Below the pieces are notes generated by a model. It did no database searches, was not told the DNA's origin, and was given only the letters and a program-made list of their open reading frames with translations. Positions 1 through 64,000 of a stretch of 64,000 nucleotides of DNA are shown here, piece after piece. The number at the start of each line of letters is the position of its first letter. Position 1 is the first letter of the stretch. The translations under genes were made by a program, and so were the position numbers. This DNA is from Lophium mytilinum (taxonomy: Eukaryota). The stretch is from positions 889,334-953,333 of the forward strand of contig MU004185.1 of NCBI GenBank assembly GCA_010093605.1, written 5' to 3'.

Positions 1-3000
1 CCATTGTGGTGAGGCGGGGGTCCATTTGTATGAGGCGGCGGTCCATTGGCGTGAGGGGGCCCGTTAGGGTGAGTCGGGGAGTAGGGCAGGTGTGGTGAAT
101 GCATGCCATTTGTCATAGTCATCATCGGAGCATTGGAGAGATGAAGGGGCGCAGGAGTATGAAGCGGAGGATAGGGCGATCGAATAGGTCCGTGATGCAT
201 GGATTGATAGGACGGAGGCCCGGAGTACTGCTGGTATCCATTCGTTTGATGCATTGGAGTGTATGGCGTCTGATATGGTTGATGGTGAGGAGGCATAGGT
301 GGCACCTGTTGAGGTTGATGAGACTGATGAGGTGGCGGCGGATGAGGGATCCCGTTGCTCATTTGCGGTGGATGAGATCCCCAATCTGGCATGTGCGGTG
401 GTTGCGGTGGCATATGAGGGTTCGGCTGCCATGTGGGCATTGGCGGAGGATATGAAGGGGGTGGAGGGGGTGATCGAACCGGTAGCTGTTGAGGTTCTGG
501 TATTGTTTGCGCTGGTGGGGTCGGTGACGGTGCTCTCTCCAACTCTGCTGGTTCTTCAGGAGCCATTTTCTTCTTCCAATGACATTTCTGACACAGGTAC
601 TTGGCGGTTTGGGTGATCGCAACGTCCGTGTCCACCGTGAGCCTAACCGCAACATCAGGCGCAGGAGGTGTTGCGTCGGGCATCGCATAGTCGTGATCTC
701 CTGTGCCATTGGGCAACTGCACTCCGTCAGGTCTTGGCTGCTTCTCCGACGCAATGTGGGGTTCTCGGTCGACGCCATTCATGACAACTCCCTCCATTGG
801 CTGGCTAGCAGAGACTGATATTGGGTTTGGTGCTGCAGTCTCCTTGACTTTCCACCACTTAGGGCTCGCGTCGATATCACACGTAGCGCATCGGCGTTCT
901 GATTTCGCAGACTTTGCTTCAGTATCCTCCTCTTCCTCTTTAACCTGAAGCCCAGCGTTGGACGGCCGTCCTGGTCTTGCTGACGTTGGGGTTGGGTTCG
1001 TTGTTGAAGTGCGCCGGTTGACTGTAGCTGGCCCTGTTGCCGCCGTGGGTAGTGTTTTCGTAGTTTGATCCATGAGACTGGCTTTCCGCGCGGTTCCGGT
1101 CAAGGTGAGGTCTGCCTGCTTGTAGTTCTGGGCATATAGTTGAAGTGCGTTTGTTCCAGCCTCATCTATTACCTCGCTCATCTGATGGACAATGGTCTTT
1201 GGTGTATGCTCCTTGCACCAGATAGCAGCAGTCATTGAGCCGGTTTCCCCACCAATCGTGAAAGTTGGGATCGCATCCCGACGAGTAGCCTTTACAGGTG
1301 TAATATCGAATCCAAACGTATAATTTGCCGCGTGTGCGCAGCCCACGTGAAAGAGGGCGTGACATTGATGGCAGGAAACGCAGGCGCCCACCGATGTCTT
1401 ACAGATCTTGCAACTACCATCATACCGAAGTGTTGGCGCGCCTACGCCTTCAACAACGTCTAGTGTCTTGGCTTTAACGAACTTGGTCTCTGGAGACCAC
1501 ACCGCACAAGGAACATGGACCCAGTTGTTGTCGGCCGTTCGCTTCAACGGTCCGCGGGGTATTTCGGGTCGGCCTTTATCGCGTTGTCCTTGACGGTAGT
1601 CTTCTCTGAATTTGTCGACAAGCTCTTTTTCAAGTCTTTCCTTTTCCCTCTCTCTGTCTGTCTTCTTCTTGTGAGACACCTTGGGAGGTTCCACGAGGTC
1701 AATATCAACGTCGACAACCGGACAAAGCACGCAGGAATAGTTCTAAGTAGTATGAGTATTCGACCAAGCTTTAGCAGATGTGATGAACTTACGTATGAAA
1801 CTTGCTCCTTCTTATCGTTTTTACACATATCACAGAACCAGTTCGGATTCCTAATGTATTCGATGCCGTAGCAGTTCCGGTGTACGGTCAACTTGCAGCC
1901 ACTACAGCTGATATGCTGATCGCCTAGCGGTTCTAGTTGCCTGCAAACAGCACAAGGCAAGATACGCATTCTAGGCTTGGCAGGAATAGGGGGAGGGGTA
2001 GGTGCTCGGGGAGGGGGTGGAGGTTTTTCCACCTTCTCCTTTTTCTTTGGAACGGGCTCAGCGATGGGCGTTACGGTGCCACTGTCTTTGTCTACGGCCG
2101 TCGTCTTTAATTTCTTCTTGGGAGGTTCGGGAACAGGTTGGCTAATCAACTCCATCTCTGGTAGTAGCTCCGGTCCTGGATGGGTCGCGGCTTCGTTTGC
2201 GGCGTAAACCTCTTTCAGGAGTTCTTCATCAATCCTCCTCTTCCAAGCTTTGCCTCCACCTTGTGCAACCTTCTTCGCAATTTCATCCGTATTCTCCCAT
2301 TTCACGGCATACTTTCGCCACAGACCAGCGCAGCGCAGACACAACGAAACAACGAACCCGCCGGCTTTTTCTTTCGCCATCGGTTTCCCCTCGGCGGATA
2401 TGATGGTGCCAGGCGCAGCGCCCGGAGCTCGACGCCATTGCCGAGATGACCGAGTTGAGCAGAATTTGCACTGAAAACCACGCTTCTTCGCCATGGCCTT
2501 GTCGTTGTCGAATGCGGAATCATCATAGTCGTCCGCAACATCGTCGAGTAACCTAGTACTAGGATCGGCCTTCACGCTGGGATCAGCCTTTGCATCAGCT
2601 TCGGCCTTTTTATTTTTTCCTTTTCGACCTCCATAGCCTCCCCAGATTTCTCTTCCTTTTGGAGTCTTCTTCCAGAGGTAATAGTATCTGACCGCATCTG
2701 CATGGCTAATCGTCTTAACATGCATGCGAACATTGCGAATTTCAGATCCGTATTTGGCTACGCCATCGTCCCACCGCTTCATTTCTTCCTTTGTCAGTTC
2801 TGGTTCGTGAAGATCTTTCCGCCTGTCTATTTTCTTAACATGCTTCAACGCGACGTCAGCGTCGTACTGGTGTTTGGTAAATAGCTGCAGACACTTGTCA
2901 AGAAAGTTGGTGCTGTACTCCTCGACTCCAATGGTCTTGGCAAATGTCTTTGCACGGTCCATGTAGGCCTTAACTTGCTCCTCGGTGCATGTGGGAGGAT

Positions 3001-5171
3001 CGTCCTCGCCTCGCGATGAATGAACACCCAAAGGCGGCATCTTGAACAGGAGCTCGGCGGTACATTTGGAATCCTTGTTGGGTAGATCTTCGCCTCGACG
3101 GACATATCCTGCAGGCTCGTCTTGTACCCACTTTGGGCGCTTTGCCTTTTCTGCCCTGTCTGCCTCCATTGCAGCAACAGTTTCTTTGGAAAGCTTGGTC
3201 TCCTTCTTGTGGCCTGGTCCCTTGACGTAGCGTTTCTTGATCTCGGCTGGCTTGACAAGCTCGACTATATGGCCATGCCAGACGTTGACGTTTGCCTGGT
3301 GTCTCGGACCGAGGCGGGAACTGGCACGTGGATAGATCGCTCGATCATCGTATTGCAACGCATCTTCTACCCGGCAATGAATACCTAGATAGCGCATAGG
3401 CCACATCTTTGCAAGTGCAATCTCAGCCTGAGTTCCCGGATGTTTGTCGATCACGGGTGCATCGGATCCGCCGGGACTAGGTGTGGTGGTAGCACCTCCG
3501 GCATCTTCCTCTTCTTCGTCAAGAAGCTCCTCTTCGTCAGGATCTTCGTTAGCACCGCCAATCAGCGGAGTTCGACGAGCCTCAAGCTTTCGCTCTTGAG
3601 CTCTACTACACGGGCCGCAAGCCCATGCGAAACCCCTGGATGGTTTCTTGAGTAGAGGCGGCCGGACGCAAGTCATATGGTACGTATTGCGGCAGACTGC
3701 ACATTCAACTGAATCATTCCTGTTGTGCGATTGAGTTTAGCAACTGTGTTGGAGTGACAGACAGTATAGACGACTTACGAGGCGCAATAAGATGTACACC
3801 GCTTGCAGGTCTTCACCGCACTCGTTAATTCCTTTACGCGGGCGGCCTCAACGACCAAGTATTTCCACCGCTCGTCCAGTGCTTTTTTTACCTTCTCGGG
3901 AACGTTGATGACTGATGAAGTGGGAATCGCTTCATACCATCGGTGAATGAAGCGATCGAAGACTTGGATAAAGTAGAAGGAATCCTTCGTCTTCCGATAT
4001 TCGTCAAGATCTTTTATTTCGCTCCGGTGGACGATTTTACATCGTCCTCGCAAGGAAGTGATGGGGCAGATGTCTGAATGCATAGTGGAATACACAATGC
4101 GAGTGTCGTTGTTGTACCGCAAGACATCCCGCGGCCTGTAGTACCAGTTGCAGCGCATAGAGTCAACAGGCGCACTTGCTTTGTTGTCCACATGGAGAAA
4201 CTCCATGATTCTACAGAGGTAATATGGCTCTCCTGGTGGCTCACAGACGAGATAGACGTGATCTAAGCACAAATTTAGCATGATTCTGGGGCCCGAAATA
4301 TTGGTAAGGCTTTAATTTACGTACCATTCACAGACAAGAAGGTGCCATCATCCGCCTCTAGTTTCCCGTTTTTTAGAAAAGCTTTGGACTTCTCAAAGGT
4401 CATCATGTTCGTTTCCCGCGAGTGGTTAGCTGCAATCATGGCGGTGGATCTTCGCGAAGACGCTTGGCCCGACGCATAACCGCCAGAATGATTCCCATTC
4501 GTGGTCGCGTGGTTTGCAGCATTCTTCCGTCGTTTCGGCTGCGGTGCAGGAGCGACATTGGGGTTTGCGGAAAAGCTCGAGGTTCCGGGTATCGTGGATG
4601 GTGCTTCCTTCGAGGGTGGAGTGGGTGCCCACGTCGCGTTGCCTGTACCGTTAGGCTTCTTCCCAATTGACCCCGGAGATTGTCTGCCCTCGCTCGCCAG
4701 CGACCCACGCGAGGGTGCCTCAGATATTGTTCCGTTGGCTGGCGCGGGCGCCGCCTCGAAGTCCATCTCGACATCCTCGGCGTAATTTATTCGTGAAGTG
4801 CCAGGACGGTTCCGTGAACGCGTGCCATAAGGCGCAGCGCCAGCGCTTGATTCCTTCGCCGAAGCATGCGAGGATGCAGAAGTAGTTGCGGTCATGGGCT
4901 GCGATTGCGCTGGCGCATCGGTTGCTGAAGGGGTGCCTACGGCTGACTGGGTCTGTGGTGCTGGCTGGCGGAGGTCTGAGGGTGCGGCGGGCGTCGAGGT
5001 TCGAGTACTCGAGGGCTTGTCCGCCGCGGTCGAGGGCGCTACATCGTCCGCAGTCGCTTTGGAGGCGATGTCTGGCGCGTTCTCCTCGCTGCGCGCAGCG
5101 TCTGCTACGTTGGGGTGATTCACAGCTCTGAAGGACGAAGCCTCGCCTCCGCCATTCCGAACATCAACCAT
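1..5171 (-). CDS. SNT2: Snt2-like chromatin protein / E3 ligase (BAH, PHD, ELM2/SANT, further PHD fingers); 3' end lies outside the window
   Basis: ATG at 5171. GT-AG introns at about 4263-4324, 3720-3778 and 1743-1792 join ORFs 4317-5189, 3775-4281 and 1544-3676 to a final exon open to position 1. Motifs: BAH (YLVCEPPGEPYYLCRIMEF, CNWYYRPRD), PHD (CKRC..YC...YHMTCVRPPL...WACGPC), ELM2 (RLGPRHQANV), second PHD (CAVC...VHRNCYG...WFCDMC), extended PHD (NNWVHVPCAVW...CKIC...FHVGCAH), and a Pro/His-rich tail with NGPPPH repeats. Confidence 0.9.
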
Positions 5172-7543
5172 GGCGTCCGATCCCTGCAAGAGGTCGACTC
5201 GGCACGGCAGAGTGCTAGAGGAGATGGCGAGAGTCCCGGCGAGCGCTGGCGCGGCCCGTCGTCAGAGCTGTGAGTGAGGGACTGGCGTCGAGCACGGAAT
5301 ATCACGGCCGCATGAGAGGCCTGGGACGCGCATTCATCCAGTAACGTGGGTCAGGAACGTCGAGAATGATGCGGTTCGAGAGAAGTGATGGTGTCAGCGA
5401 TGCAGTCGACCACGGCAAGCCTCAAGGCGCCCAGGGGTCGGGGGAGTGGATGAGAGTGTAAAAAGGGTGGAGTGGTGATGGAAAGTGCAGCAGGATGCAG
5501 GTGTGGCCGGTGGAGGGTCAAAGGCATACAGCGGAGCGCCAAGTCGTTGGAGGGCCCAGGACCCAGAACCGATTGATGAGCACGCCTGCGGGCAGCACGG
5601 CAGGGTCTCGTATCTAACGCGCGCCGGCCGTAGACTCCAGTATCGAGCGCGGTCGGACAGGGAGAGGGATGGGGCATAGCGTCACGGCACGCCTTCCATG
5701 GTCATGTCACAGCACCATCGTGGGAGAGACTTCTGTTTGCTCTGCCTCTCTTCAAGCCTGCGGATTAACCCTAGCTGCCCCCCAAGCTTCATGATGTTCC
5801 TTTGGGATCGCCTATGTATGGCGCATCCAATCACCGTGCGCGTCGCATTCCCTCACAAGGGACTGGAACCTCCCGCCAGCGGCAATGGAGCAGCCAAAAG
5901 GATGCCGTCTGAATCCATATCTGCTCACTAGGGCCTACCATGCTCTCCAATTCATGGAAATTCTTAATGGAAATAGTAGTGGCGCATAACCATCCCCAGC
6001 CAGCAAATCGCCCGCAATCCGGTCATGCGATCTGGTTTATTGCAAGTCTTTTGCGGTTTTCGAGGGGCCAGCCAGACGGCAAAAGAAATCCGCCTGGGTA
6101 GCCCGTAATCCTAGGTTTGGAGCTGCAGTGGTGGGTGGAGGCGAAAATAGCATCTAGTCCTTCAACGCGATGAAGTCGGGGGGGAATCCACCGGGAGGGA
6201 GGCGTTGCGCTAAGCCTGCGCTAAGCCTTTCCAAAGACGAGTCGATCACGTGCCTCTCACACGTCAGCGCCTTCATTTGAACGTTGCACACACCGAAAGG
6301 CACCCAAAAACCCCGAGAAGGCCCCCAAAAAACAGCAGGTGCGCGGGGAAGTCTGCTGGAATTCATACCTGCCCTGCTGATTGCGATTCGCCCATACACA
6401 CCGTTCCCGGCAGGTTCCCATCATTTCTGTCTCACTCACACAGCACGGGCTGGATTTCATTTCTACCTGCTCCAGCGCCCGTTGGATCACAGCGAGGCCC
6501 GGTGCACGGATACGCCGGACTCAGGGCCTTCTTCTGTTTCTGGCTGCAAGACTCCCCCCGCGCTTCATGTGGGAGAGAATGCATCGTACTCAAGAGCCGT
6601 CAGCTGGGCCGCTGCCTATCCACTCGCGCGAATCTTTGCTTTATCTCCGCATCCAACACCCCCGAGGCCCTTCATTCGCCCAGCCCTCGTTTCTCAACTC
6701 GCCATCCTGGATGCCGCCTATGGTCTGATATGCTGGTTGCGTTATTGGCTGCGCTCGAACCCTGGTTCAGCCTTGTCTCTTTTTGGACGTCCGGGCATCA
6801 AGATGAAAATCGCGATACCAAGCAGCGGGCAACATCCCCGGCACACCATCGGTTGGTTGCGGCTTGGTTCTTTCAACGCTTTTTCGCACGTGCCCTCTAC
6901 TTGCTAGAACCTGCGTCGATTTCCACGAAGGCTTTTGCTGGGTGTTGACGGAGATGATGAACTAACGCATAGCGAAGCTAAGGAGCCAATGGTAACCCGT
7001 ATCGGCAATTCGAGGGGATACTTTGTCGCAGAAGTACCTTGATGCCATAGCTGGTCGATCGCCGCTAGGTGAGTGACTCTCAAGGGATGAAACCGGAGGA
7101 CATCTACATAGTTAATTTCGCTTGCACTTGAACGAAGAAAGCGATGGGAGCACCTCGAAGGGCCTAAGTAATGAAGAGGATGTGTCCACGCAACAGTATC
7201 CTGGTACTTTCGGGAAACTCATGTCATGTTTCAGCAGCTCGACGTCACGTTCACAGTGACACTAGCGGGGGAAATTATCAAGCACGAACAGACTCCGATT
7301 TCCGTGTCATATCAGCAATACTATACAAATATCGCACAAATAAGCGAAATGTCAAGGCAAACAAGTCTTGCAGGTCAAAGTCTCTCGCCTCATCCCCACG
7401 TCGTCCTCCTGGCATTCGTCCCCAAAGCAGCCCCTCACTCCGTGCTCCCGGATAATCATTACCCATGGTCCTGGTATGCCCATTCTTTCTGTGCCCCCTC
7501 CTTAGAACGCTCGAGTCTCGAATTAGTCTGACTGAAGGATCGA

Positions 7544-8142
7544 TTACAAAGCGAAAATAGCCATGAGAAGACCAGCAAAGCTAGCGGCGCCTGCACCCAT
7601 CTGGGCATGAGCGTTGGCTGCTCCAGTGGAAGAAGAAGCGGCAGCTCCGGTGACGGTTCCAGTGGCACTGCCAGTTGCCTTGGTGCCGGTCGTAGATTTG
7701 CCTAAGCACATGTTAGCACGCGCCATGCTTTACCAAGGCGAGCAGAATTACCAGTAGCTTCGGAAGCTTGGCTACCAGTGACGGAAGCAGAAGCGACGGC
7801 GGTTCCAGCGGCATCAGCGATGGTCTGGCTGGTGGGGAAATGGCTGGCGATGCAGGCCTGCACACACGCGCTGTACTTCTGAGTCGCGGCAGGGGTTCCA
7901 TCGCCCTGATCGCACTTCATGGCGCACTGGGTGGTGTCGACGACCTGCGAAGAGTTGGGGTGGGCGGCGCCCACGCAGGCAGCCTCGCAGTCGACATCGC
8001 CAGCCTTGCAAAGCGCAATGCAGGTCTGGGCGGGGGAGAGACCGCTCACAACGGACGGAGCAGCAGTGACGGTAGCCGAGGCATTAGGCCGGGCGAAAGC
8101 GCACGCGATGAGTGTGGACAGGATGATAGCAGAGTACTTCAT
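7544..8142 (-). CDS. Small secreted, probably GPI-anchored, Cys-containing Ser/Thr/Ala-rich cell-surface protein
   Basis: Signal peptide MKYSAIILSTLIACAFA. Cys-rich domain CIALCKAGDVDCEAAC...CAMKCDQGDG...CVQAC. Intron 7702-7751 (GTAATT...CTAAC...TAG) joins to an S/T/A-rich exon ending in the hydrophobic tail GAASFAGLLMAIFAL*. Confidence 0.85.
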
Positions 8143-8562
8143 GTTGAGAATTGTTGTGGAGATTGGCGGTGATTTGGCTGTGTTGTTATTAAAAGTGATA
8201 TGGAGGCTCTTGTGAAGGCACGTGGAATGGAACGTCGGCTACAAGCGTCGGACAAGCGAGTGTGCGAAAGGAACTGGTAACGAGTGTGGTGAATGCGGTG
8301 ATCAAAGTTCGAGGAATCTGGGGAACGAGGGAGTCTTTTATTGCAAGTCAGGAGATTTGCAGGGGGCTAGCCGTGTTCGCCAGGAGCACCCGTCACAGCC
8401 GCCCTTCATTGGTGCGGGAGATGATAAGGTTCAGCAGGGACCACCAGTCTCCGCCTTGGCGTTCACTCAACTCAACGCGTATCACGCGTCTACCAGCAAA
8501 GCAAGTATCTCAACCACTCCACTCCACCAAAGCGTCTCCACCGGGTGATCCAATGCATTGCC

Positions 8563-11500
8563 ATGTCGGACACGGACGACTATGGCGACTTCGACGACGA
8601 GCTGCTTGAGGTTGCCACCCAGGTTGAGCGCGCCGCCTCAGCATTCCTGCCGTCTCCAAGGCCACAGAAGCGGCGGCGGTTGGCGGGACATGTCTCCGAC
8701 CATGACAATGAGAGCGACAGTGACATTCCAATAATAAGGAAACCCGTCCAGAAAGTGAGGCGCCAAAGCAGGGTTGTTGCTGAGAGTGAGGAGGGCGAAG
8801 ACGCATTCGATCCAGCACCACTTGCCACCAGCATCCACGTACGCGTGAAAAACAAACCACAGAAAGAGGCGAAGAACCGATCAGATCGGGAGAAAACTCC
8901 AAACAAGGCGCCACGAGCCCCTAAAACCACGCCACGGCGACGCAAAGGAAGCGCTACTCAATCGTCGACAGAGCTCGATCTAGCCCAATCGACCTCGGCA
9001 ACCTCCATTAGCTCCGCTGGGAAGAGAAAGAGAGCAAGAAAGCCCAAAGGCAAGGAGAACGCTCCAGACGCGGAGTCTCCCACCAAAAAAGCGCCCAAGA
9101 AGCCCAAACACAGGATTCACATTCCTGTCAAGGCCATCAATCTTGACGACATCTACGCTACCCAACTACCCGATTCTGATTCAAGTCCCGAGACTCTTAG
9201 GGGACCAGTATGGCAAAAGAGTCGGAATCCAACTCCTACCAGTGCCGGAGTGGGGGAACTATTGGCTGGAAAGCCTAGTTCTGCTACGAGTATTGCTGGG
9301 CAGATGCCTGGAAATGTCCGAGGCCATACCGCGCAGTTGCAAATGGCAGCGCCCGAATCAATAGCAACTACATCGGGAAAGAACACGTCTGCCGCCAGTC
9401 GTGTTTCTTCTGCAAGCATTGGTGGTGTGGAGTCTCCTAAGCTTCCCGTCAACACAGCTCAAACTGCAGCATTTGATGCCGCCCTGGAGCTCGCCGACAT
9501 TGCCTCTGACGCTTTCGACTCGTCTTCGTCCCCACAGAAACAGGATGATATCATTTTCCTTTCGTCACAAGTCTCGCCAGCTCGTCGTCTGCCCGCACCC
9601 CAGACCGGATTTCGTCAAACAACGCTGTTCGGCACAGTGGGTGACAAAGAGCCCTTCCCAGCTTCACAAGTTAAGAAACGCTACAACTTTACTGCGTCAC
9701 AAAAGCCGGAGCCCCCTACTCACCATAAGCTCGACCGGGAAGCCATGAAGACTTGGGTTTATCCGACTAATCTCGGGACAATACGAGATTACCAATTCAA
9801 CATTGTTGCGCGTGGGCTTTTCAATAACTTGTTGGTGGCCTTGCCCACTGGCCTTGGAAAAACTTTCATTGCTGCTACAATCATGCTAAATTGGTTCCGC
9901 TGGACGACAGATGCCCAGATCGTTTTCGTCGCGCCCACGAAACCACTCGTTTCACAACAAGTTGAGGCCTGTTTTGGGATAGCTGGCATACCACGATCAC
10001 AGACCACCATGCTCACTGGTGGTATCAGCCCAGGACTGAGGGCAGAGGAGTGGTTGACCAAAAGAGTTTTCTTCATGACTCCACAAACCATCATGAATGA
10101 CCTCAAGACCGGGATCTGTGATCCAAAAAAGATCGTCCTTCTAGTGGTTGATGAAGCTCACAGAGCCACGGGAGCGTATGCGTACGTCGAGGTTGTCACA
10201 TTCATACGCCGCTTCAACGAATGCTTCCGCGTGCTCGCACTAACTGCTACTCCTGGAGCGGACGTTGAGTCAGTCCAGAAAGTCATTGACGGGCTGGATA
10301 TTTCACGAGTCGAGATTAGAACAGAGCAGTCCCTTGACATTCGGAACTATGTTCACAGCAGGAAGATTGAAACACATGTGTTCCAGAACTCGGACGAAAT
10401 GGAGATGTGTATGTCCCTTTATTGTCAAGCGGTGCAGCCTGTCTTGAACCAGCTCAATGGGCAGAATGCGTTTTGGATCACGAATCCTCTCGAAATAACA
10501 CCCTACGGTTGTGTGATGGCTCGCCAGAAATGGATGAGAGATGCAGGCCGAAATGCTTCGTTCGGTGTCAAGGGCATGGTGAACTCCATATTCAGTATTC
10601 TCGGAAGCTTGTCGCATAGCATGGAACTACTCAAATACCATGGTCTGGGCCCTTTCTACCAAGGACTCGTCGGCTTTAGAACGGCGGCGGACCAGAAGAA
10701 CTCAAAGTACAAGAAGATGATCCTTGATAGCGAGCAGTTCAAGAAGTTGATGGCTAGGCTTCACGTTTGGGTCAATAACGACAACTTCATCGGCCATCCC
10801 AAACTCGACTTCCTGCAAGAAGCCATCCTCGAGCACTTCGTGAATGCCGGAGAAGGTAGAGGTCCTGAGGGCGCGCCACCATCAAGTACCCGTATAATGG
10901 TCTTTGCCCATTTCAGAGACAGCGCCGACGAGATTGTCCGTGTTTTGAAACGAAATAGCCCTATGATTCGACCTCATGTCTTCGTAGGACAAGCCGCCTC
11001 GAAGAATTCCGAGGGCATGGACCAAAAAACGCAGCTGGACGTCATTCAGAAATTCAAGAATGGTGTCTACAACACTCTCATTGCCACTTCTATCGGTGAG
11101 GAGGGCCTGGATATTGGCGAGGTTGATCTCATCATCTGTTATGATTCTAAGGCTTCACCCATACGTATGCTTCAGCGAATGGGCCGAACAGGTCGCAAGC
11201 GTGCTGGCAAGATCATTCTGCTCCAAATGAAGGGCAAAGAGGAGACCGATGCCATCAGAGCCAAAGACAACTACGAGAAGATGCAGGAGCTTATTGCCAA
11301 TGGTTCACGGTTTGCCTTCCACGAGGAGCGCTCTCGTCGGATCCTGCCGAAGGACATACAACCTGTTGTGGATAAACGACATGTCGAGATCCCATTTGAG
11401 AACTCACAAAAAGAGCTGCCTGAACCAAAGAAGGGCCGTGGTAGAGCACCTAAACGCCCGCCTAAGAAATTCCATATGCCGGACAATGTCAGAACGGGGT

Positions 11501-12516
11501 TCGTGCAAGCATCGAGAATGGGTGATGATGACGCTGAGGAACAAGTTCCCACTCGACGCGCAACAAGGAAGGTGGAAAAGAAATACCCTAGTGAAGAGCC
11601 GGTTGTCCTAAAAGCTTTAGAAGAAGTCTTGCTCAACGATTTGGAAATGAAAGATCTCGAGCGTCGATACCAGACCGTCATCGACGACGATGATATGCCA
11701 ACTATTAGCGCTCTAAATTTTTCAGCTCATCCGGCTCGACAGCGTACCATGGCCAGGACCGCAGCTTTCCGGCGTCCCGGCCGCTTGACCTCGTCTATTG
11801 TAGATATGCTACGAAGAATGCATCGTGTGGACGAGGATCAGGTTGAGGAATTCAAAAACAACCTTGATCATGCTGATCTAGGGGCAAGCGTCGTTAGCGG
11901 AGATTTTGTCATTTCTGACGCCTCTAAAACTGAAGATCGATCACAAGCACTGCGTCCGGAGCCACCATCACTGCCTGCCAAACCTCGCGGTCGCCCGCCT
12001 AAGACCCCAGCTCGCCCGAAATCTCGTCCGATTGCGCGGCCCCAACCCTTCCGCATATCAGACTTGGTAGAGGAAGGCGCGTCGAGCAGCCCACCTCCTA
12101 CCGATCCTCGCATGCGCATACCATCTCAAGCCGAAACTCTGGGTTCCGACACTTCTGGATCTGAGCCCGAGCAAGAAGAGTTCGACTCAGAGCTTGCAGC
12201 TTTCGTTGCGGATGACGACGAAGTTCTTGGAGAGTTTAGCTCGTCGCTGCCAAACATCGATTCAGTGAACGGATCATTCAGAATACCAACAGTCACCAAG
12301 GGCATCGCTAAAGTTCAGACAAGGACACCGATGTTCTATACCTCTCAACAGGTAGCGAGCAGTGACGAGGATGAGGAGCTTCCGGATCTCAGTACATTGG
12401 TTGGCAAGAGGAAACCCGAAGTCATTGAGGATGATGACGATGACGATAATGACGTGCCGGTGGTTAGGCAGCGCAAGCGTGTAAGGAGGATTGTAGACGA
12501 TGATAGTGATGAGTGA
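8563..12516 (+). CDS. MPH1: ATP-dependent DNA helicase Mph1/FANCM family
   Basis: Single long ORF with first ATG at 8563. Motifs: TWVYPTN...IRDYQFNI, Walker A LPTGLGKT, DEAH (VVDEAHRATG), ALTATPG, HPKL, IATSIGEEGLDIGEVDLIICYD and QRMGRTGRKRAG. Confidence 0.95.
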   Translation: MSDTDDYGDFDDELLEVATQVERAASAFLPSPRPQKRRRLAGHVSDHDNESDSDIPIIRKPVQKVRRQSRVVAESEEGEDAFDPAPLATSIHVRVKNKPQKEAKNRSDREKTPNKAPRAPKTTPRRRKGSATQSSTELDLAQSTSATSISSAGKRKRARKPKGKENAPDAESPTKKAPKKPKHRIHIPVKAINLDDIYATQLPDSDSSPETLRGPVWQKSRNPTPTSAGVGELLAGKPSSATSIAGQMPGNVRGHTAQLQMAAPESIATTSGKNTSAASRVSSASIGGVESPKLPVNTAQTAAFDAALELADIASDAFDSSSSPQKQDDIIFLSSQVSPARRLPAPQTGFRQTTLFGTVGDKEPFPASQVKKRYNFTASQKPEPPTHHKLDREAMKTWVYPTNLGTIRDYQFNIVARGLFNNLLVALPTGLGKTFIAATIMLNWFRWTTDAQIVFVAPTKPLVSQQVEACFGIAGIPRSQTTMLTGGISPGLRAEEWLTKRVFFMTPQTIMNDLKTGICDPKKIVLLVVDEAHRATGAYAYVEVVTFIRRFNECFRVLALTATPGADVESVQKVIDGLDISRVEIRTEQSLDIRNYVHSRKIETHVFQNSDEMEMCMSLYCQAVQPVLNQLNGQNAFWITNPLEITPYGCVMARQKWMRDAGRNASFGVKGMVNSIFSILGSLSHSMELLKYHGLGPFYQGLVGFRTAADQKNSKYKKMILDSEQFKKLMARLHVWVNNDNFIGHPKLDFLQEAILEHFVNAGEGRGPEGAPPSSTRIMVFAHFRDSADEIVRVLKRNSPMIRPHVFVGQAASKNSEGMDQKTQLDVIQKFKNGVYNTLIATSIGEEGLDIGEVDLIICYDSKASPIRMLQRMGRTGRKRAGKIILLQMKGKEETDAIRAKDNYEKMQELIANGSRFAFHEERSRRILPKDIQPVVDKRHVEIPFENSQKELPEPKKGRGRAPKRPPKKFHMPDNVRTGFVQASRMGDDDAEEQVPTRRATRKVEKKYPSEEPVVLKALEEVLLNDLEMKDLERRYQTVIDDDDMPTISALNFSAHPARQRTMARTAAFRRPGRLTSSIVDMLRRMHRVDEDQVEEFKNNLDHADLGASVVSGDFVISDASKTEDRSQALRPEPPSLPAKPRGRPPKTPARPKSRPIARPQPFRISDLVEEGASSSPPPTDPRMRIPSQAETLGSDTSGSEPEQEEFDSELAAFVADDDEVLGEFSSSLPNIDSVNGSFRIPTVTKGIAKVQTRTPMFYTSQQVASSDEDEELPDLSTLVGKRKPEVIEDDDDDDNDVPVVRQRKRVRRIVDDDSDE

Positions 12517-13092
12517 TGGATTGATTAGCGCTGCATATAACAGATTTCTTGTATATCCTAGCTGGAGCGTTGACTTGGTACCGCCCAATATCATCCCAAA
12601 GATATGGTTCGCAAGGTGTGATGAGCTTGTCAATGTGAGTAAGCTTTTGTTGCTTAAAGGTGTTGTCAATGAAGTGTAAAAGGTCGCCGAAAAGCCTGGT
12701 CGTATTGGACTTCAATACTATGTGGCAAGCAGAGTTTGAGAAAGAACAGGTCTACCTTTATTTCTCTCTCCATGTGCAACATAAAATGACTCGTCATAGA
12801 TGTCTGCACACTCATTTGCCTCTACATGAGTTGTCTCAAAGGACTTTCAGCATTTAAAATAAAAGAGAAAGTCACAACTGTTAAATCCACGAGGCTACTC
12901 CAGACAGTGTCAGCACGGTGTACGTGGATTGGAGCATGTAAGCCGCCGCTTTCGATGAGGTACTGCAGATGCCGCATCCAATTACACCCCTCCTAATGCA
13001 GCCCAGCGCAAAGCCGCATGAGGCCTGCATACCTTCCATCATGAGCGCTTCGTTTCTGCCTTGGAGACCTCCGTAAGTCGTGGAGGGTTAAC

Positions 13093-15248
13093 ATGTCTGA
13101 TGCCTTGGTGCAGCTAGCAGAGAATGTTGTTCTTCTTCAAAGGCTCAATCCGGAGCCAGGAAAAGCTGGTACGAACTCGCCCCCAGATCTGCCGTCTGGT
13201 AGAAGGACGTTGAGTATGAGACATGAGCAAGCTATACTGGAAAGCCTTTCTTTTCTGCTGGCGTCGAGCGATAAACCTGATCGTATCTTAGCTCTCTGCA
13301 TTGAGGAGAAACGCAATCCTCCTGGTATGATCCTGAGCTATGCCGTAAACATCGACGGTCAAGAGGTTCTCCGAGTTGGAATCAACGGAATCACGAAAAT
13401 ATTGGAAGCCGAATCTTATGGTGTGTTTTCTCTGCGGATATGCCAAATGCACCATTGCTTACATATTCTACAATAGAACATGACGAAAGAAACGGTATAG
13501 CACTACGAGACCAGATAGTATCACACAGTCAGTCCCGATTGCTTCGTCGGCTCGACTCAAAACATCAACTAGCTTCACAAAGAAAGTTAACCCCCAAAGT
13601 TTCTGTGGCTATACTTCTTCGCAGAGCTCTTGAAAGCATCATAAGTAGCCACAGAGCCCTGCCTCGCGATCATGAGGCTTTGTGGCCGCTAGCAAGGAGT
13701 CTCGAGAATCACCATCTACGCCTCGAGAAGTTACCCACAAAGAAAGCTCGATCTCAGGAAGGTCTCTCACTGCTGAAGGGCATCTTGGAAACGTCAGCAA
13801 CTATATGCACTTACCACACGCATGGGTTGAAAAGTGTCCTAGATCTCATCCCGTCAAAGGCGCCGTGGGACGCAAGCACAAAAGCGAATTTGACCCGCAA
13901 AATTGAGAAACTAGGTCATTACCATTCTGCAACTGATTACCTTCTCTCAGCTGCTTCTCGATTCTCGATCTTTCACTCTATAGAGGTACAATATGTCCCG
14001 CTTCGACCCGCCGATCTGAGGAATGGAAGCATCAACTCGAACACCCCCGGCCTATTGAGTCGCTATCTACATGGTCAAGCGACTGCAATCGATGACGCTG
14101 CAGTCAAAAGATTACGTCAGCGAAATCTGATCGACCTCACAGCAGTCCGAGACCAGGTTCAAAATCAGGTTCGAAAGACCCAGTTCAGAGTCCACGCAGA
14201 GATGAAGCTTTTGCTGTATTACGAGCGACAACAAAGCAAAGATTGCATCCCTCCACGTGTAATAGTCTCGAGCAAAAGTGCTTGCTTTCTGTGCGATCTG
14301 TACTTCAAACTCCATGGCGGCTTCTATATGCCCAAGACGCATGGGACGCTCTATGAGAAATGGACACTCCCGGATATGGACCAACTAGAATTGCTTCCAC
14401 CACGAAAGAGAGAGAACTTGGACAGTGTTTTGGTAAAGCTGAATACTGATATCGAACGAAGGATTTTTGAGTCTATTGAGGCGGGACCATTGGCCCGGGA
14501 GCACCCTAATGAGAGCATGATTTTTTCATTTCCTTCTTTCACATCACCACCCGTCTCAGCTACATCTACGAACAGACCACAGTCAGAAGCCCCTGATCAA
14601 GAACAGGCTACCGATGATTTTGATCCTCTAGGATCAAGAGTTACGAACCTCCGGACGACTGTCAGCGACCCGGTGGTCTCGAATTCTCTTCTGAGTAGCC
14701 ACAATCAGCCTGGGCTATCGCGTCTGGATGAAGTCAGCAGTCAGGAAGCCAAGGATGCTGTGGCCGTGCCGCTACGAACAGACTCTATGTTCAGCCCGCC
14801 GCCGTTCATTCCCTCACCAACTCTTCGCTCTCAAAATGACCTCAGCGTGGAGCTCATCGCATCCAAAGAGATAATCCACCTAAGTCCAGGTATCATCCAT
14901 CGCCGCATTCTCACAGAAGATTCCCCTCCAATCAGATTCCACAGTCAGCATATACATGTTGAGCTTTCCCGCTCGTGTACCGAGCATCTTCTCTCCCTTG
15001 ACACGGACTCTGAAAGCAGCGGGACAGCCGAGAGGGCTGACCTCTGCGTTGCTGTAGAGCTGTTCACACCGGACCGGGCATCAAGGGCTGTCGATGATCT
15101 TGACCCGTACATCGTGGACATGAGATCAGACTGGAAGAAGTTGAGCGCCCCGAGCGGTGCCATGTACACCCCACACGGGTTGTTGTTACGGAAAAGGGGC
15201 GATGTAGTTGCTCTTAGAGTGGACCTGGATTACAACACCTTGTCATAG
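13093..15248 (+). CDS. OTT_1508-like Zn-dependent nucleic-acid deaminase family protein
   Basis: Exon 1 13093-13420, intron 13421-13476 (GTGTGT...TAG), exon 2 in frame to 15248. Contains VHAEMKLLLYYE (His codon at 14193), PPRVIVSSKSACFLC and THGTLYEKWTLP, the HxE...SKxxCxxC pattern of fungal OTT_1508-type deaminases. Confidence 0.8.
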
Positions 15249-16155
15249 AGAAGTGTGCAACGGTCTGCCGTTGCTTGAGGGGCCTCAAAGTATTTTCAGC
15301 GTTCGGAATCAGGGAAAAATACGGCATTTGGACAACTAGTAAGCCCACGAAGCTATTCCAGACAGCGTCAGCATGGTGTACGCAGATTGAAAGTGGTTTC
15401 CGCTGCCGTCGATTTCTAATAGTAAAGTAACAAGTCATTAACTTGGGCACGTGGATATGTCACTGCTCTACCTCCACTCTTGCTCGCTGGATACCATTGT
15501 AAGGAGTGCCCGAGGTAGCAGGTGATACTTTAGACCAAAGGTAGCTTAGTATCCATTACATTGGGAAATTCTACTGAACACTCCAGTAAGAGGTACACGA
15601 ACTTGGCCGGACTGGTGTCCGCGGAAGACTTGGAAACTACAACGCATTCACCTCGCAAGTACCGTATGTTTCCTCCAGAAGGCAGACCAGTATATTCGAG
15701 ACCGCAACAGGGGCGCTCACGAGACTGAACGGAAACTGACGCGTCTTTTTCTTCATAGCGCTGCCGTCTAAGTAGAGAATTCGATTTCCGGAAGCCGGTC
15801 TCTGAGTACGTCTACGAGAAAACCATCAAAGAAGAAGCAAATGAGGATACCCTCTTGAGAACCTCGCTTCCATTCGATATAAAAAAACTTGTCCCAGTCG
15901 TCTCCGGTCCTCAGTTATGAGGATCCCTGTAGTATTCTCAGCATCCCAAATAAGAGAGAAGTTTGGCATTTTGAACATTATGGCGAAGAATAAAGTAGCA
16001 GGATTAAAGGAATACGAGGGACCGCCAGTGTTCCGTGCTCCGCCGTCATGCCGCAGGCTTCCATATGAGCCCATTGATTGTAGCTCACCACTCAGCTATG
16101 ACGAGACGAATAGCCACGTCCACTGTAAGCCCACTTCAGGCCTAATATGCTTTGG

Positions 16156-16902
16156 TCATTTTAAAGACTCATCATCGTCCACATCAAACGGCTTGAAGGT
16201 CCTCAAAGCCTCAAGTGCCCTTTCTTCCTCATCTTCATCCGCTACTTCTTTGTTTTGAATAATCTTAGTGGTCGCGTTGAGAAACCTTTCGTACTCCTCT
16301 GACTCGACTTCGTCGCCCTCCTCCTCCTTTAAAACATGACCGGAGATGGGATCTGACCATTCCGTCTCACAAGGCGTGGTCTGCGGGTCCGCACTGCCTC
16401 GTCGCTTAGCCAAAATGCCTCCTAATGTGTGCGGCGTAGCAACTTACCGGTAGCTCCATGATTTCACTCCTCTCCTCCCGCCGTGCCCATGCGCCTCGCA
16501 GTTCGTGAGAAGGGTTTTGAGCTCCTTCACACACTCTTCTTTCTTGAGCACGTCTGACGTGCGGTCGACTAAGGAGATCTGGAACCACCACTGCAAACCC
16601 TTATTCTGGTAGTAGACTGGGAGCCACGGCCTATCCTTATCCGGTTTGTGGTCTTTGTCACCCTTCACTCTGATGGTCGGATAGGTGCGACATGCACCTC
16701 GCATCGGACGGGTAGCGTTGAACGTTGCGGAGCCAAGTTGAGTCAACAGATGGTCGCAGACGCTTGGTAGGCTAGCCTTGACTAGCTCCAAGGCGTAAGC
16801 GTACTCGCCGCTGTGGTAACAGTAGGTCCATTCATCAGGAGCTTTAGCAAGCGCAAGGGGCCAGGTGAGAGTGATGAAAGTAAGAATGTTGAAGTTCTTC
16901 AT
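16156..16902 (-). CDS. Small secreted Cys-containing protein (effector-like) with an acidic C-terminal extension
   Basis: ATG at 16902, signal peptide MKNFNILTFITLTWPLALA. Intron 16394-16447 (GTAAGT...GCTAAG...CAG) joins ...NCEAHGHGGRRGVKSWSYR to ADPQTTPC and a D/E-rich tail. Six Cys in the mature domain. Confidence 0.75.
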
Positions 16903-18765
16903 GTTGAAGGGATGATTTTCGCGAACGAAGAATCTGCGATGTCTGGGTTTGATATTGGAGGGCACTGGAACGAGTCGCAAGTGCAGGAGGCGCTGAGGAA
17001 GGGCTGGGGCGACGGGGTTAATAGAGTATCTTATTATAGCTAGAGCCATGGTTTACCTAGTGCCCAGCTGTCATCTAAAGTGTGGCTCATGATAAACGCA
17101 TTATCGTTTCTGGGATGGGCCGTCGAATGTGGAGTGGTTTGAAAAGGAAGAGACTAAGTATAGTCACCAGAAAAGCACTAACCACGGAAGAGACTGTGGG
17201 CTAGACGTACGGAACTGTAAGCTAGACAATGTGTGGGTCAAAGAAAGAGTGTTGTGGTGAGCGTGGAGAAGTGGGCTATTGAGCAGCGCAAAGACAAATT
17301 GAGTTACCACTTATAAAGTTACTAGACAAAGATGGGCTTGATACCGTAGTTGATAAAGTTGAACATTCAGAGTAAAGGTCGTGCAGTCTCCTAATCGACT
17401 TCGTTGACTACTTGTAGATGTGTTCTTCGGGTCAATTGAAACTACATTGAGGCATTTGAGATCTAACGTGCGCAACTAAGAAAACGTCCAGTTCCCGAGC
17501 CTATGCGAATCGCAACGATTGCGGTATCTCATTGCTGGTATGGACTATGCAAACAACTACACGGTCTTTGGGTAGCCATTCATCTATGAAGAGCCTAGAT
17601 ATTGTCGTTCCTAGGGACAAATCTATTCTCCGCTCCGGCTACGTCAGCCTGCCATTCATTCTAGGGCACAACTCTAAAAATCGTGACCTAGATCTCGCAA
17701 CAAAGCATGGATGAGATTATAATATCTAGTGCCACGCTTGAAAGAACGCGTATCTTCAAACATGGTGAAAAGTGCGAAGTACTTTGTGCACAGCAAAGAG
17801 ATTGAACTAGACGGAGCGGATCTAGAGCTGTCCTTAGTCTAGTGCGGTCCATAACAGAACAGTTTCTGGTTAGCGAGAAGCATGTCTTTAAGTGGCTTTA
17901 GGAACCCACTCGGTTAGGCCAAACCTTACCATAGATTGGACACAAAATCAAATGGGGGTAGTTAAGGAGTGAAGCAACTGGAATGGAGTGGTTTCTAACG
18001 TCTCCGTTAAACCCAAACTAGCGCCGATTCGGTTAGTCTGTACCATGAGGAGATATTTTTTCAAACATATTTACATGTTTGTTTATTATTCATCTTGCGA
18101 GCTTCAACAAGCTACTTCCAACTCTACTTCCTAGGCTAATCGCCAAATGACTACCAAATAAATTTACCAATACTTGAACCCCTACATTTCTACCCCGCTA
18201 ATAGTTCGACGATGGAAGGACATGGATGCATGCAATAGTACGGCTCCAGTTGCGAGTATATTTCTTGCGCGGGTTGATTAGCAGTTGTCAGGCGTTGTAG
18301 TACTGGCTGGGGTTGCACTGTCTCTTCACTTTCCTAGCTACCCATTATTAGCACGACTATCCATTGCCCCTTTAGCTCTTCGCCTGCGGAAAAGTAGGTA
18401 TCCTAGCGCATCCTGGCTATAACAGCCGCCAGTATCCCACAGTAAGCCTGACTTTCGCACTAGTCAAAAGGCCGCTTATGCTTAAGACAGGCGTTAAGCT
18501 AGCAGTATCAATGGACTGTGTGATCCCTACATCTTGGTGGCGCTTGAAGGGGTCATTCTGTTAGAATTATATCCTCATGCGATTTGTTGGTGCTAATGCA
18601 CTTGTTTGCTCCTTATGCACTATCCATTTTACCCAACCCGCAAACACACGCGGCATAATATTCCCAGGATTTCTCGCACACAACCAGCATTAACTACACC
18701 TATATCATCACATCAAACCTCGTCATCGTCCAATCAAAACGCGGCTGTAGCTCAGCGGTAGAGCA

Positions 18766-18814
18766 GTGAGTGACTTCTACAAACGTGGAAAACAACAAAC
18801 TAACAGCGCCATAG
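18766..18814 (+). other. 49-nt spliceosomal-type (GT-AG) intron inside the tRNA-Cys gene, between tRNA nt 26 and 27
   Basis: Starts GTGAGT, has branch motif ACTAAC at 18799-18804 and ends CATAG. Its removal leaves exactly one nucleotide (A26) between the D stem and the anticodon stem. Confidence 0.85.
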
Positions 18815-18825
18815 TCTGACTGCAG

Positions 18826-18832
18826 TAGTGCT
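18826..18832 (+). other. 7-nt canonical tRNA intron (TAGTGCT) at position 37/38
   Basis: Begins after G37, one base 3' of the GCA anticodon. Its antepenultimate G can pair with C32 (anticodon-intron pair). Removal restores the 7-nt loop CTGCAGA. Confidence 0.85.
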
Positions 18833-18874
18833 ATCAGAGGGTACTGAGTTCGACTCTCAGCAGCCGCTAGAATC

Positions 18875-18882
18875 TTTTTTTT
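18875..18882 (+). terminator. RNA polymerase III terminator (T8) of the tRNA-Cys gene
   Basis: Run of 8 T starting 7 nt after the discriminator base. Confidence 0.85.
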
Positions 18883-19170
18883 GCTCACTAATTCGCGGTC
18901 TGTGTATACCTCGAGTGATATTGGGAGGGATGAGATAAAGGGAATGTGAAAGAGACATGTGTCTTGTTTTTAGTATGAGAAGGTAGCTTCGACAGGTTTC
19001 AGGAGTTCAAAGGGGAATATTTCGAAGTAGAGATATAGTAGTGATAATGATATGACTTCTATACTCTAGCCAAGGTATTTACTCGCCATGTACCGCCTGC
19101 CAGTGCTCCAAAGCAATCAAACACATACAACCCAGGGGTAAGAGCCGTTTCCGCGACACCGAGCAACCAC

Positions 19171-20581
19171 CTATTTGATCTCGGTCTTGCCCAACATATC
19201 TGCCAGCTCGTCGACCTTCTCGTCCTTCTTCTGAGCCACAGGCTCCTCCTCAGCTTTCTGCGTATCTGCCACCTCCCGAGCAGCCTTCTCCTCGACCTCA
19301 ACGCCCTCTTCTTCCTGATCACTCGCAACACCTTCCTCGTCTCCTTCTTCATCTTCATCTTCGCTGTCGAGCTCATCCAACTCATCAAGACCCCAGTTTT
19401 CGTCATCCTCGTCCTCGACTCCGGCTTTCTCCATCCTCGCACTAAGCACCTCCCTCAGAGCATCAATCGCCTCTTCCTCTTCACTGAACTTGTTCCCATT
19501 CAGTTCCACACGTCTTAGCACGGGCAGCTTCTCGACCGCGCCCGCAATGCCTTTGACACCCTGAGCATTGATATCGTTGTACTGCAACCTCAGCACCTCC
19601 AACTTTTGATTCCCACCCTTCTCCAGTGCCGTCGCCAACATGATACCCCCGCGCCCGCTCAGTAAGCAATCCCCCACTCCCAACTCCACCAGCTCCGGCC
19701 AGCGACCCACCACATCGCTCAATGCCCGCGCACCAAGTGCTGTAAAGGTGTTATCCTGTAGATCAAGCACCCGCAATGCCGTAGTCTGTGACAAGCCCTC
19801 TTTCAGCAGATGCGCGATTCCCTCCTGTCGAATCCCATTCTGCACCATCTTGATCTCCCTGACACCCGCATGTGCCGCATACGCCTTCGCCCAGGCTGCC
19901 ATGCTGCCATTTTCAAGTCTGTTACGGCCGCAAATCACAGTCTCGAGGTCCGGGACCTTCTCGCCGGAAGCGCGAGCCGCGGCTTTCTTTTTCGCGAGAG
20001 CGGTCAGGGCGTCGGCGATCAGCACGCCGGCGGCGGGGCCAAGCCCGTTGTTGTTGAGGATGAGGTGGCGCAGGGGCACATGGGAGGCGAGGAAGGCGAC
20101 AAGGGGTGCTTGGGTGTTGAGACCGAAGGCGTTGTCAGAGAGATTAATGGTGTGGAGGTCGGGCAGCGCGAGGAGGGCAGTTAGGAGGGACGATAGGGCG
20201 GGGGGGATCTCGGAGAGGAGGCGGGAGGTGAAGATGTCGGCGAAGTTGACGATCTAGGAAAGGGAGCAAGCTGTCAGCACCTGCTTTGGAGATACTGAAG
20301 AACAAGATAGGGGCTTGTTTCTTAGGGGTAGAGGTAGAGGTAGAGGTATGGGAAGTGTCAAAAATATAGAGCTAGGGCGGTAAACAAACCTGTAACTTCT
20401 TCTTCGTCTCCAGCACCTTCGCCAGTGCCTCTGAGGCGCCTATGCCAAGGGTATTTCCTAGGAATTTGATCTCTTCCACATCATCGTTCTCCCGCAGCGC
20501 TTTGATATGTGGCTCGATGTCCTCAGCGGTATCGAGCTTGAGGCCCTTGCCTTCGAGGGAAAAAATCTTGGTTGAAGCCAT
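19171..20581 (-). CDS. RNA1: Ran GTPase-activating protein 1 (LRR)
   Basis: ATG at 20581 (MASTKIFSLEGKGLKLDT). Intron 20254-20389. Motifs FADIFTSRLLSEIPP, LSDNAFG, LNNNGLGPAAG, ICGRNRLENGS, MVQNGIRQEG and LDLQDNTFT, followed by an acidic tail. Confidence 0.95.
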
Positions 20582-20851
20582 GGCGCAAAGTGGTTCCAAG
20601 AATGAAAGACAAGGTACTTCAAGTTCAAGAGACAGGTGTAGGAACAGCAGTCCGGGGTGAAGGTAATTATGTGTGTTTGTGTGGAAGTAGTGAATTGAGT
20701 GTTGTTGGTGGGGCTTCCCGTTCCAGGCGGCGAACATCCCTGTCGCCTCGGGCATGAATGCCAAGCCGGATGACCTGAGCGACAAGACGACATTTCTGTG
20801 CCTGATTTCCAAGCACCATCAACGAGCTCTCACACTCTTCACACCGTCGCA

Positions 20852-21232
20852 ATGGGCTCAGGACAATCAAGTGAGTATTGGTATATCGAAAGAGTGTATC
20901 AAGAAGCTGAATTAGTCACAGCACCGGCAATGCCACCTCCCGCCACCGCCGCGAATATGGGCGCAGACCTCAAGACACCAGGAACTGAGGCGGCGAAACC
21001 AAAGGTACACATTTCACGCCTGATCACGTCTATCAATCGCATGGCCCCGCGTATTGTTCCGGAAGCTAATCGAATATACTTACAGCCTTGCTGCGTTTGC
21101 AAAGAAGAAAAGAACTCTCGCGACGAATGCATGCTCTTCTCCAAATCCGACAATCCGCAAGGCGAATGCCAGGACCTGGTTTCCAAATACCGGAGTTGCA
21201 TGGCTGGATACGGTTTCCAAATACCCGCTTGA
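20852..21232 (+). CDS. COX17: Cytochrome c oxidase copper chaperone Cox17
   Basis: KPK|PCCVCKEEKNSRDECMLF...CQDLVSKYRSCMAGYGF (CC motif plus twin CX9C). Introns 20871-20921 and 21005-21085. ATG at 20852. Confidence 0.9.
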   Translation: MGSGQSSEYWYIERVYQEAELVTAPAMPPPATAANMGADLKTPGTEAAKPKVHISRLITSINRMAPRIVPEANRIYLQPCCVCKEEKNSRDECMLFSKSDNPQGECQDLVSKYRSCMAGYGFQIPA

Positions 21233-22162
21233 AGGGTGCTGTTTCTTGCTTGTGTGTATGAGCTCTAGCGTTCCGAAGACGCTGTAGATATTGGGTATGG
21301 CATGGTCACGGCGTCAAGCATGGTTTACGGAAGGTGTATATCTAAGATGACAGCGCTGTACATATACTGCTGTACAACAAACGAAGAACATCCGCTCTAT
21401 CCATTGTGTTCAAAAAGATCGGGGCTTGTTCGGCTGTGCTGTAGGTGTAAATGCAGTCGAGTCAATCGTTCAGGTCGAATCAAGTCCGTGAGCCTTTTAG
21501 TAAGTTTGGGTCTACGATAACCCACGCTTTGGTTCAATGTGGTCATCTCTTTGCTCCTATCAAATGTCTGAATCCACCTGGTAATTCGGATATCAACCGC
21601 GCGATATGCTTAATTAGGACCCTGGAATTGGGTATCGTCGAAAAGCATAGACGGGGCCTTCAGCTGTACGAATAACAAGTCAGTATATCCTATCATGAGC
21701 CTAGATCTACTAGAAGCCCCGAGGTCCTTCGGATCCGCGCACCGTCCGATTTTCCCCTCTTAGAATTGAAAATGCTGGACACTTTGAATCGGATCATAGC
21801 AAAGGGCGTTAAGAGGTAGAAACAGGAGCCAGCCCCATGCAATTTTTCACTATATTTGGACATGTTTTTGCCACGACATGCAAACCACGCCTAAGGAGCT
21901 ATGTTATTTCATTCTTTAGCTAGAACTGACACTACACGCAAAATCATACCCAGAGAAATAAAATCCTTCTGGCGTCCTTGAGAAAGGATAGCGGGAGCTA
22001 GTCAAAAAGACCCAAACTGCTTGATACGATCACAGCACTGCTCTATAAATTACATGTTTAGAAATATCCAAATGCCGAAGAGATACAACACCTCTCAGCC
22101 TGCCATGAATGCTAATTTGGTATCAACCCACAAAATCTATCAACCCTACTCCACCGCAAGTC

Positions 22163-23367
22163 TCAATTACGCAAGTTCTGCTCCTCACTTCCTCTTCCAT
22201 TTTCAGCGCCTCCTCTGCCCTCCTCCGCCGCATTACTCTGCGTCTTTCCCTGGTCTGCATGTTTCGCTGGATCGAACACATAAATGGGGAACTCAAGGAA
22301 AATCGTCTGCTTCAGGAAGACGGGCAGCTTCTCGTAAACGCTCGGCTGAAAGGGGATCAAAATGCTCGTACGGTGAAGGTAGTTAGCGTACCCATCCCAG
22401 TTGTCACCCTTTTCGTACCGCTTCTTCGCACCAGGTCGTTCTTGCAGGTTCAATCCGGACACGAACATGAGTAGAGTGGTGAGGAAGATCGGGCCGAGGA
22501 TTGATGCGTAAAGCGCTGATGTCGCGCCGCCGCTTGTGCGGTGGTTGGCGGCTGGGGCGACGGCGATGGTGAAAATGCCTGCTGTTGTTAGAGCGGAGTT
22601 GGAGGGTAACGTGGAGAACATGAGCTTACCGAACTGGATGAGAATTTCGCCAAAGTAGTTGGGGTGGCGTGTATACTTGAAGAAGCCAACGTCGCATACG
22701 GATCCGTCACGGCCATGAGCGGTACGAAAGCGGTACTTTTGGACGTCGGAGACAGATTCCATGATGAAACCAATGAAAAATAGGATTACACCTGCAATGT
22801 CGCAGCCGGTACCGAAGGAGGGCTGCGAGAATTGGGAGACGTTGGGGGAGTTGAGAATTGTGACGGGGAGTGAGACAGTCCAAACCCAGAGCATTTGGCT
22901 AGAGAAGTGTCAGTTTTGAGTGTAGGACGGTTGGCAAGGATTGATATGAAATTCAATAGATGAGTTCTCGAAAGAGGAAGTTGAAAGTGCGGCGAGAAGA
23001 CGAACAAAAAAGGGAGGGGAAGAACATACGCCACCCAAAACCCCAGAAAGGAGAAGAATTTGTCGCGTTTATCGTCAAATCTATCATCTGACCCGGTTTT
23101 CAGAATTCTGAAAAGAAGAAACCCCGAGAGACGTGCTCCCCAAACCATGATGAAGATCGAGGCGATAATGTTGCGTGCATTTCCGCGGTCACCGCCCAGC
23201 GCAAGAGTAATTATGGCAAGGACGACGAAATTTGTACCACCAGCAAAATCAGTCAATTTATCGAATTTGAGACTGTACGCAATGGAGAAGAAAAAGAGCT
23301 GGTAGGCGACTGTGATGAGGAGGGATATGGCGAGGTAGTAGTTGTCCAGGACGTGGACAGGGCCCAT
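22163..23367 (-). CDS. DUF1295 / steroid 5-alpha-reductase-like integral membrane protein
   Basis: FDKLTDFAGGTNF, WGARLSGFLLFRILKTGSDDRFD, WVWTVSLPV, ESVSDVQKYRF and YTRHPNYFGE. Multiple TM segments. Introns near 22899-23029 and 22580-22629. Confidence 0.88.
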
Positions 23368-24437
23368 GTTTGCGATTATTCTTCTTGTTCGCTAAGCAGA
23401 AATGGTAGATGATGCGAAGCATCAATACGAAGGAGACAAAGCCGTTATATATGACGATGGAAGAGGATCTACAAATTATGCTGCCTAAATATCCGGTTGT
23501 CTTACGGCCGCAAATCCCAGAAGAAATGGACAAAGAATAGCACTGGCGACCATTGTGATCTTGATGATGACGACAGTATCTAGCAGTGGCTTGGCATTAC
23601 GATCTTTGGAGGTGCATTTCCCTCGGCGATCTGGCCCCCGTTATTTATGGAGTATCCTACCGGCGCTGCGTCTGGTTGGCTCTCCGAAAGCTCTTTAGCT
23701 CCGATCTTGAGCATTGCTAAAACTCCCTCGCGACCTCGACCCCTTCTGGTTAGAAAGCGACAACCACAAACAGCAAACCATATCTCGAAGCATGGGCGGC
23801 CAAGAGTGCTGAATCGGCATGGCCCATTCTCTTGACTGGTAAATTCTCTTTGGATTATTCCTACGCAAGTGAAGGAGAAATGTCTTTCCCTCCTATCTCG
23901 GGCAAAAAGTTCCGTAGGGGACGATGAAACACCGCACGTCTGGTCGGCAATCACCTACAACACCATGCGTCGCAGCCACTTCATCACATCCGTAGGCCAG
24001 ACCTACTTGAGACTGCGACTCGCTGGAACATTGCCTTTTAACCTGCGGTGTCTGAGCCGCCAGAAGGCCCTGGACATGGCGGCCACGCAACGGGACGCCA
24101 AGGCCGTTACAGCCTCCTGCCACGGGCGCCTCCCGTTCAATTACGGGCCCAGTGCTGAGACCTAGCTGCGGTAATGTGCGCCGGGTATCAAACAAAGTTG
24201 TTATTTAGTATGGTGGAGGCCCATTCTTGGGACCTCTCTTGGTTTTGGATCGCGTGGTGATTTTCGCTCACTATCGTCCACCCACGATCTCCTTCTTTTC
24301 AACAGTCTTTTCTTCGCATGTCTTGACGGCGCGATTTGCTACACAGCTGGTCTGCCTTTTTAGTCCTTATATATTTATTTGAAACATCTGAGCGAGCCTT
24401 AGATTATCTATTCGTGGACTGAGTCTGCATTTGAAGC

Positions 24438-25952
24438 ATGAAGAGAATAAGGAGCGGATGGACGTTGGGCCTTCTCGTCATCCTGGAGCTGTTTCTAATA
24501 CCCACTGTTCGTATGGACGTTCAATAAACTTCGGTCAATTGCTAATGGATCACCGATAGATCGTTGCGGATAGTCTCGGAGGTGGATTGGGTCATGGAAA
24601 GGGTGGGATCAAGCAAGCCAATGACGGAATGCAGGCCCATAAGCAGCAAGATGGAAAAGGGGGCTACAAGGGCGCAAATGGCGGCGATAGGAAAGGCAAA
24701 GGCAATGGAAATGGGAAAGGCAACGGAAATAAGGGTAACAACACTGAGCTTGTTGCCATCACGGTCGCGCAGACCATCACGCTGGCAGACTTCAGCCTCT
24801 CGTAAGTGAATGGGGACTCCACGTTTATATTCTTGACTCTGATGGGGTACAGGAATGTCACCGTCACCAAAGAAAAGAAAGTGACCGAAGAAAAGACGGT
24901 GACGGATGTCCAGACCCAGTTTCAGACTGCTCCAGTGCGTTCCTTGGATTGACTGTGGGTTGGAACAGCACAACTGACTTGCCCAGGTCACAGTTACAGA
25001 AACCCAGCATGATCAGATCACAGTCGCTCAGACAGTCTACGCCACGATCACGGCTGTGCAAGTCTCGACTGAGACTATCACATCGATGGCGGTCTCCACA
25101 GTATCTCAGTTTCAGCTCATAACAATGACAGAGAGTGTAAGCTAATTCTGTGTTGAACTCTCTCACCCTTTCTGACGCGCCGTATAGGTCTGCCAAGCTA
25201 GTGCCGCAGAAACGGCTCCCTTCGTTCTCGCATCTTCCGTGTATTCATCGGCATCTCCTGTTCAATCAGCAGCCGCTGTAACGGCACTTACAGACTCCGC
25301 TTTAGCGCTTCCATCTGTCACAGTAGTCCAGCCCTCGACAGTGCTCTCAGTAGACAACACCATGTGCACATGCCAATGCTTGTGTCCTGCGGGAGGCTTT
25401 GATGCACAACCCAACGCTGCACAACCGTTCCAAGTGGCATCATACTCTGCTATGACAGCGGCCGCCCCAGCTATGTCGACTTTGATGACTGTTGCTACCG
25501 TGGCCTCTGAAGCCCCCGCCGCTTCTGCAGCAGCGTCGTCTGGGTTCGGACTTTCCCCTGCAGCATTAGAGTCCACTGCGATTGCAGTGTCGTCATCTCT
25601 TGCGGAATCTAGCTCTTCTGTAGCTTCAGTGGCCGACCCTTCGTCAAGTTCTGCCATACTAGGAGCCGCGTCTTCGGTAGCACTGAGTAGCGTTGCCGCG
25701 TCTACGGACAGCTCGTCCGCCATCACGACAGAAAGCCTGCCTATTGCCTCGTCGATCATTGCATCCTCTCCCGGCGCGGCTTCCACACCGGTAGCATCGA
25801 CAACCTCCAGCGAGGCGATCGCCCTTTCGCAAGTCGCAAATTCGTCCCCAACAGGAGCCGCAAATGGACTCCCCTTTGACCTCAGCACGATCATCCTGCA
25901 GTCGGCAGTAACAGTCAACCTAGGCGCTCGAAACCCGAAGCCTACAGGATGA
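24438..25952 (+). CDS. Secreted low-complexity (Gly/Lys/Asn, Thr/Val, Ser/Ala-rich) cell-surface protein with a CTCQCLCP motif
   Basis: Five exons reconstructed in frame, with introns at about 24507-24559, 24802-24852, 24935-24986 and 25137-25187. Signal-like N-terminus MKRIRSGWTLGLLVILELFLIPT|IVA, then a GKGNG region, VTVTETQ-type repeats and an S/A-rich C-terminus. Confidence 0.65.
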
Positions 25953-26042
25953 GGGGAAGTTTCCAGACACTGGCTGTCTAATACGGCAATCTCCTTTTCT
26001 TTATCACTAATACCCAGAGTACTTTAGCGATCGTTTTGTAGT

Positions 26043-27191
26043 TTAGTCTTCCATTCGAATAGGCATATTATTAGTAAGGCCATTAACCGTAGTGCCTGAT
26101 GTAGCGTCCTTGGTGGATTCTTCTCCTTCCTGGCCATCGGTCTTTGCTTTCTTCTCCTGTCTCTTGACCTCTCGCCTCGGCACCGGCTTCGCGGAGTTTC
26201 CTGCGGGAGACCCTCCATTGCTATTCATAGCATCAGCCTTACGCTTCTTTTGCGCTTCTGCCTTTTCTGCTTTTGACAGTGCCGGCGCTTTGGTCACTGG
26301 CTCTGGCTTCTCCCCACCGTACACCACATCCACGACGCCCCTAAAGCTCGTCCGCTTGAGCTGCGCCGTGACAGTCACACCCCTCGCCTCTTTGCACACC
26401 GCGTCCTTGCCCCTCTCCTGCCCAAGCCCCCACACTGACGCAACATTTATAACATCGGACGGGGCGCGACACGCCAGCGCCGTCTTCGCCTCGCTGCTGA
26501 TGACTAGCCCTCGGCCCCTCGTCGCGCGAATCAGCCCCACCACGTTTCCAATCAGATTTCTCCGTGCGGCACCATCCACAGCTAGTATTCCAGGCGCATA
26601 GCATATCTCGAAGCGCACCCCGCGCTCAATGGCTTGTCCTAGCATCTTGAACTTGAAGTGGAAGCCCAGCCGCTGTGTCAGGTCCATCGAGATGAGGTCG
26701 CAGTCTAGCGACTCGCAGGCTTGTTTGAGGGTGCGTTCGTCTGTGGGCCGGATGGCGAGGATGTCGTAGGCGGCGGAGAGCTGGGAGATGCGGTGGTTTT
26801 GGGAGGGGTCTGCGAGGATGAGGGTGCAGCGGCGGAGGAAGCGGAGGCGAGGGGGTGTGGAGAAGGGGAGGGTTGTCGGGATAGGGCAGGTCTGGTGAGA
26901 AGTTTGTGTCAGCCATAGTAGAGAATTGGTAGCGACTTTCGCCGATAGTGAACACTGTGCGCTATTCTAGAAATATTTATTGAAGTTGTAAAGGGGGCAA
27001 ACTCACCAAGTCGGCGGGCAGCTTCCCTGAAAGTGTATGGGTGAGGGCGACCACATCGTATCCTACTATGAAGAGTCAGAACTGAGGAAGCTGCATTTAA
27101 GCAAACGGGACTTACATTCGTCCAGGAAAGCAATGGTGCGCTGCAGCTCTCTGTCGGCGGCACTCCAAGGGATGTTCAAGTCGTAGAACAT
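26043..27191 (-). CDS. RPP1: RNase P/MRP subunit p30 (Rpp1, PHP fold)
   Basis: MFYDLNIPW start at 27191, then GYDVVALTH, YDILAIRPT, CDLISMDLTQRLGFHFK, AIERGVRFEICY, RATRGRGLVISSEA and CRAPSDVIN. Two 5' introns. Confidence 0.92.
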
Positions 27192-27661
27192 ACTTTCACC
27201 AGTATTCTTGTTATACTGGCCCCGAATAAGTTATGTTGGGTTAGAAAGGTGGTGAGTGGAGCTGTCTAGAGCTGTTCAATGAAATTATTGATCACGTGTA
27301 GCAGCGCCAAAGCCACACAAGCAGCCTGCCGAAACCTGCCACCACGGTCCCTCTCCCAATCCGAGCGTTCCAGAGACTGCCCCGCCATCACCACAACGAG
27401 GGGAGGAAAAGCCTGGCCGCCCTCAGTGCAGTAATCCCTTGCTGCTGACTGCTGTCACCCTCTTCATCACACTGATTCTCCGGCCTTGTGCTTCCGCAAG
27501 CAGCCGCCACTGTCCCCCCGTCTCCCTCATCCTCTAGTCTCCCTGGTATAAACAACACCCCCAGCACCGCTGAGAGCGAGACCGCTGCCAACATCGAGCA
27601 GCCGGTCACTGCGTCGCAACCCTCCAAGCTGGCTATCAACACTACCGGCGCGGCGACCAGT

Positions 27662-28904
27662 ATGGCGCGCGTCTACACGGACGTCAATGCCCAGATGCCG
27701 CGGGCCTACTGGGATTATGACAGCGTCAACATCTCCTGGGGCGTCCTGGAGAACTACGAGGTCGTGCGCAAAATCGGTAACACCACCCGTCCCATCCAAT
27801 CCGCACAAGAGGCTATATTGACACTTATCGCAGGCCGGGGCAAGTATTCGGAGGTCTTCGAAGGCATAAACGTCGTCAACTATCAGAAATGCGTCATCAA
27901 AGTGCTCAAGCCCGTTAAGAAGAAGAAGATAAAGCGAGAGATCAAGATCCTACAGAACCTCTCCGGCGGGCCCAACATCGTCGCTCTGCTCGACGTCGTG
28001 CGGGACAATCAGGTCGGTGGATCCTTCTCGGTAACCAGCTTTCATGTTGATGTGCCTGTGCTGATATGTTCTTTGTTGACACCTGCAGAGTAAAACGCCT
28101 TCCTTGATATTCGAATATGTCAACAACACCGATTTCCGGAGCCTTTACCCTAAATTTGTTGACTACGATGTGCGATACTACATCTATGAACTGCTCAAGG
28201 CGCTGGACTTCTGCCACAGCAAGGGTATCATGCATCGGGATGTGAAGCCCCACAATGTCATGATAGATCATGAGAAGCGTAAGGTAATTTGTCGGCTCGA
28301 CTGGAAGTATGGACGGACACAGGCTGATTGAGTCTAGCTGCGGTTGATTGATTGGGGTCTCGCCGAGTTCTACCATGCGGGAACCGAATACAATGTTCGC
28401 GTAGCTTCACGCTACTTCAAGGGCCCGGAACTGCTTGTGGACTTCCAAGAGTACGACTACTCTCTCGATATGTGGTCGCTGGGCGCCATGTTTGCATCGA
28501 TGATCTTCCGAAAAGAGCCCTTCTTCCACGGCACAAGTAACTCGGATCAGCTCGTCAAGATTGCCAAAGTTCTGGGTACCGAGGACCTGTTTGACTACCT
28601 AGACAAATACGACATCGAGTTGGATGCTCAGTACGACGACATCCTGGGGAGATTCCCGAAGAAGAACTGGCATTCATTCATCAACGCGGAGAATCAGCGA
28701 TTCGTCAGCAATGATGCTATTGATTTCCTTGACAAGCTTCTAAGATATGACCATCAAGTATGTAACCTTCCTGTTGTGCGTTGGAACAATACTAATTGGC
28801 TTCAGGAGCGACTCACAGCGAAAGAAGCCATGGCGCACCCCTACTTCTCGGCCGTACGCCAACAAGCTCTGCAGAACCACAACGCGACCGCCTCACACTC
28901 GTGA
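27662..28904 (+). CDS. CKA1: Casein kinase II catalytic (alpha) subunit
   Basis: MARVYTDVN...[44 protein letters not shown] and [11 protein letters not shown]. Introns 27777-27833, 28013-28088, 28284-28337 and 28758-28805. Confidence 0.97.
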
Positions 28905-29571
28905 CCGATACCCATCTAGTTTTCTTCTATCCCTTTTGGCGTCTGCATACGTACCATATCCTCCCCTCCCGCCCAACCCCTGTCGACCAACTGCTGGATT
29001 GCACCTACTGGCAAGAGTGTCTGGACGCGAAAATGACTTTCCAAATCAACGACATTACCTCGACAAGACTTGCTCATACTGTCTTTGAGCAAAAACATTC
29101 AAATCTGAAATAGACCAGCAGCGGTAGCCACATTAACACTGGGGCTCGGGTCGCTGCCTCTTTACCAACACCCCGGGCGACCTAGATGCAAGTAAAAAGG
29201 TCGTTGAAGGAAAACGGAACGACGCATTATACTGATCTCCTGCGGCGTCAGGGAATCGCGGACACAGTCGTAGGATACTGGGTCGCCGGATGAGATGCTC
29301 TTTTTGGACTATCCCTCGTGATGCATGGAACAGTGGCTTTCCTTCAAGTAGATATCCAAAAGAGATAATGTCTTTAACAGGGGACGCGTGCTGTGACTCC
29401 AAGGCGTACCAAACAGGTTTAGCCAATTCATAATCGCGGGTTATGGGTGTGCTATGAACACTTTGACTGTAGGTAAAACCTCGAAAATGCCCCCCACCTA
29501 GCCTTGGCGCGCTAAAGTTTGACTCACGTGGGTCTTCATGCGGGACCTTCGACTCACAACCGACTTTTTGT

Positions 29572-32500
29572 ATGATCAGAACTATACCCCTCCACCGCGC
29601 GCTGCTCCTGCGCATCCCTCGCACTACCCACTCCATTGCTTCTCCAATCCACTCAATTCGACCTCTGGCTGGACACCAACGCCATACTTTCACGAAAATG
29701 GCGCTTAACGCCGCTTCCCACAACCCCACGGGCGACCCAACTGGCCCTGTGACTGGCGCTCCCCCGAGCCTGAGCGATGACATCAAGAGTGAAATTGTGG
29801 GAGCTGCGAGCTCAGACGCCGTGGGACAGTCCGCGCCTGGCAAGGATGGGGGCGAGAAGGGCGTTGCGAAGAAAGTAAAGACGGAGAAAGAGCTTGAGAA
29901 GGAGCGCAAGAAGGCCGAGAAAGACAAGAAGTTCCAAGAGAAGCAAGCGAAGCTAAAGGGCGGGGACGGAGGCAAAGCTGGGAAGGCGGCTGCGAAGCCA
30001 AAGGAGAAGAAAAAGAAGGAAGAGGCGGAGGTGCTGCCGGCGTACGTCGAGGAGACACCCAAGGGCGAGAAGAAAATCCTGAGGTCGTTAGATGACCCGT
30101 ACACCAAGGCGTATATCCCAAAGGCTGTGGAGAGTGCGTGGTATGACTGGTGGGAGAAGGAGGGCTTCTTCCAGCCCGAGTTTGTGGATGGGGAGGTCAA
30201 GCCTGCCGGACACTTCGTCATCCCAATTCCTCCCCCGAACGTCACTGGAGCTCTACACGTCGGGCATGCTCTCGCTACCGCTTTGCAGGATTTGTTGATC
30301 CGTTGGAAGAGGATGAAGGGCTTTACTACACTGTATCTACCGGGCTGCGATCACGCTGGTATCTCTACCCAGAGCGTTGTGGAGAACATGCTATGGCGAC
30401 GAGAAAAGAAGACACGATATGATCTGGGACGGCCGGCCTTTGTCGAACGAACATTCGCTTGGAAAGAGGAATATCATTCCAAGATCAACAGAGTTCTAAG
30501 GCGAATGGGAGGCAGCTTCGACTGGACACGCGAGGCTTTTACCATGGATAAGAACTTGAGCGCCGCTGTCACCGAGACATTTGTGAGACTACACGAGGAA
30601 GGTCTGATCTATCGCGAAAACAAGCTTGTCAATTGGTGCACGAAACTCAACACAGCTCTCTCGAATCTAGAAGTCGACAACAAGGACTTGGAAGGTCGCA
30701 CACTATTAGACGTCCCAGGCTACGACCGTAAGGTGGAGTTTGGATGCATTACTACATTCAAATATCCTTTGGATGGAGAGGATGGATTCCTTGAAGTGGC
30801 CACCACTCGACCGGAGACTATGCTTGGCGACTCTGGCATAGCTGTTCACCCCGACGACGCGAGGTACAAGCACCTTGTAGGGAAGAAGGCCAAGCATCCC
30901 TTCGTTGACCGACTCATACCTATAATAGCGGATAGCTACGTTGACCCGGAGTTTGGTACCGGAGCAGTGAAGCTCACTCCAGCTCACGACCAGAACGATT
31001 TTGCACTCGGCAAACGACACCACCTTGAGTTTATCAACATCCTGAACGATGATGGCACTTTGAATCATAATGCTGGATCATTTGCTGGCCAGAAGCGGTT
31101 CGATGCTCGCTACACAGTTGTCGAAGAACTTACCAGATTGGGACTCTTCGTGGAGAAAAAGGACAATCCGATGAAAGTAATAGGCTCCTTTTCCCTCAAC
31201 TGAGACTTTTATTCTAATACTAATATAACTTAACTAGGTTCCACTTTGCAGTAAGTCGAAGGATGTGATCGAGCCCCTTATGAAGCCGCAATGGTGGATG
31301 GAAATGAAGGGCATGGCGCAGGAAGCTATCAAGGTCGTTAAGAACGGCGACGTCAAGATTCGACCAGAGAGTGCTGAGAAGACGTATTATCACTGGCTCG
31401 AGAACATCAACGATTGGTGTCTATCACGTCAGCTCTGGTGGGGCCACCAGATCCCGGCGTATCTTGTCAAGTTTGAGGGTCAACAGGTTGACAGCTCAGA
31501 TAACGAGGCGTGGGTGGTTGGCCGGACCGAGGAAGAGGCCAAATCCAAGGCCGAAAAGAAGTTTCCTGGGAAGACATTCACTCTTGAGCGAGACGAGGAC
31601 GTTCTCGACACCTGGTTCTCGTCTGGATTGTGGCCTTTCTCAACGCTAGGTTGGCCAAATCAAACCCATGACCTCGAAAAGCTCTTCCCTACTTCCGTGC
31701 TAGAAACGGGCTGGGTAAGTGAAAGAATCTTCATCGGACTCATCTACCATATACCGAATGCCGTTTTGGCGTACTAACTCACCATGTTTAGGACATTCTC
31801 TTCTTCTGGGTTGCCCGCATGATTATGTTTTCTCTTCATTTGACCGGAAAAATACCCTTTAATGAGGTTTACTGCCATTCTCTCATCCGAGATTCAGAAG
31901 GCAGAAAAATGTCCAAATCTCTAGGAAACGTCGTTGATCCTGTAGATATCATGGACTCCATCACACTACCAGAGTTGCACGAGAAGCTGTTGATGGGCAA
32001 CCTCGATCCTAAGGAGCTCAAGACTGCCGAGAGGTACCAAAAAACAGCGTTCCCTAACGGAATTCCCGAGTGCGGCGCCGATGCCCTGCGTATTGCGCTA
32101 TGTGGATACACCACGGGAGGTGGAGGTAAGTTACCGAACTACTTCCTCGTTCAGCACATGTTTGCTAATTCGTTTCTTCAGACATTGCCTTCGACGTGCA
32201 GGTCCTTCACGGCTACCGTCGATTCTGTAACAAGGTGTACCAAGCCACGAAGTTTGTCCTCGGTCGCATCGGCGAAGACTTTGTCCCGCGAAAAACCGTT
32301 ACGAAGTCAGGGCAAGAGTCTCTGTCAGAACGATGGCTTCTCCACAAATTTTCCAAAGCGGCTAAGGAGATCAACGAGAAACTCGAGGCTAGGGAGTTCA
32401 GCAACTCGACCCAGGTTGCGTACAAGTTTTTCTACAACGACATCTGTGACACATTCATCGAAAATTCGAAAGCGATCTTCGAAGACGAGTCCAGCACGCC

Positions 32501-33247
32501 AGAGCAGAAGGAGAGCGCGAAGAATACACTTTACACTGCGCTAGAGGGCGGTCTCACTATGCTCCACCCATACACACCATTTTTGACTGAGGAGCTTTGG
32601 CAGCGCCTTCCCAGACGCCCAGAAGACTCGTGCCCCTCTATCACACGGGCGAAGTACCCAGAGCACCAGCCCGAAATGGACGACCCGGAGGCAGAGGCAC
32701 AGTATGAGCTCGTAATCGGCTGCTCGGCTGGTATACGTTCGCTCATGGCAGAGGTAAGTTGCATGACCTCTTTTGTCCCTTTTCTTTTAGGACAAATATT
32801 GACTAGAGATTGTAGTACGTAATCAAAGAAGACGGCCATGCCATCGTCCAAGCCCTCACCTCCTCCGCCTTGGCCACTGCAACTGCCGAGACCCTGGCCA
32901 TCAAGGCCCTTGCGGCTAAGGGCGTCGCCACCGTCTCTATCATCGGCCCTGACGCGCCGGCACCTACTGGCTGCGCTGTATACAGCGTCGGCACAAGCGC
33001 GACCGTGTTCGTCGAAGTGAAAGGCCGTGTAGACCTGGACGCGGAGATCAAGAAAGGCACGGAGAAGATGAAGAAGGCCGCGGAGGGTGTAGAGAAGCAG
33101 AGGAAGGTGCTCGGTGCGCCAGACTTTGAGCAGAAGGTCAGTGGAGCTGTGCAGCAGGCTGAGAGGCAGAAGCTGGAAGACTTCCTGGCAGAGCAGCGGA
33201 ATAGAGAGTTGAGCATCCAGCAGTTTCAGCAGTTGAAGCTAGCGTAG
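29572..33247 (+). CDS. VAS1: Valyl-tRNA synthetase, probably dual cytosolic/mitochondrial
   Basis: [13 protein letters not shown] (HIGH), [39 protein letters not shown] and KMSKSLGN. Introns 31177-31237, 31715-31791, 32126-32181 and 32754-32815. Confidence 0.97.
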
Positions 33248-34175
33248 ATGGAGGAGAGGATGGAAGATGTAGAGAGTGTGGTCAAATGAGTGTATGAGAC
33301 ATTAGTTCAAGACCTTAGATCCTTACGGAACATGGTATACACATTGTGATCGATATGATAGACAATGTTGATGGAATGCAAAACATCAGAGTGAATCCTA
33401 ACCCTCGAGGTTTCGTTTCGAAACTTGTAGTGGGCTTCTAATCATACACTAAAGTAGCCCTATTGTCTTTCCTCGCTGAGAATTCGGACCCTTCGCTCAT
33501 GGTTTCTAACATGGTTCTTTGTATCTATTGGTATGTTGGAAATTTCTGACGTACGTGAACCACAGAAACCAGTGCACCTGCAGCTTGAGACATGGTTGTA
33601 GCTATGTTAACGTTCTGTATCTCCACAAACGTGTCATTGAAGCCATGGTATGTTCTACGCCAATCGGTCTTCCGTCCTAGCGGGTAGGTAGCTTTGTGGC
33701 TACTGGTGAGTGAGACTATCTTCGACAAAGGCTGCCTCTGAGTTGAGAACAGCCTGTATCGAAGAATAAAGGATTTGATAGGGAGTCGCGCTTGCAGAGC
33801 TTGCTTTTTTACAACACTGGCACGGTCAATGGCACAGTCAAGGGCATTGGAGCTACAAAGAGCACTAGCTGCAAAACATGCAGCAGCTCCCGTCAGGCCC
33901 AAGAGGACAAGTAGACAATTTCTAGAAGCGTCTCTGGGTGAGGCTGGGGTTGGTCCCGCAATGGCGCATGCACTGCATTCACCCAATGGGAAGGCGTGAG
34001 CTGGGGCACCACCGCGGCGAAATTAGAAAGTAGCTAAACGGCAATCTGTCCTTGACACCAGAGCCCGCTCTACATAAAGAATCCCCCACGATTCATCCTC
34101 CGCCAACCCCAATCCACAACTCTCCCTAAATCACCGAAGAGACCTCTGCCAGCCAGTAGGCAACTCGCTGCCACG

Positions 34176-36122
34176 ATGCGTTTCGGTGTTGTTGCTACCG
34201 CCCTCCTGTCGGCCGCCGTTGTGCGCGCAGACGTCGCCGACGACCTCGAAGAAGGTGTCTCATCTGTGTCTTCTGCCGTCGAGTCTGTGACATCTTCTGC
34301 TCTAGAGAAGCCTACGTTTACGGTATGTTGGCTGCTCTAGTCCAATGCCTACTCTCTAGTGCGCCCTGCTAACGTCGTCTCAGCCCACTACTCTCAAAGC
34401 ACCCTTCCTTGAGCAATTTACCGATGACTGGGAAGCCAGGTGGAAGCCGTCCCACGCCAAGAAGGAAAATGATAAGTCGTCCGAGGAGGAGTGGGCCTAT
34501 GTTGGCAACTGGGCCGTCGAGGAGCCCACCGTGCTAAAAGGGATCGAAGGGGACAAGGGCTTGGTGATCAAGGACAAGGCAGCTCACCATGCCATCTCCG
34601 CCAAGTTCCCCAAGAAGATTGACAATAAGGGCAAGACCCTCGTTGTGCAGTATGAAGTGAAGCTTCAAAGTGAGATTGCTCTTATCTGCTCTACATGAAC
34701 GGGATACTGACAGCCATAGATGGTCTCGAGTGCGGTGGAGCTTATATGAAGCTTCTCCAGGACAACAAGGCCCTCCACGCCGAGGAGTTCTCCAACGCAT
34801 CCCCGTACATCATCATGTTTGGCCCTGACAAGTGTGGTGCCACCAACAAGGTTTGTGTAACTTGCCCTCACAGTGATCTGCTTGCTAATCAGCCATATAG
34901 GTCCACTTTATTTTCCGTCACAAGAACCCCAAGACTGGTGAATATGAGGAGAAGCACCTCAAGAACCCGCCCACTGCCCGCATCGTCAAGACCACCTCGC
35001 TTTACACTCTCATTGTCAAGCCAGACAACACCTTCGAGATCAAGATTGACGGCGAGTCTATCCGCAACGGCACTCTCCTTGAGGACTTCAGCCCCTCCGT
35101 CAACCCGGAGAAGGAGATTGATGATGATAAGGACGAGAAGCCAGAGAGCTGGGTTGATGAGGCCCGCATCCCTGACCCGGAGGCCACCAAGCCCGAAGAC
35201 TGGGACGAGGACGCGCCGTTCGAGATTGTCGACACCGAGGCCACCAAGCCTGAGGACTGGCTCGAGGACGAGCCTGCCTCTATCCCGGATCCTGAGGCCG
35301 AGAAGCCCGAGGATTGGGATGATGAGGAGGATGGTGACTGGATTCCTCCCACCGTCCCCAACCCCAAGTGCGACGAGGCTTCTGGCTGTGGCAAGTGGGA
35401 ATCCCCCATGAAAAAGAACCCAGAATACAAGGGCAAATGGAGTGCGCCTGTCATTGACAACCCAGCTTATAAAGGCGTATGGAAGCCAAAGAAGATCAAG
35501 AACCCGGCCTACTTCGAGGACAAGACACCCTCCAAGTTCGAGCCCATCGGTGCTGTAAGTGATGCTCGACACGTGATAATTCAAACAGGCACTAATATAT
35601 TTGCAGATTGGTTTTGAAATCTGGACCATGCAAAACGACATCCTCTTCGACAACATCTACATTGGACACTCTGTCGAGGATGCCGAGAAGCTCAAGGCGG
35701 AAACCTTCGATGTGAAGCACCCGGCCGAGAAGGCCGAAGAGGAGGCTACCGCCCCCAAGCCTGAGGACCCACCCACTAACCCCCTTGACACCCCCTTCCT
35801 GGAGGACCCTGTCACCTGGATCAAGACCAAGCTCAACCTCTTCCTTACCATTGCCAAGCGTGACCCCATTGAGGCTATCAAGTTCGTCCCTGAGATTGCT
35901 GGTGGCCTTGGTGTTGCTGCCCTTACCGTTCTCGCTATTCTCGGATCTCTCATCTTCGGTGGAGCGTCAGCTCCTTCCAAGGAGCAGGTCAAGGACGCGG
36001 CAAAGAAGGCAAAGGATGCCGCGGTTGAGGGTAAAGACAAGGCGGCCGCGGCGGTCGCCAGCGGTGTCGAGAAGGCGCAGGCTGAGGCCAACAAGCGCAC
36101 TACCCGCTCTACTGCGTCGTAG
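34176..36122 (+). CDS. CNX1: Calnexin
   Basis: Signal peptide from ATG 34176, [31 protein letters not shown]-domain repeats ([28 protein letters not shown]), GFEIWTMQ, a TM segment and a basic tail. Four introns. Confidence 0.96.
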
Positions 36123-36674
36123 GGGTCGAAATGTTAGCAAAGGAAGTGTTGGAGAAGGTTCGTCAGTAAGTGTGATAGAAAGAATCAACCAAAAGTTGGG
36201 CTCGCCGCGGTTAGTGGTGCGAGAGCTGGAGAAGGTGCTATATGCTTGGACTATTCGTGGGGTATCGTCAACGGTCAAACTATTGCTTTAGGGGCCCTGG
36301 TGCTGCTGCGTCTGTACTATAGCTCTCGTGCTGAAGATAATGTTATGACTCAGTTGGAATGAATATATACGTCCATCTCCGCGGTGATGATCGGAGATAG
36401 CCGCCAGCCCGAGGACAAATGGGTCTCGGGGTGGATATATATGGCCCCGAAAGAAAATTGACGCTATTCGGTTTACGTCCGGCAGCTCGGCTTTAGGCGC
36501 GCAGCCCCGCTTGACGATGGCCTACCGATGTCGCTCGAATAAAGCGGATAACAACTACCGCCTTAAAGCTTACGGACTCTTCAAAATTGAGCACTTCCTT
36601 CTTGTGGGAGTTTGGGCAGTCAGGTCAATCTCAGACTCAGCTTCTACAGCTTTCATAACCCTCTCCTCGCAGCT

Positions 36675-38575
36675 ATGGCGGCTCGGCGTGTGCTCTCCCG
36701 AAACATTGCTTCCCTAGCGACTCGCTCCTCCACACCGCGCATTGCCTCTCTCTCCTCCCGAATGTCGTCCTCAAAAGTTAGCACAAGCAAGATTGCCGCA
36801 CGGCGTCTACACGCAACGGCACAGCACCTAAGACCTGCGACGTCGTCTGCTGCTTCGACCCCCGAGTCATTCCCCACTTCCCACGAACCCATCTCCGCCC
36901 CGATCGACACGACCAACTTCCTGGACAACAAGTTCGTCGAGTCCAAGGCCACAAAATGGATAGATCTGTACGACCCGGCGACAAACAACCTGGTGACTCG
37001 CGTGCCGCAGAGCACTGATGCGGAGCTCAAAGCGGCCGTCGACAGCGCACAGAAGGCCTTCCCCGCGTGGCGGGACACCAGCTTGCTGGCTCGTCAGGCC
37101 ATCATGTTCAAGTATGTTGCGCTGATTCGGGAGCACTGGGACCGTCTGGCGGCGAGCATTACGCTGGAGCAGGGCAAGACCACCGCCGACGCAAAGGGTG
37201 ATGTCCTCCGTGGACTGCAAGTTGCGGAGACCGCGTGTGGTATCACCACTCAGATGACCGGAGAGGTGCTCGAGGTGGCGAAGGATATGGAGACAAGGAG
37301 CTATAGGGAGCCATTGGGTGTTGTTGCGGCCATCTGCCCGTTCAGTGAGTTCGGATGATACCTAGCAATACACCGTGACATCAAGCTAATTATATACTAG
37401 ACTTCCCCGCTATGATTCCGCTTTGGTCAATCCCAATCGCAACAGTCGTCGGCAATACCCTCGTTATCAAGCCTTCCGAGCGCGACCCCGGAGCTTGCAT
37501 GATCCTGGCCGAGCTCGCTGAGAAGGCCGGTTTCCCTCCTGGTGTCGTCAACATCATCCACGGATCCGCTCCTACTGTCGACTTCATCCTCGATGAGCCC
37601 CGCATCAAGGCCATTAGCTTCGTTGGCAGCAACAAGGCTGGTGAATACATCTTCTCCCGCGGCTCTGCCAATGGCAAGCGTGTCCAGGCCAACCTGGGTG
37701 CTAAGAACCACGCTGCTGTGCTGCCAGACTGCAACAAGAACCACGCTCTCAATGCTATTGCTGGTGCCGCCTTTGGTGCTGCTGGTCAGCGGTGTATGGC
37801 GTTGAGCACTCTGGTCATGATTGGTGAGACTAAGGACTGGGTGCCCGAGATCGCGGAGCGCGCGAAGGCGCTTAAGATGGATGGCGGATTCGAGCCAGGT
37901 GCTGATTTGGGTCCTGTCATCAGCCCAGAGGCACAGAAGAGGATCGAGAGCTTGATCGCTAGCGCTGAGGCGGAGGGCGCGACTATCTTGCTGGACGGCA
38001 GGGGACAGAAGCCGGATAAGTACCCCAACGGCAACTGGGCAAGTGATTTCCAAGACAGCTCACTATTGTCTCTCTTAAGTATGGTGTTAATTTTTCATAG
38101 GTCGGCCCAACCATCATGGCCAACGTCAAGCCTCACATGAAGTGCTACACCGAGGAAATCTTCGGTCCCGTCCTTGTCTGCCTCAACGTCGAGACCATCG
38201 ACGAAGCTATCGAGCTGATTAACGCGAACGAGTACGGCAACGGTACCGCCATCTTCACTCGCTCCGGCGCCACTGCTGGCAAGTTCCAGCGCGAGATCGA
38301 AGCCGGCCAGGTCGGCATCAATGTCCCTATTCCCGTCCCCGTAAGCATCCCTCGTCTACACACCATGACCATGTACGCTAACCCGGCTGCTTTTCCAGCT
38401 CCCCATGTTCTCCTTCACCGGCAACAAGAAGAGCGTCGCTGGCGGCGGAGCCAACACCTTCTACGGCAAGCCCGGCCTTCAATTTTACACCCAGCAAAAG
38501 ACCGTTACCAGCCTATGGCGCAGCGAGGACGCCGGGTCGCAGAAGGCGAGCGTGAATATGCCTACGCATAGTTAG
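36675..38575 (+). CDS. Methylmalonate-semialdehyde dehydrogenase (acylating), mitochondrial (ALDH6 family)
   Basis: Arg/Ser-rich presequence, then [70 protein letters not shown] and [12 protein letters not shown]. Three introns, one of them GC-AG (38039-38100). Confidence 0.95.
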
Positions 38576-39672
38576 GCCCTTCGATCTCGGGGTATCTAGG
38601 ATTTCAATCTTCGGAGTATACATATATGCATGGCTATCTAGTCAAGGTCGTTCGGGGCTGGGATTGAGCTTTCAAGGACTTGGAAGCCTAGGAGGCAAAA
38701 TTGATAGAAAGGGGGATGGGTGGTAGGGCGAGGAATTTCAACGCTGTGATGAGAGATGAAGGATAGTGTGAATATTAAAGCTTTATGAAGAGTGGATGGT
38801 TTGCATGTTTTGCATGTGAGGGGTGCGAACTCACGTGATGTCGGGATATATAAGCCTCTTTGTTCAGAGTATCTTCTGCTCTTCAAGGAGCGGCGGTGGA
38901 AGGTCTTGGTCACCACAGACACACTTCACTCTCATGTGTGGTGGAAGTGTGTCGGTTTAAAGGAGATCAGAGATGCTCACAATGGTGTGTGTGGGATGGA
39001 TCAAAACTACCACCAACGTCGAAGCATGGAGGTTTGTGGGGTTTCAAAGAATACAATAGTGATCGCGGCTATCATTCTTCATCGTAGTTCTCATCAAGCT
39101 TTCGCTAGTCCCAAAGGTGCGCTTCGTTAGCATCTCATATCTTCAATCCTCTTCATGTTTTCAATGATCAGGATTGTGAACTGGAGGGGAAGATTCACAT
39201 CATCACTATTTCGTTTAGATCACTCTCCGCCACTCTACTCACTCGTGGGTGGGACCACATATCCGATTGTGATCCTCCCTCCCAGCCGTTGAAGACGAAA
39301 TCATACAGGCTTTTTCGACTCCGCGGACTAGTCCATTGAACTGTCGTACCTGAATTGTTGAACAAGTCCTCGAAACCCCAACTTCCTCCATGTCTCCTAA
39401 CTTTCCTCCCTCCAGCCCTTATATACCCCGCCACCAGTCGAAAGAAAACTTCTGCTGACTAATCATCACATGCGCCCCACTAATACACGTGATCAGATCT
39501 ACTAAAACCGATCTAACTTTTAGCAGCGTCATCGATCGAGGAAGCACGGATGCTCATGATGCGCGTGGCTGGTACCTGAGACTTGTTTACGTAGACGCCT
39601 TAAGGCATCGAGAGCGGGGAGTATATAGTCTGTCTATAGAATTCAATTGTATTACTCCCACCTATTACTTAC

Positions 39673-40197
39673 ATGTCTCGATTCTTGCGAACTACGATTC
39701 TGAACAATTACGCGAAATATACTTTCCGAAATACTTATACCGAGACTCTCTTTCGCGACGCGGTTACGACGCAACTCTTCAACGGCGGGAACACCAGTGC
39801 GTTGGTTCAGCGATCAACCCGCGGTATCTCAACTCAGAAATCGGTCACAATGGCACACGGCGAAATGACCCAAAAGCGCGCGGAGGCGGTCGAGTGCACG
39901 CACCACTGGGAGAACATGCTAGAGGATGGGTCGAGGCGGTACCGGGAGTTCAAGAAGGGGACGCGGGATGGGGGACGGGTGACGGAGCAGCACCGGAGTG
40001 AGGAGTCTGAGGAGATGGAGGTGTATTCGAGCGAAGGGGAGGATGGGATGGGGCACGGGGAGGCGCAGCCGATGAAGGAGGCGTATATGAAAGCGAGGAG
40101 GGGGCAGAAGCGCGGGAGTGAAGGGGTGGAGACGGGGTCGGAGAAGAAGCGGAAGGATGATGGGGGGGAGAAGAGGATGGTGAGGGAGTTGTATTGA
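39673..40197 (+). CDS. Hypothetical protein (174 aa, charged C-terminus; could start at a later Met)
   Basis: Uninterrupted ORF with a TATA-like GTATATAG at 39621 and a strongly G/A-biased 3' half. No recognisable motif. Confidence 0.35.
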   Translation: MSRFLRTTILNNYAKYTFRNTYTETLFRDAVTTQLFNGGNTSALVQRSTRGISTQKSVTMAHGEMTQKRAEAVECTHHWENMLEDGSRRYREFKKGTRDGGRVTEQHRSEESEEMEVYSSEGEDGMGHGEAQPMKEAYMKARRGQKRGSEGVETGSEKKRKDDGGEKRMVRELY

Positions 40198-40255
40198 GGA
40201 GGGGTTCGGGAATTGTATTGAGGAGGGGATCGGGAGTTGTATTGAAAAGGGGTCC
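40184..40255. repeat. Tandem minisatellite, 3 x 24 bp
   Basis: GGGAGTTGTATTGAGGAGGGGTTC / GGGAATTGTATTGAGGAGGGGATC / GGGAGTTGTATTGAAAAGGGGTCC. Confidence 0.9.
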
Positions 40256-42577
40256 TTTGGAGATGTTATTGTGGAGAAGGAGTGATGTTTGGATATGTGG
40301 ATTCTATGGGGTTTGGCTTTTGCACGCGGCGTCTGGTGACAAGAGGGAGTAGTGCCTGTTTCTCTGTCGGTCGTGTGCGGGTCTGAAGCCAATTCATGTT
40401 GTTGGTCGAGTGTGGTACCACAAGCTACAAACTGTGTGATACTATCGTCAATTCGAGAGGGGTTAGCCGACAGTGCCTACCTGCATACCACATACGGACT
40501 CGAAGCGTGAGTTCGGACCGCTAAAGGCACGCGATGTTTCCGAATGTGGCGTGTCGAGGGTCTTGTACCGCCGTCATCCAATTTATATCCTTACCGTGTC
40601 TTCCCACAACACCACCATTTCACCCACGAGGTCAGAAAAAGAGCAAATTGTGCAGCGCGCTATGCCCAGAAGACGGAGCATGGGTGATGGCCCGACTGGC
40701 CTCGAGATGCGAGCGCCGTCAAGACTTGCCCTGAGGCTGATCAATCCGTGCAGCTCGAACATACAGGACTCCCCTGGGCTTGGGACCAATAACATGCAAT
40801 AAGATGTGATAAAGCTGCGTCTCTGGGCTTCCCCTATCAGACGGCACATTGTCGGGACAACCAGGCATGGACGAAAGGAGAGGCAGTGAATAATGCCAGG
40901 AACCCATGGTCATGATCGACCTGTGCGTTGTTCGGCTGACATCAAAGCCATGCTTAGAAGCTTCGAAGCCGGGCAAGTCTGGCTCTTCGGTGACGCTCTG
41001 GAGGAGCGCGACTCGAGGCTCGCGGGCCGCTAATGCAGGCAGCGGTGTGGGGTAGAGGGCAAGGCAGCGCCCAAAGGAGGCCGGTCGAGGTCACGATGCC
41101 GCAGCTTTGCGAATGGGGAGCACGGCACGCATCCGAACCCGCAGAGAGGAGGGTGAAACGGGCCGTTGTGCTGCAGGTGCCGAGCGCGCATTCCTCCACA
41201 CACGACGAGGTGGGCTCCCGGCAAGCAGCGAACTGGTGCTGTGGGACGTTGCACGCGGAGCGGTATGGATGCACGCCATGCCTTCACTCCGGCGGAGGGT
41301 GAGGGCGGCAGTGGATGGTTCGATCGTGGCTTCAGGATGCCAGACGAGTTTGCGGTGAGCAAGAACTACAGGACGCAGGCGAATAGGGAATGGGGAGATA
41401 TCTGCAGATAGACGGAGCGGAAGCCATTGGGGCATACGGCACGGCCATCCAGTCCGCTATGTGTAATGGAGTCCCAGCCAGACACTTCAGCGATATCAGC
41501 GGAGGCAGTTAGGTGTGAACGGTGAGTGAAGGGTGCAGCAGTTGGTTAGCAATGTCGTCGATGAGGAGTCTGACAAACGAGTGCTGTCGTCAACACCAGC
41601 GACCAGCCCCAGCAGCTCAGAATCAGACCCAAGGAGCCCGCCCGCTGCGGGCTGACACCAGCATGCAGATGGGTGTGGGGGATTATCGCGAAGATGCTGG
41701 TGTGGGAGCGGAGCCAGCCATAGCCATGGCCCAGGGCATCGATGCTGTACGCCGGTGGTAGTCTCTAGATATGTAGAAGTAGAAGAAGCTGGCACAGGCA
41801 TGCTGACTGCCCAGCACGATGAGACGCGCAGGAATTCTCAGCGGGCCCGATGGGGTTGAGATGGGCATATCCAGCATCGCTAACAGAGGCCTCGCAGTAT
41901 GACTCCAGCGAGCCCCACGGCGCCGGTGGTGACAGAGAGCGTTGGTTGGCGCCGTTGTCTTTACCCATATCCCCGTCCTTGCAGCCCGTCGCGGAGCCAC
42001 GGCACGCATCCAGGCTGCCCGTGTTGCTACTCGGGGCTGGCACGGCTGGGTCATGAGGCCGCTGTACGGACGACTGTAGCTAATTGCCGGGCCTGTTTCT
42101 CCCAGTCTGCTGCAGCTTTGTTGTTTCGAGTCGCGCTACGAATCGTATCGTCCACCCCGCCTGCCTGCGGCCCAGACACGCCGACGCTGCTCGAACCTCA
42201 CAAAAAATCAAATCACCACCCAACCTCGACGATCCACGCCTCACGCTCATTACTGCTGCAATTCCCACTCGAGCGCGCCATGCTGTGCCTGTAGGCCAAA
42301 GGGCTGCGACAATTCGTCCCCACGCCCCCCGTGCATCCTGCCTCCGCACCGTCAGCACCGCTTTCACCCGCCAGCATCGTCTTCGACTACGCCGGCTCCC
42401 ACCCCGTGGTGACGCCCTCTGCCCGGGCCTTCTCCCCAGAGCTCACCACCACGATGCTCGCGCTCCCTGCTGGCATATAATCATATCTCTGCCGGTCCTC
42501 GGGCGGACGCTCGTTTCCTGCCCTGGGTCAACCGTCGTCGGTACCGAACTGGAGCCCGCGCCGGCACAATACTCGAA

Positions 42578-45500
42578 ATGGGGGACCAAGTGAAATCCGG
42601 GACGCTGGCGCCGCCTGCCGTCGCTGCACTGAAGGAGGATGCCGCGGCCACGGGCTCGTCACGCGTGGCTATGGAGCGATCAATCAGCATGGATATTAGG
42701 GAAGAGCGGGAGGATCTCAAGGAAGCCGCCGAGCAGAGCATGAACGTCATTATGGACCTCAACCTCGACGGGAACATTCGCTGGGTCAGCCCGTCCTGGG
42801 AGGCTGTCATTGGAACCACGCCAGAATCTGTCAAAGGGAAAGCCATCGCCGACCTGCTCGTCGGAAACAGCACCCAATTCGCAGACACGCAGGAATCTAT
42901 GAAGAAGGATGACTCTCGCAGCCAGATTATCCGCTTCTCGATCCGCATGGGCCCGTCCTCTGTCCTGCTCCCCAAGCGGTCGCCACGCCGAAAGGATTCC
43001 GACGAAGGCCCTCTTGCCGAGGAGCCATGCGAAGTAGAAGAGGAACACATTCTCAATCTGGAAGCACAAGGCATCATGGTCTACGACCGCACCTCAGGAG
43101 GCGAAAGCCACGTAAGTTTGACTGTAGTAACATCTCTAACCACTATCGCTGATCAATCTAGACCATGTGGATGATCCGCCCTTCGGTCATCCGGGAAGTG
43201 ACCATCGACCTCCCCATGGTCCTCGTTGAAGCTCTGGGAGTCGGTGCTGAGATGCTTGCCAACCATTTGACCGCCTTGGCTGAGGTTGGTGCCAACGATC
43301 CGGCCAACCACCCGCCTCCACTACCTGTGCTATGTCGTATTTGCGAGAGACAGATAACGCCATGGTGGTTCGAGAAGCATACGGAACTCTGCTTGCAAGA
43401 ACACCGAGCGGAGATGGAGGTTCAGCTTGCACAAGAAAGCCTCTCAGACCACCGAAACTCAATCGTCAAAGTCCTGGATGCCCTGGAGGCTCACACTCGC
43501 CAACCCAGAGCTACATCTGGCGAGATTGCCGCTCCTCCGCCAATACCTGAGTACAAAGGCATGCCAATTCAACCCACATCTACTCCATCCTCTGGTACTC
43601 CTTCTGGTAGAAACTCCCCCGCTTCTCCCCCAGCTCGCTCGCGCGATCGTTCAGCAGGCTTTGGACACCATCGTGCGCGATCTTTTGCAATCCGGAGACC
43701 GCTCTCGCGTATCGTAGAGCTCGTTCTAGATCTGTGCGATACTGCACTGGAGATAAACACTCCAGCCATCAAGGATACCAGAGTCCAGTCTGCCTCTGAC
43801 ATCCGAACTCAGTCGCCTCAATCGGAGAACCGCATCTCTCAGGTGCTGCAGTGGCAGTCGCCAAGCACCGGTGCCGTTGAGAACGAGCAGGGTCTCGCTT
43901 CTCTCTGTGAAGACACCGCAAGTCTCGCTCGAGTCAAGGTCGACGCAGTCTTTCGCCATCGTCGCATTCTGGAGTACTCGGAGCGTATTCGCGTAGAATT
44001 CGATGTTTTGGTTCAGGAATGCATCGAGGCTGCCATGATCAAGGCTGCACGGATAGCTGCGGGCGAGGACAGCTCATCCGGAGATGAAGAGGAAGACGAG
44101 CTTCAGCAACTACAGCAGGACAACGACGACCGGGACTCAATCACGCACGAGAATCCCATAGAAGAAGGGGTCTTCCCAGGCTCGTTCGATGGGCCCTCAT
44201 TAATCTCAGCAGCGCTTCGTCATGGTTCTGACTCCCCTCTTCCTCCGCACAGAGAAGGTAGAGAGTCGTCTATTGCCGGGTCAACGAGGTCCAGCAGCCC
44301 CAGAGGCTCTCAGACACCACGATCACACGCAGGAGCCATGAGTATCATATCGCAGAACAAGCGGCAGTCCATGCATTTCGAAAGCGACACAGGTGCAGAC
44401 AGCGACAGCAGTGTGCGATCATCCGTCATGTCTAACCCTCGTCGAGCAGATTCTCCAGGGTCAGAACTCGGTTTGAGTCGTGTCGCGAGCTCTCGGGACC
44501 GTAAGCGGAAAAGCTTGATCCTCCCAAGTGTCATGTCAAGCCGTCAACACTCGCCTGCTAGGTCCATGCAACCACCTTCATCGCCGTTGAGAATGACAAA
44601 GCCCCGACTGCCAAGCGGAATGGAAGGTCTCCAGTCTCCTGTCACTTCTCCTGTGCTAGCTGGCAGCGAATTCTCGTCCCCTGCGATCGTTGCTCAGGTC
44701 CATCACCACCGTAGACAGTCCTCTACAGCCGGATCAGACGTGCTTCGGCCAGTCTCACCACGATTGATACCAGTCAGCGCGCCCCAACCACGAGCTGTAC
44801 CGCCTTCTATAAAGGATTTTGAAGTCGTGAAACCGATCAGTCGTGGTGCTTTTGGGGCTGTATACCTGGCGAAGAAGAGGTCAACGGGCGACTACTTTGC
44901 CATCAAAGTACTTAAGAAGGCCGACATGGTGGCTAAGAACCAAGTCACCAATGTGAAAGCGGAGAGAGCAATCATGATGTGGCAGGGCGAGAGCGATTTC
45001 GTTGCGAAGCTGTACTGGACTTTCTCGAGCAAAGACTTTTTGTACCTGGTGATGGAGTACCTTAATGGAGGAGATTGTGCGTCCTTGATCAAAGTCTTGG
45101 GTGCGCTTCCCGAAGAGTGGGCTAAGAAGTATCTCGCCGAAGTCGTCTTGGGAGTCGAGCACCTTCATAGCCGTGGCATCATCCACCGTGATCTCAAACC
45201 TGACAATCTTCTGATAGATCAGAAAGGACACCTAAAGCTTACCGATTTTGGTCTTTCCCGGATGGGTCTGATCGGCCGACAAAAGCGAAGAGGAAGAGAA
45301 TCCGAAGAACCAGCTCCAGATCTACTTAAGCAGGGTCCCTTCCACCGTGCACCGTCAGTTGGATCTTCTCGGTCAGCGTCCTTCGATCTCAATCCATCTC
45401 CAACAAATACTCCGAACTTGACGGCAGCCGTAGGGGGAGACCTTGGACAACCTTCCTATTTCAGTCTCAATCGAGATGACAGCAGAGAACCATCTAGAAG

Positions 45501-48429
45501 AACGTCCGGCAGCCGAGGTGATAGCGGAGAAGGCGAGGCTATGCAGGCCATGTTCCGTCGTTTCTCTCTCGTTGAAAACATGAACTCTAATCATCGTGCG
45601 CGATCGCCCATTGAAGAAGAGACTTATAGCGACGAAGGGTCCCCGGATATATTCTCTTTACAACACACTTCCACCAATTCAAGCGCCGCCCAGAACAGCA
45701 CTCCGCCTCAGACGTCTGGAATGCCTCCTCCTCCAATGACTCTATTTGATCCCGAGGATGCTACTAATCGTAAGTTTGTTGGGACTCCTGACTATCTTGC
45801 TCCCGAAACTATCCGTGGAAGCGGTCAAGACGAGGTCAGCGATTGGTGGTCACTCGGGTGTATCATGTTTGAGTGCTTGTATGGAATTCCCCCCTTCCAT
45901 GCCGATTCTCCTGAAGAGGTATTCCATAACATCCTTGCCCGCAACATCGACTGGCCGGAAGACGATGTCGCTCAGGTTTCAGAAGAAGCAAAGGATTTGA
46001 TGAACCGTCTCATGTGTCTCGACCCAAGACAACGACTGGGGGCCAACGCTGAGGACAAATACACAAGCGGTGGAATGGAAATCAGGAGCCATCCCTGGTT
46101 CTCAGATATAAACTGGGACACACTACGTGACGATGAGGCATCCTTCATTCCTGCACCAGAAAATCCTGAAGACACAGAGTATTTCGATACGAGAGGAGCA
46201 ACGCTTCAGAGCTTTGCGCCCGAATTCGAGGATCAAGGAACTTCTTCTGCAGGTACTCCAGGTGCAGATTATCCAGACCGACCACACGACGCACTCTCAC
46301 GGGTTCGCTCCCAGATGAGTGTTACCTCGATGAAGAGGGGATTGATTCCTCTACACATCCCCGCTCACGTTCGCGAGGGGAGAAGCAGAAGATTGAGCGA
46401 GCCTGTTGCAACCGACGACTTCGGCAACTTTAGTTACAAGAATCTTCCAGTCCTGGAGAAAGCGAATAAAGACGTCATTCAAAAGCTTCGCGCAGAAGCT
46501 ATGCAGGCTCAAAGCAAGTCGCCGTCCGCAGTTCAATCGCCCACCCTTCCGTCTCCATCGCCATCCCTAGACTCTAGCCCCATGCTTCCAGCGCCTCTAA
46601 AGCGAACGCTTTCAACAACAAAGCCTTCTGGTAGGCCGTCGTCTCCCTCTGTGAGCCAGGCAAACTCTTCGCCAAGCCGGCCCTCGCAACCGTCCTCGCC
46701 GCTGTTAGTATCCTTCAGCACTGGCCAAAACAACGAGAGGCGAAAGACGTCTAGCAGTAGCTCATCCACTTTTTCTCATCAGCCCAGCAACAATCTCCAG
46801 CCAGGTAGTTTCTTCGAATTGCCGCATTTAGGGTCCGGCTTCAAGTCTAGCCCAAGCGCCGTATCACCCATCAAACTCTCTAAAACACCCAGTGCCATCT
46901 CGCAATCATTCCAGGAAAAGGCTCTACAGAATCGCCAGACGTCCATGTCGTCACATGGGAGCGTTTCGTCGCCTAGAGCAAGGTCACAGACCATTGGCTC
47001 CCAAGATGGGGATGTGGTGAGAGATCTTGTCCCTTCTCACCACAAGAGAAGAAGTCAAGTGTTTGATATATCGCCCTCGTCTTCTGATACCGAGGATTCT
47101 CGGGCGAAAGCACTTCTTCGCGTTCAAAGACGGCGACAAAGCTCACGGAGACTGTCGCAAATTAGCGTTGCAGACGGCCCTATGTTCCGGCCCTTGGATG
47201 TTCTTGTCTGCGAAGATCATCCAGTCTCTCGACTTGTTATGGAGAAGTTACTAGAAAAACTGCGCTGTCGAACATTGACTGTTCAGACTGGGTCAGAAGC
47301 GGTGCGTTACGCCATGGGCGAAGTCAAGTTCGACATCATCATGATGGAGTTCAAGCTGCCTCAGATCAACGGAGCTGATGTGGCCCGTATGATTCGCGAC
47401 ACCAAAAACGCCAACAACCACACGCCAATCGTCGCCGTCACCGGCTATTTGAAGGAGTTACAGGCACCTCATCATTTTGATGGCCTTATTGAGAAGCCGC
47501 CCACGCTTACCAAGCTGACAGAAGTCATGTCGAGACTTTGTCAATGGAAAGCGCCTCCGCCAAACTGGACCCCAACAGCTCACTATCCAACTATGACTCC
47601 TTCAATGCCTTCCAGCTTGCGTCAAGAGTCGACACGGCAAGAGGATAGTCCGACATCGAATTCGTCTGGATTTCCACCAATGCCATCCGGAAGCTATCAT
47701 GGGTCGAGTAGAGAAGACTCGATCAGCTCAAGCTTCTTCGGAGATCCAGAAATCCGTCCAGAGGACGTACCTGTTACCATTCAAAAGCACAATATCGACG
47801 ACTGGCGCGATCGCGATTTGGTCCGTATGATCGGCGGCTTGGGGATATCTGAAGACCCCGCGACTGGTGCCGAGTCCAAGAACGCGGCACTGAATTTATT
47901 ACCACCGCTTACACACGAAACCTCTGCGCCAGCTGTCATGCAGCACTTGCCGTCAATCGTGAAGCAGAGGTCTACTGAGCACATTGGAGCAAAGAGGCGC
48001 AATCTTGAGGCCAGAAAACATGAATCTGCGGAGTCAGGTGACGACGAAGATGAGGAGTTGGGTGATGTCAACGTCAGGGCCAAGAGCCCAAAAACTCGAC
48101 CAAAGTCGTCTTCAAAACTCGGTATTGAGATGCTTCGTACCAACAGCAGAGGCAGTGTCATCTCTGTAGAAGATCTTGCAGCTGCAGACACCCTTGCCTC
48201 GTCTCCTCCGCCCTCCATATCAGAGGATCGGGCTGCCGAGGAACAGAGTCTGACGACTCCCGACGTCAAGCCATTTTCTATCACCACGCCTCCTGAAATC
48301 TTCCCACGAGTTCCAGGTGACGAAGTGGAGGATATCGATATGGACGCTACGCCAAAACCGCAAATTGCGGATACCGAGGATCTAGATCGGACTCCTCATG
48401 CATCTGCATCCGCATTACTTATCGAATAA
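42578..48429 (+). CDS. RIM15: Rim15/Cek1-like Ser/Thr kinase with PAS, CCHC zinc finger, split kinase and receiver domains
   Basis: PAS-like exon 1 (IMDLNLDGNIRWVSPSW), intron 43112-43161, CRICERQ...FEKHTELC, KPISRGAFG, HRDLKPDN, DFGLS, a long insert, FVGTPDYLAPE and a receiver domain VLVCEDHPVS...DIIMMEFKLP. Confidence 0.95.
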
Positions 48430-49929
48430 ACCACCCCCGTCATCACCTGAAACTGCATAGATCGTATACTACGTCCACAATTTCCTTAGTCTCGTTTGTT
48501 ATAAAAGGTACTCCTCTCGTTTCATCATGGCACCATTTCCTATCATGACTTTCAGCAAGGTGTTGGCGGTGTTATTCTAGGAGACCTCTAGGTAACTGGG
48601 CGGGCGTTCAAGGCACATGGCACACTAAGATTGAGGCTACTCCCATCTTTGATCTTTCCTGCGTTCTGTGTTTGACGCTCTGCATGCTCCATTGGGCGGG
48701 TGTGAGAGGACGACCCCGAAATTGAATACTCTACTAAGCGACTAACTTTCTTTTGTTGTTTGATCCCGATGGGATCTTGCGTTGTACACACACTGCATAC
48801 TGGCGTTTCTGCCACATAATCCTTCCTTTCTCCTTTCCTGATCACAGCTTGCCCCTCGTCGGATGGCCTGCCTACACAGTCTGCTTTTCTTTTATTGGCA
48901 GTATCCTTTCACTACCCCACCATTTTCACTTTCTCATTTGTTTTATCACAGGATCGGGTTTTGTGAATTATTTGACTAGTGACTTTTGGGGCGGCGGGCC
49001 GATTTCTCTTCTTGTATCTTAGTATGGGGGTACGGGGGACTTTTTTGTGCGAGGGAGAGAAATAAAAACAAATCCCAGCTGATATGGATATGGCTGGGTG
49101 CCTGAGCTGGGGTGAGGGGAGGAGACGTGACACTTGTATATATGCTACGTATACTTGTGCGAGAATGGAAGGGGTTTTCGCTGATGCGAATATGTGGTGC
49201 CTCACTAACTTGGATTGACGTGATGCTGTACAGCGTATATTTGGGGGACTATGCTGCTGGGTGCTGATCGTGGCGTCTTGCATAGAGTTCCAGCTTACAA
49301 CAGCAAGAATCGCTCACCGTCGTCTGGTTTCCTTGGCTAAATGAAGTAGACCGGGCTTGCAGGTGATCAGGCGTGACCTCGCCCTGGTTTTTTCGATGAG
49401 AGGATATCAGGACTAGATGTTATGTAGTAAGCGGAGATGCATCTACACAGAAAGATCAAAAGTGTTGCATCATGTTAAACCTCTAATGAACACCCGCATT
49501 TCAGCTCGTATACTTACTGTAATTGAATTAGAGCTCTTTTGCACTCATCTCTCCATAGGCTATATGAATCAATCATTCTTTCATCATCGAATGAAGGGTC
49601 GGAAAAGATGTGAGGCTTTATAGATCTTGTGAATTATATCGAGAGATACTCAACTAACCAAAAGCAGCCTAGCCGCACGTGTCGGTTCGTCAGATCGGAG
49701 CCCAATCCAACTCCACTCCAAGACCCGTTCACTCTCATCTTGAGCCAACCCTCGCCAACTTTGTCTTCTAAATTCTCTTCGTCGATGACAGCTTGTCTAG
49801 CGTCACTTTTCGCACACTCTTAACAGCCCATATTTTGGAGCAGTCACGAGCCTGACGTCATTTTCTCTTCGCCCAAGTCATTTTGATACCCGGAATCTGG
49901 TGCTTTTCAGTCCTCTGCAAACATCGAAT

Positions 49930-51081
49930 ATGGCTGAAGCAGCGCCACCCCCCGAAGCAAGCTCTCGCCATCGGCCGCGTTATTTCCGTAACGATGCGGC
50001 GCTATCGCGAAGAGACCCCTACAAGCAGCTCAAAGCCTCTCTCAATCGCCTGATCACGGACTACCCACCCCATCACATTCCTCCCGGAGGCGGTCTCTAT
50101 GGTGGCCCAATATCCATTGCGTACCTCTTCTACGCCTTACACAGACTCTATCCTGAACTGGAACTTGACGACTACCCCTTGAACACGTGGTCAGCAGCCT
50201 ATATCGAACAAGCGCAGGCCAACATGAAAGAGTATCCGGGCCCAACCGTCGATAAGTGCGGAGTCAGCGACGATGTCATGGCGCTTCTTGCCCTCTATGC
50301 CGTCTCTGCCAAGGATTCAGAAACGGTCAAAGAGCTCTGTGCTTTCGCTGCTGTCACCACCGACGAAGACGCCTCCAACGAATGGCTCTATGGCCGCGCC
50401 GGTTACCTGTACCTCCTACGTCTAGCACGGGGCGCTTTCAAGGAGGACAAAGCTACCTTAGAACTAATCGATGATACGTCTGATGAAGTCATTTACGCCA
50501 TTATGGAGAGCCCCAGACCCTGGAAGTGGGACGGAAAGGCATACTTCGGTGCCGGCCATGGATCTATCGGAATCATCACTCAAATCGTCCTTACCGACCC
50601 TGGAATGGCCCCAAAGCTAGAGGCAGACCTTGGTGCCCTTATTAGCTATCAGTACGAAAGCGGCAACTTCCCATCATCAATTCCACCAGGACGCGATCGT
50701 CACGTACAGTTCTGTCACGGAGCACCAGGTGTTGTTGCATCACTAGAGTCGATCAAGAAGTATTTCCCTGCTCTAAAGGAGCGCATCGATAAAGTTGTAA
50801 AGAAAGGTCGTGCATGTATCCTTGAGAGGGGCCTTCTTACAAAGGAGCCTTGTCTTTGCCATGGAATTTCTGGGAACGCTCTTGCTCTTGAGGATAAAGA
50901 GTTTGAGCATTTCTTGACTTACACAACAGGAGGGGAGATGAAGTCGATGGAAAGAGATGGCATGATGGAAAAATCAGAGGACCCTTCCTCACTGTGGTGT
51001 GGTGAAGCAGGAAGGGCGTGGGCTTGGGCGGTGGCGGACAAGGGCCTGGAGAAGCGATTCCTTGGTTACAATGACATTTGA
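49930..51081 (+). CDS. Lanthionine synthetase C-like (LanCL) protein
   Basis: Intronless. GGLYGGP, EWLYGRAGYL, GAGHGSIGI, QFCHGAPG, CLCHGISGN and SLWCGEAG are the LanC GxxG repeats and Zn-ligand motifs. Confidence 0.9.
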   Translation: MAEAAPPPEASSRHRPRYFRNDAALSRRDPYKQLKASLNRLITDYPPHHIPPGGGLYGGPISIAYLFYALHRLYPELELDDYPLNTWSAAYIEQAQANMKEYPGPTVDKCGVSDDVMALLALYAVSAKDSETVKELCAFAAVTTDEDASNEWLYGRAGYLYLLRLARGAFKEDKATLELIDDTSDEVIYAIMESPRPWKWDGKAYFGAGHGSIGIITQIVLTDPGMAPKLEADLGALISYQYESGNFPSSIPPGRDRHVQFCHGAPGVVASLESIKKYFPALKERIDKVVKKGRACILERGLLTKEPCLCHGISGNALALEDKEFEHFLTYTTGGEMKSMERDGMMEKSEDPSSLWCGEAGRAWAWAVADKGLEKRFLGYNDI

Positions 51082-52038
51082 AATCGCCCTGCTAGAGCAC
51101 TCGGGAGCATGGCCATGAATTTGACGAGTTACGAGCGAACGAACCACGGGAGAGGCTATACAACTTGCGAAAGCATTACACAGCTTGTCTGATATCCATC
51201 GAAAGACCATTCATTTCCTTTCTACTACATCTCAACATTCTCGTCTCTACCCTTGCTGATCTTGAGTAGCCTTCGTAAGTGCGATGCGGTGCTTATCTGA
51301 GTGCAGTACTTTAGGTCGGTAATACGGGCACAACGCCTGGCTTTCAATGAACATGATCTCAACGTTGTCCAAACCCCTGACCACAGCCTCGGCTTGCATC
51401 TGAACCTCGAAGAAGTTAGCTTTCTATCCGCGATTAGTTAGACGGTGGAATTCTACGGCCTTGTGCTGTCACCATCACGGTCCGTATCACTAAAAGTAAC
51501 ACAATGGCATGATTTGATATCGAGTCCATTACTTGCCGATTTACCGGAACCGTTATGTCTCGGCAACCCGCAGAACTGGTTCGGAATCTTGTCCTGTAGG
51601 TAACATCGGCTTCCAATAACTCCATGAGTACTTCTGTAGAGATATGGTTTTCGTTATTGTGTCACGTATACCCCTCTCTACCTGTCCTAGGCTCGCCAAA
51701 TGCTCCAAGCCTACTACCTTATCACGGCAGACGGCAGCGTCTACCTCGCCATGCGTTTGCTGTGAACATGCCGCATTCAACCTCACATTGCCACCCACTA
51801 ATTTGGAAATGCTTCCTGGGAGAGGACCCAGCAGCTCCAAGCAGCGCACTAAATATAGGTGACCGAGTCTGTGTATAGCATGCTGTGGGCTGGCTACTGC
51901 GTACCCCATTGCGAACTCTTTATTACCCCAAAGACCAGAAACGAAGTACTTGAATGTTCACGAACAAAACTTGTAGTAAACTATTACTTACTGGCACCGC
52001 GGACACTGAGAGCTTCTGGTCAACTATACCATTCACAA

Positions 52039-54380
52039 ATGCACCGCCAACGACTCACCGTCAAGGTCCACGTCTTCGCTAAGCTTTCGATTGTGATATG
52101 GCTAGCTGGGCTTCTACTTCTAGCGGGCCATGTCCCTGGAACGCATGGCAAACCCTTCATTGGCCCAGCAATAGGTCACGAGGGGCTCTCTGAAGCGAGA
52201 AAGCCGCGTCGGAGGACGCCAAATAGTAGTCATTTTGTGATTACTGGTGCTCCAGTTGTGAAAACAGCATCTGGTACGTTGTTTGAAAATACCTAGAGAG
52301 CTGTGCATGCTGACACTGTCCGCACGAAGGGGCCGTTCCGATTCGACTAGACATCAGCGATCTTCATGATAATCATGCCGATCTGTTCAACTTGTACATT
52401 CTTGGGCTTCGCGATTTCTATGCAATGGACGAGAATGATGACTTGTCTTTCTACAGAATCGCCGGTTCGTCGATTTCGATATCTATCATTAAGTGGTATC
52501 TTATCTAGCTGCGCGCTGACATTGATGGCTCTGCAGGAATTCACGGGCGCCCTTATGGGCCATGGCAAGGCGTGCAAGGCATCCCAGGGAAGGAAACGGG
52601 ATTTTGTCCGCACAGCATCATACTATTCTTGACCTGGCACCGCGCATATCTTCTTCTCTACGAGGTGAGCCTCCTGGTCGTATCATGGTTTAGCAGAAAG
52701 CTTTGATCCTACAACAAGACTATTATCTTATATTCCTGTTATAGCAACTGCTTCAAAAACATGTCGCAAATGTCGCCAGCAGATTCATCCCCAGCCTTCG
52801 CCACCGCTACGTTCAAGCCGCCCAAGACTTTCGTATTCCGTATTGGGACTGGTCAGCTTCGATTGACAATCCAGACCATTCAATCCCGACATACATCGCC
52901 GAAGACGCGAGGATATTGGTAACGGAAACGGATGGGACACAGCAGTGGGTCGATAATCCGTTGCACCATTTCGATTTTCATCCTTGCGAGCCTGTTCCTG
53001 AAAGCTTTGACGGAAAGGTATATACACGCCCCCTCTTTAAAATCATAGCATTCCTATGTTGAGCACATGCTATCTTGCTCCTTCACACCGTATTGACATC
53101 CCCCAGTGGCAAGCCTGGACCACAACCCTCCGCCACCCATCCTCAGACGACGTGAACGCTACTTCCCGCCCCGACCTCTTTATCTCCCACTTCAACGACT
53201 GGAACGGGCAGCTCCACAACGACGTCGGCTCCGACATGCTCCAAAACCAATCCTTCAACACCTACAGCAAGAGCCACCTCGAGATGACACACAACCTCAT
53301 GCACAACATCATCGGCGGAGGAATGGATAGCGACGAAGACCAGTTCTGGGGTCACATGGACCCCTTAGAATACTCAGCCTTCGACCCAGGATTCTGGGTG
53401 CATCACGCGTACGCACAACCCCCTCTCCCTTCTTCCCCCACCACCCACCCCCCCCACCCCTCCCAAAGCATTTTCTAAAATCCCTACCCCAGCAACGTCG
53501 ACCACCTCTTCGCCCTCTACCAATCCCTCCACCCCACCCGCTGGCTCACCCCGGAAAACATCTTCGCCTCCGGCACCTACGCCCTGCCGGACTACAGCAC
53601 CGTCGACGCCAGCACCCCTTTAGCCCCTTTCTGGAACGGGAAAAGCGGGTTCTTCACGTCAAATGACCTTCGTGATACAATCAAGCTGGGCTACGCGTAC
53701 CCGGAGACTCAGAGGTGGCGCTTTGCTAACGATTCGGCTTTTGAGGAAAGTGTCGCGCGCGCCGTGGCGGCCGCGTATAGCCCTGACTGGCGCGCGCTGG
53801 TTGCGGAGCCTGCAGCGGCGGGGGTGGGGGCGGTGGAGCCGGGGAGGGTAGTGGAGTGGGCGGTTAGGGTTGGTGTGGATAAGGGGGCGTTGGGGGGGAG
53901 TTTTGGGATTAGGGTTTTGCTAGAGGGGAGGGAGGTGGGGAGAGTGGCGGTGCTGATGCCGGAGGGGACGGAAGTAATGGTGATGGAGGAGGGGGAAGGA
54001 CGGAAGGGGATGGTAGTGAATACGACGGTTGGGTTGACGAAGGCGTTGGTGGATGCGGTTGTGGAGGGCCGGTTGAGGGATTTGGGGGAGGAGGCTGCGG
54101 GGGGGTTTCTGCGGGGGAGGTTGGAGTGGAGGGTTGATGCTGTGAGTGGCTTTTCTTGCTTCTGTTGATAATTGTGGTTGAGGGTTGAGGTGGTTGCTAA
54201 CGTTCTGAATAGATGTCCGGAGCGCGAGTTCAGGCTACAGTGACGGGTGAGATGGGGCTGGAGGTCATGGTGGTGAGTAATGAGGTCACGGTCCCTTTGG
54301 ATCCAGAGATGCCGCTTGTGTACTCCGGGACGTGGGTTGAGCATCCTGAGATTGTGGTGAGCGGGGCTGCGGGAGTCTAG
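52039..54380 (+). CDS. Fungal tyrosinase (type-3 dicopper) with N-terminal hydrophobic segment and C-terminal shielding domain
   Basis: Seven exons reconstructed. CuA: IAG|IHGRPY, FCPHS, FLTWHRAYLLLYE. Then FRIPYWDW. CuB: LEMTHNLMHNIIGG, GHM, SAFDPGFWVHHA|NVD. Also LGYAYPE. Stop at 54380. Confidence 0.9.
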
Positions 54381-54658
54381 TGGGGAGACGTTGAGGCAGG
54401 TGTCTGATACGAAGTTTTTTGTCGGTCAAGATTGAGTAAACGTCGGGTTCTGCAATCTGTGTATCTGAATTTCTCGATATGTCTCTTAGTGTAGCTGCTA
54501 ATTCCGCTCATTCGTCATTCTTGCTTGTGTTCTGAACCTCGTTGGCTCCCTTTGATGGAAATCTCACTATGGAAGGCTTCATCAGACCTTACACTTCGCT
54601 CCCGCCAACCCGTCGCGCAGTGGTGCCATTCATCACGAAGAACAAGAACAACAAGAAC

Positions 54659-54862
54659 AAAAATAGAACATCCGCGGAGCAAAACACCACCCTCTTCAGC
54701 TGGTGAAGAGGGCGTAGCCACCCCCCGAAGGGGGTTTCTCCGAAAACAATCCTGAAGTGGCGGGACTCGAACCCGGACCCAAGGCAGTCATGTTAGGGGT
54801 GGGGGGCGGTGGCGGAGGGGGCGGTGGGGGCGGAGGCGGTTTACCACTAGGGCAAGGGTTCC
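54659..54862 (-). ncRNA. Candidate Pol III-type structured element (tRNA-derived SINE, tRNA relic or ncRNA)
   Basis: On the minus strand: A-box-like TTGCCCTAGTGG (54855-54844), C-rich spacer, B-box GGTTCGAGTCC (54773-54763), hairpins CCCCC-TTCG-GGGGG and CCCTCTTCA-CCAGC-TGAAGAGGG, then T4 and T5 runs. Confidence 0.4.
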
Positions 54863-55710
54863 TGTTCGATTAGTGGGGATCTGGTAGAATTACTTGAAAT
54901 ATGTACTTGGGCTGGAGGGCCGAGGTCTGTGCTTGTTTTGATGAGGACTGCGCACGGACGGGGTTGAGGTGAGGTGAATGCTTCACCCACGCTTGACTGC
55001 TCGTGATGTTGATTGCGCTACTGACTACTCACTATCCTGTCTGTGGGCGGCGAGGCTTGCATATCACTTGGACCCTGCGATGACGGCTTCGAACTAGTGT
55101 TTTCAGGAGGATGTCGGTCTGAGGTTTTGGGTGGTACAGAGCGAGTCCGATACACATGGAAGCGAGGGTTTATTTATTTCGTTTGCAAAGTTCTGCACTT
55201 GATAAAACGGATAGAAATGGGTGGGGGTTGGAAAAGAGTGGATAGTCCATAGAAATTTTACGTTCTACCCACCTTCTCCCTATTGAATTTCCTGTTGTCT
55301 TCTTGATCTCAATGCAGACTTTGGAGAAGAGGAGCATGCAGTTCAAGGAGCTTGATTTGAAGAGCTGGTCACTCTTCCAAGGATTTGATATTTTAATTAG
55401 TTATCGTTTCGGTTGGGCTACCATACGCCGTCTGATGCGGGCAATTAACTCCAGCCTCCCATCTCCATGAAAGCAAGATTAGTATCTGGCCTCTCCCACC
55501 GCAGGTGGAAGAACTCTCGCGCCCTTTGTGGTATCTGTAAAATGTCTATCTTACACCTTCCAGCCTCGCCATACCCAATTTTACCGATCAAATTGATCTC
55601 AAATCGGCCGTCCTTGCGGCCACGCTGCTTGTTGCACGCATTCTGTTTTCGTGAAGATTTTTTTGAGGGGAATCGATGAATCTCGTTGTCAGGGAAAGTT
55701 GCGAAATGGT

Positions 55711-56450
55711 CTAGTCGACGAAGCGACGCAGCTTTTGCATCTCGTCTAGGAGTTCTTGTAGGTCGTTATCGGATATCTTCGTGGCGATGGAAGGGATGAG
55801 GGTTTTCGCTTCGTCAGCGCTGTCGCAGAGCAGGGAGCCTGTGGCCAAGGTAGGATGTTAGCATACAAATATAATAAAACGTAGTTCGGGGTTTCCTCCT
55901 AGCCGGAGGAGGTATTGTGACGGGTCTTGTAGAGCCATACCTAGCTGTGCGCGTTCTACGGGGACGAACTCGGTGCGGGTAGAGAGGAGGTTGGAAAGGG
56001 CGTGGATGACATCAGTCTGCTTGAAGCGCGAGAACATGTCCATGTACTCGACGAATTTTATAATGGCTCTGTCATAGCTGTCAGCGCCCATTCTCCGACG
56101 TCTAATCCTCAGTGTATATCAGAGTTATAGGAAAGTACTCTGTCCCTGTTCTACACTCTGTAGGGCCCAAAGCTACAGCGCACTTACTCCGAGTCGTTAT
56201 GTATCTTGTCTCCGCCTAGTGGATTTGTCGCCGGGTCCTTCTTTCGCCTCGCATTGTGCACTGCTGAGATCACGGTGCGCGCCTCGCTGACTGACAACGC
56301 GGCGACGTTCTCGAACTCGCCAAGGCGCAGTTCAGTGCCGAGTTCTTCGTCTGCGGTTTGGACTTCCTTGGGGCGCGAGACCTGCTTCGGAGCGCGGAAG
56401 ATGGGCGCGGTGGTGGGGCGGGGCCGGGCAGGCGCGTCTTCGGTCGCCAT
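55711..56450 (-). CDS. RPB4: RNA polymerase II subunit Rpb4
   Basis: ELRLGEFENVAALSVSEARTVI, YMDMFSRFK, ERAQLG|SLLCDSADEAKTLIPSI...LQELLDEM. Introns 56069-56187 and 55839-55940. Confidence 0.92.
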
Positions 56451-57579
56451 GACTGGGGTTGTGGGAGTTGAGGAGAGAAGGGGTGAGGCTGGAGCTCGAG
56501 GTTTAGAGGTGGTGGGTGGTGGTGAAAGGGTTGCGCTTTGTTCCTGGTCGAGCGCAGTGACTACGGGATTGTTCCTTTGTGGTGGTAGGCGGGAACCAGA
56601 CCTCTAGGCTCTAGCTAGACGGCGGTGGGTGGTGGTATACAGTGCGGTGGGTGTAGCGCGGGTGCATAGATGCGGTCAAGGCAGACAGGCCACATGAGGT
56701 TCATGAAGTCGATGCCAAGCCCTGGAGGTGTTCTATTCACGGCGACCTCCAGCCCCACACACGACAGCGAACCTTGGGAGGGGCCGTCGCCGGTTCGCTA
56801 TCCAGCCCAGGTACAGGCGACTAGCAACGACGTGTGACAGCCGACTAAATTCAACATCTGATAGCGCTGCAATATGGGAATAGCTGGAATTGCTGCCGTG
56901 TATCGAGTGCCCGCCGCCAACGTCCTGTGAATTCACGACCCTCGAAGCCCCCCATCTCCCCCAAACGCCCTGCCACGCCCGGAAACAGGCGTCTGCTGGC
57001 GACCCTTTGCCGTGCCTGAAGGGTGCTGGTGCTGGGCTGGCCTGCTGACGCTGTGAGATGAAAATAGGGCCCGCAGCCCGTCGACATCTGCGCTCGGGCT
57101 CTTCTCTCGCTCGTCTCCAAGCCTCTCCGCATTGAACACCAGGACACCACGACACCGACATCCACCTCACACCGCCCTCCACGCCACCACCCCTCCGCCC
57201 AACCCCCCGCCCGTCGCATATGAAGCGGAAGCCTGTCCCTCACTATCCATTGCGAGCTGCGAACAGAGGCCACGCCCGAGCCTGCTCTGCCTCCGCCTGC
57301 CGCTGCGTGAGCCCTGCGTGGCTCCAGCACAGCACCCCTCCCGAGTAGCGGATCCCTTCGTCGATTGCAATATCACTGCACGCCCAGCACTGCCGTGCCC
57401 GTGTCTCTCGTCCTCCACTCCCGGAATCCTCGCCGAAGCCCGTTGGTACCGTGTCCACAGCGCGTCGGCCTTTTTCCCGCGACACGCCAACCGAACCGAC
57501 TCCATCACGACCTCGCCCTGCTCCCCCCACGCATACCCCCGATTGATTGCGACCCGCTCGAGACTGGCACCCGGGCATA

Positions 57580-60500
57580 ATGAGCGCACCGGTGGAGGGC
57601 CGGCCGCCGGCAGATCGCAGCGACATACCGGGCAGCTGGCCGTCAGGTTCATACACCGACGCCCAAAACACAGGCTCCAGCATGCAGCGCAGTAGGACTG
57701 AAGACTCAAGCGGACAGCGCGACGTGTCGCCAATCCGGGACCACAACGGCTCAGACTTGCCCGCGATTGCTCCCCGGAAATCTGGTGGTAGCAGGCGACC
57801 CAGTGGCTCGAGAATATGCGGTAAATGCGGAGAAGGCCTGACAGGCCAATTCGTGCGCGCGCTCGGGGATACCTACCATTTGGAATGCTTCACCTGTCAC
57901 GTAGGTTCAAAAGTTCCCTTTACCTGTCACACGGAATCCGTAGACCTCGGAGAGAAAAACACGGTATCGGTACTTCCCTTCTCATGACAAGAAAGCTGCT
58001 AAAATCACGGCGTTGCTTTAGGATTGTGGCAAAATTGTAGCCTCCAAGTTCTTCCCGGTTCCCGACCATCCTCCCAATCAGTATCCTCTCTGTGAAACTG
58101 ATTATTTCCGGCGGCTCGACCTTTTGTGCTTCGAATGTGGGCAGGCTCTCCGAGGCTCCTACATCACTGCACTTGACAGGAAATACCATATCGAGCATTT
58201 CACCTGCTCAGTATGCCCAACCGTGTTTGGGGCTCAGGATAGCTACTACGAACATGAAGGCAGCGTCTTCTGCCATTTCCACTACTCAACACAGTTCGCC
58301 CAGAAATGCAATGGCTGTCTGACAGCTATCCTCAAGCAATTCGTCGAAATTTACCGGAACGGACAGAATCAGCACTGGCATCCCGAATGCTACATGATCC
58401 ACAAGTACTGGAATGTTCGCTTGCACTCGAGCGGCCAGCCCGTCATTGAAGATGCACTCGCGAGCGGAGAAGCTACAGATGAAATTCGGCAGAAGGTACG
58501 GCAGCAGGAGGAAGCTGTCGAAGGGAAGGTCAACTGGATCTGGAAGACCCTATCTGCATTCGAGGAGAAGTCTGCGACGTGCATTTCCGACATGCTCCTT
58601 CACGTCAGCAATGGCGCGTACTTCGATGGAGTTATGGCAGCCAAGAAGTTCATTGTGCATGTCGACCTATTATTCACAGCCGCGGACAATCTCGATGGTC
58701 TTCTAGGCGAAATCAGTCCAAAGGGTAAGCATATTCCATGCTCCGCACATCTAAATGATTTGATATGACACATCCAACCTTGGTTCGAAATGCACCTTGT
58801 CATCACAAACAGGCAACTGACATCTTCCTCGCAGGTCTCCAATATTCTCGAGAATCCAAATTACTGTGCAAGAAAGTCGTGGCCTTCTTCCACCTGCTAC
58901 GGCAGTCTCAAAATACTGGCGTCCGTCGTCTTGGAGTCACGCAAGAGCTGCTGTCGTTGGTTACCGGACTTGCCCACTACCTTAAGCTCCTTATCCGGAT
59001 CTGTCTGCAAGGCTCTTTAAAGCTCGAAAAAGAGACAGGCAACACCAAAGGTCTCACAGATTTTCTTGCGGAGGTCAACTCGCTTGATCAGAGACTAGAG
59101 GCCGAGACAAACGTTGACTATATGACGGAGGCAGCGGCTCTCGTACCTCGCGCTGCAGATACCTGTCCCATTTGCGACCACCAAGTCGAGGAAAAATGCC
59201 TGCGCCTAAACGACATGTCCTTCAACTTTCCTTGTATGGTATGCAAAAACTGTGGCCTTGATATGCGCGATAATTTTACGGACGCACGATGGAGTCAATC
59301 TAACCAGAAGGTGTTTTGCAAGAACTGTGCAGCTAGGGTCCCAGACGCCGAAGGCGGCTTTGTCGCCGTCTCGAAGCTTAGACAGTACATCCACCTTCTG
59401 AAAGTCGCACATGCCAGGCTGCTAGCCACGCTGAGAACCAGTGGCGCATTACCGCATACCTCTGGTAAGTTACACCCTACAGCCAAACCCACGCAGCACA
59501 TTATTCACGCTGCGTGACAGACCATCCGCTCTTGCTGACGCTTCGTAGACGACCCTAACCTGTCTGGGTACGATTCATCCCAGGGCCATCGAATGACTCC
59601 AACCAACGAACTGGAGCCTCCTTTACTGAGATCTGACACTCGGTCAAAATCATTTGCAGGCTCAGGCTCGGGCCCGGAGCCCCAAGGTTCCTACGAGCAA
59701 TCTATCGGCGACATTCGACGGTTGCGATCACAACGCATGGACAAGCACCTTTCCAGTACCATGAAGCGTGCACGCACGTCCAGGATAATCGACGGCCCCG
59801 ACGCGGTACGACCAGGCTCAGCAGGTGATTCCCAGTCCCGAGGTGGAATGCAGATTGTCCAAGAGCGCGACATGAGTGGCGAAGGAGATCATCTAACGCT
59901 TGGAGTCAATACGTTAGCCCTGGACGATATATCTCGTATCGTGGCATTAGAGCAAGCAAAGGAGCAACGCCCCAACGCTTACCGATCAGCAGGAGGTGCG
60001 CTTATCGGGCAAGACCATCAGCCGAAGTTACTGAACGGTCATCGCCGAGAAGCCTCCGGTGGGCAAGAGTTGAACCTTGCCGCAGCCTCTGATAACAGGC
60101 CTCGAATGTACTTTTCCGATATCTCGCCGCTCGAATACTTCAGGCTACGAAGTCTCGCTGTGCTCCAGCTAGGTCTATTGCTCGAGGAAAGCCAGTACAA
60201 CCAAGGGGAGCTTCTGGACTTGCTTGAAACGAAACGACCGACTTTCTGGGGCAAATTTGGAATCGGCAAAGCATTCAAGGCCGACAAGGGCAAGGGAAAT
60301 AAACCCAAGAGGGCCGGAACAGAGAAGCCCGTGTCGGACAAGGCTGTCTTCAGGCAGAGTCTCGAGTACCTAGTGGAAAAGCATGGCGCAGAATCGACCG
60401 ATGGCGTAGGTCACGGTACGCTCAAGGTACCAGCCTTGCTCCAAGACGCCATATCGGCCATGAGAAATATGGACATGTCTGTGGAAGGCGTGTTCCGAAA

Positions 60501-61573
60501 GAATGGCAATCTCAAGAAACTAAGAGAGTTACAAGAGGAGATCGATGCCAAGGGCGGAGATAATGTTGATCTGAATAAGGAGGCTCCCGTGACGCTGGCC
60601 AACTTGCTCAAGAGATTTTTGAGATACATGCCAGATCCAGTTTTGACCCTGAAGCTGTACCGGCTTTTCATGACTGCCAACAGTAAGCCGTTCCGTCCCT
60701 CTGTTGTTTGATGTTAGCTTACCAGATGCAGAAATCCAAGATGAGGATAGACGGTTACGTGTTCTTCATTTGACCTGCTGTCTCTTACCAAAGGCCCATC
60801 GGGACACCATGGAGGTTCTTTTCGCTTTCCTCAACTGGGTGTCGTCTTTCCACACCGTCGATGAGGAAACCGGCAATAAGATGGACATTTGGAACCTGGC
60901 AACAGTAATTACACCCAACATTCTTCGAGAAAACAACGATCTTGAGGAGAAGGCTCCAGACCAGGCCTCCATCAGGGTTGTGTACACGCTCATCGAGTGC
61001 AATGAGTCGATGTGCGAAGTAGGTTACCTCATTTTCAAGTCTTCCTCTAGTTCCCAATACCTTCAAATCCTGCACTTTCCCCTGTTCCGTTTGTATTTTT
61101 TGATGCTTACCGCGGTATAGGTACCTGATGAGATCGTGGCGCTTCTTAGCGATGACGGCTCCCAAGAGATTACCACCAAGGAGATCATGAGACGCTGGGA
61201 GACTGCCGGGAAAGTACCCCAACCAACCGTCTCATCCCCAAATCCACAGAAAGCAGGCCCACCGACCCGAGATGGCCAACCAACCGCGCCCCACATCACG
61301 CAAGTTAACGACAATGCTCAGACATGGCAAACTGAGAGCTCGGTCCGCCATGTTGGAGGTCCGGGTAACCCAGGCATGAGCTACGGTCCTTCATCAAGCC
61401 ACAACACGCCACCGCAGGGGGGCGAACATAACCTTGCGACACCGAACCTACCGTACGCAAATTCAGCGCCCGGTTCAGCGGAGAGCCAGCGGACAGCCTC
61501 GCTTCAACGGCATAGCTATCGCTCGCCTGCGTACCAGCGGCAGGGCCCGATGGGCACCGCCGGTGCCGGGTAA
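57580..61573 (+). CDS. LRG1: LIM-domain Rho GTPase-activating protein (Lrg1/Rga1-type)
   Basis: ATG at 57580. LIM domains CGKCGEGLTGQFVRALGDTYHLECFTC, CFECGQALRGSYITALDRKYHIEHFTC and a third before the GAP domain. RhoGAP motifs VEGVFRKNG, LLKRFLRYMPDP and NKMDIWNLATVITPN. Five introns. Confidence 0.92.
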
Positions 61574-62270
61574 AGCCTGTCTATAAATCGTCTTGTTGAT
61601 GTCGAAGCATAGCAATGATTTGTTGTCGCATCGTAAACTGAACCAAGTCTCATAGTTCTCGCACCCCTGAGACCTCATCTGACTGAACGGAGTTGGTCTT
61701 CTGGGTACACCTTTTTTTGCATGGCATGCGGCTTGCTTACGCACAGATCTGACAGGGTCTCATCGAATTTCTTCTTTCTTCTCCTTTATCGATGATACCA
61801 CCTCTTCGCGAATTGCTTTCTTCTCAAATTTCCGCGGTTGCAAATGGAAAGCACTGTTGAGTCGGGCGCGACGAACTTCGAGAATCGGAAAGTCGAAATG
61901 AACAAATACGAAAATAGGAAAAACGGATCAGCACTGGATTGCTTTTTATCTTTCACAGCGCAGATTGGAGCGAGCTAGTACTGTTGGTCTGGTCTCCACA
62001 GGAGGCTGTTCGTTTGCGGACATGGGGCATTTGGGTACACAGGAGTTTCTCACTCGTGTTTAGTTCTGGTCAAAGAGTAAGTGAGTTGTGGACAGATTTT
62101 GTTTCTTGTTTTGTTTCACTGCACAGCGTGGGCGGTTGTCCGGCGGTTGGCTGGCTTCTGGTTGGTTCTGCGGTGGCAGCCTGATCGGCCTCCTTTCGAC
62201 TGCTTCGACTTTCTGGACCTTGACAACGACGGCGGAAGGGCAAGCTTGACACCTTTCGAGTCGGAAACGT

Positions 62271-62330
62271 GGCAAGAGGGATTCGAACCGCGCTAGCACG
62301 GGGCTCACCACTGCCCTATCCCTCCCCGGC
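62271..62330 (-). promoter_or_regulatory. tRNA-like A-box/B-box element lacking an anticodon arm (truncated tRNA relic or TFIIIC site)
   Basis: Minus strand reads TA-GGGC-AGTGGTGA-GCCC (D-arm-like hairpin containing A-box TAGGGCAGTGG at 62318-62308), then 18 nt later a perfect B-box GGTTCGAATCC (62289-62279). Confidence 0.35.
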
Positions 62331-63038
62331 CTCGAAGTATGCTTACGGAAAGAGTCGATTGGACTTTGTTGTTGGTGGCTTGGTTGGTTACTACTTGTAT
62401 GGGGGCGAAGACTTAATGCATTGTCCACCCCGTTGTTTTGCGGCATGTTCCTGTTGTCTGCAAAGGAAGCGGCGGATGTAGGATTGATAGGCGTTGTTTC
62501 ATGTATGGAATCTTGCTTCTTGAGACCGGAGTGGAAGGGACTTCAGATCAGATGATCCATTTTTGGGGGCTTCGTGTGATTTGTTCAGAGGTGTGAGATG
62601 CTGTGGTTAGGATACGGGCGTGACATATGTGCGACGTCTTTGTACGAATGTGCTGGTCGGGAACGACAGCATGCCCCCCTCCCCCATTCCTCTACCCCCT
62701 TCAGCGCGATGCACCCTCAAGAGAAGACCTCCAAGAAGTCCGACTATATCTTAACCTGTGCCCTTTCGTAGCGGCAACGAAGTAAAGCACAGCTGTTAGG
62801 CACGCAAGAACTGCAGTCCACTTGGAATGCGGTATGTACAATAAATCGCCGTACTCCTAAACAAAACTTCCAAAAGCTGATTCGGATTTAGCCCCCACAC
62901 CACAACGGGCATGGCGTGATTTGTGGGCGGTTAGAAGGTCTTCCCTGCGTCCTTAAACTCAGCCCTCTCCTCCCTTCGGCATTATTTCAATTCTCATCTA
63001 GCATCTACAAAACACAGTTTGCGCAATTTTCCCTGACA

Positions 63039-64000
63039 ATGGCTGAATTTGAGTATTCTTCCCTCGATCCCATGAAGAAGGAGATACGCATCTTACGACC
63101 CTTGCTTCAGGCACGCTCCGACGAGGATGAAGCGGCAGCTAGGATGCAGACCAACGACATGATTACCGACATTATCGTTGATCCTGATCTCTCCCTCCAA
63201 TTTGAGCTTTGCGTTGTCTCGTTAGATGAATCACCGCAGTACACCGCTCTGTCATACGTCTGGGGAGACCCTAGCGACCCACGACCCATCTTGGTGAATG
63301 GATCCACCTTTATGGCCACGCAAAATCTATACGCCGCCCTTGAGCACATGCAATACGCTGACATCGCCCCTGCTTTATGGGTTGATGCCGTGTGCATAAA
63401 TCAACGAGATGACGACGAGAAAAATACACAGGTCCCATATATGGGCTCCATTTACTCGAGCGCCCGTCATGTGTTCGTTTGGCTGGGTCCGCAGACTGAA
63501 GACAGCGATCTCATCGCGCGAATGATCCGTGAAATTACGGACGGACTACACCGCGCTTATAGCATTCCTACCTCGCAGAAAGATAGGCTTGTTGAAAGGT
63601 TCCTACCATTTCTTCAGGAGGCGGTCGTCCCCACCATAGCGTACATCTCCAAGTCAATGGCTCCGATCGATTTCTTCAAAGCTTTTGTAAACTGCATAAC
63701 TGATAGAAGCTGGTGGTGGCGTGTTTGGACTGTACAAGAGTTCTACCTCCCCCAACGCGTGCAGTTTCAGATTGGACTCCGAAGAATTCCTCTTGAAGAG
63801 TTTGATCTTGTCTTCCAAGTCCTCACCAGCGCGTATAAGTCCACTTTCGGAAGAACAGACGAACAGTACCTTGCCGAGACACGGTGGATCAATGGGTTTG
63901 ACAGGATTACGCAGATGCTGAACCTTCGTAGAGGCCGCCAAATCGACATATTTGGGAACAACGGACTCTACGAAGTGCTGTGCCGGACATATTGTCCATT
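63039..64000 (+). CDS. HET-domain (heterokaryon incompatibility, Het-6-like) protein; runs off the window
   Basis: ATG at 63039, open to the window end and absent from the ORF track because it has no stop. Motifs EIRIL, YTALSYVWG, NLYAALEH, LWVDAVCINQRDDDEKNTQV..MGSIYSSA..V.VWLG and WWWRVWTVQE. Confidence 0.92.
   Translation, partial: MAEFEYSSLDPMKKEIRILRPLLQARSDEDEAAARMQTNDMITDIIVDPDLSLQFELCVVSLDESPQYTALSYVWGDPSDPRPILVNGSTFMATQNLYAALEHMQYADIAPALWVDAVCINQRDDDEKNTQVPYMGSIYSSARHVFVWLGPQTEDSDLIARMIREITDGLHRAYSIPTSQKDRLVERFLPFLQEAVVPTIAYISKSMAPIDFFKAFVNCITDRSWWWRVWTVQEFYLPQRVQFQIGLRRIPLEEFDLVFQVLTSAYKSTFGRTDEQYLAETRWINGFDRITQMLNLRRGRQIDIFGNNGLYEVLCRTYCP

Follow-up and report, generated by a model that had tools for sequence, protein, structure and literature searches.

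How is a tRNA matured when its gene is interrupted twice, 11 nt apart, and by inserts whose signals and positions place them in two unrelated intron classes? The question is raised by a tRNA-Cys(GCA) gene that, from our reading of the sequence and its location by script, is split into three exons between positions 18741 and 18868 of the plus strand. The anticodon GCA (18822-18824) lies within the second of these exons, with a 49-nt insert on its 5' side and a 7-nt insert on its 3' side, an arrangement from which an earlier note on this DNA had proposed ordered splicing by two machines. All coordinates given here are those of the window, the whole stretch of 64,000 bases that was analysed. The GC content of the window is 52.6%.

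The gene escapes the usual search tools, since neither ARAGORN on the raw window nor a default Rfam scan of the window at gathering thresholds called a tRNA. A local scan with the Rfam tRNA model (RF00005) matched 18741-18868 at 39.2 bits against a gathering score of 29 (E 4.5e-07), in an alignment where 69 nt replace the 17-position anticodon arm, and a permissive scan of the whole 64-kb window returned this as the sole match to the model at E-values up to 1 (E 9.6e-05). Spliced forms were built by coordinates in a script and then given to ARAGORN. The form lacking the 49 nt was called as tRNA-Cys(gca) with a 7-nt intron, reported as i(38,7), and the form lacking both inserts as tRNA-Cys(gca) of 72 nt. 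Taking out the 7 nt only produced a 'tRNA-Pyl (cta)' with a 26-nt intron, a spurious call that ignores the Cys anticodon arm.

According to the pairing table, all 21 of the 21 stem pairs in the 72-nt form are Watson-Crick, and the molecule carries U8, A14, G18, G19, A21, U33, G53, U54, U55, C56, A58 and C61 together with U73 as the discriminator, a Cys identity element. Its 15:48 pair is G:A, which is unusual and constitutes the only oddity of the cloverleaf. No second tRNA was found in the 64-kb window, either by the Rfam E-value scan or by a custom scan for a T arm with a matching acceptor stem, which led only to the tRNA-Cys gene. Rfam matches to 5_ureB_sRNA (13.1 bits) and sR18 (11 bits) near the gene lie far under their gathering scores and were taken as chance.

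Whether the 49-nt insert is removed from RNA was addressed with four public runs (X1-X4) compared over 17500-20500, none of them registered as RNA. X1 and X2 look like DNA, may be the source of the window and cover this interval without any joints, and the coverage of X4 (organism C) starts at 19135, outside the tRNA region. X3 (organism B), tentatively labelled 'RNA?', was judged to be RNA-like from its joints and its depth pattern. It behaves as RNA in three respects: its contigs leave out an intron of the neighbouring gene for a Ran GTPase-activating protein (RanGAP), located at 20254-20389 and oriented the other way (CT..AC); depth drops to 0 in the bin 18005-18105, being 3.6 farther upstream and 1152 in the adjoining region; and the bin depths leave no room for intron-bearing contigs. 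With respect to the last point, depths over both introns of the transcript described below match a single contig, record 7, on its own (for example 616 in 18712-18812, which equals 1152 x 54/101), so that no X3 contig contains either the 49-nt or the 70-nt intron.

Record 7 is 1368 nt long, consists of the pieces 18108-18393, 18464-18765 and 18815-19594, and shows zero differences from the window; its mean word depth of 1152 is an average over both the host transcript of the tRNA and the convergent RanGAP gene, into which the contig continues. It joins 18765 directly to 18815, skipping 49 nt with GT..AG ends and no positional ambiguity, and 18393 to 18464, skipping 70 nt that again have GT..AG ends. 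The 7-nt intron, in contrast to these two, is retained in the contig with no gaps and no differences. Because the joint at the 49-nt insert is unambiguous, the one-base uncertainty left by the tRNA fold is settled: position 26 is A, not G, and a junction offset of -1, which would give G26, is ruled out. The earlier note had also pointed to a competing CAG behind the branch site, the use of which would leave 8 extra nt in the product; the triplet is present and is skipped in record 7. RNA support for the tRNA junction comes from one contig of one run in one study, and contigs reveal neither RNA ends, strand nor abundance and drop rare forms. The features of the locus are collected in Table 1.

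Table 1. Features of the tRNA-Cys(GCA) gene and its host transcript, in window coordinates; record 7 is the RNA-like contig from run X3.
Feature	Coordinates	Strand	Description	Basis
A/T-rich, TATA-like block	18050-18091	+	17-58 nt upstream of the contig's first base	motif coordinates
Host transcript, first exon, non-coding leader	18108-18393	+		X3 record 7
Host transcript, 70-nt intron	18394-18463	+	GTAGGT...CTGAC...TAG	X3 joint 18393 to 18464
Host transcript, leader up to tRNA 5' end	18464-18740	+		X3 record 7, piece 18464-18765
tRNA-Cys exon 1	18741-18765	+	25 nt; positions 1-26: acceptor 5' strand, D arm, A26	Rfam, ARAGORN, pairing table
A-box-like motif	18748-18758	+	TAGCTCAGCGG; in exon 1	motif coordinates
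49-nt insert at tRNA position 26/27	18766-18814	+	between exons 1 and 2	
5' splice site	18766-18771	+	GTGAGT; fits GTRAGT	sequence
Branch site	18800-18804	+	CTAAC; fits CTRAY; branch A = 18803, 11 nt from intron 3' end	
Bypassed CAG	18804-18806	+	directly after branch site; use would leave 8 extra nt (18807-18814)	
3' splice site	18812-18814	+	TAG	sequence
tRNA-Cys exon 2	18815-18825	+	11 nt, TCTGACTGCAG; positions 27-37: anticodon-stem 5' strand, C32, U33, G37	
7-nt intron at 37/38	18826-18832	+	TAGTGCT; between exons 2 and 3	
tRNA-Cys exon 3	18833-18868	+	36 nt; positions 38-73: anticodon-stem 3' strand, variable loop, T arm, acceptor 3' strand, U73	
B-box-like motif	18847-18857	+	AGTTCGACTCT; in exon 3	motif coordinates
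T8 run, Pol III terminator-like	18875-18882	+	7 nt after discriminator	

The machine that removes the 49 nt is indicated by the signals that the insert contains. Of 200,000 random 49-mers of window composition, 1 began with GTRAGT, ended in AG and had a CTRAY 5-25 nt from its end, and the analytic chance of the insert's signals occurring at its fixed borders is 2.1e-6. This same stringent pattern matched 11 places on both strands of the window, the 49-nt insert included. Since the other ten, which are pattern matches and thus putative introns, are 50-86 nt long and have a distance of 9-17 nt between branch site and 3' site, the insert resembles local short fungal introns. When examined as a possible introner-like, repeated mobile intron, it showed no other copy in the 64-kb window, where its best match outside itself spans 10 nt (100% identity), or 13 nt if one mismatch is allowed; repeats of the leader and the tRNA region in the window are likewise limited to matches of at most 13 nt, except for one 18-nt leader match at 89% identity. 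The insert thus combines the border signals of a U2-type GT-AG intron with a CTRAY near the 3' site and precise removal in one contig, and its borders restore the cloverleaf exactly when ARAGORN is run on the spliced form. We are confident that the 49 nt form a genuine spliceosomal intron and are spliced out of RNA: the exact junctions are seen in the RNA-like contig, and the signals point to the spliceosome as the machine.

The RNA from which this intron is spliced is considerably longer than a tRNA precursor of the ordinary kind, as its first base in the contig, 18108, lies 633 nt ahead of the tRNA and its true start may be earlier still. The TATA-like block just ahead of this position may serve the host transcript as a Pol II promoter. 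No open frame in the spliced leader is longer than 70 codons from stop to stop, and a coding leader is ruled out on this ground. The RanGAP gene, which is of the ascomycete type and so identifies the organism as an ascomycete, lies convergent to the host transcript. Collectively, the leader start, the second intron and the absence of a long frame form the signature of a Pol II-like non-coding transcript that carries the tRNA in its 3' part. This arrangement also bears on the description of exon 2 in the earlier note as an 11-nt micro-exon, which does not hold for the spliceosome: the 11 nt are simply the start of a long last exon, and so present the spliceosome with no micro-exon problem.

The second insert sits one nucleotide 3' of the anticodon, at 37/38, as reported by ARAGORN for the form without the 49 nt. 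In the anticodon-intron pair of eukaryotic tRNA introns, position 32 pairs with the third-last intron base. That base is G 18830, which, as had been noted before, is placed so that it can pair with C32 (18820). The further remark that 7 nt is at the short extreme agrees with the range of 6-133 nt given for canonical eukaryotic tRNA introns in the available text of a 2014 review (PMC4090602), near the short end of which the intron falls. From its position and the potential for this pair, the 7-nt intron is probably excised by the tRNA splicing endonuclease.

What, then, of the order in which the two inserts are removed? The premise of the earlier note, that exon 2 lies between a spliceosomal-type AG and a 7-nt canonical tRNA intron, is borne out by the sequence, by ARAGORN and by the X3 joint. 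Its proposal of splicing by two machines stands in so far as the two intron classes can be told apart by their signals and positions and the 49-nt junction is present in RNA, the machines themselves being deduced from these features. The claim that the intron at 26/27 probably has to go first can be set against the contig and the fold. Record 7 has the structure of the predicted intermediate, with the 49 nt gone and the 7 nt kept, and an intermediate of the opposite kind, without the 7 nt and with the 49 nt, is absent among the X3 contigs, which drop rare forms and derive from a library that would not contain small RNAs. The eukaryotic tRNA endonuclease is, moreover, thought to measure from the hinge between D arm and anticodon stem, which is where the 49-nt insert sits. 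However, secondary structure does not impose this order: when the 128-nt RNA is folded with both inserts in place, all four tRNA arms are kept and the 49-nt insert forms a hairpin of its own (MFE -42.6 kcal/mol, z -1.55). Removal of the 49-nt intron before the 7-nt intron therefore agrees with the data and is plausible, and is not proven to be obligatory.

On balance we think it likely that the locus is an ascomycete nuclear tRNA-Cys(GCA) gene with two unrelated intron classes, matured from a spliced Pol II-like transcript. According to this model, a long transcript would be made from near 18108, from which the spliceosome would take out the 70-nt and the 49-nt introns, the removal of the latter rebuilding the junction between D arm and anticodon stem. 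RNase P and RNase Z would subsequently free the tRNA from the transcript. The tRNA splicing endonuclease would then cut at 18825/18826 and 18832/18833, aided by the C32-G pair, after which a ligase would join the halves and CCA would be added. That the full pathway yields a working tRNA-Cys also seems to us rather probable. More tentative is the view that the product is a decoding tRNA whose maturation depends on the spliceosome as well as on the tRNA splicing endonuclease, and that Pol II accounts for at least some of its synthesis, with the tRNA forming the tail of a spliced non-coding RNA; this may well hold, and we stop short of calling it probable.

The alternative that survives best, while in our judgement unlikely, concerns the polymerase. 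It is conceivable that the tRNA is produced from a short Pol III transcript, driven by the internal A and B boxes, terminated at the T8 run and spliced by the spliceosome in the manner of fission yeast U6, and that the long RNA is incidental read-through. The T8 run is the only run of eight or more T on either strand of the 64,000-base window, and the chance of such a run in a given 20-nt span is about 0.0002. The gene itself is free of T runs of four or more, and the whole stretch between 18108 and 18868 contains just one, TTTT at 18627-18630. The A-box-like and B-box-like motifs are both intact, so that together with the downstream T run the sequence elements of a type 2 Pol III gene are all found here. 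Against a short precursor, no short transcript is seen in the RNA-like run, whose library type probably could not reveal one, and the sole spliced form in the data is attached to a leader that measures at least 633 nt and carries an intron of its own. Owing to the two inserts, moreover, the A box and the B box are 99 nt apart, measured from start to start. We know of no short Pol III transcript other than U6 that is an established substrate of the spliceosome. For U6 itself, spliceosomal introns are known in the Pol III-transcribed gene, as the available text of PMC5855946 describes.

It follows from the T8 run and the two boxes that Pol III may still be, or recently was, in use at this locus, and on sequence grounds they suggest that Pol III may also transcribe the tRNA-Cys gene alongside the Pol II-like transcription that we favour. 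If so, the RNA made by Pol III, some 150 nt in length, would have to be spliced by the spliceosome in the way that fission yeast U6 snRNA is.

The main rival accepts the splicing as real and regards it as unproductive. The tRNA-Cys copy within a Pol II non-coding transcript would then be a young pseudogene or simply a lncRNA exon, dispensable or dying, with other tRNA-Cys genes supplying the cell. It would fit with this that neither a mature tRNA nor cleavage at the tRNA ends is seen, the X3 contig carrying leader, tRNA and 7-nt intron in a single piece, and that the G15:A48 pair is unusual. Nor were relatives that would show conservation found in the metagenome, prokaryote and viral contigs searched. 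Among metagenome contigs, a 24-nt pattern from the T arm and acceptor matched at least 11 loci, with no tRNA-Cys relative among the matches listed; all 11 of these were identified by ARAGORN as tRNA-His(gtg) with introns of 118-147 nt, unrelated to the tRNA-Cys gene. A pattern of exon 1, a gap of 30-60 nt and exon 2 found two loci in prokaryote genome contigs, both of them ordinary bacterial tRNAs with a chance match downstream, and 0 loci in viral contigs. Against an unproductive copy, every one of the stem pairs and the checked invariant nucleotides is intact, the window's only long T run lies 7 nt after the gene, and the intron borders restore the cloverleaf exactly. An intact cloverleaf, a retained terminator and exact borders require either purifying selection or a very recent insertion, and we consider the unproductive copy improbable.

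Far less credible is the possibility that the tRNA splicing endonuclease removes both inserts, recognising the 49-nt one through a bulge-helix-bulge (BHB) motif, in which two 3-nt bulges with the cut sites flank a 4-bp helix. There is precedent in so far as some eukaryotes have non-canonical or multiple tRNA introns, including a nucleomorph tRNA-Cys(GCA) with several (PMC4090602, in the text available). At the 49-nt insert, however, the central helix of a BHB could form only 2, 2 and 1 of its 4 pairs at junction offsets of -1, 0 and +1, with poor flanking helices, and neither the MFE nor the centroid fold of the unspliced RNA contains the motif. The GT..AG borders with a CTAAC branch site are likewise difficult to reconcile with cleavage by the endonuclease, as is the second GT..AG intron that the same contig has lost from non-tRNA sequence. 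We therefore judge removal of both inserts by the endonuclease to be very unlikely. Least likely of all, and scarcely tenable, is that a tRNA-like sequence carries intron signals by accident or that the RNA contig is misassembled, for while the junction is backed by one contig of one run, the probability of the signals is about 2e-6, the tRNA score exceeds the Rfam gathering score, and the 1368-nt contig matches the window fully at its depth of 1152 with two other clean GT..AG-type joints nearby.

If a tRNA-Cys gene with two intron classes, matured from a spliced Pol II-like transcript, is indeed the correct reading, it would provide the first example of a tRNA with a spliceosomal intron, and two unrelated nuclear splicing systems would act in series on one 72-nt RNA. 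The supply of tRNA-Cys would be tied to Pol II transcription and to mRNA-type splicing, which leads one to ask whether a fungal tRNA originates from Pol II or from Pol III. The gene would further provide a natural substrate with which to study the order of the two machineries and the effect of a hinge insert on measurement by the endonuclease. As both ARAGORN and the default Rfam scan missed it, more such genes may hide in fungal genomes, and hidden intron-split tRNA genes of this sort could account for isoacceptors that are seemingly missing.

In the literature searched, which omits most subscription journals, we came across no tRNA gene described as containing a spliceosomal intron. In the available text of a 2023 tRNA review (PMC10275265) and of a 2025 paper (PMC12530127), spliceosomal and tRNA introns are treated as separate classes, tRNA introns being removed only by endonuclease and ligase and spliceosomal introns residing in Pol II transcripts. 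The accessible text of the 2014 review of tRNA introns (PMC4090602) contains no word starting 'spliceosom'. It does describe non-canonical and multiple tRNA introns in archaea, Cyanidioschyzon merolae and nucleomorphs, and these share with the gene studied here that introns occur away from 37/38, sometimes two or three to a tRNA, including in tRNA-Cys(GCA). As far as this text goes, those introns use a BHB and the tRNA endonuclease or, in the case of the nucleomorph mini-introns, means that are undescribed. By contrast with the archaeal, Cyanidioschyzon and nucleomorph introns, the 49-nt insert of tRNA-Cys lacks a BHB and has borders and a branch site that are spliceosomal.

Other systems resemble the proposed origin of the tRNA rather than its intron. 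The tRNA-Sec of Trypanosoma brucei is transcribed by Pol II and is, like tRNA-Cys here, embedded in a Pol II transcription unit from which it is freed; that unit is polycistronic, and the tRNA has neither an intron nor Pol III signals in the account available, unlike the tRNA-Cys gene (PMC2943599). Likewise the MALAT1 lncRNA has a tRNA-like 3' element that is cut by RNase P (PMC4824109), and the RNase P RNA of insects has been relocated into a Pol II intron (PMC6797745), so that in each case a tRNA-shaped or classic Pol III RNA is carried on a Pol II transcript and released by an enzyme. The MALAT1 element is, however, not a decoding tRNA, and neither example has a spliceosomal intron inside the small RNA, to the extent that the two sources could be consulted.

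With regard to the intron, precedents come from other non-coding RNAs. Introns of the mRNA type interrupt the U6 snRNA gene in fission yeast and in other fungi, and the U1, U2 and U5 genes in Rhodotorula, according to the text available of PMC5855946 and the studies cited in it (Tani and Ohshima, 1989, 1991; Takahashi et al., 1993, 1996). As in tRNA-Cys, a GT-AG intron there interrupts the gene for a small, highly structured non-coding RNA, and U6 in particular is a Pol III gene whose intron the spliceosome must remove for a working RNA to be made (PMC5855946). The tRNA differs from the snRNAs in not being part of the spliceosome, a role that is the usual rationale for the gain of snRNA introns by reverse splicing. 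It differs also in having an endonuclease-type intron 11 nt away, and in that its spliced form is found in a long Pol II-like transcript. The rRNA genes of ascomycetes carry spliceosomal introns as well (Bhattacharya et al., 2000, cited in PMC5855946). These resemble the tRNA-Cys intron in belonging to a gene of the translation apparatus that is not normally transcribed by Pol II, in a member of the same phylum, whereas the rRNA is a Pol I product and its introns, as that text presents them, have no co-resident intron of another class, compared with the two classes in tRNA-Cys. A tRNA gene would thus be added to the few non-mRNA genes in which spliceosomal introns are known, those for the U6, U1, U2 and U5 snRNAs and rRNA.

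The tRNA-Cys host transcript is convergent with a Ran GTPase-activating protein (RanGAP) gene. An unbroken contig of the RNA-like sequencing run (X3) continues from tRNA-Cys through into this gene, and because it is continuous across both, the host and RanGAP transcripts probably overlap tail to tail. The 136-nt RanGAP intron has been removed in the contigs of X3 and of the run covering 19135 onward (X4) alike. The acidic tail of RanGAP includes a 36-nt stretch (19333-19368) that has a second fit, with four differences, on another contig of the same genome (record 2 of X1 and record 4 of X2, the two DNA-like runs), and loose contig ends fall at this stretch in all four runs (X1-X4). The 36 nt are probably a low-complexity coding stretch that specifies an acidic repeat.

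Features neighbouring the tRNA-Cys host transcript
Feature	Coordinates	Strand	Remarks
Open frame, 647 codons stop to stop	13305-15248	+	Upstream of host transcript
Open frame, 202 codons stop to stop	16444-17052	-	Upstream of host transcript
RanGAP gene	19171-20253, with a further exon on the 5' side of the 20254-20389 intron	-	RNA1-type; ascomycete clusters at 0.97
RanGAP intron, 136 nt	20254-20389	-	5' site GTTTGT, not GTRAGT

Two open frames lie on the other side of the host transcript. Since an internal methionine in the shorter frame is followed by a hydrophobic start, its sequence suggests that the predicted product is a small secreted protein.

Within the tRNA itself, the tertiary pair 15:48 (18755 and 18843) would be G:A, where the usual type is G:C or A:U; this could be lineage-specific or a mark of relaxed constraint. 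In eleven sediment-type metagenome contigs (L001-L011), ten of them near-identical to one another, ARAGORN calls a tRNA-His(gtg) with a 118-147-nt intron, which is unusually long. These genes share 24 identical nucleotides with the fungal tRNA-Cys, in the T arm and acceptor strand (match at about 401-424 of the metagenome contigs), and are unrelated to the tRNA-Cys finding.

Yeast RNA1 was originally identified through a mutant in which unspliced pre-tRNA builds up; that an RNA1-type gene here adjoins a spliced tRNA gene is probably a coincidence.
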